Assembly: GCA_902551185.1 (NCBI GenBank)
Contig: CACDCN010000001.1
Location: forward strand, 69,049-127,501
Source: an uncultured SAR86 cluster bacterium
Lineage (GTDB): Bacteria; Pseudomonadota; Gammaproteobacteria; Magnimaribacterales; D2472
Direction of reading: 5' to 3'
Length of the DNA: 58,453 nucleotides
The stretch's first letter is position 1, and every line of letters starts with the position of its first letter. Both the position numbers and the translations under genes were made by a program. This document shows positions 1-58,453 of this stretch, in pieces. The notes beneath the pieces are model-generated. The model saw nothing but the letters and a program-made list of their open reading frames with translations. It was not told where the DNA came from and did not search any database.

Positions 1-714
1 TAGGTATTGCATTGGGGCAGGATCTGCAGCTGTAGCTGAAACAACAATTGTATGCTCCATCGCTCCATGTTCTTCTAATTTTTTAACAACGTTTGCTACT
101 GTGGATTGCTTCTGACCAATGGCAACATAAATACATTTAATACCTGTTCCTTTTTGATTAATAATTGCATCGATTGCGACAGCTGTTTTACCGGTTTGCC
201 TGTCTCCAATTATGAGCTCCCTTTGACCCCTACCAATTGGGACCATAGCATCAACAGCTTTAAGGCCAATTTGAACAGGCTGATCAACAGACTGACGAGC
301 AATAACACCTGGAGCGACAACCTCAACTGGTGCTGCGCTCTCTGCTTGTATTTCACCCTTGCCATCAATAGGCGTACCAAGGGTATTTACAACCCTTCCT
401 AATAAAGCCTCTCCAACAGGAACCTCTAACACCTTTCCAGTACAAACAGCTTTTTGTCCTTCAACAATTTCAAGATAATCTCCAAGAACAACTGCTCCTA
501 CAGAGTCTTGTTCGAGATTAAGGGCCATGCCCTTTGTACCATTTTCAAATTCTATAACCTCACCATACATAACATCTCCCATGCCGTGTATTCTTACAAT
601 ACCGTCTGAGACGCTCACTACGATACCTTCGTTTTTTCTTTCTGCAGAAAGATCAAGGCCAGCAATTTTCTCTTTTAAAACGCTGGAAATTTCTGATGGA
701 TTTAATTGACTCAT
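1..714 (-). CDS. atpA: F1 ATP synthase subunit alpha (partial, runs off window start)
   Basis: Manual translation from ATG at 714: [17 protein letters not shown]...DGIVRIHG...[19 protein letters not shown] (Walker A). Follows atpH. Absent from the ORF track because it is truncated. Confidence 0.97.
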
Positions 715-723
715 TTTTTCACC

Positions 724-1260
724 TTAAAAATTTAATTGGTTTACAAGTTTGTTAACCTTTCCTCTTATTGAAAGGTCAAGTGTTTCATCTCCTATCTTGA
801 TTGATAGGCCACCCATCATTGCTGGGTCTTTTGAAAAAAATATGTTGGCATCTTTGCCATATTTAGATTTTAATTTTTGTTCTATATCATCTTTTGCTTC
901 ATTGCCTGGATCAACGGCAACAAAAACCTCAATTGAATTTTGTCCCTTATGACTCTCCAACAAATCTTTATAAATAAGATATATAGTCTCAAGCAAATTT
1001 AAGCGTTTGTTTTCTGCTAATATCTCAAGTAGTTTTTTAGACGTATCAGAAACGCTTTCTTCAAATAGCTTAACTAAAATATCTACAACCTCTTGTCTTG
1101 AAAGAACAGGGTTCTCTATTGTATTAATAACACCTTCATTTCCTGACGCAGTAGCCATTATTTTTAGCTCTTCTGCCATTTCTTCTAAACCATTAGAATC
1201 CTTTGCTGATGCAAATAAAGCTTTCGCATATGGTCTAGCTAAAGGGGTTAATTCAATCAT
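724..1260 (-). CDS. atpH: ATP synthase subunit delta
   Basis: ARPYAKALF, LAENKRL and GGLSIKIGDETLDLSIRGK motifs; operon position. Confidence 0.95.
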   Translation of the reverse strand: MIELTPLARPYAKALFASAKDSNGLEEMAEELKIMATASGNEGVINTIENPVLSRQEVVDILVKLFEESVSDTSKKLLEILAENKRLNLLETIYLIYKDLLESHKGQNSIEVFVAVDPGNEAKDDIEQKLKSKYGKDANIFFSKDPAMMGGLSIKIGDETLDLSIRGKVNKLVNQLNF

Positions 1261-1263
1261 TAT

Positions 1264-1734
1264 TTATAATTCCTCTGCTGCTTTTTTAAGAATATCTTCA
1301 TGTTTTTCTTTAGAAATTTCATCACCAAGAATTTTTTGAGTGGTATCAATAATAATGTCAGACATTTGTTGTCTTAGTTCTTCTTTGGCTTTGTTTGTTT
1401 CATTCTCTATAGAGGTTGATGCCGACACCATTATTTTTTCTGCTTCCGCCTCTGCCTTTAAAGATGCATCACTTACAATTTGAGACGCCCTGGTATTTGC
1501 CTTCTCTAAAATATCCGCCGCCTCTGCCTTTGCTTGATTTAATTCTTTATCAAATGCAAGCTTTGCCTCCTCTAAAGAGTCATCTGCTTTTTTCGCCGCC
1601 TCTAAGCCATCAGATATTCTTTTTTCTCTTTCTTGCATGACTGAAAGTATTGGTGGATAAATGTATCTCCAACAAATAGCAACAAAAACAATCATTACAA
1701 CTGCTTGAGCAAGTAGGGTTGCGTTTATGTTCAT
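1264..1734 (-). CDS. atpF: ATP synthase subunit b
   Basis: MNINATL N-terminal TM helix, then a charged coiled coil; 156 aa. Confidence 0.95.
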   Translation of the reverse strand: MNINATLLAQAVVMIVFVAICWRYIYPPILSVMQEREKRISDGLEAAKKADDSLEEAKLAFDKELNQAKAEAADILEKANTRASQIVSDASLKAEAEAEKIMVSASTSIENETNKAKEELRQQMSDIIIDTTQKILGDEISKEKHEDILKKAAEEL

Positions 1735-1749
1735 ATCTTCTTATCTGCT

Positions 1750-1980
<231 letters not shown>

Positions 1981-1994
1981 CTATAATTTGAGGA

Positions 1995-3229
<1,235 letters not shown>

Positions 3230-3304
3230 AAGATTAAATATTTTATTAATTTTTTCTTGCGAAATTATAAAAATTTATAGTCTTTTAAACAAGCTGTTTT
3301 TGTT

Positions 3305-4144
3305 TTAATTTTTGAGTTTTGAAATAATTGTTTCTAGCTCATCTGAGCTTTTATAAAAAATATTTAATTTGCCACTTTTTTTATTTCTTGCTTCTATCTC
3401 AACCTTATGACCAAAAGATTCAGACATCTCTCGCTCAATAATCAAAACATCGCTATCTTTGTGTTTTTTTGAGGTGTTTTTTAGGCCTTTTTTAGAGCCT
3501 GATAGTTTGCTTAGGTCTTTTACACTTAGTTTATTTTTTATAATATTTTCTGCAGCCGCCTCTGCCTCTTTGGGGTTAAGTGATGCAAGGAGTTTTGCAT
3601 GCCCTTTTTCTATTTGACCAGCAGAAAGCATGTCTAAAACCTTTGGGGGCAAAGATAATAACCTTAATGAGTTGGCAATTGTGCTTCTAGCCTTGCCTGT
3701 AGATGTTGCAACCTCGTCCTGGGTTAAACCAAACTCCCTTTTTAATCTATCCAACCCCCTTGCTTCTTCAACTGGATTTAAGTCCTCTCTTTGAAGGTTT
3801 TCTATTAGCGCTGATATTAAAGCATCTTGATCTTGTTTTTGGTCTATTAAACACGGAATGGTTTTTAGTTTTGCCATTTGCGAAGCCCTAAGCCTTCTTT
3901 CACCAGCAATTACCTCATACTCATTGAGGCCTAGCTCCCTTACCAAAATTGGTGAAAGGACCCCTTGTTTTTTTATAGACGCTGTTAGCTCTTCTAGTTT
4001 TTCTTTGTCGAAGTTTGTTCTTGGTTGAAATCTACCTGGTTTTATTTTTTCCAACCCCACCTCTTTAACAGACCTTTGGTTTTGGTTAGACTCTCCGAGC
4101 AAAGCATCAAGACCCTTATTAAGCGTTTTTTTGTTTTCAGACAT
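3305..4144 (-). CDS. parB: Chromosome partitioning protein ParB
   Basis: LNKGLDALLG, QPRTNF, AGERRLRA, ALIENLQREDL, HTH with GKARSTIANSLRLL. Confidence 0.97.
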   Translation of the reverse strand: MSENKKTLNKGLDALLGESNQNQRSVKEVGLEKIKPGRFQPRTNFDKEKLEELTASIKKQGVLSPILVRELGLNEYEVIAGERRLRASQMAKLKTIPCLIDQKQDQDALISALIENLQREDLNPVEEARGLDRLKREFGLTQDEVATSTGKARSTIANSLRLLSLPPKVLDMLSAGQIEKGHAKLLASLNPKEAEAAAENIIKNKLSVKDLSKLSGSKKGLKNTSKKHKDSDVLIIEREMSESFGHKVEIEARNKKSGKLNIFYKSSDELETIISKLKN

Positions 4145-4898
4145 ATTCCACCCTTCTAATAAGCTCTCCAGCTAAAGCTAAGTATGCTTTTGCCCCATAA
4201 GAGTTAGGCATATATTTTATACCAGATGTTCCATGGCTGGGCGCTTCTGCTAATTTTACATTTCTGGGTATCAAGGTATTAAAAACCAAGCTGCTGAAAT
4301 GTTTTTCTAGTTCGTGTGACACCTCTTTTGCTAAATTATTTCTCATATCAACCATTGTTCTTACAATGCCCAAAACTCTGTTTGATGACATGTTTTTGTT
4401 CGATAGGGTTTGAATTGTATTCATAAGGCCTGTGACCCCTTCAAGAGAATAGTATTCACACTGGAGTGGTATTAAGGTTCCTGATGCACAAAAAAGCCCT
4501 TCAATTGTGAGTTGGTTTAATGTTGGCGGGGTGTCCACTATTGTGTAGTCATATGAGTTTGTTATGTCTTTCAGGCTCGTGGCTAAAAAGCCTTGTTTGC
4601 TGTCGTTTCTGATTGCAACCTCTAAAGCTATAAGCTCTTCTCCCCCTGGGATAATTTTGTATTCGTCGTTTGTTTTATAGGTGCACTCTTCTATTGTTTT
4701 GTTATTAAAATAGTGGTCATAGAGAGTGTTTGCTTTTGTTTGTGAGATGCCTGCTGCTGTGGTGGCATTACCTTGTGGATCTAGGTCGATTAAAAGAACT
4801 CTTCTTTTTGTTGCGGCCAGGCTGGCTGCCAAATTAACCGCTGTGGTTGTTTTTCCAACCCCGCCCTTCTGGTTAGCGATTGCGATAACTTTGTTCAT
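4137..4898 (-). CDS. parA: Chromosome partitioning ATPase ParA/Soj
   Basis: NQKGGVGKTT deviant Walker A, DLDPQGN, PLQCEYY, IPRNVKLAEAPSHG. Confidence 0.97.
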   Translation of the reverse strand: MNKVIAIANQKGGVGKTTTAVNLAASLAATKRRVLLIDLDPQGNATTAAGISQTKANTLYDHYFNNKTIEECTYKTNDEYKIIPGGEELIALEVAIRNDSKQGFLATSLKDITNSYDYTIVDTPPTLNQLTIEGLFCASGTLIPLQCEYYSLEGVTGLMNTIQTLSNKNMSSNRVLGIVRTMVDMRNNLAKEVSHELEKHFSSLVFNTLIPRNVKLAEAPSHGTSGIKYMPNSYGAKAYLALAGELIRRVEYV

Positions 4899-5481
4899 TG
4901 TTTTTTATTATCACTATATTTCTTTCATGTTTTTTGGTGTCTTTATTAATTATTTCACATATGTATTGGTTTTTGTTTATAAGCCTTAATTCTTCTTGAA
5001 TAATTTTCTTTTTACCCTTTAAAAGGATGTGTCTGGTTTTTTGGTGGCTGTTGTTTTTTGTAAGCTTAATTATTTTTTTGGTTGAGGCGAAGGCTCTCGC
5101 GGTTATAACATCATAAACGCCCAGGCTATTGTTTTCTTTAATGGTTTGGTTAATAGTTTTGGTGTTTTTTAATGAGAGTTTTTCTACCACTGTTTTTAAA
5201 AAATAACATTTTTTAGAGCTGCTCTCTAAAAGGCTGATAGGGTTATTTGGTAACAAGATGGATAGAAGAATGCCAGGAAACCCTCCGCCAGAGCCCAGGT
5301 CTATAACGGACTCTTCCTCCTCAACCATATCAAACAAAGGGGCACAGTCAAGGATGTCTTTTTGATATACCTCTTCATGGTTTTTTCTTACAAAGATGTT
5401 GTGTGTTTGGTTAAACTCTAGGGCCAGGTTTATGAATTCATTTATTTTTTTGTTTTGGTCTTTTGTGAAAGGTTTATGCAT
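4873..5481 (-). CDS. rsmG: 16S rRNA m7G527 methyltransferase RsmG (GidB)
   Basis: DLGSGGGFPG SAM motif, ESSSKK, TARAFA; lies between mnmG and parA. Confidence 0.92.
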   Translation of the reverse strand: MHKPFTKDQNKKINEFINLALEFNQTHNIFVRKNHEEVYQKDILDCAPLFDMVEEEESVIDLGSGGGFPGILLSILLPNNPISLLESSSKKCYFLKTVVEKLSLKNTKTINQTIKENNSLGVYDVITARAFASTKKIIKLTKNNSHQKTRHILLKGKKKIIQEELRLINKNQYICEIINKDTKKHERNIVIIKNNEQSYRNR

Positions 5482-7321
5482 TTTGTTTTTGCATTTTGTT
5501 TTTTTTGAGCTGTATTAATATCAGATTTATTGCTGCGGGTGTTACGCCCTCAATGTTGGCGGCGGACCCAATGGTGTCTGGTTGGTTTGTGTTTAACTTT
5601 TCCTTTACCTCGTTTGATAGTCCGTTAATTTTTGAGTAGTTTGTGTTTTTTGGTATTTTTTTTCTGTTTTGTTTTTTTGTTTTTGTTATCTCTCTGAGTT
5701 GTTTTTGTATATACCCCTCGTATTTGGTTTCGGTGATGGTTCTTTTATAAAACCCATCGTTTTGTTTGTTTGTTGTAAAAAGTTTTGTTTTGTTTGCGTC
5801 CGTTCTATATAAAAGAGAAAAGACGCTTTTGCTTTCTGGAAGGTTGATTTTCTGGTTTTCTTTATTAATAAAGCTTTTTAATTTTTTGGTTTTTAGTTCT
5901 TTGTTTACAAAGTCCTGGTACTGCTGTTCTTTTTCGATGTATTGCTTATATCTTTTTTCTTCCACCAAACCCAGTCCAAATGCTTTTTTTAACAGTCTTT
6001 GTTCGGCGTTGTTTTGAGACAACAAAAGCCTGTGCTCTGCTCTGCTAGTAAACATTCTGTATGGCTCTGTTATGCCGTGGTTTGTTAGGTCGTTAATCAA
6101 AACCCCGATATATGCCTCGCTCCTTTCTAAAATTAGGCTCTGTTTTTTTTGTATTGCCCTACATGCATTTATCCCAGCCATCAGGCCTTGGGCTGCCGCT
6201 TCCTCATACCCGGTTGTTCCGTTTATCTGTCCAGCCAGATAAAAGTTTTTTAAAAACTTTGTTTCTAGAGAGCTTTTAAGACTCCTTGGGTCAACAAAGT
6301 CATATTCAACCGCATAGCCGTATTCCTCTATAACAGACCTCTCCAGTCCTTTGATCGAGTGTATAAAGTCTTTTTGAGCTTTATGTGGCAGGCTTGTTGA
6401 TATCCCGTTTGGGTAAACCAGGTCTTTGCTTATACCTTCTGGTTCTATAAAAATTTGGTGGCTTTTTTTGTCCTCAAATTTATTTACCTTGTCCTCGATT
6501 GATGGGCAGTATCTTGGGCCTATGCCAACTATATTGCCTGAATACATGGCTGATAAGTGGGTGTTTTTTTTAATTATGTTATGTGTTTTTTCATTGGTTC
6601 TTGTGATGTAGCAAGGTATTTGTTTTTGGTGTTTTTTTGGCCTGTTGTACAAAGACATCCATGGTGTTGGTTTTTCGCCTGGTTGTACTTCCAGTTTGGT
6701 GATGTCGATGCTTGATAGTTTTATTCTGGCAGGAGTTCCTGTTTTTAACCTTCCCATTGGTAAATCAAGGTCATAAAGTCTCTTTGATAGCGGTATGGCT
6801 GACCCATCCCCAACCCTTCCTCCTTTGGTTACACTTTCTCCGGTATACATCTTCCCGTTTAAAAATGTTCCTGTTGTTAAAATTGTTTTTTTTGCTTTTA
6901 TTGTTTGGTTTTTTGTTAAAACGCCATTAACTCGGTTGTTTTTTATTACCAAGTCAACAACCTCTTCTTCAAAAACTCTTATATTTGTTTCTTTTATTAT
7001 TTTTTGCACTGCTTTTTTGTAAAGCTCTCTATCACATTGAACGCGGAGCGCCTGTACCGCATCTCCCTTTCTTGTGTTTAGAGTTCTATATTGAATACCG
7101 GAAAGGTCTGTCGCTTGAGGCATCAACCCTCCCAACGCCTCAATCTCTCTTACGATATGAGATTTGCCCAGCCCACCAATCGCTGGGTTACAAGACATCT
7201 GACCTATTGTTTTTTGGTTGAAGGTTACAAGTGCGCAAGAAAAACCCATTCTAAAGACAGCATGCGCGGCTTCTGCGCCTGCGTGGCCTCCTCCAACAAC
7301 TATGACATCATACTTATCCAT
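5474..7321 (-). CDS. mnmG: tRNA U34 5-carboxymethylaminomethyl modification enzyme MnmG (GidA)
   Basis: GGGHAG, MSCNPAIGG, GPRYCPSIEDK, AGQINGTTGYEEAAAQG, EPYRMFTSRAE. Confidence 0.98.
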   Translation of the reverse strand: MDKYDVIVVGGGHAGAEAAHAVFRMGFSCALVTFNQKTIGQMSCNPAIGGLGKSHIVREIEALGGLMPQATDLSGIQYRTLNTRKGDAVQALRVQCDRELYKKAVQKIIKETNIRVFEEEVVDLVIKNNRVNGVLTKNQTIKAKKTILTTGTFLNGKMYTGESVTKGGRVGDGSAIPLSKRLYDLDLPMGRLKTGTPARIKLSSIDITKLEVQPGEKPTPWMSLYNRPKKHQKQIPCYITRTNEKTHNIIKKNTHLSAMYSGNIVGIGPRYCPSIEDKVNKFEDKKSHQIFIEPEGISKDLVYPNGISTSLPHKAQKDFIHSIKGLERSVIEEYGYAVEYDFVDPRSLKSSLETKFLKNFYLAGQINGTTGYEEAAAQGLMAGINACRAIQKKQSLILERSEAYIGVLINDLTNHGITEPYRMFTSRAEHRLLLSQNNAEQRLLKKAFGLGLVEEKRYKQYIEKEQQYQDFVNKELKTKKLKSFINKENQKINLPESKSVFSLLYRTDANKTKLFTTNKQNDGFYKRTITETKYEGYIQKQLREITKTKKQNRKKIPKNTNYSKINGLSNEVKEKLNTNQPDTIGSAANIEGVTPAAINLILIQLKKNKMQKQNA

Positions 7322-7559
7322 AAAATAATTAAATAATAATAATATCTATATTATATACTTTTTGTTATTTTTATTGGTTTTGTTAATTCTGTTAATAAAG
7401 CGCTAAAAACCTTTAAAAAACTAACCAAAACACATTTACAAACCAGCTAAGAACTTGTTGAACAACCAACAACAAAACACTTGATATATTGTTAGTAAAA
7501 ACAAAACTATTATTTAATACACAAAATACAAACAAACTAACCAACAACAAACAAACAGT
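7322..7559. other. Candidate replication-origin element (gidA-proximal, E. coli oriC / Pseudomonas oriCII position); centre of the strand-skew flip
   Basis: 238-bp non-coding gap with an AT-only tract next to mnmG and degenerate DnaA-box-like 9-mers: TGTTAATAA 7390-7398, TGTTAGTAA 7490-7498, TAATACACA 7515-7523. TTATCCATA 7314-7322 overlaps the mnmG start. Confidence 0.5.
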
Positions 7560-8870
7560 TTATTTACCAATACAAAAATCATTAAAAATATCACCCAAAA
7601 GGGAATCGGAGAACTTTTTCCCAACCATTTCATCAAGATGAGAACGAGCGTTTTTTAAATCTTCCGCAACAAGCTCAATAGAATCACCCCCAGACAACCC
7701 CATAAGAGATTTACTAAGATCCAAAACAACCTTCTTAAAAAGAGCCTCATGCCTATCTCTAATAATGAAATTAAAATCATCTTTTTTAGCACCCACATCA
7801 AAAGCAGAAATTATTAGGGATTTAAGAACATCAAAACCAGCACCACTTTTTGCCGAAACACAACAATCAAAACTATTATTTGGTTTATTGACATCGATCT
7901 TATTTTGGATGTTTATAAAAGGCTTATCACCGCACAAACCCTTAAAGCGATCAAATGCAGCAGGATCATAATCCTCAAAAACCATTAAAACCAAATCAGC
8001 ATCATTTATTTGAGATAGAGAGGCCGCTATACCCGCCTCCTCTATTCTATCTTTTGTGTCTCTAATACCAGCAGAATCAAAAACAGAAAAAGAAGAGGCT
8101 TCATAAAACAATTCTGAGCTAATCAAGTCTCTGGTTGTACCAGGGGTGTTAGAAACAAGAGCCCTTTCAAAACCCAACAACCTATTAAAAACAGAAGACT
8201 TACCAGAGTTAACAGGACCTATTAAAAGGATTTTGTTTTTCTCATACCCAAACTTTTTATTAACACACCCAGCGACAAAAGAATCAAACCTATTACAAAG
8301 ATTTTTTAGATCTTTAACCAGAGACTCATCAATATATTCATTGTCTTCGTCTGAGAAATCTATATCCCCCTCAACCCGAACCCTTATAGAGTCTATTTCG
8401 CCCGAAAAAGAAACCACCTTCTTAGAAAGCTCACCAAACAAAGACTTGCTCGAAAGAGCGACACCCCGCTCGTCCGTACTATCAATCAAATCAGAAACAG
8501 CCTCAGCCTCATTTAGACTTATTTTATTATTTAAAAACGCTCGTTTTGTAAATTCACCACCAGGCGCCTCATCAAAACCAACATCTTTAAAGGCACGAAC
8601 AATAGAAGACATTACCCCAAGACCGCCATGCGCATAAACCTCAAACGAGTCCTCGCCGGTGTAACTGTTGGGACCCTTAAAAACTATCAAACCAACACGG
8701 TCAACAACATTTTTTTTATAAAACAAATCATTGACATAAAAACGACCAAACCTAAAACCCTCTTTATCAAAAAGATCCCCAAGCTTTTTTAAACAACCAG
8801 AACCGCTAACTCTAAAAACACAAATAGCTGACTTAGCGGGCGGTGTCGCCAAAGCGAAAACAACAGACAT
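7560..8870 (-). CDS. mnmE: tRNA modification GTPase MnmE (TrmE)
   Basis: ALATPP, SYTGED, GEFTKRAFLN, GPVNSGKSS, PGTTRD, DSAG, NKID, C-terminal FCIGK. Confidence 0.97.
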   Translation of the reverse strand: MSVVFALATPPAKSAICVFRVSGSGCLKKLGDLFDKEGFRFGRFYVNDLFYKKNVVDRVGLIVFKGPNSYTGEDSFEVYAHGGLGVMSSIVRAFKDVGFDEAPGGEFTKRAFLNNKISLNEAEAVSDLIDSTDERGVALSSKSLFGELSKKVVSFSGEIDSIRVRVEGDIDFSDEDNEYIDESLVKDLKNLCNRFDSFVAGCVNKKFGYEKNKILLIGPVNSGKSSVFNRLLGFERALVSNTPGTTRDLISSELFYEASSFSVFDSAGIRDTKDRIEEAGIAASLSQINDADLVLMVFEDYDPAAFDRFKGLCGDKPFINIQNKIDVNKPNNSFDCCVSAKSGAGFDVLKSLIISAFDVGAKKDDFNFIIRDRHEALFKKVVLDLSKSLMGLSGGDSIELVAEDLKNARSHLDEMVGKKFSDSLLGDIFNDFCIGK

Positions 8871-8873
8871 TTT

Positions 8874-10403
8874 TTATTTGGCGCCCTCAAGAGCCCCAAG
8901 CTTTTTGTATAAATAGCTTTGTTGAGCCAGCTGTATAGCAGAGTTAACAACGGTATATAAACAAAGGGCTGCAGGAAAAAGTATAAACAAAACAGAAAAC
9001 ATAACCGGCATATATTTCATTACCTGGGCCTGGGTTTGGTCCATACCGGCTGGCTGCGGGTTGAGTTTTTGGGTTAACACCATTGTTAAACAAAACAAAG
9101 CAGGTAATACAAAATAGGGATCAGGCGCAGAAAGGTCTGACCAAAAACCCAAAGAGCTGTGCCTTAACTCCACCATCTCTCTTAATGCAAAGAAAAAACC
9201 AATAAAAAAAGGCATTTGGATTAACAAAGGAAGACACCCGCCCAAAGGGTTTGCACCGTTTTGTCTCATAAGCTTCATTGTTTCTGTGCCTTGTTTTTGT
9301 CTGTCGTCTTTATACCTTTCTTTTATTTCGTTTAGCTCAGGTGTTATTTTTCTTAATGCAGCCATCGACCTAAAACTTTTTGCTGTTACAGGCCAAAAAA
9401 CAAGCTTAATAATCACTGTAAATATTATTATTGTTAATCCCCAACTATTTAAATAACTGTTTAAAAATGCCATAAACGAAACCATGGGTTGGGCCAAAAA
9501 CCAAAACCAACCCATATCTATTGATAACTCTAAATTTTCTGCTCTTTGCATCAAATCTTTTCTAACCTTTGGGCCAACAAACAACCTGTGTTCATGGCCA
9601 AAAGCCACATTGCTGGTTGAAGAACCCTCAACCGTATAACCCATTCTATAAAGACCAGACTCTTTTGGTAAAACATAATAGTTATATATATATTCATCAG
9701 AACCCAAAAGGGCTGCAAAAAAATACTTTTGGATGAAAGCAACCCAACCTGACCTAGAAAGAACCCCAACCGGCTCATCAATAGACCTAAGCCTATAGGT
9801 CTCGTAGGGGTCAGATTCTGTGCTTATCGCAACACCCTCATATGAGCTGTTATTCATCATACCCCCACTTAGAGCATCTCTTTTTAAGTCAAGAGCCCTT
9901 CCCTCTGTTCTATAAAGACCAGCATAAGACTTTCCATTTATGCCCTTAGAAGAATAATCATATACAGAGACCTCATAAGGCGAAGGCAAAAAAGAAATGG
10001 TTTTGGTTATATCCAACACCCCATCATAAAGAGTAACAAAATCATCCCCCCTCTCAACCAAAACATACGAAGGATTAGTATTCGTAAACCCACTTTTAAA
10101 ATAATAATTAAATGCTGACTCATTGGATTGGCCAAAGACCCTAAACCCTAAAGACCCCTCAACATTCTCAACCGGGTGTTTTTTTAGCCTGGTTTCTACG
10201 ATGGCACCGGTTTTGGTTGCCACAACAACAATTAACTCTTCACTCTCAATTAAAACCAAATCATCCCCAAACAAACCGCTTTGACCAGCTGCTAGAACCA
10301 ACTGTTTTTGTATCGACGCGTTTCTTTTTTCAGAAGACCACTCATACAACAGCCCCAAAGAAAGCAAAACAATTCCAACTATATAAAAACTTCTGATATT
10401 CAT
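8874..10403 (-). CDS. yidC: Membrane protein insertase YidC
   Basis: GWVAFIQKYF, FVGPK, DMGWFW, NPLGGCLPLLIQMP, DLSAPDPYFVLP. Confidence 0.96.
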   Translation of the reverse strand: MNIRSFYIVGIVLLSLGLLYEWSSEKRNASIQKQLVLAAGQSGLFGDDLVLIESEELIVVVATKTGAIVETRLKKHPVENVEGSLGFRVFGQSNESAFNYYFKSGFTNTNPSYVLVERGDDFVTLYDGVLDITKTISFLPSPYEVSVYDYSSKGINGKSYAGLYRTEGRALDLKRDALSGGMMNNSSYEGVAISTESDPYETYRLRSIDEPVGVLSRSGWVAFIQKYFFAALLGSDEYIYNYYVLPKESGLYRMGYTVEGSSTSNVAFGHEHRLFVGPKVRKDLMQRAENLELSIDMGWFWFLAQPMVSFMAFLNSYLNSWGLTIIIFTVIIKLVFWPVTAKSFRSMAALRKITPELNEIKERYKDDRQKQGTETMKLMRQNGANPLGGCLPLLIQMPFFIGFFFALREMVELRHSSLGFWSDLSAPDPYFVLPALFCLTMVLTQKLNPQPAGMDQTQAQVMKYMPVMFSVLFILFPAALCLYTVVNSAIQLAQQSYLYKKLGALEGAK

Positions 10404-10717
10404 TGTTTTTTTAAATCACTACTAAAAGACTTTACAGCAGATTTTATCTTATTTGATGCTTCTTTATATGATAATTCACCAAAAGGCTTAAATACAGAAA
10501 AAACAACAACCCCATCATATAAATCAAACAAAGACTCAGTTCTAAAAATTTCCTTTATTTTCCTTCGAATTTTATTCCTTTCAACCGCGAGCTTATAGAA
10601 TTTTTTAGAGATTGATATTTCAATACCAGGCCCTTTTTCATTTTTATAAAAAAGCCTAAAGTGTTTGCTAGTGAACACTTGTTTTTGAGGGTTGTGTTTT
10701 TGCCCGATGCTAGACAA
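10400..10717 (-). CDS. rnpA: Ribonuclease P protein component (probable TTG start immediately after rpmH)
   Basis: RNR-like motif SISKKFYKLAVERNKIRRKIKEIFR; canonical rpmH-rnpA-yidC order. The ORF-track ATG at 10807 lies inside rpmH. Confidence 0.82.
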   Translation of the reverse strand: MSSIGQKHNPQKQVFTSKHFRLFYKNEKGPGIEISISKKFYKLAVERNKIRRKIKEIFRTESLFDLYDGVVVFSVFKPFGELSYKEASNKIKSAVKSFSSDLKKQ

Positions 10718-10718
10718 A

Positions 10719-10853
10719 TTATGCGCTAAGAACTTTTCTGCCCTTTTTTCTTCTGTTTGATAAAATAGCTCTACCTGCCTTGGTAGACATTCTTGCACGA
10801 AAACCATGTTTTCTTTTTCGTTTAAGGTTGCTCGGCTGAAACGTTCTTTTCAT
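10719..10853 (-). CDS. rpmH: 50S ribosomal protein L34
   Basis: Manual translation: [44 protein letters not shown] (44 aa, below the ORF-track cutoff). Confidence 0.98.
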
Positions 10854-10946
10854 AATTAATAGGTAAAAAGTGTTGCGAAATTATAGCTTAATATTTTTTT
10901 AAAGCTACAAAAAGAACAAAAAACACAACTATTTTTTATGTACAAG

Positions 10947-10955
10947 TTATCCACA
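10947..10955 (+). promoter_or_regulatory. Perfect DnaA box TTATCCACA in the rpmH-dnaA intergenic region (oriCI position / dnaA autoregulation)
   Basis: Exact consensus match; weaker 7/9 matches at 10936-10944 (TTATGTACA) and 10976-10984 (TGTAGATAT). Confidence 0.8.
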
Positions 10956-11029
10956 GAAAATTCTTATATTTATCCTGTAGATATCTTGTGAGTTTTTTAA
11001 TAGACTATAAAAACTAAAAGGAGATCATA

Positions 11030-12325
11030 TTGGAGCTTTGGAATAAGTGTTCTGAAAAACTTGAAAACACACTTTCTCAAGAAGATTTTAACACATGGAT
11101 AAGACCGCTTAAGGCAAGTGTTGAAAAAAACACACTAAGCCTTATTGCGCCCAATGATTTTATACTAGATTATATAGAAAAAAATCTATCAACCGAGATT
11201 ACAAAAATACTAAAAACACAATCGAAAAAGAAAATTAGTTTGGTATTTAAAACACACACAAAAGAAACATTTGTTGATAAATACAAGCCAGAATCTAAGA
11301 ACACCCAAACCAAACTTGTTGATACATATACGTTTGACAGTTTTGTTGAAGGAAAGTCAAACCATTTGGCTTTGGCCGCTGCTCAACAGGTTGCCAAAAA
11401 CCCGAAAGGTGACTACAACCCATTATTTATATATGGTGGGGTGGGTTTGGGTAAAACCCATTTAATGCATGCTGTGGGCAACCAGATCTTAAAAAACCAA
11501 CCAAAAAAAAGAATAGTTTATGTTCATTCTGAGAAGTTCGTTTCTGATATGGTCAAAGCCCTTCAGTTGGGCGCAATGAATGAATTTAAATCTTTTTATA
11601 GAAATGCTGATGCATTATTAATTGATGATATTCAATTTTTTGCTGGCAAAGAACAATCTCAAGAAGAATTTTTTCACACATTTAATGCTTTATTAGATAG
11701 AAACAATCAGATGATTTTAACTTGTGATAAATACCCAAAAGAAATAGATGGTCTTGAGGAAAGGTTAAAATCAAGGCTGGGTTGGGGGCTTCCAGTTGTA
11801 ATCGATCCACCAGAGCTAGAAACAAGAGCAGCAGTGTTGTTAAACAAATCAGCCTCCATGGGTGTTTTACTTCCAAATGATTGTGCTATATACATAGCTC
11901 AAAGAATAAGATCAAACATTAGGGAGTTAGAGGGGGCATTAAAAAGGGTTGTTGCTAACTCAAGATTTACAAATCAAGATATTGATCTAGCCCTTGTAAA
12001 AGATGCATTAAAAGACCTTTTTGTAATTTCGGCAAAAATGGTAAGCATAGAAAATATTCAAAAAACTGTCGCAGAGTATTACAACATCAAACTATCAGAC
12101 CTTCTTTCTAAAAGAAGAAGCAGGTCTATTACCAGGCCAAGACAAATGGCAATGGCTTTAACAAAAGAGCTCACAAATCACAGCCTCCCAGAAATAGGCG
12201 AAGCCTTTAATGGAAGAGATCATACAACGGTTTTGCATGCATGCAAAAAAATTATTGAATTAAGAAAGGAAAGCTCATCCCATGAAGAGGATTATAGAAA
12301 TCTAAATAGAGCTCTAACAAACTAA
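11030..12325 (+). CDS. dnaA: Chromosomal replication initiator DnaA
   Basis: [45 protein letters not shown]; TTG start after a GGAG SD. Confidence 0.98.
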
Positions 12326-13428
12326 TGGATTTTTACATATCAAAAGAAGAGGTTGTTAAATCCCTTAATGCCACACTGGGTGTCGTGGAAAAAAGACAAA
12401 CACTTCCGATTCTTTCTAATGTCTTGCTTGAGGTGGATGAGAGCTCTTTAAAGATCACCGCCACAGACTTGGAAAGTGAAATATCAACAACATCAACCAT
12501 CTCTAACTTTAAAAGTGGTGGCAAAACAACAGCCCCAGCTAGAAAACTTAATGATTTATGCAGATTGCTGCCTGATTTAACAGAAATTCACCTTTTTTTG
12601 GATGGTGATAACCTAAAGATTGAGACAGAATCAGGAAAATATAACATCTCTACTCTACCTAGCGAGGATTTTCCTATTTTTGAGCTTGAGGAAGCAAAAT
12701 CACAAATTAACATCTCATCAAAGAATTTAAAATCAATAATTTCTAATACATCTTTTGCAATGGGGAACCAAGATTGGAGACATTATCTAAATGGCCTTTA
12801 TTTGTCGGTTGATGACAAAAGCATTACAGCTGTTGCAACCGATGCTCATAGACTAGCATTAGAATCAGCAACATTAAATGAGGCAATATCAGAAAGTATA
12901 GATGGAATAGTTCCTAGAAAATCTATAAATGAAATAGGCAAGCTTGTTGGCGATGAGTCAGAAAATGTTGTCATTAAATTGGGGCAAACATCAATTGCAA
13001 TTAATATTGCTGGAACAACATTTGTCAGCAAATTAATCGAAGGTAAATTTCCTGACTATGAACAAGTTATTCCTTCTGGTGAAAGTTCATTATTAGTAGT
13101 TGATAGAAAAATGTTTTCAGAAAGCTTAAGTAGGGTGAGTGTTTTATCCAGTGAAAAATATAAAGGGGTAAAATTTTTAACAAAAGAAAACTCTCTTAAT
13201 ATTTCTGCAAACAATCCTGAAAAAGAGCAAGGCGAAGAAAATTTAGCTTGTGAATATAAGGGCGAAGAAATCGATATAGCTTTTAATGTTAATTATTTAC
13301 AGGAAATATTGTCTACAATAAATTCTGACAAAATAGAGATTAGTTTTTTTGGATCAGATAAGAGTTGTTTAATAACAAATCCAACAAACAATGATCTTAA
13401 ATATGTTGTTATGCCACTATTAATATAA
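12325..13428 (+). CDS. dnaN: DNA polymerase III beta clamp
   Basis: TLPILSNVLL, ATDLE, ATDAHRLA, GKFPDY, C-terminal YVVMPL. Confidence 0.97.
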   Translation: MDFYISKEEVVKSLNATLGVVEKRQTLPILSNVLLEVDESSLKITATDLESEISTTSTISNFKSGGKTTAPARKLNDLCRLLPDLTEIHLFLDGDNLKIETESGKYNISTLPSEDFPIFELEEAKSQINISSKNLKSIISNTSFAMGNQDWRHYLNGLYLSVDDKSITAVATDAHRLALESATLNEAISESIDGIVPRKSINEIGKLVGDESENVVIKLGQTSIAINIAGTTFVSKLIEGKFPDYEQVIPSGESSLLVVDRKMFSESLSRVSVLSSEKYKGVKFLTKENSLNISANNPEKEQGEENLACEYKGEEIDIAFNVNYLQEILSTINSDKIEISFFGSDKSCLITNPTNNDLKYVVMPLLI

Positions 13429-13429
13429 A

Positions 13430-17131
<3,702 letters not shown>

Positions 17132-17132
17132 T

Positions 17133-18479
17133 TTATGACTGTATTTTGCCTTTTAAATATTCTGATAACTCATTAATATCTAATCTAGATTGATTCATTG
17201 TATCTCTATCTCTAATAGTTACTGTATTATCTTCTAGTGACTCAAAGTCTACTGTAATACAAACCGGGGTACCAATTTCATCATGTCTTCTGTATCCCTT
17301 TCCAATATTACCTGTATTTTCGAGAAAAATTCGTCCTAAGCCAATAATTTGAAGGTCTTCTTTTATTTTTTTGGCTTTACTAACAAGCTCCTCATTGTTC
17401 TTCTTAAGGGGAATTACAGCTGCCTTTATTGGGGAAAGATGAGGTTTCAGTTTTAAGACTATTCTAGTTTTACCATCTTCAAGCTTTTCATTTGTATATG
17501 CTTCATTTAAAATTGCTAGAAAACCCCTTTCAACTCCAGCAGAAGGCTCAATAACAAAAGGAACAACCCAATCTCCATTGTCATCTTGAACGGCAAGCTT
17601 ACTATTAGAATCCTTATTAACTGTGACCTTAGATTTTATATTTAGTTCTTTTTGTTTTTTAGAGTGTGATCCTAAGTCAAAATCAGTCCTATTTGCAATA
17701 CCCTCAAGCTCCTCAACACCGTGTGGAAACTTGTACATTATATCTACTGTTTTCTTTGAGTAGTGTGCAAGCTCGTCTTTGGGTACATCATAAATCTCTA
17801 TACTTTCTGTGGGTACACCTTGATTATTCCACCATTCTATCCTATTTTGTACCCATAAATTATGAGCTTCTTCATCTTTACCAGGGCTAACAAAATACTC
17901 TAATTCCATTTGCTCAAATTCTCTAACTCTAAAAATAAAGTTTCTAGGCGTAATTTCATTTCTAAAAGCTTTTCCAATTTGAGCTATTCCGAAAGGAAGA
18001 GAGTTAGAAGTTGAATCTAGGACATTTTTAAAATTCGTGAAGATTTGTTGAGCTGTTTCTGGCCTCAAATAAGCAAAGGTGGATCCATCTTCTATAGGCC
18101 CTACATTAGTTTTGAACATTAGATTAAACTGTCTTGGCTCTGTTAAATCTTCTTTTTTACAACTATCAGGTACTTGATCTGCTCTAAATCTTAAATTACA
18201 GGATTTACAATCAACCATTGGGTCTGAAAACGTATCCTCATGTCCAGAATACTTTAAAATCAATGGGTTTGTAAGTATGGCCGCATCAATACCTTCAATA
18301 TTGTCATTTTCATAAATCATAGACTTCCACCAGGAGCTCTTTAAGTTATTTTTTAACTCAACCCCAAGCGGCCCATAATCATAAACTCCTTGTAAACCAC
18401 CATAAATTTCAGCTGATTGATATATAAAACCCCTTCTTTTGCAAAGAGCTACCAGCTCATCCATATTTTTAGCAGCCAA
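17133..18479 (-). CDS. glyQS: Glycine--tRNA ligase, homodimeric alpha2 (GlyRS-1) type
   Basis: [47 protein letters not shown], anticodon domain [14 protein letters not shown]. Confidence 0.95.
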
Positions 18480-18599
18480 TTATGATTCTCCAGTATAAGT
18501 AGACATTTGTCTATTTAAGATTAATTAGTATTTCCCGTTAACTTTTATTTACAACTATTATATTATCTTATGATTATATATCATGCACAACAATAGTTT

Positions 18600-19466
18600 A
18601 TGATGAAATCATTATTTTATACATTATCTCTTATCCCAAAACCTTTATTCTCTTACTTTGTTGATATTTATTTATTTTTTAAGATGTACAAATTATCTTC
18701 ATCATACAAAATAACAAAAATAAATTTAGAGATTGCTTTACCAGACGTTAAAACTAAAGAAATTGAGCTAATGTCTAAGCTCAGTATTCGAGAATCAATA
18801 ATATCTGGTTATGAGACTATATATACATGGGGCAGAAAAGATTTTGATTCAAATAATCATATATTTAAAATAGAAAATAATTTTTTATTAAATTCTTTAT
18901 CAAATCAAAAACAGGGCCTTATTGCTGTCGCTTTTCATAACAGAAGTGTTGATATGTTACTTAAGTGGATCAATTCTCAAGTTAAAACTATTAGTTTATA
19001 CAAGAAAATTAAAATCAAATTGCTTAGTAACTTTGTTAAGAAAGATAGAGAGGCGGAGGGCTCTAAAACTTTTGAAACTTCAATAGGTGGAGTGAGAGAA
19101 ATGCTTAAGGCTCTTAATGAAAGAAAAGTAGTTGTATTTGCTGCTGACCAGGTACCCAAAAGGGGCCTTGGAGAATATATAAAATTCTTTAACAAAGAGG
19201 CTTATACAACAACCCTTGTACAGTCTCTTGCTACTAAAACAGGCTCTCCAGTAATTTATTTTTATATAAAATCCAACCCAAGAAACTTTTTATCAGTTAC
19301 ATTAAAACGATGTAATAACAGTATATATGATGATAGTAAGCACAAACTATTATTAAATCAAGATATAGAAATGATGATAAAAGAAAGGCTCATAGATTAC
19401 TCTTGGGAATATAAAAGATTTAGAAGAAGTAAAGAAGTAAATGAAAACCCATATATTGATATATAA
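18600..19466 (+). CDS. Lipid A late acyltransferase (LpxL/HtrB family)
   Basis: H-x4-D (HNRSVD), AADQVP, FFNK and YSWEYKRFR motifs; syntenic with the Pseudomonas htrB-like gene. Confidence 0.75.
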   Translation: MMKSLFYTLSLIPKPLFSYFVDIYLFFKMYKLSSSYKITKINLEIALPDVKTKEIELMSKLSIRESIISGYETIYTWGRKDFDSNNHIFKIENNFLLNSLSNQKQGLIAVAFHNRSVDMLLKWINSQVKTISLYKKIKIKLLSNFVKKDREAEGSKTFETSIGGVREMLKALNERKVVVFAADQVPKRGLGEYIKFFNKEAYTTTLVQSLATKTGSPVIYFYIKSNPRNFLSVTLKRCNNSIYDDSKHKLLLNQDIEMMIKERLIDYSWEYKRFRRSKEVNENPYIDI

Positions 19467-20903
19467 CTATTTCGCCCAGAACATGGGGGTAAGAATCACA
19501 AGCAAAGTAAATATCTCTAAACGGCCTAAAAGCATAGCAAAAGCTAGAATACCTTTTGTAAAAGAGCTAATGCTTGAATAGTTTTCTGAAACAACTCCAA
19601 GACCAGGACCAAGATTATTCAAACATGCGCCTACTGCTGAGAACGCAGACTCAAAATCCAAGCCAGAGATCAATGTAATTAATAAAAGAATAACAAAAGA
19701 AATAACATATATTGAGAAAAAGCCCCAAACAGATGTAGCCACTTGATCGTCAACACTTTTGGTTCCTATTTTTAATGATAATACTGAATTTGGATGGATT
19801 ATTTTCATAATATTTTTATATGCATGATTTAACATTATTAAAACTCTCCATGACTTAACACCTCCTCCAACAGAGCCAGAACAAGCCCCAATAAAAGCAC
19901 CTATTAATAATAAAAATGATATTGAAAAAGGCCAATCAGTTGAGTTTGATATTGAAAAACCTGTGGTTGTTAGCATGGAAACACTATGAAACAATATTTC
20001 TCTTGATGATGGCGAATTATTTACATTATTAAAAGTTGATAGCAACAATGATATTACTATTATTAGCAATAATATTGAAAAAAAGAATCTTAGCTCTGGG
20101 TCATAAATATATTTTAATGGTTTTTTTTTGTATATTGCGAAATAGTGAAGAGTAAAACTAAATGCAGATAGAAGCATGAAAGTTATGCATATTAGTTCTA
20201 TTGAAAAGCTATTAAAGAATCCAATACTTTCATCATGGGTCGAAAAACCACCTATCGCTACTGTAGACATAGCATGAGATACAGCATCAAACATACTCAT
20301 ACCGTTTATATAATATAAGAGTGCACATACAACAGTAAGGCCAAAATAAATTGACCATAATGCTTGAGCAGTCTCTTTGATTCTAGGGGTTAATCTTTGT
20401 TCTCCCATTGCCCCAGGTATCTCAGTTTTATAAATTTGACCACCTCCAATTCCTAACAATGGCATAACTGCTATAGCAAGAACTATTAAGCCCATTCCCC
20501 CCATCCATTGTAATAATTGCCTATAAAATAATAATGACTCAGGCAGGGCTTCAATATTTGAGATTGCTGTTGCTCCTGTTGTTGTTATTCCAGACATTGA
20601 TTCAAATATTGAATCTATTCCTGACATTCCGCTTAGATAAAAAGGAATTGATCCAGCAAGAGACAAAACTATCCAAAAAAGAACAATTATTACAAAGCCA
20701 TCTTTTTGTGAGAGATTGTTGTCGGCCCCTCTAGTCATAAATGTACCTAGTGAACCGAGCAGGGCAACAAGAATTAAAGTTATAATAAATATTTTTAATG
20801 CGCCATCGTTAAAGATAATAGAAACTACTATAGGCAATACATAAGAAAAGCTAAAAAATAAAATTAATATACTAAAAAGATTTAATATTGATTTTAAGTT
20901 CAT
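19467..20903 (-). CDS. trkH: Trk K+ uptake permease
   Basis: Four pore loops: SGITTTG, TVAIGGF, TTTGF, NNLGPG; MLLGRLEI. Confidence 0.96.
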   Translation of the reverse strand: MNLKSILNLFSILILFFSFSYVLPIVVSIIFNDGALKIFIITLILVALLGSLGTFMTRGADNNLSQKDGFVIIVLFWIVLSLAGSIPFYLSGMSGIDSIFESMSGITTTGATAISNIEALPESLLFYRQLLQWMGGMGLIVLAIAVMPLLGIGGGQIYKTEIPGAMGEQRLTPRIKETAQALWSIYFGLTVVCALLYYINGMSMFDAVSHAMSTVAIGGFSTHDESIGFFNSFSIELICITFMLLSAFSFTLHYFAIYKKKPLKYIYDPELRFFFSILLLIIVISLLLSTFNNVNNSPSSREILFHSVSMLTTTGFSISNSTDWPFSISFLLLIGAFIGACSGSVGGGVKSWRVLIMLNHAYKNIMKIIHPNSVLSLKIGTKSVDDQVATSVWGFFSIYVISFVILLLITLISGLDFESAFSAVGACLNNLGPGLGVVSENYSSISSFTKGILAFAMLLGRLEIFTLLVILTPMFWAK

Positions 20904-22258
20904 TATTTAGTTTTAAACAAAATCTCAACTTCAGACATAACCTTTTTATCAGATAAGAACATAATTAGATGGTCATTTATAGAAAGATCAACGTCGGAGG
21001 TTGGCATTATTAATTGATCATTCCTAATAACTGCCCCGATAGAAACTCCCTCAGGCAAGGGTATATCTTTTATAGGCTTCCCAAATAAATTTGAAGTAAA
21101 TTCATTTGCATGCACTATACCTTCTATTGCCTCAGCTCCAGTATCCATTTTTAATATTACATCTTGGGCTACATCACTTTCTCTAAGGTCTTGCAGTACA
21201 GATGAAACAGTCAGCCTATAAGGCGCTATATAAATATCTATAAAGCCAGGAACCAGCCCTAAGTAAGATGGGTTGTTTAAAATAATCATTGTTTTCTTAG
21301 CGCCCATTTTTTTAGCAAGCAGTGAAGACATCAGATTAGTCTCATCATCGTTTGTAAGAGCACAAAAAATATCTATATTTGAAATATTTTCACTCTTAAG
21401 AAGGTCTTCATCAGTTGCCGATCCATGTAAAACAATTGTTTTATCTAATTTTTTTGATAAGGCAGAACATTTAGTCTCATTTGATTCAATTAATTTAGTT
21501 TTATATGAGCCCTCAATTTCTTTTGCCAATGAAGAACCTATTTTCCCACCGCCTACAATCATTACTCTTGAATAAATATCTTCTGGGTCTCGAAACTCAT
21601 TAACAATCTCATCAATATTAGAAGCAGAAGAAATAAAGTATATTTCATCATTTTCTTTAATTATTGAATCACCCGAAGGAATAAAGGGTTTTCCCTTTCT
21701 ATAAATAGATGCTACAAAAGCATCAGTATCTGGCATGTCATCTTTGATACCTTTAAGCTCTCTTCCAACAAGCTTGCCCTTTTTCTTTGCTTTTACATTC
21801 ACTAGATTAACTTTGCCATCAGCAAAATTTTCAATCTGCTGAGCTCCTGGGTGAAATATAAGCTCTTTAAGGTGTGTCATGACCTCATTTTCAGGACTAA
21901 TTACAATATCAATGACTTTTTCACCAAAAATCTCTAGATCTTCAGAATAAGACTCTTCAGTTAGCCTACAGATAGTCTTATTAACTTTAAACTTTCTTTT
22001 GGCAATTTGGCAGCCAATAATATTTACTTGATCATCTGAAGTTACAGCTATAACCGTTGTTGAATCATCAGCTCCAGCTTTTTTTATTGATATTGGATGT
22101 GCTGCATGACCTTCCACAGTCATAATATCTAGATTTTCTTCTAAAGATGATAATGCGCTTTTATCAAGATCTATAACAGATACATCATAACCATTATCAA
22201 CTAGCTCTCTAGCCAAACTTCCTCCAACACGCCCAGCACCCAAAATTAGTATCTTCAT
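20903..22258 (-). CDS. trkA: Trk K+ uptake NAD-binding subunit
   Basis: Two RCK Rossmann folds (GAGRVG, GGGKIG); LTNDDETN. Confidence 0.96.
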   Translation of the reverse strand: MKILILGAGRVGGSLARELVDNGYDVSVIDLDKSALSSLEENLDIMTVEGHAAHPISIKKAGADDSTTVIAVTSDDQVNIIGCQIAKRKFKVNKTICRLTEESYSEDLEIFGEKVIDIVISPENEVMTHLKELIFHPGAQQIENFADGKVNLVNVKAKKKGKLVGRELKGIKDDMPDTDAFVASIYRKGKPFIPSGDSIIKENDEIYFISSASNIDEIVNEFRDPEDIYSRVMIVGGGKIGSSLAKEIEGSYKTKLIESNETKCSALSKKLDKTIVLHGSATDEDLLKSENISNIDIFCALTNDDETNLMSSLLAKKMGAKKTMIILNNPSYLGLVPGFIDIYIAPYRLTVSSVLQDLRESDVAQDVILKMDTGAEAIEGIVHANEFTSNLFGKPIKDIPLPEGVSIGAVIRNDQLIMPTSDVDLSINDHLIMFLSDKKVMSEVEILFKTK

Positions 22259-22314
22259 ATGGTGTAAATTAAACCTCTTTTTAAATAATTCAAGAGTTAA
22301 GTTAAAAATAAATT

Positions 22315-23235
22315 TTATTTAAAAAACTCTTTATTAGAGTTATAAGCATCCAAGGAAGAGATAGGATTTTTATTTGGAAACTGTAAGTGAGTAATTACTA
22401 TCACAGAATCACTAGTATTTATGAATAAACCTTTCTTATTAAATTTATAAATTGTGCCAGGTTTATCACCGGTAATTATTTTTGCTTCTTCAATTCCATG
22501 TATTTTAATTTTTATATCTTTGTAGATAAAAGAAGTCCCAGGCCAACCATAAAAAGCTCTAAATTTATTAATTATATTTCTTGCTGTGTCATTAAAATCA
22601 ATGACAGAGTCTGACTTTTTAATCTTCTTACAATAAGTAGCATTCGAATGATCTTGTTCTTTTGCAACTATCTTGCTAGATTTCATCAAATCTAATGTAC
22701 GAGGTAATTCAATAATGGATTTATTAGTTAATTTTTTTTCAAGTGTTAATTTATTATCTTCTGGATCAATCCTTACATTAAATGATGAGAGTATTTCCCC
22801 TGCATCTAAATCTTCTGACATTTTAATAATTGATATACCACTGCTTTCATCTCCATTTAGAAGCGCTGACTGAATTGGAGACGCCCCCCTATATTTTGGT
22901 AATATTGAGAAATGTACGTTAATAGATGATACCTTTGGCAATTCAAGTAACCAAGATGGGATAATTTTTCCATATGCTATTACAACCAAAAAATCTATAT
23001 CCAATGACCCTAGAGTTTTTTTAGTGTTATTTGAGTTTAGGTTTTCTGGCTTAAAAACATCAAAATTATATTTTTTAGCTGCATGAGCAACAGGAGACTC
23101 TATAAGATTATTGCCTCTTTTCCCCTTTTTATCTGGCTGGGTTAACACACCTTTGATATTAAAAGGCTTCATATTGGCCAAATAGAGTAGTATCTGAGCA
23201 GCGTTATTGGGTGTTCCAGCAAATAAAATATTCAT
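22315..23235 (-). CDS. fmt: Methionyl-tRNA formyltransferase
   Basis: FAGTP, TQPDK, NVHFSILPKYRGASPIQ, LDAG. Confidence 0.96.
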   Translation of the reverse strand: MNILFAGTPNNAAQILLYLANMKPFNIKGVLTQPDKKGKRGNNLIESPVAHAAKKYNFDVFKPENLNSNNTKKTLGSLDIDFLVVIAYGKIIPSWLLELPKVSSINVHFSILPKYRGASPIQSALLNGDESSGISIIKMSEDLDAGEILSSFNVRIDPEDNKLTLEKKLTNKSIIELPRTLDLMKSSKIVAKEQDHSNATYCKKIKKSDSVIDFNDTARNIINKFRAFYGWPGTSFIYKDIKIKIHGIEEAKIITGDKPGTIYKFNKKGLFINTSDSVIVITHLQFPNKNPISSLDAYNSNKEFFK

Positions 23236-23240
23236 AAAAT

Positions 23241-23275
23241 CTTTTATTATCTTTTATTATCTTTTATATTCTTTT
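23241..23275. repeat. Short tandem repeat of a 10-mer (CTTTTATTAT x2, CTTTTATATT, CTTTT) at the def stop / fmt junction
   Basis: Read directly from the sequence. Confidence 0.6.
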
Positions 23276-23763
23276 AAAAGTTTGTTTCTAACCCTATCTC
23301 TTTTCAGTGCACTTACATAATCAACCATTAGTTTTCCTTCTAAATGGTCAATTTCATGCTGAATACATACTGTTAGAAGGCCTTCAGGCTGATCAACATG
23401 CTTATTTCCATCTAAATCCTGCCATCTTAATTCAATTTTATCAGGGCGGGCTATGACCTCATTAAAACCGGGAATAGAAAGACATCCTTCTTCAAACTCA
23501 TATAGGCTATGATTTTCAAGAGTTTTGTATGTTGGATTTATAAATATTCTGGGATCATCTTTATTTTCTGATAAATCCATAACAATAAGTCTTATATGCT
23601 GGTCTACCTGGGTAGCAGCTAGACCTATGCCATTTGCATCATACATTGTCTTTAACATAGAATTTGCTAAATTTTCTAGACTTTTGTCGAATTTTGTAAT
23701 TTTCTTAGCAACTTTTCTTAATCTTGGGTCTGGAAAGATTAATATTTTTAAATTTTTAGCCAT
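23257..23763 (-). CDS. def: Peptide deformylase
   Basis: GIGLAATQ, EGCLS and QHEIDHL motifs. Confidence 0.97.
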   Translation of the reverse strand: MAKNLKILIFPDPRLRKVAKKITKFDKSLENLANSMLKTMYDANGIGLAATQVDQHIRLIVMDLSENKDDPRIFINPTYKTLENHSLYEFEEGCLSIPGFNEVIARPDKIELRWQDLDGNKHVDQPEGLLTVCIQHEIDHLEGKLMVDYVSALKRDRVRNKLLKEYKR

Positions 23764-23827
23764 AAACCTTATTTTTTCATTATAATTGCGAGATTATAAT
23801 CTAGTTAATTATTTAAGAGTACAAAAA

Positions 23828-24328
23828 ATGACAAATCAAGCAATACAAGTAGCAATAATTATGGGATCTGACTCAGATTTACCCATTGTAGAAGCAATTT
23901 TCCCAATTTTAGACTCATTTGGAGTTAAATTTACTAAAAACGTTATGTCTGCGCATAGAACACCGCATGATGTTATGGAGTTAATAAAAAACTCAGAAGA
24001 AAATGGTTGCAAGGTATTTATTGCAGCTGCAGGCATGGCAGCCCATTTAGCAGGTGCTGTTGCTGCTCATTCTACTAGGCCGGTGATAGGTATTCCCATT
24101 GAATCTGGTGGTATGGGTGGTATCGATTCATTATTATCTACTGCAATGATGCCACCAGGAGTTCCAGTTGCAACAGTTGCAGTTGGTAAAAGTGGAGCTA
24201 AAAACAGTGCAATATTAGCTGTTCAGATTCTTGCAACAAGTGATGATGATCTTGCTAAAAAACTTATCGAGTATAAACAAAATATGAGATCTGAGGTTTT
24301 AGAAAAAGATAAAAAGCTAAACTCATAA
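23828..24328 (+). CDS. purE: N5-carboxyaminoimidazole ribonucleotide mutase PurE
   Basis: MGSDSD, SAHRTP, AGMAAHLAG, MPPGVPVATV; ATG at 23828 preferred over the upstream TTG at 23786. Confidence 0.95.
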   Translation: MTNQAIQVAIIMGSDSDLPIVEAIFPILDSFGVKFTKNVMSAHRTPHDVMELIKNSEENGCKVFIAAAGMAAHLAGAVAAHSTRPVIGIPIESGGMGGIDSLLSTAMMPPGVPVATVAVGKSGAKNSAILAVQILATSDDDLAKKLIEYKQNMRSEVLEKDKKLNS

Positions 24329-24889
24329 TTGAAACACAAATCTTTAAATTTAGAGTCATCTGTAGAGTGGCTTAAGGAAGGAAAAATTTTAATACATCCA
24401 ACTGAATCAGTTTGGGGGCTTGGTTGTGATGCATTCAACCCAAAGGCTGTTAACGATATATTTAAAATAAAAAAGAGAAGTAAAAACAAGAGCTTTATTT
24501 TGCTTACAAAGTCCTTAGAATCTGTTGAAAATTACCTCCAAGATATAAATAAAGAAGAAATAAAATACTTACACAAATATTGGCCTGGACCTTACACATT
24601 TCTAATTAAATATAATGATAAATTACCAAAACATTTATGGAATGAAACAAATAAAATAGCTATAAGAGTGAGTAATCACTTACCTATAAAGTCATTGTTT
24701 AATCGATTCTCAGGTTTTATGGTATCTACATCAGCAAATATATCTGGACAGAAGAACTTACAAAAACCAGAAGAGATTATTAATTTTTTTGAACATGATG
24801 GGATGGCATACTATGATGAATTATTGGGCACAAATAAAAGCCCTTCCAGAATAATTGATTTAGAAACTAAAGCTGTTATACGAGCATAA
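24329..24889 (+). CDS. tsaC: L-threonylcarbamoyladenylate synthase (YrdC/TsaC)
   Basis: PTESVWGLGC, KKR, WPGPYT, STSANISG. Confidence 0.92.
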   Translation: MKHKSLNLESSVEWLKEGKILIHPTESVWGLGCDAFNPKAVNDIFKIKKRSKNKSFILLTKSLESVENYLQDINKEEIKYLHKYWPGPYTFLIKYNDKLPKHLWNETNKIAIRVSNHLPIKSLFNRFSGFMVSTSANISGQKNLQKPEEIINFFEHDGMAYYDELLGTNKSPSRIIDLETKAVIRA

Positions 24890-24891
24890 AA

Positions 24892-25797
24892 ATGACTGTT
24901 AAATTTGAAAAGCACTTTAAGAATATTCAATCAACTATTTATAATAGTTTTGAAGAATTAGAGACCTCTAATACAGTAAATATATCTAAAGATTCATGGA
25001 AAAGACCTGAGGGCGGTGAAGGAAAAACTATTGTGCTGGCTGATGGCAGTTTCTTTGATAATTGTGCAGTAAATTATTCATCAATTTCCGGGAAAGATCT
25101 ACCTGAAGCAGCTTTAGCTAATTCACTTAATAAAGATACAAAATTTGGTTATCAGGCAATGGGGGTTTCTGTTATTTCACATCCAAAGAATCCACATATA
25201 CCAACAAGCCATATGAATGTAAGACTTTTCGGAATTTTAGACAAGAAAGGTAAGATGACGGATTGGTGGATTGGAGGAGGATATGACTTAACTCCTTTTA
25301 TACCATACCAAGATGATATTTTAGCTTGGCATAAATCTGCTAAAAAAAATTTAGATAGCTGGAACACTGGCTTTTATAAAATCTTCTCTGATAATTGTAA
25401 TAATTACTTTAATATTCCTCATAGGAATGAAAGAAGGGGCGTAGGAGGTATTTTTTTTGATAATTTATCAGAATTTAGTGTTGAAAAAAGTATTGATTTC
25501 CTTAAGTCAGTAGCTTTATGTTATTTAGACTCATACTTAAAAATTGTAAATAATAGAAAAATGCAGACATTTACTCAGGATGAAAAAGATTTTCAGCTTT
25601 TAAGGAGAGGAAGATATGCTGAATTTAATTTAATTTATGACAGAGGCACAGCATTTGGCCTTCAATCAAATGGAAGAATTGAATCAATATTAGCTTCTCT
25701 ACCATCAAACGTTAAGTGGTCATATAAAAAGAGTAAAGAATATAAATCCTTAGAAAAAAAATTACTTAAAGTTGTAAACAGAGACTGGAATGTCTAA
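24892..25797 (+). CDS. hemF: Oxygen-dependent coproporphyrinogen III oxidase
   Basis: HPKNPHIPTSHMNVR, GGGYDLTP, RGVGGIFFD, RRGRYAEFNLIYDRGT. Confidence 0.96.
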   Translation: MTVKFEKHFKNIQSTIYNSFEELETSNTVNISKDSWKRPEGGEGKTIVLADGSFFDNCAVNYSSISGKDLPEAALANSLNKDTKFGYQAMGVSVISHPKNPHIPTSHMNVRLFGILDKKGKMTDWWIGGGYDLTPFIPYQDDILAWHKSAKKNLDSWNTGFYKIFSDNCNNYFNIPHRNERRGVGGIFFDNLSEFSVEKSIDFLKSVALCYLDSYLKIVNNRKMQTFTQDEKDFQLLRRGRYAEFNLIYDRGTAFGLQSNGRIESILASLPSNVKWSYKKSKEYKSLEKKLLKVVNRDWNV

Positions 25798-26605
25798 AAA
25801 ATTTAAATTAGGTGTAATAGGAAACCCTATAGAACATTCGTTATCTCCATTTATTCATTCTAGGTTTTCTAGAAATGAGAATATTAATGTTGAGTATTTG
25901 CCCTACAAGGTAACTGATGTAGATTTTGATTTATTTATAAGAGAATTCTTTTCTGATAAAGACTCTAAAGGTCTGAATGTTACATTGCCACACAAGAAAA
26001 AAGCTGCAGAAATTGAGGGAGTCATATCGAGAGAAGCTAAATATATTAATGCAGTAAATACAATTGTTAGTGATGACAAGAAAATATTTTTATATTCAAC
26101 TGATGGCATAGGGTTCATAAATGATATGGAAAATAAAAACTTTTCTCTTAAGAAAAAAAATATATTAATTATTGGAGCAGGCGCTGCTGCAGAAAGCGTC
26201 ATATATAGACTGGCAAAGAGCGACGCCAACCACATCACTGTATTAAATAGAACAGAAGAGAAAGCTGATCGCTTAATTAGGAAGTTTTCAAATATGACCT
26301 CAATAAATACAGAAAGTAATTCTGAAGTACCATATGACCTTGTTATAAATGGCTCATCCGCAGGATTAACAGGAGAATTTAAACCTATAGAAAATATTTT
26401 GATTGACGAATGTACTCATTTTTATGACTTAAATTATTCATTAACCCAGACACCATTTTGTAAGTGGGCAAAAGAAAAATCAGAACATGTTGATGATGGG
26501 ATTGGGATGTTAGTTTATCAAGCGGCTCACTCATTTGAAAAATGGTTTAAGGTTTTTCCAGAGACTGCCGGCGTGATTAAAGATCTTCATGGAATGAGAG
26601 AATGA
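25790..26605 (+). CDS. aroE: Shikimate dehydrogenase
   Basis: GNPIEHSLSP, NVTLPHK, AVNT, GAGAAA, NRT, GIGMLVYQA. Confidence 0.94.
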   Translation: MSKKFKLGVIGNPIEHSLSPFIHSRFSRNENINVEYLPYKVTDVDFDLFIREFFSDKDSKGLNVTLPHKKKAAEIEGVISREAKYINAVNTIVSDDKKIFLYSTDGIGFINDMENKNFSLKKKNILIIGAGAAAESVIYRLAKSDANHITVLNRTEEKADRLIRKFSNMTSINTESNSEVPYDLVINGSSAGLTGEFKPIENILIDECTHFYDLNYSLTQTPFCKWAKEKSEHVDDGIGMLVYQAAHSFEKWFKVFPETAGVIKDLHGMRE

Positions 26606-26814
26606 AAAAATTTGTACAATTCATTGCAGGGGCCATATGTCCAAATTGCAAAAGCAATGACACAATTGCGTTAAATCCAGAAGATGATCAAATATATTGT
26701 ATAAAATGTGATTTTGTTGAAGACAGGCCAACAGAAAAAGTAGACAAAAAAGCAAAAAAAATAAATGTTGTAAACATTCAAGACTTTAAGAAAAATACTA
26801 ACAAAAATCGATAG
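26602..26814 (+). CDS. YheV-family zinc-ribbon protein
   Basis: FIAGAICPNC...CIKC resembles YheV RFIAGAxCPxC...CxxC. Confidence 0.75.
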   Translation: MKKFVQFIAGAICPNCKSNDTIALNPEDDQIYCIKCDFVEDRPTEKVDKKAKKINVVNIQDFKKNTNKNR

Positions 26815-26867
26815 AAATTCACCTTTCAAACATATATCATACATACCAAAAAAAGTGTGTATTTGCT

Positions 26868-26896
26868 TTGTTGTATTTATAAATATGATTTATAAT
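26868..26896 (+). promoter_or_regulatory. Putative sigma70 promoter of the cox cluster (TTGTTG-N17-TATAAT)
   Basis: Perfect -10 at 26891-26896 with a 17-bp spacer to a weak -35; the AT-rich context lowers specificity. Confidence 0.4.
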
Positions 26897-26947
26897 AGAA
26901 TATAAGTATATTTTATTATTAATACGCACACTTACTTAGGGTAAATA

Positions 26948-28096
26948 ATGTTTCTTAACTTTTTTAAATATTTAAATAAGAAGATTTTATTTGTTATTTT
27001 ATTTATAACAGCTCCTCTTATAAATGCAGACTGGTTTGCATTAAATATGACTAGGGGTATCACAGATATAAGCAATGAGGTATTTGAGTTACACATGCTT
27101 ATTTTCTGGATTTGTGTAGTGATTGGCGTATTAGTATTTGGGGTTATGTTTTACTCAATGTACGCACACACCAGAGAGAAAAATCCTGTACCCGCCACTT
27201 TTGATGATAATCATAAGCTTGAGATAGCATGGACAATAATCCCATTTTTAATTTTAATAGCAATGGCTGTTCCAGCATCTAAAACTCTTATTAAAATGTA
27301 TGATGATACAGCTGGAGATATCAATATCCAGGTAACAGGATATCAATGGAAATGGCAGTACAGATATTTAGAAGATGATGTAAGTTTTTTCTCAAACTTA
27401 GCTACAGATTGGGATGAAATTAATAATCTTGTTCCTAAGGGAGAGAATTATCTACAGGAAGTAGATGAAATGGTTGTAATCCCTACTGGAAAAAAAGTTA
27501 GATTCTTAATAACTGCAAATGATGTTATTCATTCATGGTGGATGCCAGCTTTTGCTATTAAACAAGATGCCATTCCTGGGTTTGTTAATACAGCATGGAC
27601 AAAAGTTGATGTGCCAGGCATATATAGAGGTAAATGCACAGAGCTTTGTGGGAAGAATCATGGCTTTATGCCTATTGTTGTAAAGGTTGTTGAGCAAAAT
27701 GAATATGAGGAATGGGTAGGAATTAAAAAAGAAGAAGCTCAAAAATTAGCTGAACTTACTACTAAAGAATGGACTGCAGAAGAATTGGTCTCAAGAGGGC
27801 AAAGTGTTTATGAAGTAAATTGTGTTGCTTGCCATCAAACAAATGGACAAGGTATTGCAGGCATCTTTCCTGCTTTAGTAGGAAGCGATATAGTCCTGAA
27901 TAATAAAGAAAGAAATATAGAAATCTTAATGGAAGGAGTTCAAGGGGCAGCCATGAATTCATTTAGTTATCTATCTGAGGTTGAGATAGCATCAGTAATA
28001 ACATACACAAGACAATCATGGGGCAATGATGAAAAAGGAGATGGAGAGGTAGTTGTTCCAAAAGATATTGTAGATTATAAAGAACCGAAAATATAA
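26948..28096 (+). CDS. coxB: Cytochrome c oxidase subunit II with fused C-terminal cytochrome c
   Basis: QWKWQY, DVIHSW, CuA motif CTELCGKNHGFM, heme motif CVACH. Confidence 0.96.
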   Translation: MFLNFFKYLNKKILFVILFITAPLINADWFALNMTRGITDISNEVFELHMLIFWICVVIGVLVFGVMFYSMYAHTREKNPVPATFDDNHKLEIAWTIIPFLILIAMAVPASKTLIKMYDDTAGDINIQVTGYQWKWQYRYLEDDVSFFSNLATDWDEINNLVPKGENYLQEVDEMVVIPTGKKVRFLITANDVIHSWWMPAFAIKQDAIPGFVNTAWTKVDVPGIYRGKCTELCGKNHGFMPIVVKVVEQNEYEEWVGIKKEEAQKLAELTTKEWTAEELVSRGQSVYEVNCVACHQTNGQGIAGIFPALVGSDIVLNNKERNIEILMEGVQGAAMNSFSYLSEVEIASVITYTRQSWGNDEKGDGEVVVPKDIVDYKEPKI

Positions 28097-28110
28097 TATA
28101 GGAAATTATT

Positions 28111-29694
28111 ATGAGCGCAGTTATAGAAAACCATCACGACGACCATCATCATGGACCAGCTAAAGGTATAACCAGATGGTTATATACAACCAATCATAAG
28201 GATATAGGAACTTTATACTTATGGTTTAGTTTTGCAATGTTCTTAATTGGTGGAGCCATGGCAATGGTTATAAGGGCTGAATTATTTTCACCAGGAATGC
28301 AAATTGTAGAACCAGAATTCTACAATCAAATGATTACTCTACATGGCCTAATAATGATCTTTGGTGGAGTTATGCCCGCTTTTGTTGGCCTAGCCAACTG
28401 GCTTGTTCCAATGATGATTGGTGCGCCTGATATGGCTCTTCCAAGAATGAATAATTTAAGTTTTTGGATACTCCCTTTTGCCTTCTTTATTTTATTATCA
28501 TCTTTATTTATGGAAGGAGGCGCTCCTAATTTTGGCTGGACTTTTTATGCACCACTTTCAACAACTTACGCACCACCAAGTGTTACGTTTTTTATTTTTT
28601 CAGTTCATATCATGGGGGCTTCATCGATAATGGGATCAATAAACGTTGTTGTAACTATAATGAACATGAGAGCTCCTGGAGTTGGTCTTATGAAGATGCC
28701 GCTCTTTGTTTGGTCATGGCTAATTACTGCTTATTTATTAATTGCTGTTATGCCAGTTTTAGCTGGAGCAGTAACAATGATGTTAATGGATATTCATTTT
28801 GGAACTAGCTTTTTTAACGCAGCTGGCGGAGGAGATCCAGTTCTTTTTCAACATATATTTTGGTTCTTTGGACATCCTGAAGTTTATATAATGATCTTGC
28901 CAGCATTTGGGATAGTTTCTCATATAATTGAAACCTTTTCTCGTAAGCCTTTATTTGGATATGCTTCAATGGTTTGGGCAATGTTATCAATTGCAATATT
29001 ATCTTTTGTAGTATGGGCGCACCATATGTTTACAGTTGGCATGCCATTGGCAGCTGAGATTTTCTTTATGTGGGCAACAATGCTGATAGCAGTTCCAACT
29101 GGAGTAAAAGTTTTTAATTGGGTTGCGACAATGTTTAGAGGCTCTATAACATTTGAAACTCCTATGTTATTTGCATGCGCCTTTGTTGTGCTTTTTACAA
29201 TTGGAGGATTATCTGGCTTGATGCTTGCAATTGTTCCTGCAGATTTTCAATACCATGACACATATTTCGTAGTTGCGCACTTTCATTATGTTTTAGTTCC
29301 GGGGGCTATATTCTCTATAATGGCCGCAGTTTATTTTTGGATACCTAAATGGTCTGGAAATATGTATGACGAAAGATTAGGCAAATTACATTTTTGGCTT
29401 TCTTTTATTGGAGTTAATGTAACATTCTTCCCGCAACACTTTATTGGTCTTGCAGGAATGCCTAGAAGATATCCGGACTATGCCCTGCAATTTGCAGATT
29501 GGAATATGGTCTCTAGTGTTGGAGCATTTTTATTTGGCTTTTCCCAGCTTTTATTTTTATTTATAGTAGTTAAAACTGTAATGGGTGGTAAAAAAGCCAC
29601 TGATCAAGTTTGGGAAGGAGCAAAGGGGCTTGAATGGACTGTTGCTTCCCCTGCGCCTTATCACACTTTCTCTACACCACCAAAAGTTGACTAA
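28111..29694 (+). CDS. coxA: Cytochrome c oxidase subunit I (A1 type)
   Basis: [38 protein letters not shown]. Confidence 0.98.
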
Positions 29695-30251
29695 TGAATA
29701 AGGAAGCAAAGAAAACATTAACAAGATTAGTTGTTGCTGTGCCGCTAATGTTTGCTTTTGGCTTTGCTTTGGTACCGCTTTATAACGTCTTTTGTGAAGT
29801 AACTGGCATCAATGGAAAGATTTTTCAATCTGAACATAATGATAAATTTATTTCTGAGGAAGGCAGGCCTATAGCTCTACAATTTATTTCAACAAATAAT
29901 GAAAATATGCCTTGGGTATTTAAACCCTCTGAGCAAGTGATGGAAATCCAAACTGGTAAATACCATTCAGCAACTTTTTATGTCAAAAATACAACTAACA
30001 AGAAAATGACTGCCCAGGCGGTTCCAAGTGTAGCCCCCTCTAACGCGGCAGAACATTTAAAGAAATTAGAATGCTTTTGTTTTGAGCAACAAGAATTAAT
30101 GCCAGGCGAAGAGGCAATTCTTCCTATTAGACTTCTTGTATCAAATGAGTTACCAAAAAATATAAAGAATATAATTTTGTCTTATACGATTTTTGATATA
30201 ACAGATTATAACGATGAAGCCTTAGCTCATCATCAAATGGATATGGAGTAA
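29694..30251 (+). CDS. ctaG: Cytochrome c oxidase copper chaperone Cox11/CtaG
   Basis: VPLYNVFCEVTG and ECFCF motifs. Confidence 0.93.
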   Translation: MNKEAKKTLTRLVVAVPLMFAFGFALVPLYNVFCEVTGINGKIFQSEHNDKFISEEGRPIALQFISTNNENMPWVFKPSEQVMEIQTGKYHSATFYVKNTTNKKMTAQAVPSVAPSNAAEHLKKLECFCFEQQELMPGEEAILPIRLLVSNELPKNIKNIILSYTIFDITDYNDEALAHHQMDME

Positions 30252-30260
30252 TATAATATT

Positions 30261-31175
30261 ATGAGTGGCGGAAGTTATTACGTACCAGATCAAAGCAGAT
30301 TTCCTATTTTCATGGCTTTTTCTTTATTCCTTCTTGTTATGGGCGCATCAAGCACGATTAATAATCTAGACGATCCTACAAATAATTCTGTGTATATATT
30401 GTATACAGGATTTGGATGTTTATTTTTAACAATGTTTTTTTGGTTCAGACAAGTAATTAAAGAGCATCTTGCAGGATTAGACTCTAATCAATTAAAACAG
30501 TCTTATGTATTTGGCATGGCATGGTTTATTTTCTCTGAGGTAATGTTTTTTGCTGCATTTTTTGGCGCTTTATTTTATGTTAGAACTTTTGCGGTTCCAT
30601 GGTTGGCTGGAGAGGGAGCAAAAGGTGGTGCAATTGAAGCAATTGAGTTATGGCAGGGCTTTGAGTCAACTTGGCCTGTTATGTCTACACCTGACCAGGG
30701 GAATGAGTTTGTCTTAGCAGATAAAAGCATGGCTTGGCCAGGCTGGGACCATGCTCTTGAATGGCTGCCACTTTGGAATACGATTGTTTTACTTAGCTCA
30801 AGTGTAACTGTGCATATTGCGCATTTAGGTTTAAAAAATGGAAATAGAAGAAAATTTAATATTTTTCTCGGAATCACTGTTACTTTAGCTCTTATATTTG
30901 TTGGGCTCCAAGCTGCAGAATATTATGAGGCTTATGCTCATTACGGATTAACATTAAATTCTGGAATATACGGCTCAACATTTTTTATGTTAACTGGCTT
31001 CCATGGATTCCACGTTATGATGGGTGGATTTATGCTAGCAGTTATGTTGGCTAGGTCAGTCTTTGCAGGTCATTTTGAAGACCATGATCATTTTGGTTTT
31101 GAGGCTGCCTCATGGTATTGGCATTTTGTTGATGTTGTTTGGGTAATGTTATTTTTATTTGTTTATATACTTTAA
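30261..31175 (+). CDS. coxC: Cytochrome c oxidase subunit III
   Basis: FIFSEVMFF, TGFHGFHV, WYWHFVDVVW. Confidence 0.96.
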   Translation: MSGGSYYVPDQSRFPIFMAFSLFLLVMGASSTINNLDDPTNNSVYILYTGFGCLFLTMFFWFRQVIKEHLAGLDSNQLKQSYVFGMAWFIFSEVMFFAAFFGALFYVRTFAVPWLAGEGAKGGAIEAIELWQGFESTWPVMSTPDQGNEFVLADKSMAWPGWDHALEWLPLWNTIVLLSSSVTVHIAHLGLKNGNRRKFNIFLGITVTLALIFVGLQAAEYYEAYAHYGLTLNSGIYGSTFFMLTGFHGFHVMMGGFMLAVMLARSVFAGHFEDHDHFGFEAASWYWHFVDVVWVMLFLFVYIL

Positions 31176-31394
31176 TTAAGAATCATCCCAAGGCACATTG
31201 TTTCCTAGTTCACCAGTATAGAGACCAATAGTTACTAATATGACCAATAGAGCTGCAAAGAAGACCCTAAGGCCAAGTAAATATACAGTTCTTTTTCTTC
31301 CTGTATCTCCTTTATCGATAAACAGAAAAAAAAGACCTCCAGCAAGAGAAAGAAGTAAAAGCGGTAAGACGATATAAATTAGAGTTGTAATCAT
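31176..31394 (-). CDS. Twin-TM small protein (DUF2909-like) of cox clusters
   Basis: SLAGGLFFLFID...LGLRV pattern; antisense position between coxC and SURF1 as in Pseudomonadales. Confidence 0.72.
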   Translation of the reverse strand: MITTLIYIVLPLLLLSLAGGLFFLFIDKGDTGRKRTVYLLGLRVFFAALLVILVTIGLYTGELGNNVPWDDS

Positions 31395-31428
31395 AATAAA
31401 ATTTTAAAGCATATATACTTTAATAGAT

Positions 31429-32130
31429 ATGGTAAAAAATAAATTTAATCCCGGAATAAGAATAACAATATTTTTTGTTTTTTTTGCTATTTTATTCTTC
31501 TCTCTTGGCCTTTGGCAGATCGAAAGAGGCCAGGCAAAAACTATTATATTGGCTGAGTTTGAAGATAATTTAAGTAAGACTCCTGTATACCTCAATCAGG
31601 AATCAAAAAAGTGGGACAGGGTTTATTTAAAAGGTAAATGGGATAATTCAAAACAGATATTAGTAGACAACGTTATTAATAGAGGTGTTGTTGGATACAA
31701 GGTTTTAACGCCGTTAAGAATTATAGAAACAAATCAATTGATTCTTGTTGATAGAGGATGGGTTAAGCAAAATAAATATAGAGAAATCCTTCCTAACATT
31801 GAATTAGTAGAGGCCGATGAGATCGTTAGCGGGATTCTTGAATACCCAGAACTAGGGCTTGTTTTATCAGAAGATTTAGTTTCAAAAGAGTGGCCTAAGA
31901 TTTCACAAACGAAGAACCTTGAAGTTATCTCAAAGGAATATGATGAATTTATTTACCCCATGATTTTATTAGCTGACCCCATTCTTAAAAACAGCTTAGA
32001 ATATATTAAAATTACTCCTACAAATATGACGCCAACAAAACATTATGGATACTCTGCACAATGGTTTTTAATGTTTTTAGTCTTATGTTTAATGTACCTT
32101 TGGTATGGATTTAAAAAAAATGAGAAATAA
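31429..32130 (+). CDS. SURF1-family cytochrome oxidase biogenesis protein
   Basis: LGLWQIER, GYKVLTPL, VDRGW, HYGYSAQWF. Confidence 0.92.
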   Translation: MVKNKFNPGIRITIFFVFFAILFFSLGLWQIERGQAKTIILAEFEDNLSKTPVYLNQESKKWDRVYLKGKWDNSKQILVDNVINRGVVGYKVLTPLRIIETNQLILVDRGWVKQNKYREILPNIELVEADEIVSGILEYPELGLVLSEDLVSKEWPKISQTKNLEVISKEYDEFIYPMILLADPILKNSLEYIKITPTNMTPTKHYGYSAQWFLMFLVLCLMYLWYGFKKNEK

Positions 32131-32671
32131 GTTTTTTTTAGCAGCAATATTATTAACTCCAATATTGGTAGTATCACTCTCATCTCTTTACTTTGTTATG
32201 GGCAACTCTCCAGAGGGCACCAAGAACAATGGAGTCTTCTTTAAAAGCTATTTTGAATTTAATCAATTTAAAAACGAAAAAGGCAACCCAGATCTTATAA
32301 ATTTTGATGATGGTAAATGGGTTCTGTCTGTATATGTTACAAATATAGAGGCAAGCAAAGAATCTATATATTTAATGAGACAATTAAATGTTGCACTTAA
32401 TAGAGACATAAATAAATTAAAACGAGTGATATTTTATTCTAATAGTCTTCTTGAAAGAGATTTGCTGGATATTAAATCTCAATATCCAAGAGTTGAACTT
32501 GTTGAAGATAAGAATGGTGTTTTATTAAATGTTTTACAGAAAAACTCTAAGTTAAATTTTAATATTGATAATCCTATTTTTATAATCGACCCATATGGAA
32601 GAGCGGTAATGTATTTTAACCCGGGCACCGATCCAAAATTAATTTTAAAAGATTTAAAGGTACTAATTTAA
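32120..32671 (+). CDS. Conserved membrane-anchored cox-cluster protein (thioredoxin-like, no CxxC)
   Basis: N-terminal TM; TKNNG and IIDPYGRAVM...LKDLK patterns seen in the gene between SURF1 and cox15. Confidence 0.65.
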   Translation: MRNKFFLAAILLTPILVVSLSSLYFVMGNSPEGTKNNGVFFKSYFEFNQFKNEKGNPDLINFDDGKWVLSVYVTNIEASKESIYLMRQLNVALNRDINKLKRVIFYSNSLLERDLLDIKSQYPRVELVEDKNGVLLNVLQKNSKLNFNIDNPIFIIDPYGRAVMYFNPGTDPKLILKDLKVLI

Positions 32672-33645
32672 TGAATCAAATTACAAAATTATCTTTTATT
32701 GGAATATGTATGGCTTTTGTTGTAATTGCATTAGGTGCATGGACTAGATTAGTTGATGCGGGCCTTGGTTGCCCAGACTGGCCAGGCTGCTATGGGTTTA
32801 TAGTCTTTCCAACCAATGAGGCTGAAATTGCTCTAGCAGAAAGCAGGTATCCAATGTTTCCATATGATATCAATAAAGCAATTCCAGAGGTTGTTCATAG
32901 ATATTTTGCTGCCGCTTTAGGCTTGGTTGCAATATTTTTAGTTTACCTTTCTTTTAAAAATACAAAAGACAGGTCAATTAGGGGCTGGTCAATATTTCTT
33001 TTATTTTTTATATGCTGCCAAGGCTTATTTGGTTATTTGACAGTAAGCTTAAAATTATTACCAATAATAGTTACAACACATCTATTTGGAGGATTTGCAA
33101 CATTAACTTTATTTTATTTTCTTTATTTAAAATCTCGTAATTTTGAAATCTTCAATCAAATTAATATTTCAAACTTAAAGGTAATCGCTGGTATAGCTTT
33201 TTTAGTATTAATATTGCAGATTTTTCTTGGAGTATGGACTAGCACCAACTATGCATCATTAGCATGTGCCGACTTTCCTACCTGTCAGGGGAGCTATTTA
33301 CCAGAAATGGACTTTAAGAGCGGATTTAATTTAAATCAAGAAGTTGGCCCAAATTATCTATATGGTTTACTTGATAATCCCGCTAGAGTAGCGATTCATT
33401 ATTCCCATAGAGTAACAGCAATATTAGTAACAATATTGTTTTTAATATTGATGTCTAGGTTATGGTTTTCCAATGCAGCTCCATTAGCATCAACTCTCGG
33501 CATTCTATTGTTAACGCAAATAACATTAGGAATAATTAATGTTGTGTATGTTTTGCCTTTATATGTGGCTATTGCGCATAACTTAGTGGCAGCATGCTTA
33601 TTGCTTGCATTATTTACAATAAACTATCTTGCTTGGAAAAAATGA
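32671..33645 (+). CDS. ctaA: Heme A synthase (Cox15/CtaA)
   Basis: GLGCPDWPGC, EVVHRY, second Cys pair CADFPTC, HYSHR, AHN. Confidence 0.93.
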   Translation: MNQITKLSFIGICMAFVVIALGAWTRLVDAGLGCPDWPGCYGFIVFPTNEAEIALAESRYPMFPYDINKAIPEVVHRYFAAALGLVAIFLVYLSFKNTKDRSIRGWSIFLLFFICCQGLFGYLTVSLKLLPIIVTTHLFGGFATLTLFYFLYLKSRNFEIFNQINISNLKVIAGIAFLVLILQIFLGVWTSTNYASLACADFPTCQGSYLPEMDFKSGFNLNQEVGPNYLYGLLDNPARVAIHYSHRVTAILVTILFLILMSRLWFSNAAPLASTLGILLLTQITLGIINVVYVLPLYVAIAHNLVAACLLLALFTINYLAWKK

Positions 33646-34508
33646 CACTGCTGAAGAGCTATTATCAATTATGTAAACCCAATGTTGTTTATATGATGTT
33701 GATCTGTGCATTTGTAGGAATGCTCTTAGCAGAAGAAACAGTAAGATCTTTTGGTTATTTGTTTGTTGCTTTAAGTGGTATAGCATTATGCTCAGCCTCT
33801 GCCGCTGCAATTAATCAGGTGATCGATAGAAATACTGATGCCTCGATGACAAGAACTGATCAAAGACCACTTCCTAAAGGAGAGTTATCTGCAACCCATG
33901 CCTCAGTATTTGCTTTTGTTATTGGAGTGATAGGAGCCTTGATTTTATATTTTTATGTAAACACTTTGACAATGATACTTACTATCGCATCTTTAATAGG
34001 CTATGCATTTATTTATACAATATATTTAAAAAGAGCCACTCCTCAAAATATTGTCATAGGCGGATTAGCTGGTGCAGCGCCACCTCTATTGGGATGGGCA
34101 TCTATTACCAATACTATTGATCCATATGCTTTATTGTTGGTCTTAATAATTTTTGTTTGGACACCACCTCATTTTTGGGCATTAGCAATTTACCGTAAGG
34201 ATGAATATGCCAAAGAATCTATTCCCATGCTTCCAGTCACTCATGGAATTGTATTTACAAAATTACAAATAGTCCTTTATACAATTATTCTATTCATAGT
34301 TAGTCTCTTACCATATGTGGTGCTTATGTCAGGACCGATATATCTTTATTCTGCATTAATACTTAGCAGTATATTTTTATACTCTTCGGTTAAACTTTAT
34401 TTCAGTAGCGATGATGAAGATGCTATGAAAACTTTTCAATTTTCTATTTATTACATCTTTTTAATCTTTTTAGCATTATTGGTGGACCACTTTATAATAT
34501 TGAGTTAA
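33642..34508 (+). CDS. cyoE: Protoheme IX farnesyltransferase (heme O synthase)
   Basis: DASMTRTDQRPLP, LKRATPQNIVIGG, WTPPHFWALA; ATG at 33642. Confidence 0.95.
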   Translation: MTLLKSYYQLCKPNVVYMMLICAFVGMLLAEETVRSFGYLFVALSGIALCSASAAAINQVIDRNTDASMTRTDQRPLPKGELSATHASVFAFVIGVIGALILYFYVNTLTMILTIASLIGYAFIYTIYLKRATPQNIVIGGLAGAAPPLLGWASITNTIDPYALLLVLIIFVWTPPHFWALAIYRKDEYAKESIPMLPVTHGIVFTKLQIVLYTIILFIVSLLPYVVLMSGPIYLYSALILSSIFLYSSVKLYFSSDDEDAMKTFQFSIYYIFLIFLALLVDHFIILS

Positions 34509-35146
34509 TGACTATAAAAACAAATATATTGTTGATTGTGATTTTCATGATCACTGTTGTAGGACTGTTCATAAATAAATTAACAACCCCACGAATCTTA
34601 AGTGCAAACGAACTTTTAGCGAACGGGCTTTATTTATTTGAAAACCCTAAACAAATATCTGACTTTAGTTTTTATTCAGCAAATAAGACCGAATTTACAA
34701 AATCTGATCTTATTGGGAAATGGACTTTGATGTACTTTGGATTCACCAGATGCCCAGACGAATGCCCAACAACTATGTATCAGATGTCTAAATTAATAAA
34801 AGTATTAAGAGAAAAAGAATTTCCTTTAGAAGACAAACAATGGGTGTTGGTTTCGATCGATCCTGAAAGAGATACCCCAGAGGTTGTTGATAAATATGCA
34901 AAGGGTTTTGATAAGGATTTTATGGGAGTTGAAAATATAAGACCAATGCTTTTAAGTCTAGCTACTCAACTATCTGTAAATAATGTAATGCCAAATGATG
35001 ACTTAACAGATCATTCTCACTTAGATAATCATGTAAACAATATTATTCTTTTAAATCCAGCAGGGGAGTTCGCAGGAATCTTTAGACCGCCATTTGATGT
35101 CTCTAGACTTTCATTGACTTATCAGTCTGTGGTAAGTCAGCAATAG
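34508..35146 (+). CDS. SCO1/SenC copper chaperone
   Basis: FGFTRCPDECP, SIDPERD, conserved His near the C-terminus. Confidence 0.92.
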   Translation: MTIKTNILLIVIFMITVVGLFINKLTTPRILSANELLANGLYLFENPKQISDFSFYSANKTEFTKSDLIGKWTLMYFGFTRCPDECPTTMYQMSKLIKVLREKEFPLEDKQWVLVSIDPERDTPEVVDKYAKGFDKDFMGVENIRPMLLSLATQLSVNNVMPNDDLTDHSHLDNHVNNIILLNPAGEFAGIFRPPFDVSRLSLTYQSVVSQQ

Positions 35147-35147
35147 A

Positions 35148-36146
35148 TTACATAGTTATTATTACTTTGCCTTTAGCTTTTCTATCTTTTAAATGAGCTA
35201 TAGCTTTTGCCCCATCATCGAGAGAGAAAGAATCAGAAACCTCTGGGTTTATTTTACTTTCAGAATGTAATTTAAATAGTTCTTCAAAATTTTTCTTATT
35301 TTCTTCTGGATTCATTCCTACCCAAGCGCCCCAAAAAACACCCACTATTTTCATGCCTTTCAATAAGGCAAGATTAATAGGTATTTTAGGTATTTCGCCT
35401 GCGGCAAAACCAATTACTAAATATCTACCATCCCATGCTGTTGCTCTAATACATGGTTCAGAATATGAGTTACCAACTGGGTCATACACAACATTAGCGC
35501 CCACACCCCCAGTTAATTCTTTTATTTTTCCAGATAATTCTTTTTGTTGATCTCTATCAAGTTTCCCGGTTGGATAAACAAACCCTTCATTAGCACCATG
35601 CTGTTTACATAAATTAACTTTTTCTTCAGTTGAAGCTGCAGCTATAACTTTAGCTCCCATTGCTTTTCCTAATTCAACCGTGGCCAGACCTACTCCGCCA
35701 GCTGCACCAAGAACAAGTAATGTTTCACCTTCTTTCAGTTCTGCTCTTTGTTTTAAGGCATACAAAGAGGTTCCATATGTCATTGGAAGGGCAGCCGCTG
35801 TTTCAAAACTCATAGAATCAGGAATTTTCATTACAGAGTTTTGATGGGCAACAATTTTTTCAGCAAAAGCACCTAATCCAGTCATTGCAAAGACTCTATC
35901 GCCAACGGCAATGTCTTCTACTCCTTCTCCAACGGCTGAAACAGTTCCTGCAGATTCACCTCCAGGCGAAAATGGCAATTCAGGTTGAAACTGATATAAA
36001 CCTTGAATCATTAATACATCTGGGAAGTTAACACTTGCTGCCTTATTTTCAATTAAGACATGCTCTGGTTGTATTTCTGGATCTGGCACTTCATTAATTT
36101 GTAATTTATCAGGAGGACCAAGTTCAACACACTGTAAAGCTTTCAT
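35148..36146 (-). CDS. NADPH:quinone oxidoreductase (zeta-crystallin/MDR family)
   Basis: VNFPD, PGGESAG, GAAGGVG, GFAAGEIP, GKVII. Confidence 0.9.
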   Translation of the reverse strand: MKALQCVELGPPDKLQINEVPDPEIQPEHVLIENKAASVNFPDVLMIQGLYQFQPELPFSPGGESAGTVSAVGEGVEDIAVGDRVFAMTGLGAFAEKIVAHQNSVMKIPDSMSFETAAALPMTYGTSLYALKQRAELKEGETLLVLGAAGGVGLATVELGKAMGAKVIAAASTEEKVNLCKQHGANEGFVYPTGKLDRDQQKELSGKIKELTGGVGANVVYDPVGNSYSEPCIRATAWDGRYLVIGFAAGEIPKIPINLALLKGMKIVGVFWGAWVGMNPEENKKNFEELFKLHSESKINPEVSDSFSLDDGAKAIAHLKDRKAKGKVIITM

Positions 36147-36155
36147 AATATTTTC

Positions 36156-37661
36156 CTATATATCTAAATTGTAATTTCCAACATATTCATCCATCTCTTC
36201 TTTTGAATTTATTGGAATTTTATTTAATTCGTTTAATGATAACTCCGCTTCTTTTTTTATACTATTAATATTTGTACTTGTATCTGATTTTAAGGTTTCT
36301 AGATTAATTTTTGCTTTCTCAAGTCCTTTTTGGTGATGAGTCTGATTTGTAACCTCTCCTTTTAGACAGTTCTTTACATAGTTAATCGAATCTAAAAATC
36401 CTTCACTTTCATTAAAGAAATTTGCCACCTCTTTTAATTCTTTAAATATTTTCTCTTTTGCAGCACTGATGTTTATTTTCCCCCCATCAATAAACACTTC
36501 TGTATTTTCATTCCTTCCACCATATATAGTTGCTTGATCATTTTTATCTATAAGATCTTTTTCTTCAGATGAAATTTTAGGACTGTCTTTAATAAGGCAG
36601 TATATAAGAACAAGATCAAGAAACCTCATATGGTGTTTTGAGATACCTGTAATGTCATGAGGTGATAAATCGATCCCTCTTATTTCTAAATATTCTATAC
36701 CAAAATTTTTTAACAATTCATATGGCCTCATATTATTAGATGCTGATCTTTTAGGCCTTATAGAGTCATAGTACTCATTTTCAATTTGAATAATGCCTGA
36801 AGAAATTTGCTGATAATTTTCTTCTGCATCTCTTAAACCTCTATCTTCAAATTCTGGATATGGAATGGTAATAGCATCTTTAATCTTTTTAAGAAAACTC
36901 TCTAATGAGTTGTATTTAATATCAAGATTACGCTGTGCTTTACTTTGATAGCCTATCTCACTCATCCTTAAAGAAGTTGCATCTTTAAGATACATATCTT
37001 CATTATTTAATTTTTCAAGATTGTGTTTTCTTCCATTTATAAATGATTTATCCACAATATTTGTTTGCCCAAACTCAGACAATATAAACCAAAAAATTCT
37101 TTTGAAATTTCTTACAAGACCAAGATACGCTTTATTTATATTTTCTTGATCATTCGATTGAGTAAAGATAGATAAAGACTCTGGTTTTATCGAAAAATTA
37201 TAGTGCATTCCAGAAACACATTGCATCGTAGGCCCATATCTAACTTTTAAACCTCTTCTATAGACATGTTTAAGTAAACCAATATTACTTTGGTGATAAT
37301 AACCAAGATTTATATCTGATTCATTTTCTATTTTCGGCGGCATAGAGAAAGGCCAAAGCATTTCATCATCTTCGATATTTTGAGCTACAAAAACATGAAG
37401 TGAATAAAGAAAATTGTAAAGACTGTCTATATTTTCAAAAACTGGAGTAACTAGTTCTAACTGAGCTTCAGCAAAATCTGTGGTAATAAATTTATTTGTA
37501 AGCGCGGAACCAAGTGATTCTGGATGAGGGCTTTTAGAAATATAACCATCTGAATCTACTCTAAAGAATTCTTTCTCTATCCCTCTCCTTATTACTAATG
37601 TATTAAAAAACCCATCATTTTTTAATTTGGTTAGTTTATTTGTTAATGATTCATTAGTCAT
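36156..37661 (-). CDS. gshA: Glutamate--cysteine ligase
   Basis: [50 protein letters not shown]. Confidence 0.93.
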
Positions 37662-39198
37662 CAAATCCTGGACCGGCTGACACTATTTCAGGTTGTACAT
37701 TATATTTTTTAAAGTTCTCTTGGAATTGCGAGACTAAATCTTTTAATTGTTTTTGATATTCTTCTTTATCATTCCAGTTATTAATTGGATTTAATAATTT
37801 TGAATCAACCCCACGAACTAACAAAGGTACTTCTAGGTTCAGACCAGGTATGTTCTCTGTTTCTACTTCATGCAGCTCTCCATCTTGAATCGCATTTACT
37901 ATTCTTCTTGTCACAGGAATATCAAATCTAGAACCAACCCCATAAGGTCCTCCTGTCCAACCAGTATTTACAAGGAACACCTTAGAACCAAACTCTTCAA
38001 TACGCTTAATAAGAAGATCGGCATATACATTTGCCGGTCTTGGAAAAAATGGGGCTCCAAAGCATGTAGAGAACGTTGATTGAATAGGGGCTCCAGCCCC
38101 TCTTTCAGTAGAGCCAAGTTTTGCAGTATAACCACTTAAAAAGTGATAAGCTGCACTTTTTCTAGATAAGATTGATACTGGCGGCATCACTCCAGTTAAA
38201 TCACAAGTTAAGAAAATAATAGTTTTTGGTTCACCGGCAGCATTTTCTTTAATAGCATTTTCGATATGCGATCTAGGGTAACAACATCTTCCATTCTCAG
38301 AAATAGAAATATTAGAGTAATCTGGTTCGTTGTTATCATTTAGATATACATTCTCAATTACACTTCCATGTTTAATAGCTTTATAAATTACTGGTTCGTT
38401 TTCTTCTGATAAATTTACTGTCTTTGCATAACATCCGCCTTCAAAATTAAAAACAGAACCTTTGCTCCAGCCATGCTCGTCATCTCCTATAAGAGAACAT
38501 TTAGTATCAGCTGAGAGTGTTGTTTTGCCTGTTCCAGATAATCCGAAAAATAAAGTTACATTATTATTTTTATTTATATTTGCTGAGCAATGCATAGGCA
38601 AAACATCTTTGTCAGTTAGTAAGAAATTTTGAACTGAGAACATAGATTTTTTTAATTCACCTGCATATTTCATGCCTGCAATTATTACCTTTCTCTCAGA
38701 AAAATTAATAACGATGCAACTCTCTGAATTCGTGCCATCTTCTTCAGGAACACATTCAAAGTTTGCTGCACTCAGTATCTCCCATTTTATTTTATTAAGA
38801 GGATTAAAATCATCAGTACATATGAAAATTAATCTAGCGAACAATGAATGCCATGCTGTTTCAGTAGTAACTTTGACTGGTAAATAATGTTCTGGATGTG
38901 CGCCTACATGGACATCTGAAGTATAACTATTCCCTTTAGATAAATAAGATTCAACCTTATCCCAAAGACTATTGAATCTTTCTCTATCAAAAGGTTTATT
39001 TATTTCACCCCATTCAATTAAATCTTCCGTATGTGCCTCTTTTACTATAAATCTATCGTTTGGGCTTCTTGACGACCTTTCTCCAGTATTCGTAGAAAAT
39101 GCACCATTACTTGCAATAATACCTTCTTTATTTGCAACAGCGGCATCAATTAGTTGTTCAGTGCTCAAATTGAGAGGTTCTTGTGTTTGAGTATTCAT
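37654..39198 (-). CDS. pckA: Phosphoenolpyruvate carboxykinase (ATP)
   Basis: [45 protein letters not shown]. Confidence 0.97.
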
Positions 39199-39387
39199 AT
39201 TTAACTAACAAATATTATAGGTACTTGGGGGAGATAATTATATATGTAGAGGAAATAATTATGTACCTATAATATTAGCCTTGTTAGCAATTAATTAAAT
39301 TAACATGTAGTGTAGTAAAATTTATTTGCTAAAAAAAGTCAATATTTAAACAAAATGCTTATTTTATAACGATTAAAAGCTATTATT

Positions 39388-39406
39388 TTTGTAGTTTTGC
39401 TACAAA
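39388..39406. promoter_or_regulatory. Palindromic HexR-like operator TTTGTAG-TTTTG-CTACAAA upstream of pckA
   Basis: Matches TGTAR-N5-YTACA; ~190 bp upstream of the pckA start. Confidence 0.5.
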
Positions 39407-39417
39407 TTTATAGCTTT

Positions 39418-39924
39418 TTAGCTATTTTTTAATTTAAATATAGTGCAAATTAGAAACACTAAAAAGAATATAAGACCCCATTCTGCAAAATTAAATACAA
39501 ACCTCCACCCATCTTCTGCACAACTAGGTCCGCCTGCAAGAGTTTTCTTTATAGCCTCTATAATTCCAAAGTATTCAACTTGAGTATTAAAAGGCATTCC
39601 GCAGCCAGAAAGTTGAGAAATATCCTCAATCGACATGTTTTGGATATAAATTTGTCTAGTTGTTACCAAGAGACCGATAAGAGATGAAATCATTATTAGC
39701 AATTGGCCAATAATAGGTTTCTTCAAAAGAATTCCAATAATTGCAGATAAAGCAATTAAACCAAAAACATACCTTGTTAATATACACATTGGGCATGCTT
39801 GCAGATAAAGAAACTTATCCATGACAACTGCTATCAAAATAATCATTATTGCTGAAATAGCTACAGCTAACTCAAAGTACATTTGATATATATGCTTAAT
39901 AAATTCTGAAATATTTTTATACAT
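39418..39924 (-). CDS. dsbB: Disulfide bond formation protein DsbB
   Basis: ACPMCILTR, second periplasmic Cys pair (GCG...SCA), 4 TMs. Confidence 0.88.
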   Translation of the reverse strand: MYKNISEFIKHIYQMYFELAVAISAIMIILIAVVMDKFLYLQACPMCILTRYVFGLIALSAIIGILLKKPIIGQLLIMISSLIGLLVTTRQIYIQNMSIEDISQLSGCGMPFNTQVEYFGIIEAIKKTLAGGPSCAEDGWRFVFNFAEWGLIFFLVFLICTIFKLKNS

Positions 39925-39987
39925 TTTTATCTAATTTTTTCCATTATAGAAAAACAAGGGTCATAATACATTATATAAAAGTGAAAC

Positions 39988-42660
39988 ATGAAAGATAGAA
40001 TTTTTGTAATAGATGGATCCTCATATCTTTATAGAGCCTTCCATGCAATGCCTCCTTTAAGTACCTCCTCAGGTAAGCCAACCGGCGCTGTTAAAGGTGT
40101 TACAAACATGCTTATTAATTTAAAAAAAGAAAGTGAAGGTTCGCCAATAATTGTTGTATTTGATGCGAAAGGCAAAACTTTTAGAAATGATATTTATAAA
40201 GAATACAAAGCAAACCGACCGCCAATGCCTGACGAACTTAGAGAGCAACTTGAACCAGTCAAATCAATATGTAGAGCAATAGGATTTCCATTAATAGAAA
40301 TTAGTGGAGTAGAGGCTGATGATGTTATTGCAACTATTGCACGCATGGCAAAAGATGCTAAATATAAATGTGTTATCTCTTCTTTAGATAAAGATCTTAT
40401 GCAGTTAGTTGAAGATCCTGATACAACTATGATGAATACAATGAAGCATATTATTTTTAATGAAGAAAAAGTATTTGAAAAATTTGGAGTGAAGCCTAAT
40501 CAAGTCAGAGACATGCTTGCTCTTACTGGAGATTCTTCAGATAACATCCCAGGTGTTCCTAAGGTTGGCCAAAAAACTGCTGCAAAGTGGTTGAATGAAT
40601 ATGGTGATCTAGAAGGGATCAAAAAAAATGCAGAATCAATAACAGGAGTTGTTGGTGAAAATCTAAGAAATTGTTTAAATGATCTCGATAGAAATGTTGA
40701 ATTAGTATCATTAAAAGAAGATGTAGATCTAAATATTGATTTCACAGATTTATTAAAACTTTCACCTAATGATGAAGAGTTAGAGAAAATTTTTACAGAA
40801 TTAGAATTTAAAGCACTTGATAAAAGCAAACAAGAGGAAGCACCCAAGAAGGATTCTAAATACAAAACAATATTAAGCGAAAAGGATTTAAAAAAGTGGA
40901 TTAATAAAATTAATAAATCAAAAGTATTTGCTCTTGATACCGAAACTGATTCAGTAAATACAGTTTCAGCAAATTTAATTGGGATTTCTATTTCAGTTTC
41001 TGAGAATGAGGGGTGTTATATCCCAATAGGACATTCTTATGATGGATGTCCGGAACAATTAAAAATGGACCATGTAGTAAAAACATTTGGTCCAGCAATA
41101 GAACAAAATCAAAAAAAGATAGTAGGACAGAATCTCAAATTTGATATCCCAATACTTTCTAGACATGGAATTAATATCACAGAATTTTGTGCTGACACAA
41201 TGTTAATGTCTTATGTCTTAAACAGCACGGCCACTCGCCATGGAATGGATAGGCTCGCGGATTATTATTTAAATTACACTACAACAAAATATTCAGATGT
41301 TACCGGAACAGCATCAAAACAAATTAGTTTTTCTGAAGTAAAACTAGAAGTTGCAACTGACTATGCATCTGAAGATGCTGATATAACTCTAAGATTGTAT
41401 AACGTACTAGCGCCGATGCTAAAAGACAAACCAACTCAAGAAAAGTTACTTCATGATATTGAATACCCTTTAGTTAATGTTCTTGCGAGGGTGGAACAAA
41501 ACGGAGCAAAAATAGATAAGAACAAATTATCAAAGCATTCTAAAGAGTTAAGTAAGAAAATTAATGAGCTTTCATCTCAAGCTTTTAAAATCGCTGGTGA
41601 AGAATTTAATTTAGATTCACCAAAACAATTGCTTGAAATACTTTATGAGAAACAAGGGTTACCAGTTCTAAAGAAAACACCAAAAGGACAACCTTCAACT
41701 AATGAAGATACTTTACAACGACTTTCTGAAGAATATGAGTTGCCAAAAATTATCTTGCAATACAGGACATTGGCAAAACTAAAATCGACTTATACTGACA
41801 GCCTAATAAATATAGAGAATCCTAAAACTGAGAGAATTCATACCTCCTACCAGCAAGCAGTGACCTCTACTGGAAGATTGTCATCTACGGAACCTAATTT
41901 ACAAAATATTCCAATTAAAACAGCTGAAGGAAGAAGAATTAGAGAGGCTTTTGTCCCAGAAAAAGGCAATGTTTTAATTTCAGCCGATTATTCTCAAATT
42001 GAATTAAGAATAATGGCTCACTTATCGAAAGATAAAAATTTAACCCATGCATTTAATAATGATATAGATGTTCATTCATCAACAGCAGCTGAAGTTTTTG
42101 GTATTTCAATAGACGATGTAACTCAAGACCAAAGAAGGAGTGCCAAAGCAATTAACTTTGGGCTGATGTATGGTATGTCTGCTTTTGGCCTAACAAGACA
42201 ACTAGGTATCTCAAGGGGAGAAGCTCAAGAATATTTGGACACCTATTTTGCTAGATATACAGGCGTTAGGGATTATATGGATAACATAAAAGCCCAAGCA
42301 AAAGAAGATAAATATGTAGAAACAATTATGGGAAGAAGGCTTTATTTAAAAGAAATTAATGCAGCCAATGCAAGATTAAGACAAGGGGCAGAAAGAGCTG
42401 CTATTAATGCACCACTTCAAGGATCAGCAGCAGATATTATTAAAAAAGCTATGTTAGATATTGATAATCTTATTATAAATAAAATGTCTGATGTGAAAAT
42501 GATTATGCAAGTTCATGATGAATTAGTATTCGAGTGTCCAAAAAATAATGCTGATACTGTCATGGAGAAAATGAAAGACACTATGGAGCAAACAGTAAAG
42601 CTTAATATTCCTTTAATAGCTGAAGCCGCTATTGGATTAAATTGGAATGAAGCTCACTAA
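39988..42660 (+). CDS. polA: DNA polymerase I
   Basis: 5'-3' exo DGSSYLYRAFH, 3'-5' exo DTET, polymerase motifs ADYSQIELR, AKAINFG, QVHDE. Confidence 0.98.
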   Translation: MKDRIFVIDGSSYLYRAFHAMPPLSTSSGKPTGAVKGVTNMLINLKKESEGSPIIVVFDAKGKTFRNDIYKEYKANRPPMPDELREQLEPVKSICRAIGFPLIEISGVEADDVIATIARMAKDAKYKCVISSLDKDLMQLVEDPDTTMMNTMKHIIFNEEKVFEKFGVKPNQVRDMLALTGDSSDNIPGVPKVGQKTAAKWLNEYGDLEGIKKNAESITGVVGENLRNCLNDLDRNVELVSLKEDVDLNIDFTDLLKLSPNDEELEKIFTELEFKALDKSKQEEAPKKDSKYKTILSEKDLKKWINKINKSKVFALDTETDSVNTVSANLIGISISVSENEGCYIPIGHSYDGCPEQLKMDHVVKTFGPAIEQNQKKIVGQNLKFDIPILSRHGINITEFCADTMLMSYVLNSTATRHGMDRLADYYLNYTTTKYSDVTGTASKQISFSEVKLEVATDYASEDADITLRLYNVLAPMLKDKPTQEKLLHDIEYPLVNVLARVEQNGAKIDKNKLSKHSKELSKKINELSSQAFKIAGEEFNLDSPKQLLEILYEKQGLPVLKKTPKGQPSTNEDTLQRLSEEYELPKIILQYRTLAKLKSTYTDSLINIENPKTERIHTSYQQAVTSTGRLSSTEPNLQNIPIKTAEGRRIREAFVPEKGNVLISADYSQIELRIMAHLSKDKNLTHAFNNDIDVHSSTAAEVFGISIDDVTQDQRRSAKAINFGLMYGMSAFGLTRQLGISRGEAQEYLDTYFARYTGVRDYMDNIKAQAKEDKYVETIMGRRLYLKEINAANARLRQGAERAAINAPLQGSAADIIKKAMLDIDNLIINKMSDVKMIMQVHDELVFECPKNNADTVMEKMKDTMEQTVKLNIPLIAEAAIGLNWNEAH

Positions 42661-43160
42661 CTTGATCTTTCTAGTGGAATATATTTTCTTTCTTCAGGTA
42701 AAAGAATTTTAATACCATGCTCTTCTCTCAAATCTGAAATTTTCATACAGAGATACTCTTCTGGCATTTTAAAAGGCCATTTCTTATTCATTTTAAAAGT
42801 CCTAAAAATTACCTTTCTTTTTATTCCTCCAAGTTTCCAGAAAACCTTCAGAAAGCCTCTGATGCCAAACTCTTTGTGTAGGTCTTTATATAGTTGCTGT
42901 ATTTCAGGAAGTTTCTGATACTTAAGTATATATTTCCATTGAAATTTACTCCCCCAAAGAACCCAAGTATCAAGAATAGACTCTTGCTCTATAGAGGTAT
43001 CAAGCCCAAAAATAACATGTGTACAATCATGATCTCTTAAAAGAGTTCCAGACTCCTTATTGTCTGCCATGATTTCAGTTGTTTCAGGAAAATTTTTGTA
43101 GTAACAATCTAAACCCTCTTGAAGTGTTAAATCACAATCTTGTTTTTGATACTCGTACAT
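42657..43160 (-). CDS. Hypothetical protein with Coq4-like metal motif HDxxH-x11-E
   Basis: HDCTHVIFGLDTSIEQE. Confidence 0.55.
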   Translation of the reverse strand: MYEYQKQDCDLTLQEGLDCYYKNFPETTEIMADNKESGTLLRDHDCTHVIFGLDTSIEQESILDTWVLWGSKFQWKYILKYQKLPEIQQLYKDLHKEFGIRGFLKVFWKLGGIKRKVIFRTFKMNKKWPFKMPEEYLCMKISDLREEHGIKILLPEERKYIPLERSS

Positions 43161-43741
43161 TACTTAACAAAGTTTAGTATTTTTTTAGAGAGGCTGTCAA
43201 AACCATCTTTATCTTTTGAAGACACTGCAATAGGAGTTGATTCAGGAATTTTTCCTTTAACGAAAGATATAGCTTTAGCGATATTATTGTTTGACAGTTT
43301 GTCGCTTTTTGTAAGTGCTGGGATGAAAGGGACATTAAAATTTCTACATAAGTGGATCATTTCCCAATCACTTTCTTTAAGAGGATGACGGATATCCATA
43401 AATATAACTACAGCAGTTAAAGCTCTTCGTTTCTGAAAATATTCACCTAGTAGAGGGCTCCAGTCTTTCTTTTTTGCCTTACTGGATTTTGCAAAACCAT
43501 ATCCAGGAAGGTCTAACAGCATAAGATCTTCATTTACTTTAAAAAAGTTAATTTCTGTTGTTCTGCCGGGAGTTTTACTTATTCTTGCTAGTTTTGGATT
43601 ATCAGTTAGTACATTAAGTGCGCTAGATTTTCCAGCATTAGACCTGCCTGCAAGCAGAATTTCGCTTCCAGCATCATCTGGTAGATTTTTATAGTTTGTT
43701 ACACCAAAAACAAACTCAGTTTTTTTAAAAAGGTTTTTCAT
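43160..43741 (-). CDS. engB: Ribosome biogenesis GTPase EngB/YihA
   Basis: GRSNAGKSS, SKTPGRT, DLPGYG, TKSDK. Confidence 0.96.
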   Translation of the reverse strand: MKNLFKKTEFVFGVTNYKNLPDDAGSEILLAGRSNAGKSSALNVLTDNPKLARISKTPGRTTEINFFKVNEDLMLLDLPGYGFAKSSKAKKKDWSPLLGEYFQKRRALTAVVIFMDIRHPLKESDWEMIHLCRNFNVPFIPALTKSDKLSNNNIAKAISFVKGKIPESTPIAVSSKDKDGFDSLSKKILNFVK

Positions 43742-43809
43742 TTAATCGTTTATATCATATCAACCTATGTTTATAATACACACCAACAAGACACACATTT
43801 TAGTTTTCA

Positions 43810-44475
43810 ATGAAGTATTCTTTATTATTTTTTGCACTACTAGGCCTTTCAGTTGGTTTGGGTGCAGCTGATGATAAATCCAAAGGAATACAAATGCCAG
43901 AAACTTTCATATCAGGCGATCCTGATAAAGGGTCTGCGTTAGTTGAATCTTGTGTTGCTTGTCATGGTGTTGATGGAAATAGTATTAGTACAGATTGGCC
44001 CAAGCTTGCTGGACAAAATCAAAAATATTTACTTGAAGAACTAAAACATTTTAGAGATGGAGAGAGAAATAATGTTTTAATGATGGCGGTAATCCCATAC
44101 TTGCAAACATTAAGTGATCAAGATTTATTAGATATAGCTGCTTTTTATTCCAAATATAATACTAATGTGGGGCAGGCCAAAAATGACGAGGAATTACTTG
44201 CATTAGGGACTCAATTATATAGATTTGGTGATATTAAAAAACAGATACCAGCTTGTACATCTTGTCATGCAGTTTATGGTCAAGGCAATAGACTTGCTGG
44301 ATATCCCGTTATAGCTGGACAGCAAATCGGCTACTTAACTTCTACTTTAAAAGCTTATAGATCAAAAGAAAGAAATGCTGGAGAATCTTCTTTAGTAATG
44401 CAAGCAATCGCAGAAAATTTAAGTGATTATGAAATCGATGCTTTAGCAAATTATATGCACGGATTATACGAATGA
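43810..44475 (+). CDS. Diheme cytochrome c4
   Basis: Signal peptide, CVACH and CTSCH, PKLAGQ; engB-c4-dsbA synteny. Confidence 0.92.
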   Translation: MKYSLLFFALLGLSVGLGAADDKSKGIQMPETFISGDPDKGSALVESCVACHGVDGNSISTDWPKLAGQNQKYLLEELKHFRDGERNNVLMMAVIPYLQTLSDQDLLDIAAFYSKYNTNVGQAKNDEELLALGTQLYRFGDIKKQIPACTSCHAVYGQGNRLAGYPVIAGQQIGYLTSTLKAYRSKERNAGESSLVMQAIAENLSDYEIDALANYMHGLYE

Positions 44476-45095
44476 GGAATTTTATGAAAACTAGTTACAA
44501 ATTTTTACTTTTATTTATTTTTACAGTTTCAATGCAAGCAGAATATAGGCTTGGAGTAGATTATGTTTTAATAGATAATCCATTGCCTGTTAAAAGAGAT
44601 GGCGTCGTAGAGGTTACAGAATCTTTTTGGTATGGCTGTGGAGCATGTTATTCATTTGAATCTTCAATTAATGCCTGGGCTGCAAAACAGGATGATGACG
44701 TAAAACTAACTAAGATGCCTATAACATGGGGGGCGATTCATCAACTCCATGCATCTCTTTACTATACAATTGAGGCATTAAAATTAGATCCTTCTACTCA
44801 TTCCGCAGTTTTTGTAACGATTCATAAAGAGGGAAATTTTTTACAAAATACCAAAGCAATACAAAACTTTTTAGAAAAATTTGGAGTAGCACCAGAATTA
44901 TCTGAACAGTATTTAAATTCATTTGCGGTAAAACAAAGAGTTAACAGGGGAATAAAATATGCACGACAGTTAAAGGTCGCAGCTGTTCCTCAAATGATAG
45001 TTGATGGAAAATATATGATTCAAAACAAAGGCTCTTTTTCAGACATGCTTAAAGTTGTTGATCATGTTGTTGAGCTTCAAAAACCAAATAGTTAG
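44472..45095 (+). CDS. dsbA: Thiol:disulfide interchange protein DsbA
   Basis: Signal peptide, FWYGCGACY active site, cis-Pro loop AVP, VDGKY. Confidence 0.88.
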   Translation: MRNFMKTSYKFLLLFIFTVSMQAEYRLGVDYVLIDNPLPVKRDGVVEVTESFWYGCGACYSFESSINAWAAKQDDDVKLTKMPITWGAIHQLHASLYYTIEALKLDPSTHSAVFVTIHKEGNFLQNTKAIQNFLEKFGVAPELSEQYLNSFAVKQRVNRGIKYARQLKVAAVPQMIVDGKYMIQNKGSFSDMLKVVDHVVELQKPNS

Positions 45096-45102
45096 ATTAA
45101 TT

Positions 45103-45690
45103 ATGAAGAACAAAATCCTTTTAATAATTCTTCCGCTATGTTTCTTATTGCTTTTTAATGGCAAGAAATACGATGAAGCTGTAAAAGATAGATTAAATCT
45201 GCCTGTTAAATTATGTCTTGAAGGTGAAGATTGTGGAACTAGCTCCAAAGCTAGCGAACCAACTATGGTTGCTCAAGTTGCTGTCGAAAAGGTAGAACTT
45301 TCTGAAGGTTCAGAGCATACCATAAAGATGCTTAATTCTGGGGAAGGTGGACAGATGATATTTGAACCTGCTGTAATAAAAGTCTCTAAAGGAGATACTA
45401 TTCATTTTAAATTAGTAGACCCAGCACATAATTCGGCATCTATTGATGGAATGATACCTGCAGGAGCTAATTCATGGGCCGGAGAACTTAATCGAGATAT
45501 TAGCGTAACCTTAGATACGGAAGGTGTTTATGTTTATCAGTGTGATCCTCATGTCATGATGGCTATGATTGGAGTTATTCAAGTAGGCGAAGCTGTAAAT
45601 ATGAATCAAATTAAAGAAGCTTCTAAAAATTTAAAACCTTCATTTATAATGAATGCAGAAAGAATAGATACATATTTAAGTCAGCTTTAA
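45103..45690 (+). CDS. Pseudoazurin-type blue copper protein with a cytochrome c5-like N-terminal leader
   Basis: KMLN...MIFEP...GDTIHF...HN...MIPAGA...GVYVYQCDPHVMMAM (type-1 Cu ligands H, C, H, M); N-terminal hydrophobic segment then DRLNLPVKLCLEGEDC. Confidence 0.85.
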   Translation: MKNKILLIILPLCFLLLFNGKKYDEAVKDRLNLPVKLCLEGEDCGTSSKASEPTMVAQVAVEKVELSEGSEHTIKMLNSGEGGQMIFEPAVIKVSKGDTIHFKLVDPAHNSASIDGMIPAGANSWAGELNRDISVTLDTEGVYVYQCDPHVMMAMIGVIQVGEAVNMNQIKEASKNLKPSFIMNAERIDTYLSQL

Positions 45691-45917
45691 TCTTTTTCTA
45701 ATTCTGAGAGTCTATCTTCTAGATCATTGATTATTCTCTCAAGATTTTTATATTTTGATTTTTTAATATAGCCACTTTGTTCAATAAGGTTTTCAATTTC
45801 AGGCGATATTTTTTCTTCAATATTTGAAATGATATCTTTGGGAATTAATTTACTGAAACTTTTTAATTCTTTTTCAATGATGCTTTTAATAGCTTCTGAT
45901 AAATCTTTATCACTCAT
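45687..45917 (-). CDS. Small coiled-coil protein, possibly UbiK/BMFP-like
   Basis: 76 aa; C-terminal LEDRLSELE heptads resemble UbiK LEQRISELE. Confidence 0.45.
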   Translation of the reverse strand: MSDKDLSEAIKSIIEKELKSFSKLIPKDIISNIEEKISPEIENLIEQSGYIKKSKYKNLERIINDLEDRLSELEKD

Positions 45918-46614
45918 ATTTGTTCTCTATTATTTTCGGTAATACATCCCAAGATTTAAATTCATCAGGTTTAGGAAAATCTTGAGACCATTTTTCATTA
46001 TTATTATTAAACCATAATGTGTCTATACCAAGATTATAAGCGCCTAAAATATCATTTATCTGATGATCTCCAATATGAAGTATTTGATCAAAACTTATAT
46101 CATCAACGAACTCTATAGCTTTATCAAAATGAGCACGATTTGGTTTGCTATCTCTTGCCTCTAAAGAACTAATTGCAAATTTAAAGTATTTACCAATTTT
46201 AAATTTATACACGTCAGCATTACCATTAGTTAATATTCCTAACACATATTTTTTTGATAAAGAATCTAGAGCCTCTTCAACCCCATCAAATAATTCGATT
46301 TCATGCCTTTTATTAATAAATATATTAAATGCCTCGTCTACAATTTCATCTCTCAGATTAGATGGAGTTATATGGCTGATTTTTTTTCTAAAAATCTCTT
46401 TTCTTAATTTGCTTATATCCCATTCGATGCTTGCGTCTTCTTTTATAAGCTCTTCTCTTAGAGAAAGGAAGTCATTGAAATCTCCCCATTGAACTTCACC
46501 AACTTTATCTTCTATCCATTTTCTAGTATCAATCTCAGCTTTTAAAATAGTAGGCCGGTTATCCCAAAGAGTATCATCTAGATCGAAGGTTATCATTTTG
46601 ATCTTTTTACTCAT
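45910..46614 (-). CDS. HAD-superfamily hydrolase (YigB-like)
   Basis: FDLDDTLWD, TNGN, KP, HIGD...D motifs; xerC operon context. Confidence 0.88.
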   Translation of the reverse strand: MSKKIKMITFDLDDTLWDNRPTILKAEIDTRKWIEDKVGEVQWGDFNDFLSLREELIKEDASIEWDISKLRKEIFRKKISHITPSNLRDEIVDEAFNIFINKRHEIELFDGVEEALDSLSKKYVLGILTNGNADVYKFKIGKYFKFAISSLEARDSKPNRAHFDKAIEFVDDISFDQILHIGDHQINDILGAYNLGIDTLWFNNNNEKWSQDFPKPDEFKSWDVLPKIIENKYE

Positions 46615-47335
46615 TGTTTTCTCTATATATATTTGGAAGAATATTTGATAAATAACTCATTTCTTCTTTGGCGTGTTTTGTTAAATCTATTCCTAGCTGC
46701 TCATTAATAAATACTAAACGAGTTAAATATCCATTTCCTATTATGTTGATTGGAGATTTAACCACATCATTACCCCGTCTTTTATTTAAATGGCCCAACC
46801 AAAATCTAGAACGCATTTCAGAACCATTAGAATTATTTATAACGACATGACACATTTTTGAAAAATTTATTGATTGTTCAAGAAATCCTATCCTGGCACA
46901 AATGACGAAAGTTTGATCATTATTTGGATCAAAACCAAAAAACTCAACAGGATTAACAAATTGAATTCTTAGTTTAGATAGATTGTCACCAATGTATTCA
47001 TGAACAAGGTGGCTTGCTCCAATAACGCTACCATGTTTCTTATTTTCCCAATCCATCCAAATATGATCAGCAGGATGCCACATCTTGTAATGCTCCGTAG
47101 TATTTAGATAATCATAAAACCACCAGCGCACCATTTCTGCTTTTACTTTAGGCATAGGAGTTCTTACAGCAACCAAATAACTCGAATCTTTTAGTCTTTT
47201 ATGTTCAGTAATATAAGTATTAGAACTATTAACAAGGGTAGTATTTGCATCTAATACTAAGTCATGCGGCTGAAAACTAAGAATAAATAAAATGGCTAGA
47301 GTTATAAATGTAGTTAATTTAATTTTTTTCAACAT
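46607..47335 (-). CDS. PhlG/DAPG-hydrolase family protein with N-terminal signal or TM segment
   Basis: TPMPKV..EMVRWWF, YKMWHPADH, HEYIG, EMRSRFWLG, HAKEEM..L..ILP patterns. Confidence 0.7.
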   Translation of the reverse strand: MLKKIKLTTFITLAILFILSFQPHDLVLDANTTLVNSSNTYITEHKRLKDSSYLVAVRTPMPKVKAEMVRWWFYDYLNTTEHYKMWHPADHIWMDWENKKHGSVIGASHLVHEYIGDNLSKLRIQFVNPVEFFGFDPNNDQTFVICARIGFLEQSINFSKMCHVVINNSNGSEMRSRFWLGHLNKRRGNDVVKSPINIIGNGYLTRLVFINEQLGIDLTKHAKEEMSYLSNILPNIYRENNE

Positions 47336-47654
47336 ATGCCCAACTTTTAATGCCAGATCCTAAAGTTACTTCTACTCTTTTGTAATCATCAACCTCATAC
47401 CCATCTGCTTTTATTAATTCATCTGATGTAATCTTAAATACAGTGCCTATAACTTTGTCTTTTTCATTGCCTGTATATGAAAGAATGGGATGAAATTTTT
47501 TATCACTTACTCGAAGCGCAACTTCATCTGTAATTTCTACCTCTTTTAAAGTAAATTTTTCAAGAGTATCTTCAGTACCATCGAGAAGCCGACCAAAATT
47601 TTCTAATTGAACATTCTGTTGTCTTAGGGTTCCATAAGAGAATAAATATTCCAT
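47319..47654 (-). CDS. Gamma-glutamylcyclotransferase (AIG2-like) family protein
   Basis: LFSYGTL, ADGYEVDDYKR, WAYV; ATG at 47654 right after the xerC stop. Confidence 0.82.
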   Translation of the reverse strand: MEYLFSYGTLRQQNVQLENFGRLLDGTEDTLEKFTLKEVEITDEVALRVSDKKFHPILSYTGNEKDKVIGTVFKITSDELIKADGYEVDDYKRVEVTLGSGIKSWAYVEKN

Positions 47655-47655
47655 T

Positions 47656-48552
47656 TTATTTTTTTGCTCTTGGATGAGCTTGGTCATAAATTTTAACCAA
47701 ATGTTGATAATCAAGCTTGGTATATATCTGAGTTGTAGATAAAGAGCTATGACCTAATAATTCCTGAATTGTTCTAAGATCGCCGCTGGATTCAAGCATA
47801 TGAGTAGCAAAGCTATGCCTTAACATATGAGGATGAATAGGCGGGAGACCTTGCTTAGTTGCCATTTTCTTAAGTCTCAATTGAACGCTTCTTATACTCA
47901 ATCTAGCTCCTTTTGAATTTAGGAAGAGCGCTTCACTTTTAGTTAGAATCTTTTCTCTTTCAATAATCCAATTATTAATTGCAGTCACCGCAAATCTTCC
48001 TAATGGAACTATTCGAGTTTTAGCACCCTTACCAAGAACCCTTAAGAAAGTCATATCTTCTTCAAAGTCACCCATGTTTATATTTACAGTTTCAGACACT
48101 CTCAATCCTGAAGAGTACATTAATTCAACAATTGCCATATCTCTAATTTCAATGAGATTTGATGGTTTAAAATTTAGAAGCTGCTCAACATCTTCAGGAG
48201 AAAGAACTTCAGGAAGATTGCTTGGAGACTTTGGAGCTGATACCAACTCAAAAGGAGAAGATTCGATTAAATTATTCTTTTTTAAAAATCTAAAAAAACC
48301 TTTTGCAGAAGATAAATGTCTTTGAATGCTCCTTGGATTATTATCTTGTGAATAAAGATTACCTATCCAAGCAGAACAAATTTCATTATTAATTTCAGAA
48401 TAATTAGAAAGATTTAGATCGTTAATAAACTTAGCAAGCTTTTTTAAATCTCTTTCATAAGCACTAGTAGTATTTTTAGATAAATTTTTTACTTGAGAAA
48501 TAAATATTAAATATTCTTTTATGTCATTAAGAATAAAACTGGCATTATTCAT
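47656..48552 (-). CDS. xerC: Tyrosine recombinase XerC
   Basis: [46 protein letters not shown]; dapF-DUF484-xerC order. Confidence 0.93.
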
Positions 48553-48555
48553 AAA

Positions 48556-49176
48556 TTATAAAGCTAACTTTTTTTCTAATACATCTCTTATATATTGAAT
48601 AAATGTAGTATCTTCATCGCCTAAATATTTGGCTCTATCTAAACTTCCTAATTTTAAAAGCCCAATTTCCTTTTCTAAAATAATTACTGCGATCACCATT
48701 GATTCAATCTTATTATCACCAAATAAAATATCCGCCTTCTCAGAAGAAAATGAACCACAATGAATAGCACCTTTGTGCAATGAAAGGCCTGTTTCCTTTT
48801 CAATTTTTTCTATATCTTTATTTTTATAAAATTTAAGCAAACATTTATCAACATTAAAGTCATTGCTAAAGCTTTCTTCTACAGTTTTAACTATTTCTTT
48901 TTTAGAACTGGATTCTAATATCTTTAATGTAAGATCTTTGGATTTATTAAAAAGATCCTCATTTATTGATGCGGTATCAATAAAAGATGTTAGTAAATCT
49001 ATTAAGTTTTTGTGTTCATCTCTTAATTTAAGCACTTGCCTTTCTAGCAAAGAGGAGGCTGCACTAGAAGAGTGTTTAAATTTTAATTCTCCCACCAATG
49101 ATTCTCTTGATTCAAAAAAATCCAGATTATCTAATAGGAATAATTCGACTTCTTTTGGATCTAATTTTTTACTCAT
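48556..49176 (-). CDS. DUF484 (YigA-like) protein
   Basis: SLLERQVLKLR, A..NE.LF; lies between dapF and xerC. Confidence 0.82.
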   Translation of the reverse strand: MSKKLDPKEVELFLLDNLDFFESRESLVGELKFKHSSSAASSLLERQVLKLRDEHKNLIDLLTSFIDTASINEDLFNKSKDLTLKILESSSKKEIVKTVEESFSNDFNVDKCLLKFYKNKDIEKIEKETGLSLHKGAIHCGSFSSEKADILFGDNKIESMVIAVIILEKEIGLLKLGSLDRAKYLGDEDTTFIQYIRDVLEKKLAL

Positions 49177-49945
49177 TAGTAGCGCCTTGGTATATAAAGT
49201 TGGATGGACCAGTCATTAATATACCATTTTTATTTCCCTTAAAACTTAATTCCCCACCCATAGAAATAATCTTCACTTTATTTTTAGTTAATGATTTTGA
49301 TGCTACACACAAAGCTGCAGACCCACAAGATAGAGTTTCTCCAGTACCATTTTCATATGTTCTAATATAAATATCTTCTTTAGATTTACTAAATATAGAA
49401 AGATTTATATCTAAATCTTTAATTATCTTATATAGCTCTTGATATATTGAATCAAGATCAACTTTTTCTATAGATGGCAACTCTATGCATAAATGATTAT
49501 TTCCTATATTGGATAGGAAAAATTTTCTTTTTATTTTTTTATTTATTTTTTTTTCTAAATTTTTATCTTGTATTGAAGAAGGTAAATTGACTAATACTGA
49601 TACCTTTCCTTTTTGTTTTGGAATACACTCTAAACCCATGTATTTTGTTTGAACCAAGATATTTGTAATAGGCATAAATTTATTTTTCCAAATATATGAT
49701 GCTGCACACCTAATACCATTTAGACACATTCCAGCCTCTGATCCATCTGAATTATAAAATCTTACAAAAAAACTGTATTGATCTTTTGTTGGGAGCCCAA
49801 TATGAATTAATTGATCAAAGCCTATGCCTTTATTTCTATCTGAGATTTTCTTTATAAAACTTTTTTTAATTTTAAGTTCTTGTTCAATTGAATTTACAAT
49901 AACAAAGTCATTTCCATTTCCATGCCATTTCTCAAATTCAATCAT
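49169..49945 (-). CDS. dapF: Diaminopimelate epimerase (divergent)
   Basis: HGNGNDF, GIGFDQ, NSDGS..GMCLNG, GETLSCGS; lysA-dapF order. Confidence 0.88.
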   Translation of the reverse strand: MIEFEKWHGNGNDFVIVNSIEQELKIKKSFIKKISDRNKGIGFDQLIHIGLPTKDQYSFFVRFYNSDGSEAGMCLNGIRCAASYIWKNKFMPITNILVQTKYMGLECIPKQKGKVSVLVNLPSSIQDKNLEKKINKKIKRKFFLSNIGNNHLCIELPSIEKVDLDSIYQELYKIIKDLDINLSIFSKSKEDIYIRTYENGTGETLSCGSAALCVASKSLTKNKVKIISMGGELSFKGNKNGILMTGPSNFIYQGATNE

Positions 49946-51176
49946 TTAGACTAACCTCATTTCTAATCAAGTCCTTAAAAGATTCTCTTTTTCTAATAAC
50001 GGTATATTGATTATTATCAACTAATATCTCTGGGGCCCTAACCCTAGAGTTATAGTTGGATGACATAACAAAACCATATGCTCCAGCAGTTTTAATAGCT
50101 AGGATATCTCCTTCAGAAGCATTCATTTCATGGTCTTTCGCTAGAATATCTGATGATTCACATACTGGGCCTACAATAGTCCATTTTTTATTATCAGAAT
50201 CATTTTGTTTAAGGTTCCAGATATCATGTTTTGCATCATATAAGGCAGGCCTTAATAGATCATTCATAGCAGCATCTACTACTAGGAAGTTATCTTTAAT
50301 GTATTCAACTTTTGTAAGCAATATTCCAGCATTACCAGTAATACTTCTTCCCGGTTCTAATATTATCTTTTCATTTCTATCTTTTAACTCTTCTTCAATT
50401 ATAGAAACCAAATCCTTAGGTGATGGTGTTTTGTCGCTGTTATAGGGGATGCCAAGTCCTCCACCAAGGTCTAAAAATTTTAATTCATTTCCTGTTTTAT
50501 CTATTTCTTCAGCAAGCTGTCTAATATTTATGGCCGTTAATTTATAACTCTCAAGATCTCCTATTTGAGAGCCAATATGACATGCTAAGCCAATAAGTCT
50601 TAGATGCTTTGAGTTATAGATATAATGACTTAATTTTAAAACAAGATCATTTGGTGATATGCCGAACTTATCTCCTTTCCTTCCTGTTTTAATATATTCA
50701 TGTCCCCCAGAATCAACCTCGGGATTAAATCTAATAGCAACGTCAACAACTTTATTATTCTCTGAAGCTATTTTTTCAATTCTAAATAATTCAGACTCTG
50801 ACTCAATATTAAAAGAAAGTATTTCATTATTTATACCTTTTAATATTTCTTCATTTGATTTTCCGACACCTGAAAAAATTATTTTTTTTGGATTTGTTTT
50901 AATATGGAGCGCTCTTTGAAGTTCTCCACCTGAAACAATATCAAAACCACAATCTTTTTCTTTTAGGATATTTAAGATAGAAATGTTGCTAAGAGACTTT
51001 ACTGAAAAACATATTAAGCTATCTTTTTTTTGAAAGGCATTTTTATAAACATTGATATGTCTCTCTATAGTCTTTTTTGAATAAACATATGCAGGAGTGC
51101 CAAACTCTTTCGCTATTTCTTGAAGATTAATCTCTTCACAGAAAAGTTCACCGTTTTTATATAGAAAGTAATCCAT
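49938..51176 (-). CDS. lysA: Diaminopimelate decarboxylase
   Basis: FSVKS (PLP Lys), DIVSGGE, HIGSQ, DLGGG, EPGR, GPVCESSD, MSSNYN. Confidence 0.96.
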   Translation of the reverse strand: MDYFLYKNGELFCEEINLQEIAKEFGTPAYVYSKKTIERHINVYKNAFQKKDSLICFSVKSLSNISILNILKEKDCGFDIVSGGELQRALHIKTNPKKIIFSGVGKSNEEILKGINNEILSFNIESESELFRIEKIASENNKVVDVAIRFNPEVDSGGHEYIKTGRKGDKFGISPNDLVLKLSHYIYNSKHLRLIGLACHIGSQIGDLESYKLTAINIRQLAEEIDKTGNELKFLDLGGGLGIPYNSDKTPSPKDLVSIIEEELKDRNEKIILEPGRSITGNAGILLTKVEYIKDNFLVVDAAMNDLLRPALYDAKHDIWNLKQNDSDNKKWTIVGPVCESSDILAKDHEMNASEGDILAIKTAGAYGFVMSSNYNSRVRAPEILVDNNQYTVIRKRESFKDLIRNEVSLND

Positions 51177-51189
51177 AAAGTTTAAATTA

Positions 51190-51273
51190 TTAGAAAATTA
51201 AAGGCCCTTTAACTCCGCAGCTTGAAATAATTAAAAGAATAGAGAGGCCTAAAGATATTTTATTAATACTCAT
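51190..51273 (-). CDS. lptM: LPS translocon maturation lipoprotein LptM (YifL/LppL), minimal 27-aa form
   Basis: Manual translation MSINKISLGLSILLIISSCGVKGPLIF*; lipobox ISS-C then the family motif CGxKGPL; conserved position just upstream of lysA/dapF. Confidence 0.85.
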   Translation of the reverse strand: MSINKISLGLSILLIISSCGVKGPLIF

Positions 51274-51280
51274 AAACAAC

Positions 51281-51304
51281 ATTATGGGCAAAAATACCCA
51301 TAAT
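51281..51304 (-). terminator. Stem-loop downstream of ahcY, probable intrinsic terminator
   Basis: Minus strand ATTATGGGTA-TTTT-TGCCCATAAT (10-bp stem with one G-U), followed by GTTGTTT; weak U-tract. Confidence 0.5.
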
Positions 51305-51319
51305 TTGAACTTTTACATA

Positions 51320-52714
51320 TTAATATTTGTAAGCTTCTTCTTTAAACGGACCATCTTTTGGAACATTTATATAGTCTGCTTGGTCTTGAGTCAGTTTCGT
51401 AACCATACCCCCAAAACCCTCAACCATTAGACTTGCAACCTCTTCATCTAGTTTCTTAGGAAGAACTTCTACAGTTATCATCCCAGCTTTCTTATCTTCG
51501 TCATTTATATTCGCAAAACCCTGTTTATATAAATGTATTTGGGCAAGGACCTGGTTTGCAAATGAACCATCCATAATTCTGCTTGGATGACCAGTAGCAT
51601 TTCCTAGGTTTACCAATCTACCTTCTGCTAGAAGAATAATATAATTTTTACTTGATAGATCTGGAGTTCCATCCGGAGCTGTATCTCTAAAAATTCTATG
51701 TACCTGAGGCTTTATTTCGTCCCAATAATAATTTTCTCTCATGAAGGCTGTATCTATTTCGTTATCAAAGTGACCAATATTACATACAACAGCTGTATTC
51801 TTAAGAGTGCTTAACATTGCTGAATCACACACATTAACATTTCCAGTTGTGGTGACGACCAAATCAGTATCTTCCATGACTTGCATATTTATATCTTTAG
51901 GATCTCTGGTAACAACACCATCTTTATAACAAGAAACAACAGAAAAACCATCCATGCAAGCTTGCATTGCACAAATTGGATCTGATTCAACAACACTAAC
52001 TATCATTCCTTCTTGAGCTAGACTTAATGCAGATCCTTTACCAACATCACCATAACCAATAACAAGACCCTTTTTACCTGAAAGTAACATATCAGTTCCT
52101 CTCTTCAGAGCATCGTTTAGACTATGCCTACAACCATATTTATTATCATTTTTTGATTTTGTGACAGAGTCATTAACATTAATAGCAGGTATTTTAAGCT
52201 CACCATTTTCAAGCATTTCTTTTAGCCTATGCACTCCAGTTGTAGTTTCTTCTGACACACCATGAATTGTTTCAAGCATATCAGGAAATTTTTCATGCAC
52301 CATGGCTGTAAGGTCACTACCATCATCAAGAATCATATTGGCATCCCAAGGTTTACCATCTTTACAAATAGTTTGTTCTATACACCATTCAAACTCTTCC
52401 TCTGTTTCTCCTTTCCAGGCGAATGTTGGCACGCCTCTTGCTGCCATTGCTGCAGCAGCATGATCTTGCGTTGAAAAAATATTACAAGAAGACCACCTTA
52501 ATTCTGCGCCTAAGTCTATTAAAGTTTCCATTAGAACTGCAGTTTGAATAGTCATATGTATACAACCCATGATCTTTGCTCCCGCAAGAGGTTGATCTGC
52601 TCTATATTTTTCTCTTAAAGCCATTAAAGCAGGCATCTCATTTTCTGCTAGAGAGATTTCCCTTCTTCCAAATTCAGCAAGATTTATATCTGCAACTTTA
52701 TAGTCATTTTCCAT
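51320..52714 (-). CDS. ahcY: Adenosylhomocysteinase
   Basis: [52 protein letters not shown]. Confidence 0.98.
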
Positions 52715-52741
52715 TTTATTTCCTTATTATTTCTTTAGTTA

Positions 52742-53392
52742 TTAATTAAGCTTATTTCCATTAAAGTCGTACTCTTCAATTAACCTAACAAGAGTACCAT
52801 TTTGATATTCTGTTTTTGATTTTAGTTGTCCATTTTGATGATATGCTTCAGAAATGCCATGCAATTCTTCATTATTATTATAAACATCCTTTAACGATAT
52901 TTGGCCATTGTCATAATAAGAATAATTTGTGAAACTAATAGTTTCATCATTTTTAACATCCTCAGTCCACGATATTCGACCATATTCATATCCAACCCAT
53001 TCACCTTCAGCCATGCCATTGAACATGTTACCTTCCATTATAAGAAAACCTTGATCAAATTCTGAGTATTTTCCTTGTTCTAAGCCATTTTTGTAGGAGG
53101 ATTTAATTGAGTAAAGAACCCCACATCCCGCATATTCTTCATAAGGCCCATGAAGAAGACCTCTTCTATAGGAGCCTGCTTCTAAAGCACAAAATCCAAA
53201 TTCATCCTCATAAGTTATAAATCTTCCAGAAAATGGCGAATTAGTATTTACCTGATATTTCAAACCCTGTCTTTCAACAAGCGATGATGAGTTTATAGAT
53301 TTATCTGCATATTTGATATAAAGAGCTTCATTAGCCTCCATATTCATAGTTAAAAAAGCAAATAGAAATGCATTAAGTAATAGTATTTTCAT
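52742..53392 (-). CDS. Exported MORN-variant repeat protein (YwqK-like)
   Basis: Signal-like N-terminus; repeats GLLHGPYEEY, YKNGLEQGKY, YYDNGQI, YHQNGQLKSKTEYQNG. Confidence 0.72.
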   Translation of the reverse strand: MKILLLNAFLFAFLTMNMEANEALYIKYADKSINSSSLVERQGLKYQVNTNSPFSGRFITYEDEFGFCALEAGSYRRGLLHGPYEEYAGCGVLYSIKSSYKNGLEQGKYSEFDQGFLIMEGNMFNGMAEGEWVGYEYGRISWTEDVKNDETISFTNYSYYDNGQISLKDVYNNNEELHGISEAYHQNGQLKSKTEYQNGTLVRLIEEYDFNGNKLN

Positions 53393-53433
53393 ATTTGTCT
53401 CTCCTTCTTATTATCCAGCATACTTAATATTTA

Positions 53434-54585
53434 TTATGAGATTTCTGAAGCTTTATCTGTTTTTTCCCAAGAAAGGTCTATATCAGTTCTCCCAAAATGC
53501 CCATAGGCTGCTGTAGGAAGATAGATAGGTCTTTTGAGATCAAGCATATTGATTAGACTTTTAGGCCTAAGGTCAAATTTTTCTTCAACAATTTTTTCAA
53601 TCGCTTCTTTTGAAATTTTTTCACTATTAAATGTATTTACATTTATTGAAGTTGGTTTAGCAACACCAATTGCATATGAAACTTGAATTTCACAATAATC
53701 AGCAAGACCAGCAGCTACTATATTTTTGGCCACATATCTTGCAGCATAAGCAGCTGATCGATCAACCTTAGATGGGTCTTTCCCAGAAAAGGCACCTCCA
53801 CCATGCCTAGCCATTCCACCATAAGTGTCAACAATAATTTTTCTACCGGTAAGACCACAGTCTCCAACTGGCCCTCCGATAACAAATTTACCTGTGGGGT
53901 TTATATAAATCTTGGTTGAATCTAGAATCCATTCTGCTGGAACTATTGGTTTAATAATTTCTTCCATAACCCCTTCTTTAATATCATCCTGAGTAACATC
54001 TTCATCATGTTGTGTAGAGAGAACTATTGCTGATAAACCCTCTATGGTTTTACCATCATCTGAGTAAATTGCACTTACTTGGCTTTTAGCATCAGGCCTT
54101 AACCATGATAATCCGTTTGCTTTCATTACATCAGCTTGTTTTTTAACTAATCTATGAGATAGGTCAATAGGAAGCGGCATTAAAGATTCTGTTTCTGTAC
54201 AAGCATAACCGAACATAAGACCCTGATCACCAGCCCCTTGTTCTAGATTTTCACCTTCACCTTCTGTTACACCTTGAGATATATCAGGCGATTGCTCAAA
54301 AACAAGATTAGTAAACTCACAAGTATCTCCATTAAAACCATATTCATCAGTGTCATAACCAATATCATTAATTGTTTTTCTAACAACTGGTTCAAGATCT
54401 GGACTGCCAAGAGATGTTATTTCACCAGCAATATATACCATATTATTTTTAATCATAGTTTCGCAAGCAACTCTACTATTTGGATCCTCAGCTAAATAAG
54501 CATCTAAAACAGCATCTGAAATTTGATCGCATACCTTATCCGGATGTCCTGCTGAAACAGATTCTGATGTAAATATATAACTCAT
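53434..54585 (-). CDS. metK: S-adenosylmethionine synthetase
   Basis: [42 protein letters not shown]. Confidence 0.98.
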
Positions 54586-54634
54586 ATGTTCTCTCCCTAG
54601 TTTATTATTGTGAAGAATTATCTTTTAAATAAGA

Positions 54635-54646
54635 CTGTGATCACAG
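54635..54646. promoter_or_regulatory. Perfect 12-bp palindrome CTGTGATCACAG in the divergent metK/tkt promoter region
   Basis: Read directly; function unknown. Confidence 0.35.
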
Positions 54647-54736
54647 ATTGACTATTTTATAACAAAAAAACAAATTTTATCTATGATTTTAACTTCAAAG
54701 ATATTATTATCCTAGAAAGTAAATGGGGAAATAAAT

Positions 54737-56725
54737 TTGAATCAAACAGATCCTATAAACGCTCTAAGATTCTTATCAATAGATGCTGTCCAAAAAGCAA
54801 ACTCTGGTCACCCTGGCATGCCTATGGGTATGGCAGAGATAGCAACCGCATTATGGAGCAATCATTTAAAACACAATCCTTCTAATCCCAAATGGTTTGA
54901 TAGAGACAGATTTGTTCTATCTAATGGGCATGGGTCAATGCTTTTATATAGTTTGCTTCACTTAACAGGATATAAGATCTCAATCGATGACATCAAAGAT
55001 TTTAGACAGTTACATTCTAAAACCCCTGGCCATCCTGAGTATGATATTGATATCGGAGTTGAAACTACTACTGGGCCTCTAGGCCAGGGTATTGCAAATG
55101 CTGTTGGAATGGCGATTTCGGAAAAAATATTAGCAGCAGAATTTAATCAGGACGATATAAAACCAATCGATCATTATACTTATGTTTTTTTAGGAGATGG
55201 TTGTTTAATGGAGGGCGTTTCTCATGAAGCTTGTTCATTTGCAGGAACTCATAATTTGGGCAAGTTGATATGTTTTTATGATCAAAATGGAATTTCTATT
55301 GATGGTGAAATTAAAAATTGGTTTACAGATGATTCAGTTAAAAGGTTTGAAAGTTATGGCTGGCATACAATTTGTGTAGATGGTCACAACATTGAAGAAA
55401 TTAATAATGCTATTTCTCAAGCTAAAGAAACTGCTGATAAACCCTCAATGATTTTTTGTAAAACAACTATCGGGTTTGGCTCGCCTAATAAATCCGGAAC
55501 AGCTGATGCACATGGAGCACCATTAGGCGATGATGAAATAATAAAAACTAGGGAAGCTTTAGATTGGAAATATGCAGAATTTGAACTAACTGATGAAATC
55601 TATAATTTTTGGGATGCTAAAGAAGCTGGTAATAATGTAAATTTAGATTGGGATAATTTGATAAAAAGTTATCAAGAAAAGTATCCTGAAAAATCAAAAG
55701 AGCTCTTAAGAAGAATAGAAGGCAATACTCCAGAAAATTTTGAAAGTGATTTTAATCAATTTCTTAAAGACTGTGATACGAATAATTCTCCAATGGCAAC
55801 GAGAAAAGCATCAAAGGCTTGTCTTGATTTCTTTGTAAAAGAAATGCCAGAGTTGATTGGAGGTTCTGCAGATTTAACTCCGTCTAATAATACCTTTTCT
55901 GGTTCAAGCTCAACTTTTTCCAATGAAAACCCTGCAGGGAATCATATAAATTATGGAGTAAGAGAATTTGGAATGTCAGCAATTATGAATGGGATGGTCC
56001 TACATGGAGGAATAAAGCCATATGGTGCAACTTTCCTAGTTTTTACTGATTATGCAAGAAATGCAGTAAGACTCTCTGCTCTAATGGGTCTACCTAATAT
56101 TTTTGTTTATACCCACGACTCAGTAGCATTAGGCGAAGATGGACCAACTCATCAACCTATAGAACACATGGTAACTTTAAGATCAACACCTAATTTAGTT
56201 AATTGGCGACCAGCTGATTTAGTCGAAACAGCTGTTGCATGGAAAGAAGCAGTAATTTCATCTTCAACACCTACATGTTTAATATTTAGCAGACAGGGAA
56301 CTTCAGCAATTCAAAGAACTTCTGAACAACTTGAAGATATTCATAATGGAGGTTACTTATTAGAATCATGTGATAATCCAGATATAATCATCATTGCCTC
56401 AGGAAGTGAGGTTCAATTAGCTCTTGATGCGGCAAAAGAACTAGAAAATGATTCTATAAAATCAAATATAGTTTCCATGCCCTCTTTAGATAAATTTCTT
56501 GAAATGCCAGAAGATTATCAAAATACAATCTTAAATTCAGATAAACCAATGTTAGTAGTTGAATGCGGCCATCCCAACTCTTGGTATAAAATATTAAATC
56601 GAAACGATAAAGTATTAGGTATTGAAAGTTTTGGCGAATCAGCACCAGGCAATCAATTATTAGAACATTTTGGTTTTACCGTTGAAAATGTTGTAAAAAT
56701 GGCAAAATCATTAATTAATGATTAA
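54737..56725 (+). CDS. tkt: Transketolase
   Basis: SGHPG, RDRFVLSNGH, TTGPLGQG, GDGCLMEG, GVREF, GEDGPTHQP; TTG start. Confidence 0.97.
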   Translation: MNQTDPINALRFLSIDAVQKANSGHPGMPMGMAEIATALWSNHLKHNPSNPKWFDRDRFVLSNGHGSMLLYSLLHLTGYKISIDDIKDFRQLHSKTPGHPEYDIDIGVETTTGPLGQGIANAVGMAISEKILAAEFNQDDIKPIDHYTYVFLGDGCLMEGVSHEACSFAGTHNLGKLICFYDQNGISIDGEIKNWFTDDSVKRFESYGWHTICVDGHNIEEINNAISQAKETADKPSMIFCKTTIGFGSPNKSGTADAHGAPLGDDEIIKTREALDWKYAEFELTDEIYNFWDAKEAGNNVNLDWDNLIKSYQEKYPEKSKELLRRIEGNTPENFESDFNQFLKDCDTNNSPMATRKASKACLDFFVKEMPELIGGSADLTPSNNTFSGSSSTFSNENPAGNHINYGVREFGMSAIMNGMVLHGGIKPYGATFLVFTDYARNAVRLSALMGLPNIFVYTHDSVALGEDGPTHQPIEHMVTLRSTPNLVNWRPADLVETAVAWKEAVISSSTPTCLIFSRQGTSAIQRTSEQLEDIHNGGYLLESCDNPDIIIIASGSEVQLALDAAKELENDSIKSNIVSMPSLDKFLEMPEDYQNTILNSDKPMLVVECGHPNSWYKILNRNDKVLGIESFGESAPGNQLLEHFGFTVENVVKMAKSLIND

Positions 56726-57872
56726 TTTAACATCTTTAGATATTACAAATAAAAACCTTGTTATAAGGGTAGATATGAATGTGCCAATTAAGGATGGAAT
56801 TGTTGCAGATGCATCAAGAATAAAGGCTTGTATTCCAACAATTAAATTCGCCCTTGAAAATAATGCAAAAGTTTTACTAGTTAGCCATTTAGGAAGACCA
56901 GAAGAGGGAAATTTTGAAGAAAAATTTTCTATGAAACCAGTTGCTGAATCTCTAAGCAACATTCTAAATGAAGAAGTTGGTCTTATAGGGGGACTAGACT
57001 CTGAAGATATTTTTAAAAGCCCATCAAGTATTCAAATTTTAGAAAATATTAGATTTTTTGAGGGAGAAAAAGCTAATGATAAAGATTTGGGTAATAAATT
57101 AGCTAATCTAGGCGATATTTATGTTTTTGATGCATTTGGAACTGCACACAGAGAACAGGCCTCTACACATTCTGCTATAGAGCAATCAAAAATTGCTTGT
57201 GCAGGATTGCTGCTTGAAAGAGAAATAGATTTTTTAACTAAAGCACTTAATAATTATCAAAAACCATATCTTGCTATTATTGGTGGGGCAAAAGTATCAA
57301 CAAAACTTGAACTTATAAAGCATATAGATAATGTTGCAGATAATATTATTATTGGTGGCGGTATAGCAAATACTTTCATTCTGGCATCTGGTCTAAATGT
57401 AGGAAAATCTCTTGTTGAAGAAACTTTGGTAGATATTGCAAAGAGTATTCTTGATAAAGGTAAAATCATTTTGCCAAAAGTTGCTATTACTTCAGAAAGT
57501 TTTGAAGGCAAGAATATTAATAAAAAATTAATCTCTGATATTAAGGATAATGAAATGATCTTAGATTTGTATATCGAAGAAGAGACTGATCAGCTAATTA
57601 ATAATGCAAATACCATTCTATGGAATGGACCAATGGGTGTTTTTGAGAATAAGGCATTTGAAAAAGGCACAAGAGATTTATCAAACGCTATTGCAAAATC
57701 TAAAGCATTTTCATTAGCCGGCGGCGGCGAAACTTTATCCGCAATTAATAAATATATTAAACCAGATGATGTATCATATTGTTCTACTGGCGGGGGAGCC
57801 TTTTTAGAATTTATGGAAGGCAAAGCACTGCCAGCAATAAAAGTTTTAAATTCAAAAGGAAATGGGAGATAA
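56718..57872 (+). CDS. pgk: Phosphoglycerate kinase
   Basis: RVDMNVP, SHLGRP, DAFGTAHR, GGAKVSTK, WNGPMGVFE, STGGGA. Confidence 0.97.
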   Translation: MINLTSLDITNKNLVIRVDMNVPIKDGIVADASRIKACIPTIKFALENNAKVLLVSHLGRPEEGNFEEKFSMKPVAESLSNILNEEVGLIGGLDSEDIFKSPSSIQILENIRFFEGEKANDKDLGNKLANLGDIYVFDAFGTAHREQASTHSAIEQSKIACAGLLLEREIDFLTKALNNYQKPYLAIIGGAKVSTKLELIKHIDNVADNIIIGGGIANTFILASGLNVGKSLVEETLVDIAKSILDKGKIILPKVAITSESFEGKNINKKLISDIKDNEMILDLYIEEETDQLINNANTILWNGPMGVFENKAFEKGTRDLSNAIAKSKAFSLAGGGETLSAINKYIKPDDVSYCSTGGGAFLEFMEGKALPAIKVLNSKGNGR

Positions 57873-57875
57873 ATT

Positions 57876-58453
57876 ATGTCATTGGATAATATAGAAGAAA
57901 TAGCATCATTTATTGTTGCACACGGTAAAGGCATTCTGGCTGCAGATGAAAGCAATCCTACCTGTGGAAAAAGATTCGACTCTATTGGAGTTGAATCCAC
58001 TGAAGAAAATAGAAGAGATTATAGAGAGATGCTATTTAGATCTAAGGGAATAAAAGGCAATATAGGCGGCGTAATACTTTTTGATGAAACTATTAGACAA
58101 TCCGCAGAAGACGGCTCCTTATTAAGAGATCTGATATCTGAACAAGGGGCACTGCCTGGCATTAAAGTTGATAAAGGACTAAAGCCAATAGAAGATTGTC
58201 CTGGAGAAACAGTTACCGTAGGTTTAGATGGTTTGGATGAAAGATTAAAAGAATACGCATCAATGGGAGCCAAATTTACTAAATGGAGAGCTGTAATTAA
58301 TATCGGTGATAGCATTCCTACTGACAAATGTATAGATGCTAATATGGATGCTCTTGCTGATTATGCAAAGTGTGCACAAGATAATGGGATGGTACCAATA
58401 GTTGAACCTGAAGTTCTAATGGATGGAGATCATAATATTGAAGAATGTTATCA
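57876..58453 (+). CDS. Class I fructose-bisphosphate aldolase (partial, runs off window end)
   Basis: Manual translation: MSLDNIEE...GKGILAADES...GVILFDET...PGIKVDKG...GLDGL...KWRAV...VPIVEPEVL. Confidence 0.93.
   Translation, partial: MSLDNIEEIASFIVAHGKGILAADESNPTCGKRFDSIGVESTEENRRDYREMLFRSKGIKGNIGGVILFDETIRQSAEDGSLLRDLISEQGALPGIKVDKGLKPIEDCPGETVTVGLDGLDERLKEYASMGAKFTKWRAVINIGDSIPTDKCIDANMDALADYAKCAQDNGMVPIVEPEVLMDGDHNIEECY

Follow-up and report, generated by a model that had tools for sequence, protein, structure and literature searches.

The gene examined here lies in a 58,453-nucleotide stretch of DNA from an uncultured SAR86 cluster bacterium, referred to below as the window. It encodes what we identify as a tail-bearing ("long-form") pseudoazurin and is the last gene of a row in which the genes for a dihaem cytochrome c4 and for DsbA overlap by 4 nt, and in which 7 nt separate the end of dsbA from the pseudoazurin start (Table 1). 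An earlier interpretation made from the letters alone (the sequence-only reading) had placed the gene after c4-dsbA, and both are indeed encoded directly upstream, the cytochrome c4 matching that of Pseudomonas aeruginosa in 6Q2U/8SMR at E 2e-39. polA and engB lie upstream of c4; a small ORF, a HAD hydrolase gene and xerC follow downstream on the opposite strand. The aa3 oxidase with copper chaperones mentioned in the same reading corresponds to the cluster at 26948-35146, which includes CtaG/Cox11 and SCO1. The window also encodes replication origin genes, and its G+C content is 33%.

Table 1. Features of the window discussed in the text; coordinates count from the first letter of the window, and residue numbers refer to the 195-residue pseudoazurin unless another protein is named.
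Feature	Coordinates	Strand	Basis
CoxB (subunit II) with fused C-terminal cytochrome c domain	26948..28096	+	PF00116, PF02790, PF13442/PF00034 at CoxB residues 281-353
Remainder of aa3-type oxidase cluster: CoxA, CtaG/Cox11, CoxC, SURF1, CtaA, CtaB, SCO1; DUF2909	28111..35146	+ (DUF2909 -)	
DsbB	39418..39924	-	PF02600, E 9.4e-21
Dihaem cytochrome c4	43810..44475	+	PF00034, two stretches; two CxxCH
DsbA thiol:disulfide oxidoreductase	44472..45095	+	PF01323, E 1.1e-10; NF008198
Tail-bearing (long-form) pseudoazurin gene	45103..45690	+	ORF translation, 195 aa plus stop
Lysine-rich start and hydrophobic helix, residues 1-20	45103..45162	+	Sequence; AF2 helix 5-31
Putative c5-type docking tail, residues 21-46 (KKYDEAVKDRLNLPVKLCLEGEDCGT), with Cys38 and Cys44	45163..45240	+	Conservation; profile match to 8smr_L
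Variable Ser/Ala/Thr/Gln-rich flexible linker, residues 47-65	45241..45297	+	Alignment; low pLDDT
Pseudoazurin head, residues 66-195	45298..45687	+	TIGR02375; ligands; AF2 strands and helices
Predicted Cu ligand H109	45427-45429	+	
Predicted Cu ligand C147	45541-45543	+	
Predicted Cu ligand H150	45550-45552	+	
Predicted Cu ligand M155	45565-45567	+	

A scan of positions 43500-46100 returned 11 promoter-like and 1 terminator-like signals against expectations of 13.2 and 1.1 respectively, and counts this close to expectation say nothing about the extent of the transcription unit. Contigs that share at least 95% identity with the window span parts of the c4, dsbA and pseudoazurin genes in 4 marine metatranscriptome runs from 3 studies; because these are assembled contigs in RNA libraries we read them as presence only, and none of the contigs found crosses from dsbA into the pseudoazurin gene with 31 letters on each side, leaving co-transcription unsupported. 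Elsewhere in the same genome, on another contig, lies the gene for cytochrome c1 of the bc1 complex (G000:C2:29568-30233), so that c1, c4 and the aa3-type oxidase, the partners of the shuttle proposed below, occur together. FixO (PF02433), the marker searched for cbb3 oxidase, was found in none of five genomes of the window's family (f1), two of them 96-97% complete, and the copper nitrite reductase NirK in none of five genomes of its genus (g1). Genomes of this genus measure 0.9-1.3 Mb, within an overall range of 0.9-1.8 Mb for the order.

The product of the gene is assigned to the pseudoazurin family as a predicted copper protein with conserved ligands. The TIGR02375 pseudoazurin profile matches residues 76-194 with 132.6 bits (curated cut-off 109.85), and PF00127 (Copper-bind) matches at E 5.1e-16 with 59.3 bits (cut-off 21.2); residues 1-75 are matched by no Pfam or NCBIfam model. 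The strings quoted by the sequence-only reading (YDEAVKDRLNLPVKLCLEGEDCG, PAHN and CDPHVMMAM) are all found in the translation, and the CxxCH motif, which it had reported missing, is absent from all 195 residues, the cysteines of which are residues 13, 38, 44 and 147. That reading's further statement, that a full pseudoazurin domain with type-1 copper ligands is present, agrees with the profile score and with conservation: the ligand set (His...Cys-x2-His-x4-Met; H109/C147/H150/M155) is identical in 21/21 aligned long forms, drawn from four families of the window's order. In an AF2 monomer of moderate to mediocre quality (mean pLDDT 64.2, pTM 0.52) the strands fall within residues 71-161 as a predicted beta sandwich, followed by C-terminal helices at 167-180 and 185-194 of moderate confidence.

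Proteins of this family are numerous. A search of a library clustered at 90% returned 1730 pseudoazurin-family proteins at E<=0.001 among 1826 candidates, and 116 of 120 family members among the matches listed are 195 aa long; the source databases name the long-form proteins simply "pseudoazurin". The genome itself encodes a second pseudoazurin (G000:C16:2215-2655), a short form of 146 aa that consists of a signal peptide and the domain only and is approximately 55% identical to the long form over residues 69-194, in keeping with the earlier remark that ordinary pseudoazurins lack the leader.

Taken together, sequence, conservation and the AF2 model point to a four-part build: an anchor (residues 1-20), a tail (21-46), a linker (47-65) and a copper head (66-195). 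The first 20 residues are probably an uncleaved signal anchor, because no small-x-small site precedes NGKKY. Relatives in other families carry cleavable signal peptides or lipoboxes in place of the anchor. Within the tail, R30, C38 and C44 are invariant in 21/21 long forms, with conservation of at least 90% at E40 and G41; the linker, from G45 to about K63, has no conserved column at all and differs in length among the same 21 proteins. The model leaves residues 32-65 unstructured, with pLDDT below 50 at positions 45-60. Cys38 and Cys44 probably form a disulfide, made by DsbA, that stiffens a tail hairpin, although such a disulfide would not be essential, since many lineages (e.g. Porticoccaceae) have tails without the cysteine pair.

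The sequence-only reading had likened the leader to a segment that precedes an Ala-rich linker in Pseudomonadales cytochrome c5, and had proposed a search with the leader alone. We built a 27-column profile (A1) from 15 sequences, all of them pseudoazurin leaders, which means that no cytochrome-derived bias can have entered it. Against 177,635 distinct PDB sequences its sole significant match is 8smr_L, "Cytochrome C5" (E 3e-5), where it aligns to DDAIAKRLEPVGKVCVQGKEC (residues 22-42); the next-best PDB match has E 0.34. Searched against genomes sampled across the class (400-401), A1 finds 12 genomes at E<=0.01, three of which belong to the window's order. Eight of the nine matches outside the order are N-termini of c5-type monohaem cytochromes, in which the tail is followed by an Ala-rich stretch and then a CxxCH domain; the ninth is a 28-aa frame that we took as noise. 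The cysteine pair is kept in five of these eight c5 tails and absent in three. One of the class-level c5 proteins matches 8smr_L over its full length (E 2.4e-56), and matches 1CC5, an 83-residue chain from a crystal of Azotobacter-type c5, only from residue 50 onwards, past tail and linker; a full-length c5 alignment shows the same tail and then an Ala/Gly linker. Among NCBIfam models none scores above cut-off for the c5 proteins and none names c5. On these profile and alignment results we regard the leader of the window pseudoazurin as homologous to the N-terminal tail of cytochrome c5, with a likeness that exceeds chance, and the resemblance named in that reading is thereby substantiated.

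The structural role of this tail in P. aeruginosa makes the homology informative. In the bc1-c4-c5-cbb3 supercomplex (8SMR/8SNH, chain L), the published account describes a 16-residue c5 N-terminal tail built in density and touching c4 and c1 (PMC10556555). The same source gives the linker and haem head of c5 as unresolved, with classified head density lying above c4 or beside CcoP, and its authors suggest a head that, held by its linker, moves between c4 and CcoP by diffusion (PMC10556555).

To see what is carried behind the tail in relatives, we searched 151 genomes of the window's order with three queries: the tail profile A1, a c5 haem-domain profile (A2, built from 11 sequences), and the whole protein. 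A1 matches 112 of the 151 genomes, exactly once in each, and none of the 151 has two tails. Tail plus pseudoazurin is found in 68 genomes: 65 through A1 (frames of at least 190 aa) and three, of genus g329, with a divergent tail detected only by the whole-protein query. Of these 68, 48 have no c5-type haem domain anywhere, and in the other 20 a c5 haem gene with its own signal peptide and no tail lies directly downstream. Tail and c5 haem domain share one frame of 136-165 aa, the canonical c5, in 37 genomes. A further 10 (genera g327 and g328) carry the tail in a 134-159-aa frame without a c5 domain; the head of three proteins inspected there is a class I cytochrome nearest Vibrio c554 (2ZZS, E 3.3e-13). 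Another 30, all of family f4, have a c5 without an A1 match, the one inspected (G027) showing a divergent tail at c4-dsbA-c5, and 6 have none of these proteins.

The different heads occupy the same place in the chromosome. Across the 20 representative loci that we read order-wide, gene order in family f1 is constant (polA, engB, c4, dsbA, X, small ORF, HAD, xerC, DUF484, dapF), and X has a shared anchor and tail (...FNGKKYD-x-x-V-x-x-R...C-x-EG-x-x-CG) regardless of its head. The head of X is a pseudoazurin in g1, g334 and three species of g332; a c5 haem domain in g331, g333 and five species of g332; a pseudoazurin followed by a tail-less c5 in g330; and c554-like in g327 and g328. Over its residues 1-50 the window protein shares 44-65% identity with the N-termini of these haem proteins (E 1e-17 to 8e-11 per genome). 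Family f2 has a tail of another style (...ASEA-x-KAIEKRIAPVGSVC...) behind a cleavable signal peptide, and this tail too bears either head within a single genus (g336, g337 and g7); in families f2 and f3 the tail-pseudoazurin gene is not adjacent to c4-dsbA. More than one head type occurs in at least seven of the 21 genera sampled (g6, g7, g328, g330, g332, g336 and g337). Because both the f1 and the f2 style of tail occur with either head, tails follow taxonomy and heads get exchanged: at this orthologous locus the head has been exchanged among close relatives.

These comparisons bear directly on the central claim of the sequence-only reading, that the c5 module was kept and its haem head replaced by a copper head. 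It had suggested looking in relatives for a c5 haem domain behind the same leader, and sister genera have exactly this at c4-dsbA, behind a nearly identical anchor and tail. It had also named an intact c5 elsewhere in the genome as something that would weaken the idea. A2 finds no c5 haem domain in the window's own genome (77% complete) or in any of eight genomes of its genus, some of them 97% and 96% complete; in a separate draw, 22 of 24 relatives in the genus have the long pseudoazurin, the two without it being 70% and 80% complete. Tail homology, the same-locus c5 of sister genera and the lack of a separate c5 in the genomes of the genus thus agree with the swap as proposed.

As to how the swap arose, tail plus haem is the common state across the class, and haem to copper is the likely direction at the origin; there may have been reversals among close relatives, and either these or recombination between species may lie behind the patchwork within genera. 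The tandem arrangement of 20 genomes looks like the footprint of a pseudoazurin domain and a new signal peptide inserted into an ancestral c5 where its linker meets its haem head, and later loss of the tail-less c5 gene from such a tandem would yield the state seen in the window. In a tree of 22 c5 heads, used for placement only (its tail and tail-less labels are wrong for L047, L061 and L059, and its group statistics are void), the f1 heads group together, including the c5 of a tandem locus (SH-aLRT 90); this grouping of a tandem c5 head with tail-bearing f1 c5 heads fits descent in place. A second tree, built from 100 heads of pseudoazurins, places 73 of its 82 long forms on the same side, with the long-form label clustered (0/500 shuffles as low) and starred branches that force at least two changes; as the tree has only 125 columns, a protein mislabelled "short" (L095) and a long branch (L028), origins cannot be counted from it. 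A single origin of the tail-bearing pseudoazurin is neither shown nor excluded by this tree.

The tail-bearing pseudoazurin is not private to this genome but is an old, widespread family of marine Gammaproteobacteria. Scanning one genome per species, we found 80 loci with the tail-linker-pseudoazurin build and a common junction (...LSEGSEH...). The records that carry it are labelled Porticoccaceae, Porticoccus, SAR92 and HTCC2207, where a lipobox is followed by ...ERIAPVGSV... without cysteines, as well as the OM182 clade, the K189A clade, Woeseiaceae (with a TM anchor) and Cellvibrionales. We also searched 1.84 billion cluster representatives with a 34-column tail profile built from both kinds of protein (A5), and 172 proteins scored E<=0.001; as each 50% cluster is represented by a single protein, these counts say nothing on abundance. 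By Pfam, the best 150 of the 172 divide into cytochrome c (56), Copper-bind (4), only some other family (8) and no family (82); by motif, the same 150 divide into CxxCH after the tail (64), pseudoazurin junction or ligands (12) and neither (74), the last mostly contig-end or chimeric fragments. We rejected the eight "other family" proteins as new heads, since they look like chimeric or contig-end fragments, and no further head type was found behind the tail among these best 150.

One candidate selective reason for the exchange is trace-metal supply: as the sequence-only reading proposed, the swap may be an iron-sparing adaptation, with scarcity of iron selecting for copper-head alleles much as in the case of plastocyanin and cytochrome c6. 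We regard this as a tentative possibility, on the doubtful side. It is consistent with the distribution of the copper-headed tail, since every carrier found bears a label of marine or uncultured Gammaproteobacteria (SAR92/Porticoccaceae, OM182, K189A and Woeseiaceae among them), with the difference in head between species of one genus in at least seven genera, as expected of niche-linked alleles, and with the 20 genomes in which both heads stand side by side. Against it, the exchange saves a single haem, whereas c4 (two haems), c1, two b haems, the 2Fe-2S cluster, the c domain of CoxB and haems a and a3 all remain, and the machinery for c-type maturation is still required. A count of known cofactors gives roughly eleven iron atoms between bc1 and oxygen, and the exchange saves only the one haem among them. 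Flavodoxin_1 (PF00258), which we tried as a co-marker of iron stress, proved uninformative: its weak matches (33/40 genomes in f1, 0/40 in f2, and 7/8 genomes of g332 with either head) sort by taxonomy and not by head type.

With regard to function, we consider it probable, by analogy with the P. aeruginosa bc1-c4-c5 assembly, that the tail-docked pseudoazurin replaces the c5 head as a tethered shuttle from c4 to the aa3-type oxidase. In this proposal, the membrane-anchored pseudoazurin carries a c5 docking tail and a flexible linker; the Cys38-Cys44 hairpin of the tail would clamp onto c4, and probably also onto c1 of the bc1 complex, and the linker of about 20 residues would allow the copper head to move back and forth from haem 2 of c4 to the terminal oxidase. 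The membrane anchor of f1 would act as a second tether, and the copper head would stand in for the haem head of c5 as the final, tethered electron shuttle of aerobic respiration. The aa3-type enzyme is taken as the terminal oxidase because cbb3 was not found, and it would be reached most likely through the c domain of CoxB; since CcoP, the known c5 acceptor and part of cbb3, was not found in the five genomes searched, this choice of acceptor is a guess. Docking on c4, the way in which electrons flow, their acceptor and the selective cause of the swap are all inferences, whereas the domain identities, the tail homology and the exchange of heads at the orthologous locus are shown.

To evaluate docking, we modelled the complex with ESMFold2, using residues 20-221 of the window c4 (alignment of 21 sequences, two haems) and residues 18-75 of the pseudoazurin (alignment of 21), with c1 left out. 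The complex scores an ipSAE of 0.75 against 0.01 for the best of three controls, a result for which the solved, similar complex 8SMR may account. The mark used for ipSAE is reached by 58/80 solved complexes and 2/110 mismatched pairs in a calibration run without custom alignments or ligand. The c4-tail runs share at least 77% of their contacts, with the tail partner at a pLDDT of only 45-47 and its own fold correspondingly uncertain. The predicted interface joins tail residues 35-42 and 44-46 (VKLCLEGE and CGT) to c4 residues 120-125, 130, 138, 155-156, 215 and 218-220. Most of these c4 positions vary little or not at all among c4 proteins, whichever of the three heads the genome encodes. As a similar complex has been solved, the pass may mirror likeness and is not necessarily independent evidence; the model supports binding of the tail to c4 as a favoured prediction, short of a demonstration.

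An alternative keeps the architecture and the docking on c4 but has the copper head serve another partner, such as a periplasmic reductase or peroxidase, or a dehydrogenase feeding c4. Characterised pseudoazurins serve denitrification enzymes and are not known to serve oxidases, the literature searched places pseudoazurins in denitrification contexts only, and the failure to find the known c5 acceptor cbb3 (0/5 f1 genomes) points the same way. We nevertheless think this alternative improbable, given that NirK was found in 0/5 genus genomes, which are of just 0.9-1.3 Mb, and given that the c5 of sister genera, at the same position, with the same tail and in the same cbb3-less background, must also serve aa3. 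Least credible, and in our view very improbable, is that the conserved segment at the N-terminus serves only as a generic tether or as an aid to folding (a spacer close to the membrane, or a DsbA-dependent hairpin) and binds neither c4 nor c1 specifically: anchoring does differ by lineage (TM anchor, cleaved signal peptide or lipoprotein) and many tails lack cysteines, but the near-complete conservation of R30, C38, C44, E40 and G41 beside a linker free to vary, the binding of the homologous c5 tail to c4 and c1 in 8SMR (PMC10556555), the complex score of 0.75 against 0.01 for controls, and the restriction to one tail in each of the genomes that have it all argue for a specific partner.

Returning to the tail-docked copper shuttle, a broader generalisation can be stated, which we hold to be speculative and rather unlikely as a whole: the c5 tail would be a general docking handle for bc1-c4, on which c5 haem, c554-like haem and pseudoazurin copper heads are repeatedly exchanged, and in several very abundant marine gammaproteobacterial groups copper and haem alleles would segregate between sister species, or coexist, according to iron and copper supply. 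If this is true, heterotrophs would have their own version of the plastocyanin/c6 switch, one that metagenomes would reveal directly as a marker of trace metals, and a cupredoxin could form an integral, tethered part of a respiratory supercomplex feeding an aa3-type oxidase. The tethered c5 of the bc1-c4-c5 supercomplex was reportedly seen structurally only in 2023, in a pathogen; our results suggest that the same docking tail is modular and far more widely used, and that abundant, small-genome ocean bacteria put a copper protein on it instead of haem, with sister species differing in head. The window protein becomes a candidate cupredoxin serving as the built-in shuttle of an aerobic bc1-to-aa3 chain in bacteria, and the natural series of head swaps on a constant tail should be useful for learning what a tethered shuttle requires. 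Since its alleles can be tallied in ocean metagenomes and compared with iron and copper, the locus also offers a direct test of the idea that marine heterotrophs economise on iron in respiration. Annotation also stands to be corrected, as the label "pseudoazurin" suggests denitrification that these genomes do not have.

Set against known systems, what appears new is a tethered c5 shuttle with its redox head replaced by copper; the tethered c5 itself is known. In the literature we searched, with subscription journals largely outside its scope, neither a pseudoazurin that bears a c5 tail nor a bc1-c4 complex that includes a copper head is described. The closest system is the c5 of P. aeruginosa (8SMR/8SNH chain L), with which the window protein shares the homologous tail and, behind it, a small mobile redox head on a flexible linker of the Ala/Gly type, in a genome that also has c4 and bc1 genes. 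It differs in that its head is a predicted type-1 copper cupredoxin and not a haem c domain, and in that an apparently uncleaved membrane anchor precedes the tail; its acceptor must differ from CcoP as well, because no cbb3 was found. By its sequence, then, the window protein is not a cytochrome c5, and has only the tail and linker module in common with it. Classical soluble pseudoazurins (TIGR02375), which are diffusible donors to denitrification enzymes, resemble it in the domain, the four copper ligands and the C-terminal helices; unlike them, it has about 65 extra N-terminal residues, made up of anchor, c5 tail and linker, and its gene sits in a c4-dsbA operon, with no NirK found. Cytochrome cy of Rhodobacter, Laz of Neisseria and the halocyanins each combine a redox head, a membrane anchor and a flexible low-complexity linker, and are thus alike as small tethered redox heads, a likeness by description; we know of none among them that uses c5-type tail docking on c4 and c1. 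Plastocyanin and cytochrome c6 of cyanobacteria and algae offer the functional parallel, a cupredoxin and a small c-type cytochrome doing the same shuttle job from a bc-type complex to a terminal acceptor. In those organisms a single cell switches, through regulation, from one soluble protein to another, separate one, whereas here the heads are swapped on one shared tail and locus, mostly fixed between species, and in heterotrophic respiration.

Behind the same anchor and c5-type N-terminal docking segment (the tail), the c4-dsbA locus of genera g327 and g328 carries a third type of redox domain, or head. This head is neither c5 nor pseudoazurin; it is a monohaem class I cytochrome whose closest match is the Vibrio cytochrome c554 (2ZZS, E 3.3e-13). 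Separately, three proteins among the global matches to the tail profile have dihaem heads, with two cytochrome c domains following the tail.

In 20 of the 151 genomes of the order searched, a c5 haem gene lies directly 3' of the tail-bearing pseudoazurin, and the c5 gene of these tandem loci has its own signal peptide and lacks the tail. Such loci may be a footprint of the origin of the swap, or may constitute a two-head system. Elsewhere in the window's own genome, about 19.5 kb ahead of the window, a weak Cytochrom_C match (E 0.24) falls within a 360-aa frame (G000:C1:49399-49539). In this stretch the genome has an additional c-type cytochrome, distinct from c5.

Loci and proteins carrying alternative heads, tandem genes or an adjoining alternative oxidase (AOX)
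Feature	Locus or protein	Genome	Detail
Tail + c554-like head	L043:3427-3831	G496	
Tail + c554-like head	L042:3459-3881	G438	
Tail + c554-like head	L044:3353-3817	G445	
Dihaem head behind tail	P0174		298 aa
Dihaem head behind tail	P0188		301 aa
Dihaem head behind tail	P0225		276 aa
Tandem locus	L045:3495-4427	G449	
Tandem locus	L021:2998-3975		
Tandem locus	L023:2980-3908		
Tandem locus	L024:2983-3943		
Short pseudoazurin + AOX	L029:2366-3450	G019 (window's genus)	PF01786, E 8e-74
Short pseudoazurin + AOX	L028:2989-4025	G030	PF01786, E 6e-68

Three ORFs in the window had no Pfam match at E<=0.01. The first, of 76 aa (45687-45917, minus strand), is read from the strand opposite to the pseudoazurin gene, with a 4-nt overlap at the stop of that gene, and ORFs of 80-83 aa occupy the same position at five other loci of the window's family (L043, L044, L047, L049 and L061). 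The second, of 167 aa (42657-43160, minus strand), lies between polA and engB, a position kept in the loci of that family, where the counterparts (165-174 aa) all begin M-x-x-Y/L-Q-x-Q-D/N-C. The third, of 188 aa (32105-32671, plus strand), is flanked by SURF1 and CtaA within the oxidase cluster.

Genome G531 has a second pseudoazurin-like stretch (G531:C5:47414-47935, minus strand; 47% identity over residues 22-195) that is interrupted by five stop codons, two TAG and three TAA, and may be either a copy that has decayed or a short form, comprising signal peptide and domain only, with read-through of upstream DNA. At two short-form loci, an AOX gene (PF01786) lies directly downstream of the pseudoazurin on the same strand; no AOX was found adjoining the short pseudoazurin of the window's own genome (L027). 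It is odd for a cupredoxin to be paired with a di-iron quinol oxidase.
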